Below, piece by piece: positions 1 through 2,584 of a stretch of DNA of 2,584 nt. The notes under the pieces were generated by a model. That model saw only the letters and a list, made by a program, of their open reading frames with translations. It had not been told where the DNA came from and ran no database searches. The stretch is from contig CH709154.1 of the NCBI GenBank assembly GCA_000004695.1, positions 1 to 2,584 on the forward strand, given 5' to 3'. Origin of the DNA: Dictyostelium discoideum (lineage: Eukaryota). The first letter of the stretch is position 1. Each line of letters begins with the position of its first letter. Made by a program: the position numbers and the translations under genes.

Positions 1-12
1 AGATAATTTTTT

Positions 13-32
13 AGAATGTTCTAGAACATTCG
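13..32 (+). promoter_or_regulatory. Heat-shock element (HSE)-like array: four contiguous alternating pentamers aGAAt-gTTCt-aGAAc-aTTCg; positions 14-31 (gaatgttctagaacattc) form a perfect 18-bp palindrome
   Basis: Read directly. GAA sits at 14-16, TTC at 19-21, GAA at 24-26 and TTC at 29-31, each separated by exactly 2 nt. That is the canonical HSF-trimer site nGAAnnTTCnnGAAnnTTCn. It lies about 110-130 bp upstream of the first ATG (144) of the + strand ORF. Further palindromic TTCGAA cores occur at 29-34, 47-52 and 67-72. Confidence 0.5.
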
Positions 33-143
33 AAGAATAAAAAATTTTCGAAAGAAAAGTAAAAATTTCGAACCGGCACAATGATGCGATCATTGAGCAA
101 GGTCGAAAAACATAAAAATTAAATAGAAACCTTTGATTTAAGA

Positions 144-596
144 ATGAAATCAATGGAAGATCAAATCAACAACCTTTCCTTAGCCTTTACAAGATTCATG
201 AAAGAACCAATGTTCTATTCTAATAAAAATTCACGTAGCCAACCTTCTCATGATAACTCTGACACTGAGAATGAACAAAGTGAAGATGAATCAAGTAACA
301 ATTTCGATGTTTCAACCGATTATCAATTATCCGATACCTTACTTGGTCAGTACAAACATATGGTAAACAATCAAGGTTTACTCGTAGAAGAAGAATGTAT
401 CCTCAAGAAAGATGAGATATCCGAATTGAATAAAGTATTCAACTTTCCATCTAACTTCCAAGTGAATGTCGCTCCATTTATTACACCTGAAGGTAATTCT
501 GTATCATCCAACTTCAAAAACAATGATACTGACTTGTTGATTGTCGAAAAGAGAATCAACGATAGCTTGAAACCTTTGATTCTCTTTTTTTTATAA
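144..596 (+). CDS. Hypothetical small acidic Ser/Asn/Asp/Glu-rich protein (150 aa), no recognisable domain; possibly heat-shock regulated
   Basis: It is the only long uninterrupted ORF in the window with an ATG start. There is an A at -3 (aagaATGa) and a second in-frame ATG at 154. Codon usage is less AT-extreme than the flanks, with many GAA/GAT/AAC/TTC/GTC codons. A low-complexity acidic tract (SDTENEQSEDESSNN) looks like a CK2-type phosphoacceptor cluster. TAA stop at 594-596 is followed by a T-rich stretch and AATAAA hexamers. The C-terminal 'PLILFFL' is encoded by the T-run just before the stop, so the true C-terminus or an unrecognised intron is uncertain. Confidence 0.45.
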   Translation: MKSMEDQINNLSLAFTRFMKEPMFYSNKNSRSQPSHDNSDTENEQSEDESSNNFDVSTDYQLSDTLLGQYKHMVNNQGLLVEEECILKKDEISELNKVFNFPSNFQVNVAPFITPEGNSVSSNFKNNDTDLLIVEKRINDSLKPLILFFL

Positions 597-622
597 ATTT
601 TTTGATATTTATTAACAATTAG

Positions 623-657
623 AATAAAAAATATATATAAAAAATAAATAAAATAAA
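623..657 (+). terminator. Cluster of AATAAA hexamers (putative polyadenylation signals) 27-60 nt downstream of the ORF stop codon
   Basis: AATAAA occurs at 623-628, 643-648, 647-652 and 652-657. The background is so A-rich that chance occurrence is likely, hence the low confidence. Confidence 0.3.
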
Positions 658-754
658 AGAATGATTTACATACTAAATTTTAATTCTACGATAAGTCTTA
701 ACAAATATTGTTTAATATTATATAAAATTTTTGTTTTAAATAATGCGTTTTATT

Positions 755-775
755 AAAAAAAAAAAAAAAAAAAAA
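755..775. repeat. Homopolymer A(21)
   Basis: Counted directly: an uninterrupted A run from 755 to 775. Confidence 0.95.
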
Positions 776-799
776 CATATGAAAAGTGAAAATTTTTTC

Positions 800-815
800 A
801 AAAAAAAAAAAAAAA
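800..815. repeat. Homopolymer A(16)
   Basis: Counted directly: A run 800-815, followed by T(7) at 817-823. Confidence 0.95.
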
Positions 816-949
816 CTTTTTTTCGAAACAACTCGGCTTATTCCCAAATAACTCCATCTTTTTCAAAATAACTTTATTTATTCAGAATTAATTCAATTAT
901 TCACTGATAGGTCCATTGTAGTATTTCATTTTAATTTTAAATCTTATAA

Positions 950-964
950 TTTTTTTTTTTTTTT
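950..964. repeat. Homopolymer T(15), immediately 3' (minus-strand sense) of the integrase remnant; a second T(8) lies at 970-977
   Basis: Counted directly. Confidence 0.95.
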
Positions 965-977
965 CATTATTTTTTTT

Positions 978-1838
978 CACTTGAAAAGGTGTAAACATAG
1001 AAGTAGAAGATATTGTATTATTGATTGAAAATTGAACCACTTTTAAGTACAATGTCCAGGAACTATTATGAATATTATTAATATGTCATATCAAGCTCTG
1101 GATTTGCAGAGGTTTGGCTTGTAATAAAGTTTTACGTAAAGCGTTTGCTAAGACTCTAACTTATATCTCTGCTTGACCGTCGCCTGATGATGATAGGGTA
1201 AGCATGTGTGATGTTTGACATTATTATTAATTAAGAACTTGGACCATGAGTTACTTGAGAATAACGGATCATTATCTGAAATAATTACGGATGGAAATCT
1301 AAATGTAAACATAACTTGATCTTGTAACAATGGAAAAATATCTTTTGAATTAGTAGATGATGGAATTGGTATGAGTACGACATATTTGGATAATCGGTCA
1401 ACTACAATTAATATTCTATTAAAGTTCAATTTGATTAATTGTACATTTGTTCAAACTTGAAAGGAAATCCATGCTAATTTCACTAAAACATCTTGATGGT
1501 GAAAGAGGTGATAGTAATCCAATTTGATGTTTCCTTGAATCGGAGGCACAAATACATATTTTATTATTACTACAATAATCTTTGATATCATCAATCACTC
1601 CTTTTCAAAAGAATTTTCTTTTAATTTAATCAATGGTTTTGAAACTACTTCAATGACCTGCTAGTGCTAAATCATGATGTATGGAAATTACTTGATTTAT
1701 TACAAAAGTCTCTAATGGTATTATTACAATAATATTTTCATTTTCTTTTAAGCATTGATCTAATGGATAAGTGTTTAATTGTTGATATTGGTTAGTAACT
1801 TTTTGAAGTTTGATAAATTTCCGCAAGAAAAAATTCAA
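978..1838 (-). pseudogene. Ty3/gypsy-type (Metaviridae-like) LTR-retrotransposon integrase remnant, 5'-truncated pol fragment. The N-terminal HHCC zinc-finger region, DDE catalytic core (rve) and C-terminal region are all recognisable; it is disrupted by 4 in-frame stops and 2 frameshifts
   Basis: Minus-strand conceptual translation, stitched by hand (fs marks a frameshift, / a block boundary): LNFFLRKFIKLQKVTNQYQQLNTYPLDQCLKENENIIVIIPLETFVINQVISIHHDLALAGH*SSFKTID*IKRKFF*KGVIDDIKDYCSNNKICICASDSRKHQIGLLSPLSPSRCFSEISMDFLSSLNKCTINQIE[fs]LNFNRILIVVDRLSKYVVLIPIPSSTNSKDIFPLLQDQVMFTFRFPSVIISDNDPLFSSNSWSKFLINNNVKHHTCLPYHHQATVKQRYKLES*QTLYVKLYYKPNLCKSRA*[fs]NNIHNSSWTLYLKVVQFSINNTISSTSMFTPFQV. This matches the conserved integrase series in order: HHD..AGH-x-G..KT, F(Y/F)W.GM..D(I/V)..Y, C..C, GLL.PLP.P..P...ISMDF, ILVVVDRFSK, (H)G.P..I(I/V)SD(R/N)D..F.S, YHPQ(T)..Q.ER.N.TL...LR.Y, NW...LP..EF.YN.....STG.SPFE. 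The C-terminal part parallels Ty3 IN (NIQNW..YLPQIEFVYNST....SPFEI versus NIHNSSWTLYLKVVQFSINNT....TPFQV). Stops sit at 1650-1652 (TGA), 1626-1628 (TAA), 1605-1607 (TGA, exactly at the conserved Trp of F-Y-W-P-G-M), 1148-1150 (TAG) and about 1090 (TGA). Frameshifts are near 1430-1440 and about 1085. ORFs 1650..1838 and 1148..1429 from the supplied track are two pieces of this. Confidence 0.8.
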
Positions 1839-1844
1839 AAAATG

Positions 1845-1862
1845 AAAAAAAAAAAAAAAAAA
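1845..1862. repeat. Homopolymer A(18), immediately 5' (minus-strand sense) of the integrase remnant; followed by T(8) at 1866-1873 and T(7) at 1884-1890
   Basis: Counted directly. Confidence 0.95.
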
Positions 1863-2188
1863 TTGTTTTTTTTGTTAAAAATGTTTTTTTCATATTAATT
1901 TAATATGAAGTTTTTAACTTGGAAAAATTAAATTTATTGAATATCAAAAAGAGCACCAAAATCAACAAGTTTTGTTTCATTTGATAAATCACTTTTGATT
2001 GTTTGGTATTTATTGACTAAATAGCCAATGACACACCACACATCGTGATGTCTTTCCAAAACTTTATCCATATCTATTGTATAGCTTTTAAATTTATATC
2101 TAAGTGGTAGACTTGCTATTTAAAATTGTTTAATTCTTGTAAATACGTTTTCTATTATTATTCTAATAGATTTTTGATTGTTATCTTT

Positions 2189-2584
2189 TTATTTTTGGTA
2201 ATCAGTTCTTTGACCTGATGGGATCGTAAATATATTTTTGAAATGTTTTGTTAAACCCCTGAATCTTTTGTCACCAAACGGAATCAACATTTTCATCTAG
2301 TGATTTAATAAATTCTAAATCTCTTTGAAATAAATTAATATCGTTTTTACAACCACCACTTGGGTACCCTATGTGTAATATTTTCCCACTATCGGGACAA
2401 CAATAAACTAGTAGAGTTAAAGTTGATTTACATTTTTTACCACTGTATAACATATTTCTTAATTTTTCATTGGTGGGAATAGTTATTTGTTGTTCCGATC
2501 CATCGACCACCATTGTTACTGTATATTGTTTAACACCATCATAATAGTCACAACTATTTGATTTATCTTTTGTATCATTAAATA
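2189..2584 (-). pseudogene. Harbinger/PIF-type DDE transposase remnant (DDE_Tnp_4 / HARBI1-like nuclease domain). It is internally deleted and frameshifted and continues beyond the 3' end of the window
   Basis: Minus-strand translation from 2582 downward: FNDTKDKSNSCDYYDGVKQYTVTMVVDGSEQQITIPTNEKLRNMLYSGKKCKSTLTLLVYCCPDSGKILHIGYPSGGCKNDINLFQRDLEFIKSLDENVDSVW*, then in the +1 frame KRFRGLTKHFKNIFTIPSGQRTDYQK*. Three collinear blocks match the DDE_Tnp_4 consensus. First, aIDGThIpI.aP versus VVDGSEQQITIP, carrying the first catalytic D. Second, Y.nRKgfhSinvqvVcDhkGrFlnVvarwPGSvHDsrvF versus YSGKKCKSTLTLLVYCCPDSGKILHIGYPSGGCKNDINLF, carrying the second D, with identical spacing apart from one residue. 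Third, fN.rhs.aR..vEnafGrLKgRFRiL versus FQRDLEFIKSLDENVDSVW[*]KRFRGL, carrying the catalytic E. Removing a single nucleotide at the TGA (2271-2273) gives ENVDSVWDKRFRGL, which lines up residue-for-residue with ENAFGRLKGRFRIL. The roughly 40-aa segment that normally lies between the HD and fN.rhs blocks (containing LLGDsGYP) is absent, so I infer an internal deletion. Confidence 0.55.

Follow-up and report, generated by a model that had tools for sequence, protein, structure and literature searches.

One end of the window (the whole 2,584-nt stretch of Dictyostelium discoideum DNA that was analysed) reads like a textbook heat-shock gene: a mismatch-free heat-shock element (HSE) and a TATA-like stretch lie upstream of an open reading frame annotated as a hypothetical protein. 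This arrangement raises the question of whether the HSE drives a stress-inducible host gene, as the initial annotation had proposed, or whether it belongs to a mobile element. Our analysis indicates, with high confidence, that window 1-585 derives from the 5' portion of DIRS-1, the most abundant retrotransposon of D. discoideum, in a degenerate copy, and that the HSE at 13-32 represents the heat-shock promoter/enhancer element of the DIRS-1 inverted terminal repeat (ITR). The outcome is mainly a correction, in that an apparent heat-shock gene is actually a DIRS-1 relic.

Heat-shock element and terminal repeat at the 5' end of the window

A sequence scan revealed four alternating nGAAn/nTTCn units at window 13-32 (AGAATGTTCTAGAACATTCG), in perfect phase and with zero mismatches, where at least three contiguous alternating units define an HSE. 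The core at window 14-31 (GAATGTTCTAGAACATTC) reads the same as its reverse complement and constitutes an exact 18-bp palindrome, which can be lengthened, with some mismatches, to about window 8-38 (31 nt, 87% self-complementary). The initial annotation had described four perfectly phased units with an exactly self-complementary core and had named the motif a canonical HSE, and it was right on each of these points. When compared with the Pelham box (CTnGAAnnTTCnAG), window 11-24 and window 21-34 each match at 9 of the 10 specified positions. The hexamer TTCGAA is found at window 29, 47 and 67, with a spacing of 18 and 20 bp, and at one unrelated site at 822. The first three had been counted as further palindromic cores, and their positions and spacing stand; however, in TTCGAA the TTC directly abuts the GAA, with the 2-nt spacer missing, and those at 47 and 67 therefore do not count as in-phase HSE units. 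Judged by its sequence, the HSE of the window copy is intact, and binding of HSF to it could still take place. Coordinates of the features are collected in Table 1.

Table 1. Features of the window and of related terminal repeats. Positions are those of the window unless another contig is named.
Feature	Position	Strand	Basis or remark
DIRS-1 left ITR/LTR fragment, positions ~69-188 of the ~314-bp repeat	1-120	+	alignment to L002 and other copies
Four-unit HSE, aGAAt gTTCt aGAAc aTTCg	13-32	.	equals ITR 81-100
AAAAATTTCGA motif, including the third TTCGAA core (67-72)	61-71	+	alignment A2
ITR/ORF1 junction with TATA-like ATAAAAATT	111-129	+	ambiguous origin, 19 nt
DIRS-1 ORF1 (putative GAG) fragment, about codons 22-172, both ends truncated	126-585	+	nucleotide and protein alignment
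150-codon ORF	144-596	+	internal ORF1 Met start (Met28 of P0001), stop in AT-rich flank
Ty3/gypsy-type integrase core (rve, E = 5e-11)	1148-1429	minus	Pfam
PIF/Harbinger-type DDE_Tnp_4 transposase gene (domain E = 1e-7)	~1900-2584, domain 2271-2513	minus	Pfam
Centre +1 variant of the HSE, AGAATGTTCTTAGAACATTCG	L008 2260-2401, 6910-6773, 9631-9767, 14650-14761		'Dictyostelium cf. discoideum' ITRs

The segment that carries the HSE is a piece of a repeat. Window 1-120 aligned at 92.5% identity to the left ITR of contig L002 (6617-6736, corresponding to ITR 69-188) and at 90-92% identity to inverted right-ITR copies of the same contig (10389-10269 and 11238-11116), and further copies of this segment were found in L006, L007 and L008. 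On L001, the contig that aligns to the window, the match to the repeat starts at 2452, which corresponds to ITR position 21 and lies 47 bp upstream of the window start; in the window copy, the outermost ~20 bp of the ITR have either been lost or diverged. Mismatches to the reference ITR are clustered, with 8 in window 73-120 and 1 in window 1-72. In window 79-95 (CAATGATGCGATCATTG), two perfectly inverted 7-bp arms flank a 3-nt spacer; they lie within the first of two ~50-bp tandem ITR sub-repeats, the second of which is absent from the window copy.

The reference contig, L002, contains a largely complete DIRS-1. Its left ITR (6549-6862, 314 bp) recurs in inverted orientation at 10455-10142 with 98.4% identity, consistent with the inverted terminal repeats of ~330 bp that characterize DIRS-1, a member of the DIRS order, whereas the window has only ITR 69-188. 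A second right-ITR copy of L002, at 11305-10989, is tandemly duplicated. The tandem duplication of the DIRS-1 3' end (9629-10456 and 10476-11306; 832 bp, 98% identity) takes in the complete right ITR as well as the internal complementary region, and results in an element with two right ends. The 88 bp at L002 10022-10109 match ITR 1-33 in reverse and ITR 1-29 in direct orientation, and the internal complementary region of DIRS-1 is given as 88 bp in PMC7192593; this region is present in L002 and absent from the window copy. The order of elements in L002 is HSE (6629-6648), TATAAATAG box (6822-6830), end of the ITR (6862) and ORF1 ATG (7001), with the HSE ~175 bp upstream of the ITR TATAAATAG box. 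Each of the three ITR copies of L002, left and right, has an HSE identical to that of the window copy.

In DIRS-1, ORF1, described as a putative GAG in PMC4482531 and PMC5633606, lies immediately downstream of the left repeat, and the window has the same order, with an ORF1 fragment that is truncated at both ends. DIRS-1 is further characterized by a reverse transcriptase/RNase H and a tyrosine recombinase in place of a DDE integrase. At the examined loci the ORF1 homologue is directly followed by a gene for RT and tyrosine recombinase. The domains PF00078 and PF00589 were detected in genes beside ORF1 homologues in L002, L004, L005 and L008, and neither was detected in the window copy; the gene neighbouring the ORF1 homologue in L003 additionally contains PF05869 (Dam-type methyltransferase).

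We equated the 20-mer with the published heat-shock promoter by its position in the ITR, by the titles of the papers and by the Pelham-box matches mentioned above. The heat-shock promoter of the DIRS-1 (Tdd-1) ITR is the subject of Zuker et al. 1984 (PMID 6326136) and Cappello et al. 1984 (PMID 6371492), and according to the literature it functions in yeast. Because the ITR heat-shock promoter has been known since 1984, the element itself holds no new biology. In the papers that were searched in full text, the 18-mer returned no match. A DIRS-1 terminal-repeat promoter had been mentioned in the initial annotation as an alternative to a host promoter, and this alternative is borne out by the ITR match of window 1-120 together with the ORF1 match.

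Probable deletion between the terminal repeat and ORF1

When compared with the fuller copy in L002, the window copy lacks ~327 bp (L002 6737-7063) between window 120, where BLAST homology ends, and window 126, where it restarts. The missing segment comprises the second ITR sub-repeat, a T-rich stretch, the TATAAATAG TATA box, the transcript start region and the 5' UTR, and it also takes the first ~22-27 codons of ORF1. At its other end the copy is cut off at ~585, after ORF1 codon ~172. The TATA-like stretch that had been noted at 112-120 is present, as ATAAAAATT. The junction aligns with gaps to ITR ATAAAAAGTATAAATAG at 15 of 17 bases, a placement that differs across the four gap regimes used, and the ATAAAAATT stretch may, by this alignment, be a remnant of the DIRS-1 TATA region.

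The HSE is located 112-131 bp upstream of the ATG in the window and ~370 bp upstream of the ORF1 ATG in L002. The shorter distance is due to the ~327-bp gap; the spacing of 110-130 bp, which had been taken as typical of a heat-shock promoter, is thus the product of a deletion. Through this loss the HSE now abuts a gag fragment that happens to keep an in-frame Met. Alternatively, the ITR piece and the ORF1 piece could derive from two nested DIRS-1 insertions. We favour a single element, as the two pieces show similar divergence from the reference (92.5% and 92.8%), although this does not amount to proof.

An exact 13-bp direct repeat, GAAACCTTTGATT, is present at window 126-138 and 569-581, at both edges of the ORF1 fragment. 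At the left copy the homology to intact ORF1 resumes, and the right copy lies a few bases before the homology ends. An intact copy reads GAATCCTTTGATT and GAAACCTTTGCTT at these sites, already a repeat at 11 of 13 positions, with each window copy one substitution away. The repeat may represent microhomology in the rearrangements, or a coincidence.

The losses around the junction bear on the activity of the copy. It is possible that the HSE survives in a copy that is transcriptionally inert, either through loss of the core promoter or through silencing in DIRS-rich heterochromatin; this reading accepts the same DIRS-1 identity as our preferred explanation and differs only on activity, and we consider the chances for and against it to be evenly balanced. 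In its favour, the ITR TATAAATAG box and the start region are missing or left as a doubtful remnant, and DIRS-1 clusters are described as heterochromatic and centromeric, and DIRS-1 as controlled by RNAi (PMC7192593 and PMC5633606). However, the HSE has stayed perfectly intact, window 1-72 differs from the reference ITR at a single position, an AT-rich junction can act as a surrogate TATA, and the control of DIRS-1 appears, in the review PMC5633606, to be post-transcriptional and not transcriptional. The window copy would be one in which the enhancer is kept and the native core promoter is lost. Residual stress-responsive transcription of this copy through the AT-rich junction is conceivable from the sequence, although we would lean slightly against it.

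The 150-codon open reading frame

The longest ORF of the window encodes 150 aa, the next longest 93 aa. Its product has a predicted pI of 4.5, with 24 D+E residues against 13 K+R, which confirms the acidic ORF described at the outset. A Pfam search gave no family for this product, and its identification needed a homology search. The search yielded 108 homologues, none of them outside Dictyostelium (species: discoideum, cf. discoideum, firmibasis, citrinum and dimigraforme), of which many belong to a single assembly; in several of the homologous gene calls the ORF is joined to a PF00589 (tyrosine recombinase) or PF00078 (reverse transcriptase) domain. Based on these multicopy Dictyostelium homologues and on the fusions, we identified the ORF as DIRS-1 ORF1 (gag-like).

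Nucleotide comparison of the ORF1 fragment gave 92.8% identity to L002 7064-7522 for window 126-584 and 91.7% to L007 10064-10522, with lower values for copies from D. firmibasis (72-76%) and from D. citrinum and D. dimigraforme (69-76%). In the protein alignment (A3) the ORF product covers residues ~28-172 of DIRS-1 ORF1/gag, with an identity of 84-90% to D. discoideum ORF1 products and 59-71% to full-length ORF1 of D. firmibasis and D. citrinum. The window ORF departs from the family consensus after ...LKPL, and full ORF1 proteins run 50 to more than 150 residues longer. At the nucleotide level the 3' DIRS-1 homology stops after TTCTC at about 585, and the last residues (..FFL) are not DIRS-1 sequence. 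The internal Met start and the stop in flanking AT-rich DNA make the ORF a two-sided truncation of ORF1.

These results can be set against the proposal that the HSE array drives, as its promoter, a stand-alone host gene at 144-596 that is inducible by stress and encodes a small, acidic, disordered protein. The proposal draws on the position of the HSE 112-131 bp upstream of the ATG of the longest ORF, on the TATA-like stretch and on the low pI, and a gene caller annotated exactly this ORF, with an identical product, on contig L001. However, the ORF is a truncated transposon ORF1 for which 108 multicopy homologues exist, the homology ends before its C-terminus and stop, and the spacing follows from the 327-bp gap. 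Within the collection searched, the exact 150-aa product occurs on one contig only (L001), in a neighbourhood that is a transposon graveyard. A stand-alone host gene would be single-copy, with its own promoter and syntenic orthologues, whereas here both the ORF and the upstream segment are multicopy. We regard a host gene as highly improbable. The ORF is thus no orphan gene, as had been stated, and its product is a transposon relic instead of a stress protein of the host; that the 150-aa fragment has a functional role for the host is very unlikely. The initial annotation had also considered that segment 1-140 might be a multicopy repeat unlinked to the ORF; window 1-120 is indeed multicopy, but the repeat and the ORF are physically part of the same element.

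Copy number and comparison between species

We surveyed copies in about 130 kb of fetched DIRS-rich loci, which contain numerous copies of the HSE-bearing ITR segment. Eight of the eleven D. discoideum ITR copies that cover the site contain the perfect HSE 20-mer. The remaining three carry substitutions in the HSE; two of these are among the most diverged copies (89-91% identity), and the third is 98% identical.

The cross-species alignment (A2) comprised 11 ITR copies from four Dictyostelium species. The conserved parts of the ITR were positions ~30-75, the TTTCGA core in AAAAATTTCGA, the TATAAATAG region and the inner end, while the HSE columns were not conserved across the four species. The TTTCGA core (window 66-71; reference T134-A139) is invariant in 11/11 aligned copies. 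AAAAATTTCGA is not an in-phase HSE unit, and the neighbouring HSE columns vary between species. This core may be a binding site for some factor in the DIRS-1 repeat.

At the place of the HSE, D. firmibasis ITRs read GAAnnTTCnnGAG, a three-unit match at 8/9. The D. citrinum ITR retains the outer GAA and TTC only, with a disrupted centre, and in the D. dimigraforme ITR the HSE segment is absent; neither has a match at 8/9 or better. The related promoters do not keep the array, which is degenerate or absent in the copies examined from these three species. In 'cf. discoideum' (L008), one of six ITR copies is perfect and four of six carry an extra T at the centre of the palindrome, which brings the two GAAnnTTC dimers out of phase.

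Since the perfect HSE is not conserved in three other species, conservation gives no support for a function beyond D. discoideum; its non-conservation is no argument against a function in D. discoideum itself. The comparison suggests that the perfect four-unit array is specific to D. discoideum sensu stricto, in a small sample whose copies are perhaps degenerate. This is the mildly new, comparative part of our results: the perfect HSE seems limited to D. discoideum sensu stricto, in contrast to other portions of the repeat, which several species share. According to PMC5633606, DIRS-1 accounts for about half of the centromere sequence and has expanded in this way in D. discoideum only. The restricted HSE, if true, could relate to this species-specific expansion at centromeres. 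That the mismatch-free HSE is a recent innovation of D. discoideum DIRS-1, whose strong stress enhancer could have aided the expansion of the element, appears to us unlikely but worth stating.

A second mismatch-free four-unit HSE-like run, AGAAACTTCCAGAAATTTCT, is located at L003 14606-14625, inside a gypsy-type pol gene of D. firmibasis. It is probably due to chance, given the amount of AT-rich sequence scanned.

The same comparison bears on whether the palindrome serves DNA transactions of the transposon, as a tyrosine recombinase site or as a hairpin for cDNA synthesis, and not HSF. A palindrome that is perfect over 18 bp and can be extended to about 31 nt would suit such a role, and tyrosine recombinases typically recognise inverted half-sites. 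However, the ITR tips and the TATA region are conserved in the four species and the palindrome is not, which is the opposite of the pattern of an essential site, and the sequence fits the HSE consensus without any mismatch. In addition, the recombination site proposed in PMC7192593 consists of the circle junction of the ITR tips and the internal complementary region, and not of ITR 81-100. The palindrome was rejected as a recombinase site on the conservation pattern and the literature, and a role in DNA transactions is, like a host gene, very hard to sustain.

To estimate the chance rate of the array we used 20,000 first-order Markov simulations of the window, among which runs of at least four units appeared in 0.15% and runs of at least three units in 6.8%. 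The HSE array exceeds what base composition would give, and the statement that four mismatch-free units are unlikely by chance is well founded. A chance palindrome without function, for which the base composition (about 27% GC, with many GAA/TTC-like words) and the three-unit runs speak, can be dismissed almost entirely in view of the rarity of four-unit runs, the identity of the element in most young ITR copies and the activity as a heat-shock promoter reported for the DIRS-1 repeat in the literature.

Remainder of the window and flanking sequence

The window is AT-rich throughout, with 12-36% GC in 200-bp windows. Two ORFs on the minus strand, 1419-1598 and 1650-1838, had no significant Pfam match; they may be broken continuations of the integrase relic (Table 1). 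The DDE_Tnp_4 copy of the window has a 2-bp deletion near 2277 that results in a frameshift. An intact 165-aa DDE_Tnp_4 ORF on L001 is 99% identical to AX4 DDB_G0267216 (P0109). With only 4 homologues found, we consider this element to be low-copy. In D. firmibasis, a gene at L009 17471-18909 contains both Chromo and DDE_Tnp_4 domains. Contig L001 also has gypsy-type and DIRS-type RT genes, and a second integrase/RT relic is located further along this contig (6205-7516). Scans of the window for tRNAs and Rfam families detected no tRNA and no Rfam family.

Window 586-1147 and 1840-1900 are AT-rich spacers with long A and T runs, in which GC falls to 11.5%; homopolymer runs are located at about 755-775, 800-815, 949-964 and 1843-1860. 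Comparison of the AT-rich spacer with the fetched DIRS-rich loci gave one short match only (window 924-982, 79%, L007).

Alignment of the window to L001 2499-5074 revealed 37 differing columns (22 substitutions plus indels), all of them at window position 800 or beyond. Window 1-799 shows 0 differences from L001, although the substitution rate of the downstream part predicts about 10 for it. Given that the window differs from L001, it must come from another strain, another assembly or a paralogous copy.

Proposed role of the element in DIRS-1

Taking the HSE as the heat-shock element of the DIRS-1 ITR, we propose the following course of events. On heat or other stress, trimeric HSF would bind the nGAAn array, and the transcript would start near the inner edge of the ITR, just downstream of the TATA box and about 215 bp from the HSE. 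In the left repeat the HSE would serve the 4.5-kb sense mRNA, and in the right repeat it would serve inward antisense transcripts, including the stress-induced 900-nt E1 RNA. Because the HSE is palindromic and the repeats are inverted, we infer that the same element activates inward transcription from both ends. Both ITRs of DIRS-1 are described as strong promoters in PMC4482531 and PMC3950715, and according to the latter the 900-nt antisense E1 RNA, which is attributed to the right ITR, is triggered by heat shock or other stress.

Comparison with known systems

The closest known system is DIRS-1 itself (also Cappello et al. 1985, PMID 2416457). The window copy agrees with it in ITR sequence (92-94%), in the position of the HSE, in ORF1/gag and in the genus, and differs from it by having no RT, no tyrosine recombinase, no internal complementary region and no right ITR.

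Canonical HSEs of the hsp70/hsp90 type share with the window four contiguous, alternating, mismatch-free nGAAn units. In contrast to hsp70/hsp90-type promoters, the HSE of the window is part of a transposon repeat and not of a chaperone gene, and compared with many hsp promoters it lies farther from the TATA box, at ~175 bp in the fuller DIRS-1 copies.

Among other mobile elements, ONSEN/ATCOPIA78 of Arabidopsis carries HSEs in its LTR, and copia and mdg1 of Drosophila are induced by heat. In these elements, as probably in DIRS-1, a site for a host stress factor in the terminal repeat couples transcription of the element to stress. DIRS-1 differs from them in belonging to the DIRS order, with a tyrosine recombinase and with inverted instead of direct repeats, and there is no sequence relationship between them. 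Furthermore, in contrast to ONSEN, copia and mdg1, DIRS-1 has one palindromic HSE for its convergent sense and antisense promoters.

Follow-up and report, generated by a model that had tools for sequence, protein, structure and literature searches.

A predicted Ty3/gypsy-type integrase pseudogene among dead mobile elements of Dictyostelium discoideum

The minus strand of a 2,584-nucleotide stretch of Dictyostelium discoideum DNA (positions 1 to 2,584 of contig CH709154.1, assembly GCA_000004695.1; hereafter, the window) carries, at positions 978-1814, what is very probably a non-functional, neutrally decaying integrase fragment from the pol gene of a Ty3/gypsy (Metaviridae) LTR retrotransposon. 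The relic comprises about 276 codons that encode an N-terminal extension, an H2C2 zinc-binding domain and a DDE catalytic core; it is cut short at both ends and interrupted by five in-frame stop codons and two frameshifts. The window has a GC content of 26%, with long homopolymer runs, and matches end to end, at 98.6% identity, a 13-kb contig that consists of repeats only (L001).

Domain content and reading frames of the integrase relic

The six-frame Pfam scan of the window yielded three families, all on the minus strand, namely rve (2.1e-09, 38 bits), Integrase_H2C2 (3.3e-09, 37.2 bits) and a DDE_Tnp_4 relic; the integrase stretch matched only the first two of these, each above its gathering cut-off, the plus strand gave no Pfam family, and a scan of the window for Rfam families gave none. 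When the translation was stitched across the lesions, both integrase domains scored above the Pfam gathering cut-offs: 40.8 bits (2.9e-10) for rve, with a cut-off of 32.6 bits, and 38.9 bits (9.6e-10) for Integrase_H2C2, with a cut-off of 25.5 bits. Among proteins of solved structure (phmmer against PDB), the best match was the Ty3 Gag-Pol (7q5b), in a single alignment of 244 residues with an E-value of 2.1e-12; the integrase of PFV matched with an E-value of 3.7e-09 and was aligned through all three catalytic residues. The dictyostelid relatives described below matched the window in tblastn with E-values down to 1.8e-46. Together, these searches bear out the collinear minus-strand integrase of the preliminary description for the interval from about 978 to 1814, and the blocks named there (GLLxPLPIP, ISMDF, VVVDRFSK, SDRD in the form SDND, YHHQ and the tail) are all found at the places given. 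The features of the relic are as follows (asterisks denote stop codons).

978-1814, minus strand: Ty3/gypsy-type integrase relic (Pfam, Ty3 Gag-Pol match, tblastn with dictyostelid relatives)
1443-1814, minus strand: segment A, frame -3 (tblastn frame path, codon table), IKLQKVTNQYQQL...IHHDLALAGH*...GLLSPLSPS...ISMDFLSSLNKC
1548-1700, minus strand: degenerate H2C2 zinc-binding domain (PF17921, 9.6e-10, stitched residues 34-84)
1494-1520, minus strand: GLLSPLSPS motif
1464-1478, minus strand: ISMDF motif
1467-1469, minus strand: first catalytic Asp (in ISMDF), kept; aligns with PFV FFIDYIG and Ty3 ISMDFV
1436-1442, minus strand: first frameshift, -3 to -1 (tblastn alignments switch frame between 1443 and 1435)
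1184-1435, minus strand: segment B, frame -1, rve core (Pfam rve, tblastn), NRILIVVDRLSK...VIISDNDPLF...CLPYHHQ
1385-1405, minus strand: VVDRLSK motif
1268-1279, minus strand: SDND motif
1274-1276, minus strand: second catalytic Asp (in SDND), kept; aligns with PFV HSDQG and Ty3 TSDRD
1184-1195, minus strand: YHHQ motif
1182-1184, minus strand: second frameshift, -1 to -3 (loss of 1 bp from the Gly codon that separates YHHQ and DGQAE)
978-1184, minus strand: segment C, frame -3 (tblastn), GDGQAEI*VRVLANALRKTLLQAKP...SLI*HINN...SSWTLYLKVVQFSINNTISSTSMFTPFQV
1167-1169, minus strand: catalytic Glu (in GDGQAE; GAG), kept; aligns with Ty3 DGQSE and PFV GKVE
978-1064, minus strand: tail block, SSWTLYLKVVQFSINNT...TPFQV

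The path through the minus strand thus runs in frame -3 from 1814 to 1443, in frame -1 from 1435 to 1184, and again in frame -3 from 1184 to 978. The first change of frame, at 1435-1443, agrees with the frameshift previously placed near 1435. The second had been placed at about 1085; the tblastn alignments with the relatives locate it instead to a 1-bp deletion at about 1183, where the relatives read through in a single frame (YHHQGNGQAEIMV or YHHQGNDQAEIIV) and the relic shows the overlapping codons CAG/GGC. Past YHHQ, the relic reads on as GDGQAEI*VRVLANALRK..., without a further change of frame as far as 978; relatives align in frame -3 from 1184 or 1220 to 978, and segment C gave single-frame alignments with P0013 (2.5e-14) and with the relic at locus L002 (39% over 69 amino acids). 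Because the 1-bp deletion after YHHQ shifts the frame, the sequence YHHQATVKQR, formerly read as the counterpart of the YHPQTDGQTER block, the stop assigned to 1148 and the frameshift placed at about 1085 are wrong-frame artefacts; the block consists of YHHQ followed by GDGQAE.

The preliminary description held the catalytic Glu to be substituted (TVKQRYK), a call that arose because the frameshift at about 1183 was missed; the Glu codon is intact and aligned with the Glu of the Ty3 and PFV integrases, and once the deletion is bridged, the spacing between the second Asp and the Glu is exactly 35 residues. The first two Asp residues had rightly been considered retained, the second of them in SDND, but according to the PFV and Ty3 alignment, the first is that of ISMDF rather than that of VVDRLSK. 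Thus, the complete D,D35E triad is kept in the relic, and a single missed 1-bp deletion suffices for a false inference of catalytic residue substitution. The zinc finger, described as a legible HHCC, is recognizable at a score above the PF17921 cut-off but is incomplete: His 1674-1679, His 1653-1655 and the second Cys (1554-1556) are kept, and the first Cys of the CxxC motif is replaced by Asn (AAT, 1563-1565); the sister copy has Tyr there, and the relatives have Cys (CKSCNVC or CKSCKVY at this site).

By analogy with what is established for the integrases of retroviruses and Ty3, the living element would have relied on the H2C2 domain and the D,D35E core for two reactions: processing of the cDNA ends after reverse transcription, and joining of these ends to chromosomal DNA.

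Truncation and the neighbouring elements

Homology with the relatives extends from about 1814 to 978. The window lacks the GPY/F C-terminal domain, with about 115 C-terminal amino acids of the relatives left without a match; the domain is present in the L002 relic and in P0007, so its absence reflects truncation of the 978-1814 copy, and the relic is therefore cut at both ends. Accordingly, the designation near-complete was an overstatement, and the description of a 5'-truncated solo pol fragment holds with regard to a truncated solo pol but has to be extended to the 3' end. The Pfam scan and the repeat search confirm that there is no RT or RNase H upstream of the relic on the minus strand and no LTR in the window; protease and gag were not found within the window either, and the LTR-like direct repeats around the relic are homopolymer-driven matches only. 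The relic is flanked by the following features.

144-596, plus strand: 5' fragment of DIRS-1 ORF1 (GAG-like) (homologues; by-eye alignment with P0163 and P0165)
597-977, no strand: AT-rich, homopolymer-rich filler, 11-23% GC, no detectable coding homology
1813-1890, no strand: imperfect inverted-repeat arm bracketing the DDE_Tnp_4 unit, anchor TTGCGGAAATTTAT on the minus strand
1934-2584, minus strand: DDE_Tnp_4 (PIF/Harbinger-type) transposase relic (Pfam PF13359, 6.8e-16), continuing beyond the window

The filler occupies the expected place of the GPY/F domain. Beyond it, the DIRS-1 ORF1 fragment, assigned by reference to the published DIRS-1 architecture (PMC5633606), has 108 Dictyostelium homologues, some of which are fused to Tyr-recombinase or RT models, and its homology to full-length copies stops at about 582. 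On the other side, what stands above 1838 is a second dead mobile element, unnoticed in the preliminary description. This DDE_Tnp_4 relic contains stop codons and a frameshift at about 2277, with the match split over two frames in the six-frame scan; its copy in L001 scores 4.2e-17 (Pfam). The unit also has an intact homologue of 243 amino acids (P0273). Positions 1813-1890 of the window are 86% identical, in inverted orientation, to positions 7085-7161 of L001, and the outer end of this inverted repeat (1813) coincides with the start of the integrase homology (about 1812-1814). The coincident coordinates suggest that insertion of the DDE element caused the 5' truncation of the integrase. No unambiguous target-site duplication of the DDE_Tnp_4 unit was detected, the flanks being ..ATATATC/ATAAATTTCC.. 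and ..GGAAATTTAT/CAAACTT...

Contig L001 also contains DIRS-type inverted repeats and RT, and an integrase copy related to the relic (32-46% amino acid identity) directly downstream of RVT_1 and RT_RNaseH_2 in the same orientation. This RT-RNase H-integrase stretch lies further upstream and has its own, different integrase, and therefore is not the 5' half that the relic lacks. No LTRs were detected for any copy.

The arrangement in L001 bears on the possibility that the relic derives from a cut-and-paste transposase of the Ginger/Tdd superfamily and not from an LTR retrotransposon. D. discoideum is the type host of the elements Tdd-4 and Tdd-5, both of which encode Gypsy-integrase-like proteins, and the H2C2, DDE and GPY/F modules are common to Ginger1 transposases and Gypsy integrases (Bao et al. 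2010, PMC2836005). The elements of this superfamily are defined by TIRs with TGT... termini, target-site duplications of 4-5 bp and the lack of RT within the element; the window indeed contains neither RT nor LTR, and inverted A/T-rich stretches (929-972 and 1837-1880) flank the relic. These stretches, considered as TIRs, turned out to be homopolymer runs; control Dictyostelium loci contain comparable pairs by the dozens to hundreds. Moreover, the related copy that immediately follows RT-RNase H in L001 has the idiosyncratic motifs CLPYHH and GNGQA(E/Q)IMVRIV in common with the relic, the nearest intact homologues are Pol polyproteins, and Ty3 is the best match of solved structure; for Tdd-4 itself, the reported identity to Ginger1 over the DDE domain is only about 24%. 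A Ginger/Tdd origin thus appears very unlikely.

Under the Ty3/gypsy reading, the copy has lost, upstream, gag, PR, RT, RNase H and most of the N-terminal extension and, downstream, the GPY/F domain and the LTR; since then it has acquired its five stops and two frameshifts, and one of its zinc ligands has been lost. The 5' break lies at the terminal inverted repeat of the PIF/Harbinger-type element, itself dead, and the 3' side gives way to the AT-rich filler followed by the truncated DIRS-1. With this TIR at one break, and the filler and the truncated DIRS-1 at the other, the relic represents a layer in a nested transposon graveyard of the DIRS-1-rich and probably pericentromeric kind, with a presumed location at a centromere; DIRS-1 makes up about 50% of the D. 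discoideum centromeres (PMC5633606). Decayed Ty3/gypsy pol fragments in DIRS-1-rich clusters are to be expected in this genome, and the biological weight of one more is minor.

Lesions and pseudogene status

The reading frames defined above contain five stop codons.

1650-1652, minus strand: TGA; relatives have Trp (GHW)
1626-1628, minus strand: TAA; relatives have Leu
1605-1607, minus strand: TGA, in place of the conserved Trp of F(Y/W)WxG
1161-1163, minus strand: TAA; relatives have Met or Ile
1086-1088, minus strand: TGA (codon table)

Three of the five replace residues conserved in the relatives (Trp, Leu and Trp), and given the conserved Trp at 1650-1652 and at 1605-1607, both of these stops can be attributed to TGG>TGA changes. 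The stops reported previously at 1650, 1626, 1605 and about 1090 are confirmed, the last being the TGA at 1086-1088; the one at 1148 lies in the wrong frame, and the actual stop in this region is the TAA at 1161-1163. An alternative code in which TGA specifies Trp was considered as an explanation of the stops and rejected given that TAA stops and two frameshifts are also present and that the host, judging from intact neighbouring ORFs, uses the standard code. Comparison with the 98.6% identical copy in L001 showed that 8 of the 10 substitutions in the relic are non-synonymous, along with an additional 2-bp frame-breaking indel. From this neutral pattern of substitutions and from the lesions, the relic is predicted to be a non-functional pseudogene and appears to lack any present function.

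Conceivably, the relic could belong to a host gene, either a live one with introns or a domesticated one, which is what is implied by the gene models P0001 (ACTFIT_012388) and AX4 DDB_G0294284, which gene callers built on this sequence in two assemblies; a sceptic could also read residual function into the retention of all three catalytic residues. However, the 'introns' of the models still align to conserved blocks, namely half of the H2C2 domain and LNKCT...NRILIVV, and P0001 is chimeric: its ORF opens with the C-terminal part of the adjacent DDE_Tnp_4 relic and is obtained only when such conserved coding blocks are 'spliced out'. One zinc ligand is gone, the C-terminal domain is missing, the close relatives are all fragmentary, and the near-identical copies differ by the frame-breaking indel and the mostly non-synonymous substitutions. 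A host gene is therefore extremely improbable, and the two models, which almost certainly are annotation artefacts, would be better masked as transposon relics. The chance that the motif series is a fortuitous resemblance in AT-rich, low-complexity DNA is negligible, for all the low GC content and long homopolymer runs of the window, considering two independent Pfam domains in the correct order with E-values of about 1e-9 each, the 244-residue Ty3 alignment (2e-12) and the tblastn matches with the relatives (1.8e-46).

Family placement and comparison with known elements

An exhaustive HMMER search over 1.8 billion representatives, with the gene model P0001 as the query, retrieved as the nearest sequences Dictyostelium fragment models, followed by those from Acytostelium, Heterostelium and Synstelium and by generic 17.6/K02A2.6-like Pol polyproteins. 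The Heterostelium match is labelled 'LTR-retrotransposon skipper' but, by its GPY/F motif, is the Pp_DGLT-A.1 of Spaller 2016; P0016 (36%) is Pp_DGLT-A.1 by the same motif. The closest sequences are P0010 (61% over the core), P0013 (48-62%) and the L002 relic (40-58%). Every close relative is itself fragmentary, and the lineage to which the relic belongs, a decayed Ty3/gypsy lineage of dictyostelids, yielded no intact member in D. discoideum.

In a comparison with 23 dictyostelid or Ty3 cores, the identity of the integrase core of the relic did not exceed 38%, with the published cores machine-read from Fig. S2C of Spaller 2016 and the row order checked on Ty3 and Pp_DGLT-A1. Against the published consensus cores of D. 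discoideum, the identity is 28% for Skipper-1, 30% for Skipper-2 and 31% for DGLT-A, the alignment score of the latter being among the lowest of the set. Membership in Skipper-1 or Skipper-2 was judged by family-level integrase identity and a chromodomain in the C-terminal extension, and membership in DGLT-A by family-level integrase identity and insertion 13-33 bp upstream of a tRNA gene. No chromodomain was matched in any Pfam scan, and the window and the 13-kb L001 contain no tRNA genes. Searches for the GPY/F motifs published for Dd_Skipper-1, Skipper-2 and DGLT-A (Fig. S1 of Spaller 2016), allowing at most 2 mismatches and also by tblastn at relaxed settings, gave no convincing match in the window, L001 or L002, and the GPY/F region of the relatives matches none of the three. 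Hence neither Skipper-1 nor Skipper-2 (DGLT-P), given the low core identity and the different GPY/F of the relatives, nor DGLT-A, given the core identity and the lack of a tRNA gene, was retained as the parent.

Tentatively, and with considerable doubt, the relic might derive from an extinct Ty3/gypsy lineage, the fourth of the D. discoideum species complex and a counterpart of Pp_DGLT-A.1-3 outside the catalogue of Glöckner 2001 and Spaller 2016. The better-preserved relatives of this putative lineage are the RT-RH-IN copy of L001, the L002 relic, P0010, P0012, P0013 and P0007; the Pp_DGLT-A.1-3 group has so far been described only in Polysphondylium/Heterostelium (Spaller et al. 2016, PMC5006619). 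The lineage may already be in Repbase as Gypsy-1_DD, whose consensus is reported to have the motif YPYY ahead of its zinc finger (PMC2836005); a loose Y..YP-like stretch (NQYQQLNTYPLD) is found in the relic at about 1767-1793.

Among the known systems, Ginger1 and Ginger2/Tdd resemble the relic in that their transposases are Gypsy-integrase-like, with H2C2 and DDE domains, but the relatives of the relic are joined to RT-RNase H, and no credible TIRs or target-site duplications were detected. Skipper-1, Skipper-2 and DGLT-A belong to the same superfamily and reside in the same host, where Skipper-1 gathers in DIRS-1-rich centromeric clusters, and the copies of Skipper-2 and DGLT-A are all incomplete or degenerate (PMC5006619, PMC5633606). 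With Ty3, the relic shares the order of the H2C2 zinc-binding domain and the D,D35E catalytic core, and the blocks GLLxPLP, ISMDF, VVDR(F/L)SK, SD(R/N)D and YHxQxDGQxE; unlike Ty3, it is dead, has lost one zinc ligand, and has no GPY/F domain, upstream RT-RNase H or LTRs within reach. The NGQAEI and SDND signatures are common to the group of the relic and Pp_DGLT-A2 and A3, and the RNase H block of the related element in L001 is 53% identical to that of Pp_DGLT-A2, whereas identity to the D. discoideum families does not exceed 30%. The core in the window, however, is only 31-36% identical to those of Pp_DGLT-A1-3, and therefore the link to Pp_DGLT-A runs mainly through the better-preserved relatives. 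The relic and its relatives hint at a past Pp_DGLT-A-like lineage in D. discoideum which, if real, would add a minor chapter to what is known of retrotransposon history in dictyostelids.

Identity, extent and reading frame of the integrase relic

An unbiased six-frame Pfam scan of the window, with stop codons replaced by X, detected three families, all on the minus strand: rve (2.1e-09), Integrase_H2C2 (3.3e-09) and DDE_Tnp_4, the latter over two frames. No Pfam family was found on the plus strand, and the scan detected no RT, RNase H, protease or gag in the window. In the stitched integrase, rve scored 40.8 bits (cut-off 32.6) and H2C2 38.9 bits (cut-off 25.5). Among all PDB chains searched with phmmer, the top match was the Gag-Pol protein of yeast Ty3 (7q5b; one 244-residue alignment, E 2.1e-12), followed by the integrase of prototype foamy virus (PFV; E 3.7e-09). 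These profile and alignment scores exclude a chance resemblance: the Ty3/gypsy-type integrase relic is real and lies where the preliminary description had placed it.

The sole close match to the stitched minus-strand translation of 978-1838 is P0001 (ACTFIT_012388), a D. discoideum "hypothetical protein" (78% identity) encoded on a 13,223-bp sister contig, L001 (GCA_054883475.1 JBTAPE010000014.1). Positions 10725..8150 of L001 match the entire window in reverse orientation with 98.6% identity, and the contig adds 10 kb of context beyond the window, which itself is 2584 bp long, with 26% GC and long A/T homopolymer runs.

Homology to the related Dictyostelium model P0010 starts at ~1814 (IKLQKVTNQYQQL in the window versus IKSNSISDQYNKL) and stops at 978 (TPFQV). 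Relatives extend ~115 residues further, through the GPY/GPF module (P0007 and the 10,934 region of another Dictyostelium locus, L002); this C-terminal part has no match anywhere in the window, and positions 597-977 are filler with 11-23% GC. Because homology spans only ~1814-978 and the C-terminal part of the relatives is unmatched, the relic is truncated at both ends, consisting of the N-terminal domain and the catalytic core without the C-terminal domain; "near-complete", as it had been called, is too generous.

The reading frame was traced by tblastn using as queries intact plant-type Ty3/gypsy integrases (P0002 and P0004) and dictyostelid relatives (the related L001 integrase "copy 1", the L002 relic, P0010, P0013, P0014 and P0016). 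The path, consistent across queries, is frame -3 (~1814 to 1443), -1 (1435 to ~1184) and -3 again (1184 to 978), the last segment reading GDGQAEI*VRVLANALRKTLLQAKPLQIQSLI*HINNIHNSSWTLYLKVVQFSINNTISSTSMFTPFQV. Given that this segment aligns with P0013 (E 2.5e-14) and the L002 relic in a single frame, and that relatives read through the site uninterrupted (...CLPYHHQGNGQAEIMVRIV... or ...YHHQGNDQAEIIVRIV...), the second frameshift reflects the loss of 1 bp from the Gly codon at 1182-1184. It had previously been put at ~1085; the reading "YHHQATVKQRYKLES*" and the stop at 1148 resulted from staying in the wrong frame.

Stop codons in frame on the correct path, and catalytic residues, of the integrase relic
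1650-1652, minus strand: stop TGA; Trp in relatives (GHW...), TGG>TGA
1626-1628, minus strand: stop TAA; Leu in relatives
1605-1607, minus strand: stop TGA; Trp in relatives (...ELVKRNFYWYG), TGG>TGA
1467-1469, minus strand: first catalytic Asp, D of ISMDF
1274-1276, minus strand: second catalytic Asp, first D of SDND
1167-1169, minus strand: catalytic Glu, E of GDGQAE
1161-1163, minus strand: stop TAA
1086-1088, minus strand: stop TGA

The catalytic triad, located by alignment to the PFV and Ty3 integrases, is retained in full (3/3). The Glu, earlier thought to be substituted, is found in GDGQAE, 35 residues past the second Asp once the 1-bp deletion is bridged, and the D of VVDRLSK, earlier taken for the first catalytic Asp, is not catalytic. 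The H2C2 domain keeps both His and the second Cys, but has Asn (AAT, 1563-1565) in place of the first Cys of the CxxC motif (CKSCNVC in relatives). The L001 sister copy has Tyr (TAT) at this position, which suggests the codon path TGT>TAT>AAT. The preliminary description was right in its core integrase call and wrong about the Glu, about which Asp is the first of the triad, about one stop, about where one frameshift lies and about how complete the relic is.

Element class and coding status

An origin from a Ginger/Tdd-type DNA transposon could at first sight be suggested by the inverted A/T-homopolymer stretches that flank the relic (window 929-972, T15-CAT-T, and 1837-1880, A-ATG-A18) and look like terminal repeats. 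Such an origin is unlikely: these flanking stretches, the only inverted repeats there, consist of homopolymer runs, with dozens of comparable pairs in control Dictyostelium loci, and so represent background; furthermore, related copies are linked to RT-RNase H, and the nearest intact homologs are Pol polyproteins.

The possibility that the relic is a live or domesticated gene might be raised by the public "hypothetical protein" genes annotated on it (window 978-2071; P0001 at L001 8665-9577; and P0011, the AX4 gene DDB_G0294284), but is contradicted by the stops and frameshifts, by the substitution pattern and by the artificial way in which the gene models are built. Within the relic, 10 substitutions separate the window from L001, and 8 of them are non-synonymous; in addition, a 2-bp indel shifts the frame in L001 only. 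This pattern is as expected from neutral drift. The open frame of P0001 begins inside the C-terminus of the neighboring DDE_Tnp_4 relic, and its "introns" are stretches still alignable to conserved integrase blocks, including those that contain stops; the frame is attainable only through this start and the removal of integrase blocks. P0011 (59 aa, partial) is the same kind of model, and these public gene models on the pseudogene are likely annotation artefacts.

A nested cluster of mobile elements

Upstream on the minus strand, Pfam identifies a relic of a PIF/Harbinger-type DDE_Tnp_4 transposase, with stops and a frameshift, at 1934-2584 and beyond; it runs on in L001 at 7133-8800, where the unit is flanked by an imperfect inverted repeat of ~53-110 bp.

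Inverted-repeat arms of the DDE_Tnp_4 unit, anchored on ATAAATTTCCGCAA
L001 7085-7137 (also 7085-7161): one arm
L001 8860-8912: other arm

The 12-mer AAATTTCCGCAA occurs just at these two arm sites within the 58 kb of loci examined; no clear target-site duplication was found at the flanks of the unit. The right arm corresponds to window 1813-1890, and its outer end meets the start of the integrase homology. Judging from these coordinates, the simplest reading would be that the upstream part of pol was lost when the DDE element arrived, or through a rearrangement at the end of that element. According to a review, the transposases of D. discoideum DNA transposons are all unlike known transposases (PMC5633606), so this unit may be an undescribed element or reflect an unrecognised affinity of DDT/thug. 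The only two detectable relatives of the DDE_Tnp_4 relic are P0273 (L004 6001-6732) and P0272 (L003 6001-7654). P0273 is 54% identical to the relic; its ORF (243 aa, one exon) is intact and keeps the D/D/E positions. It is surrounded by ordinary D. discoideum genes, does not share the ATAAATTTCCGCAA repeat and is possibly a HARBI1-like gene that became domesticated.

On the other side of the integrase relic, window 144-596 (plus strand) is an open frame of 150 codons without a Pfam match but with 108 Dictyostelium homologs, some of them in fusions with tyrosine-recombinase or RT models; homology to full-length copies ends at ~582, followed by AT-rich filler. A DIRS-type RT/RNase H is present in L001, as are inverted repeats of 271 nt that are 93% complementary. 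DIRS-1, which accounts for about half of the D. discoideum centromeric sequence, is bounded by inverted LTRs and encodes a tyrosine recombinase as well as a GAG-like ORF1 (PMC5633606). The open frame fits a truncated 5' fragment of DIRS-1 ORF1. Beyond the DDE unit, L001 ~5100-7019 contains a decayed Ty3/gypsy RT and RNase H together with an internally deleted integrase of its own, which is 32-46% identical to the window integrase and shares unusual motifs with it; this is a related element, not the missing 5' half of the window relic. Given that DDE_Tnp_4, related Ty3/gypsy and DIRS-1 remnants lie around it, the integrase relic is one layer of a nested transposon cluster, and a centromeric location is plausible.

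Several other features of this region were observed. Window 1-799 (the DIRS-1 fragment and ~200 bp) shows no differences from the L001 sister copy, compared with 18 substitutions plus indels (~1.1%) in 800-2584; under a uniform rate, the probability of this invariance is ~1e-3 to 1e-4, and it could be due to a younger DIRS-1 layer or to gene conversion among copies of DIRS-1. Phased arrays of 11-12-bp units (variants of AAATTACCTTTAAA and TTTAAAG..) occupy the DIRS-type inverted repeats of L001 and adjoining segments (198-700, 1520-2180, 2910-3180 and 10780-11060). Directly outside a DIRS-type inverted repeat, L001 11081-13012 (plus strand) is an intact 643-aa ORF without a Pfam match, the first 69 bp of which recur with 94% identity 9.6 kb away, at 1489-1557; it may be the coding part of a further mobile element specific to Dictyostelium.

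The integrase family of the window relic has two more relics in L002 ("D. cf. discoideum"), at 10700-12000 (minus strand) and 7900-8400 (plus strand), one of which retains the GPY module (KLDIRTTGPYTVYKIL). Both adjoin parts of DIRS-1, namely, the end of an inverted LTR and a Phage_integrase gene, so DIRS-1 clusters seem to be the only places where the family survives.

Affinity within dictyostelid Ty3/gypsy elements

An exhaustive HMMER search of 1.8 billion representatives with P0001 as the query returned only seven proteins with E <= 1e-10, namely, the Dictyostelium fragment models P0010, P0011, P0012 and P0013, followed by Acytostelium and Heterostelium proteins; generic Ty3/gypsy Pol polyproteins had weaker E-values. 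The GPY/F motif of P0016, annotated as "LTR-retrotransposon skipper", is exactly that printed for Pp_DGLT-A1 by Spaller et al. 2016. In the machine-read alignment of Fig. S2C of that work (23 rows, row order verified on Ty3 and Pp_DGLT-A1), no row exceeds 38% identity to the window integrase core, compared with 61% for P0010. The three catalogued D. discoideum LTR families show 28% (Dd_Skipper-1), 30% (Dd_Skipper-2, or DGLT-P) and 31% (Dd_DGLT-A) identity, so the relic is not a copy of any of them. In its RNase H block, the related L001 element shares 53% identity with Polysphondylium Pp_DGLT-A2, whereas the D. discoideum Skipper and DGLT-A families reach at most 30%. No tRNA gene was found nearby. 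On the strength of these core and RNase H identities, the GPY/F motif and the relatives found, the relic belongs to a decayed dictyostelid Ty3/gypsy lineage that is closest to the Pp_DGLT-A.1-3 group of Polysphondylium/Heterostelium. It may correspond to the Repbase element "Gypsy-1_DD", for which Bao et al. 2010 (PMC2836005) is the only mention.

Overall, the relic is a fragment of a Ty3/gypsy integrase, truncated at both ends and decaying neutrally within a transposon graveyard of D. discoideum, and it is an ordinary and already-understood kind of object. The sole mildly novel possibility is that its family represents an uncatalogued, extinct lineage in D. discoideum, as the likeness of the L001 RNase H to Pp_DGLT-A2 hints.

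Follow-up and report, generated by a model that had tools for sequence, protein, structure and literature searches.

Positions 1814 to 2584 of the analysed DNA, a stretch of 2,584 nucleotides from Dictyostelium discoideum (contig CH709154.1; hereafter the window, with a GC content of 26% over all 2584 bases), very probably represent the 3′ two-thirds of a dead copy of a DDE_Tnp_4, that is PIF-Harbinger-IS5 (PHIS), cut-and-paste transposon. Taken by itself, this copy is ordinary non-functional debris, one more dead transposon within a cluster of repeats; its corrected annotation now covers an entire catalytic domain, a frameshift of 2 bp, a pair of nonsense codons, the element end and the insertion site in a Skipper-like integrase. 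The original prediction had recognised the transposase relic and set its lower limit at position 2189, whereas the coding relic reaches 1934 and the element 1814; neither the element end nor the two in-frame TAA stops were part of its account. The features are collected in Table 1.

Table 1. Coordinates of the transposon copy, its lesions and surroundings in the window, and of full-length copies in Dictyostelium cf. discoideum.
Feature	Position	Strand	Basis or remark
3′ portion (about 770 bp) of DDE_Tnp_4 transposon copy	1814..2584	-	98.6% identity to L001; TIR pair of L001
3′ TIR core, TAAATTTCCGCAA	1814..1826		Perfect inverted pair in L001; same motif in L004-L006
Putative 3-bp target-site duplication	1811..1813		TGA on plus strand, TCA on gene strand
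First reading frame of relic	2274..2582	-	DDE_Tnp_4 profile 1-69
First catalytic Asp, VVDGSEQ	D 2502-2504	-	Invariant column D71 of family alignment
YSGKKCKS block	2447-2424	-	First reading frame
GGCKNDINLF block	2357-2328	-	First reading frame
Frameshift	2278..2279	-	2 bases (TA) lost relative to L001, AX4 DDB_G0267216 and L003
Second reading frame of relic	1937..2284	-	DDE_Tnp_4 profile 79-143; tblastn with P0158 residues 610-704
Second catalytic Asp, FGDKRFRGL	D 2270-2272	-	Invariant column D149
Premature TAA	2189..2191	-	Gln in relatives (YQKQKDNNQK); stop common to L001
Catalytic Glu block, IRIIIENVF	about 2167-2141, E 2150-2152	-	Invariant column E186
Premature TAA	2120..2122	-	Tyr in relatives (IKQFYMASL / IKRFYITSL); stop common to L001
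C-terminal HHDVWCVIGYLVNKY helix	in second reading frame, 1937..2284	-	Relic
Transposase stop codon, probably the natural one	1934..1936	-	C-terminus similar in length to intact relatives
Decayed Ty3/gypsy (Skipper-like) integrase, insertion host	978..1811	-	Integrase_H2C2 47.6 bits, rve 40.6 bits (Pfam)
Full-length element copies, D. cf. discoideum	L004 4925-7796; L005; L006 2925-5819		Among ordinary host genes

The minus-strand ORF at 2271-2513 was found as predicted, with an extension that stays open to 2582, and, read from 2582 down to 1934, the minus strand encodes a complete and collinear DDE_Tnp_4 catalytic domain. The uncorrected ORF piece of 103 residues matched Pfam DDE_Tnp_4 (PF13359) at profile positions 1-69 with 31.4 bits (E 1.7e-7), above the gathering threshold of 24.8 bits, which bears out the assignment to a PIF/Harbinger-type transposase. 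The frame-shifted second piece covered profile positions 79-143 with 24.1 bits when taken alone, and the joined two-frame translation extended over positions 1-143 of 158 with 60.8 bits (E 1.6e-16). The TGA at 2271-2273 is present, and reading goes on in the +1 frame with ...FGDKRFRGL, as had been noticed; the continuation reads MKMLIPFGDKRFRGL...IRIIIENVFTRIKQF*IASLPLRYKF...HHDVWCVIGYLVNKY... further down. When the intact 718-aa relative P0158 was used as a tblastn query, its residues 506-621 aligned with 2582-2238 and its residues 610-704 with 2272-1988. A sequence search of the PDB with the family profile gave no match at E<=1.

The same segment had been interpreted as a Harbinger relic with about 40 residues cleanly deleted in frame at the junction NDINL|FQRDLE and a one-base frameshift, in which the block LLGDSGYP would be missing and ENVDSVW-DKRFRGL ('ENVDSVWDKRFRGL') would be the catalytic-Glu block. 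DKRFRGL does locally resemble GRFRIL, and there is a real frameshift at that spot; however, the profile coordinates of the two halves are collinear, with no gap exceeding the approximately 9 positions filled by ...NVDSV..., and VDSVFGDK lies within one frame in the sister copies. Since residues 506-704 of P0158 map contiguously and the profile halves are collinear, no residues are missing from the catalytic core. Moreover, the family alignment placed FGDKRF on the invariant second Asp ('GDKGF') and the invariant Glu in 'RIIIEN', so that FGDKRFRGL is itself the LLGDxGY-type block thought to be lost, and the true Glu is found in IIIENVF, about 100 bp further down and below the ORF on which the original prediction had relied. 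A deletion within the catalytic domain is thus highly improbable, and the Asp, Asp, Glu triad of the window copy has its canonical order and spacing.

To follow the element past the window end, we used as a guide the D. discoideum contig L001 (GCA_054883475.1), which matches the full length of the window with 98.6% identity at positions 5486-8061 in reverse orientation. The indels between the two lie mostly in A/T homopolymer runs (1861-1871, 814-815, 869 and 1085), the one of 11 bp at 1861-1871 falling where the inner TIR sequence is of low complexity. In L001 the gene runs on upstream, in agreement with the expectation that the N-terminal part would lie beyond the window end. The best protein homologues of the DDE region were D. 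discoideum proteins, including AX4 DDB_G0267216 with 95% identity, whose UniProt name is 'DDE Tnp4 domain-containing protein'. These matches identify the window as nuclear DNA from D. discoideum or a species very close to it.

Comparison with these relatives allowed the lesions to be defined. The predicted frameshift is present, although it is not a single-nucleotide change but a 2-bp deletion: in the pairwise alignment GTTTGG of the window stands opposite GTATTTGG of L001, and GAT TCC GTA TTT GGT GAC (D S V F G D) in L001 corresponds to GAT TCC GTT TGG TGA C in the window. VDSVFGDK is read in a single frame in L001, in AX4 DDB_G0267216 and in the copy of L003, and its occurrence in the latter two indicates that the deletion is specific to the window copy. 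Upstream of the window, the sister copy in L001 has an additional TGG-to-TGA stop and is without about 145 residues of intact P0158 (about 192-335), corresponding to a Cys-rich middle domain with conserved counterparts in Cavenderia and Heterostelium. Judged from L001, therefore, the element is an internally deleted derivative with its deletion upstream of the window; the idea of a deletion derivative was correct in this respect, but not for the site proposed. The 2-bp frameshift and the two TAA codons in the window, together with the upstream lesions of L001, imply that the window copy cannot make transposase.

The stops, TAA and TGA, replace codons that specify Gln, Tyr or Trp in relatives, which superficially recalls a ciliate-type reassignment, and one could ask whether the copy is functional by recoding, either through a variant genetic code or through programmed +1 frameshifting combined with read-through of the stops. 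The nuclear code of D. discoideum is the standard one. We assign a practically negligible probability to recoding, given that relatives from the same species use ordinary sense codons in a single frame, that TAA would need two meanings, Gln and Tyr, and that the sister copy in L001 is also without a whole domain. A variant code or a RIP-like process as the origin of the stops was ruled out by the sense codons and the single frame of the same-species relatives.

The complete element in L001 is 1826 bp long (4422-6247), and the window copy continues past the window end. A search for TIRs past 2584 had been suggested, and in the sister contig an inverted pair does bracket the gene, consisting of a perfect 14-nt repeat, ATAAATTTCCGCAA, at 4421-4434 and 6235-6248. 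For TAAATTTCCGCAA the chance expectation in the window is 0.02 matches. The window at 1813-1890 and L001 at 4421-4497 share a 79-bp match whose G+C-containing end is the TIR, and inward of the TIR core about 50 bp are similar to the other arm (87%), in what is nevertheless a low-complexity stretch. Inverted-repeat scans of the AT-rich loci yielded mostly A/T-run noise, and the termini became convincing only after the comparison of independent copies: TAAwwTTCCGCAAAA marks the two termini of L001, L004 and L006 and, in L005, the left one, and the similarity of L004, L005 and L006 is limited by ...TCA|TAATATTCCGCAAAATAAA on the left and by TTTATTTTGCGGAAAATTA|TCA... on the right, where L005 is truncated. 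We infer the left end of the window copy from the 98.6%-identical L001.

Directly outside both ends, all three complete copies (L001, L004 and L006) have the trinucleotide TCA, and not the TTA/TAA target-site duplication that had been proposed as a check. When the element and one TCA were removed from L001, ...NGNEKEQKYI was joined to KLQKVTNQYQQL..., and the restored pol aligned with that of a neighbouring Skipper-like copy without gaps across the junction (40% identity, E 2e-26), supporting a precise insertion with a 3-bp duplication. From these sequences TCA is a putative 3-bp target-site duplication (TSD); being identical in all three complete copies, it could instead belong to the termini. 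In Cavenderia fasciculata, where the element copies of L007 and L008 (2846-5213) have the termini TGATAACCATCCCG...CGGGATGATTATCA, the outer trinucleotides TGA...TCA are inverted, not direct. The flanks beyond the outer trinucleotides of L008 are inverted as well (AATTTC / GAAATT).

The Skipper-like integrase, in which an H2C2 zinc finger and an rve core are recognisable, lies directly downstream of the DDE element and on the same strand. Its sequence is broken by at least three frameshifts and by TGG-to-TGA stops, the latter at Trp positions of a paralog (AGHW, FYW). In L001 an RT lies upstream of the DDE element. This neighbourhood would fit a reading of the region as the RT or another pol domain of the adjacent retroelement, which the original prediction had named as the outcome that would speak against it. 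The Pfam search, however, returned no reverse-transcriptase (RVT) or RNase H family at E<=1 for the relic translations of 2189-2584. In addition, inverted repeats of its own delimit the segment, relatives of it sit alone among host genes with no retroelement, and the pol ORF is restored once the segment is removed; a retroelement origin is for these reasons very unlikely, and we keep to a transposon inserted into pol.

To place this transposon among related proteins, we considered a profile search of 1.84 billion representatives, which gave 5375 relatives at E<=1e-3. The closest were dictyostelid proteins of 650-720 aa, with full-length relatives in D. discoideum, D. cf. discoideum, Cavenderia fasciculata and Heterostelium; these were followed by proteins of the heteroloboseans Willaertia and Pharyngomonas, by a 'transposase family protein' from Fervidobacterium and by numerous unnamed metagenomic proteins 260-310 aa long. 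A word-indexed search with full-length P0158 returned its own cluster alone, as low-complexity words swamped the candidates. The 650-720-aa proteins share the order N-terminal CxxC...HxxxC finger, coiled coil, Cys-rich middle, acidic tract, HTH_Tnp_4 and DDE_Tnp_4. HTH_Tnp_4 scored 38.6 bits in the Cavenderia protein P0163, 29.0 bits in P0011 and 25.4 bits in the reconstructed copy of L002, just under the cut-off of 27; in the element studied here, this region falls outside the window. In L002 of D. discoideum (6596-8732), frameshifts have split one transposase of this family, about 650 aa in length, into halves that are called as two adjacent genes of 346 aa and 243 aa, and the 243-aa 'gene' begins at an internal Met inside the HTH.

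The intact relatives, from D. cf. discoideum and Cavenderia fasciculata, are single-gene elements of 2.3-2.9 kb. In D. cf. discoideum the copies of L004, L005 and L006 occupy unrelated loci and share 97-99% identity along about 2.9 kb, one of the three having an intact ORF of 718 aa, and all are annotated as plain hypothetical proteins; C. fasciculata has two copies (L007 and L008) that are 99.9% identical. The near identity of the copies of L004-L006 suggests recent activity in D. cf. discoideum. The intact element of L004 (about 2.87 kb) contains a single gene, the intron-containing transposase, besides which no ORF reaches 80 aa. The companion Myb/SANT ORF for which a search had been suggested is absent from the intact relatives; P0158, P0163 and P0011 gave no Pfam match to Myb, SANT or MADF either, although a partner may be encoded elsewhere, and THAP and YqaJ likewise gave no match. 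A second DDE_Tnp_4 gene is present on the minus strand of L005 (585-1523), 3.5 kb from the 691-aa copy; it encodes 312 aa with a weak HTH_Tnp_4 match and may belong to a different subfamily.

Since relatives occur in gene-rich regions, are annotated as ordinary hypothetical genes and form a family conserved across Dictyostelia, the relic might also be regarded as the pseudogene of a domesticated, HARBI1-like host gene. Such an origin is very unlikely, considering that several near-identical copies occupy unrelated loci within one genome, that their sharp limits of similarity coincide with inverted repeats and with the repeated trinucleotide, and that many copies are broken.

From the features of the family, a single transposase of about 700 aa, ordered from N to C as zinc finger, Cys-rich domain, HTH and DDE nuclease, would bind the short TIRs (TAAwwTTCCGCAAAA) through its N-terminal modules, excise the element by means of the Asp-Asp-Glu triad in a cut-and-paste manner and re-insert it at TCA, which would become duplicated. 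The window copy entered the pol of an older, Skipper-like Ty3/gypsy element just upstream of the integrase, within a DIRS-1-rich repeat cluster, and afterwards decayed by the 2-bp deletion and the two TAA codons. In the sister copy of L001 the termini seem undamaged, which makes mobilisation in trans conceivable, so that the window copy could in principle be mobile through an autonomous relative.

The dictyostelid elements were compared with the PHIS groups defined by their TSDs, namely PIF/Harbinger with TWA, ISL2EU with AT, Spy with none, Pangu with ANT, NuwaI with CWG and NuwaII with C|TNA|G (Han et al., 2015; PMC4482050); most of these groups have two ORFs, and the text of that study does not include Dictyostelium or Amoebozoa (PMC4482050). 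With PIF/Harbinger they share the DDE_Tnp_4 domain, preceded in the dictyostelid relatives by HTH_Tnp_4, as well as short TIRs, a 3-bp flanking repeat and the cut-and-paste logic. They differ from it in the flank, which is TCA in all three complete copies instead of TWA (TTA/TAA), in the length of intact elements (2.3-2.9 kb, against an average of about 4.1 kb; PMC4482050), in having one intron-containing gene where PIF/Harbinger has a second ORF of the Myb/SANT (or MADF) type, in TIRs that start with TAA and not with A/G, and in a long transposase (650-720 aa) with an N-terminal zinc finger and a Cys-rich domain. The flank TCA is 3 bp long and fits the TNA of NuwaII, but the outer flank bases of the dictyostelid copies (A...G, A...A and A...A) show no conserved C/G, and NuwaII has TIRs starting with GG and two ORFs with Myb/SANT, against TAA-initial TIRs and one ORF. 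ISL2EU, with its AT TSD, THAP domain and YqaJ-exonuclease second ORF, differs from elements that have a TCA flank and neither THAP nor YqaJ.

The bacterial IS5 family (e.g., ISDge6 and the cyanobacterial 'transposase family protein') resembles the dictyostelid elements in the combination of HTH and DDE_Tnp_4 and in the YSGKKK motif, and the DDE domain was 24-29% identical to plasmid IS5-family transposases over 85-96% of its length. The dictyostelid elements, in contrast, are eukaryotic and nuclear, with introns and about 450 extra N-terminal residues, and the NCBIfam model transpos_IS5_4 gave their proteins 15-23 bits against a cut-off of 140 bits. In the TCA flank, the TAA-initial TIRs and the single long ORF, as far as these can be read from the sequences, the dictyostelid elements match no PHIS group cleanly, and their placement in PHIS would follow solely from the Pfam domain, a weak IS5 similarity and the TIR/TSD features. 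Within the same genome, Tdd-4/5, DDT and thug are likewise low-copy TIR elements, often nested in repeat clusters; Tdd-4/5 have gypsy-integrase-like (Ginger2) transposases and 5-bp TSDs (PMC2836005). A literature search returned nothing relevant on Dictyostelium with Harbinger or DDE_Tnp_4, and the family seems undescribed in D. discoideum, though it may prove identical with DDT or thug.

A further proposal, which we make tentatively and hold to be possible, is that these elements form an undescribed compact single-gene PHIS lineage, with zinc-finger and Cys-rich DNA-binding modules fused to HTH-DDE, which would make a Myb partner unnecessary, targeting TCA and with recent activity in both D. 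cf. discoideum and C. fasciculata. D. discoideum would then have a DNA transposon with a recognisable transposase, contrary to a review of 2017 in which its DNA transposons (Tdd, DDT and thug) have transposases resembling no known ones (PMC5633606); the distribution of an IS5/Harbinger-type family across Dictyostelia already contrasts with that description. The novelty is modest and concerns the family, with its apparently intact near-identical copies in two species, its atypical one-gene architecture and its TCA flank. The family could aid the repeat annotation of new Dictyostelium assemblies, where copies appear as ordinary hypothetical genes, and it would give surveys of PHIS elements an amoebozoan branch.

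As for its surroundings, the element lies in a cluster of nested repeats like those described from the centromeric regions of D. discoideum (PMC5633606). On the plus strand of the window, positions 144-596 contain an intact ORF of 150 aa with no Pfam match, which belongs to a highly repeated Dictyostelium family (108 clusters) with some members fused to Tyr-recombinase or RT domains; it is probably a fragment of a DIRS-1 ORF. In L001 the whole nested cluster is enclosed by 303-bp inverted repeats (217-519 and 8109-8407), 90% identical to each other and reminiscent of the inverted LTRs of DIRS-1.
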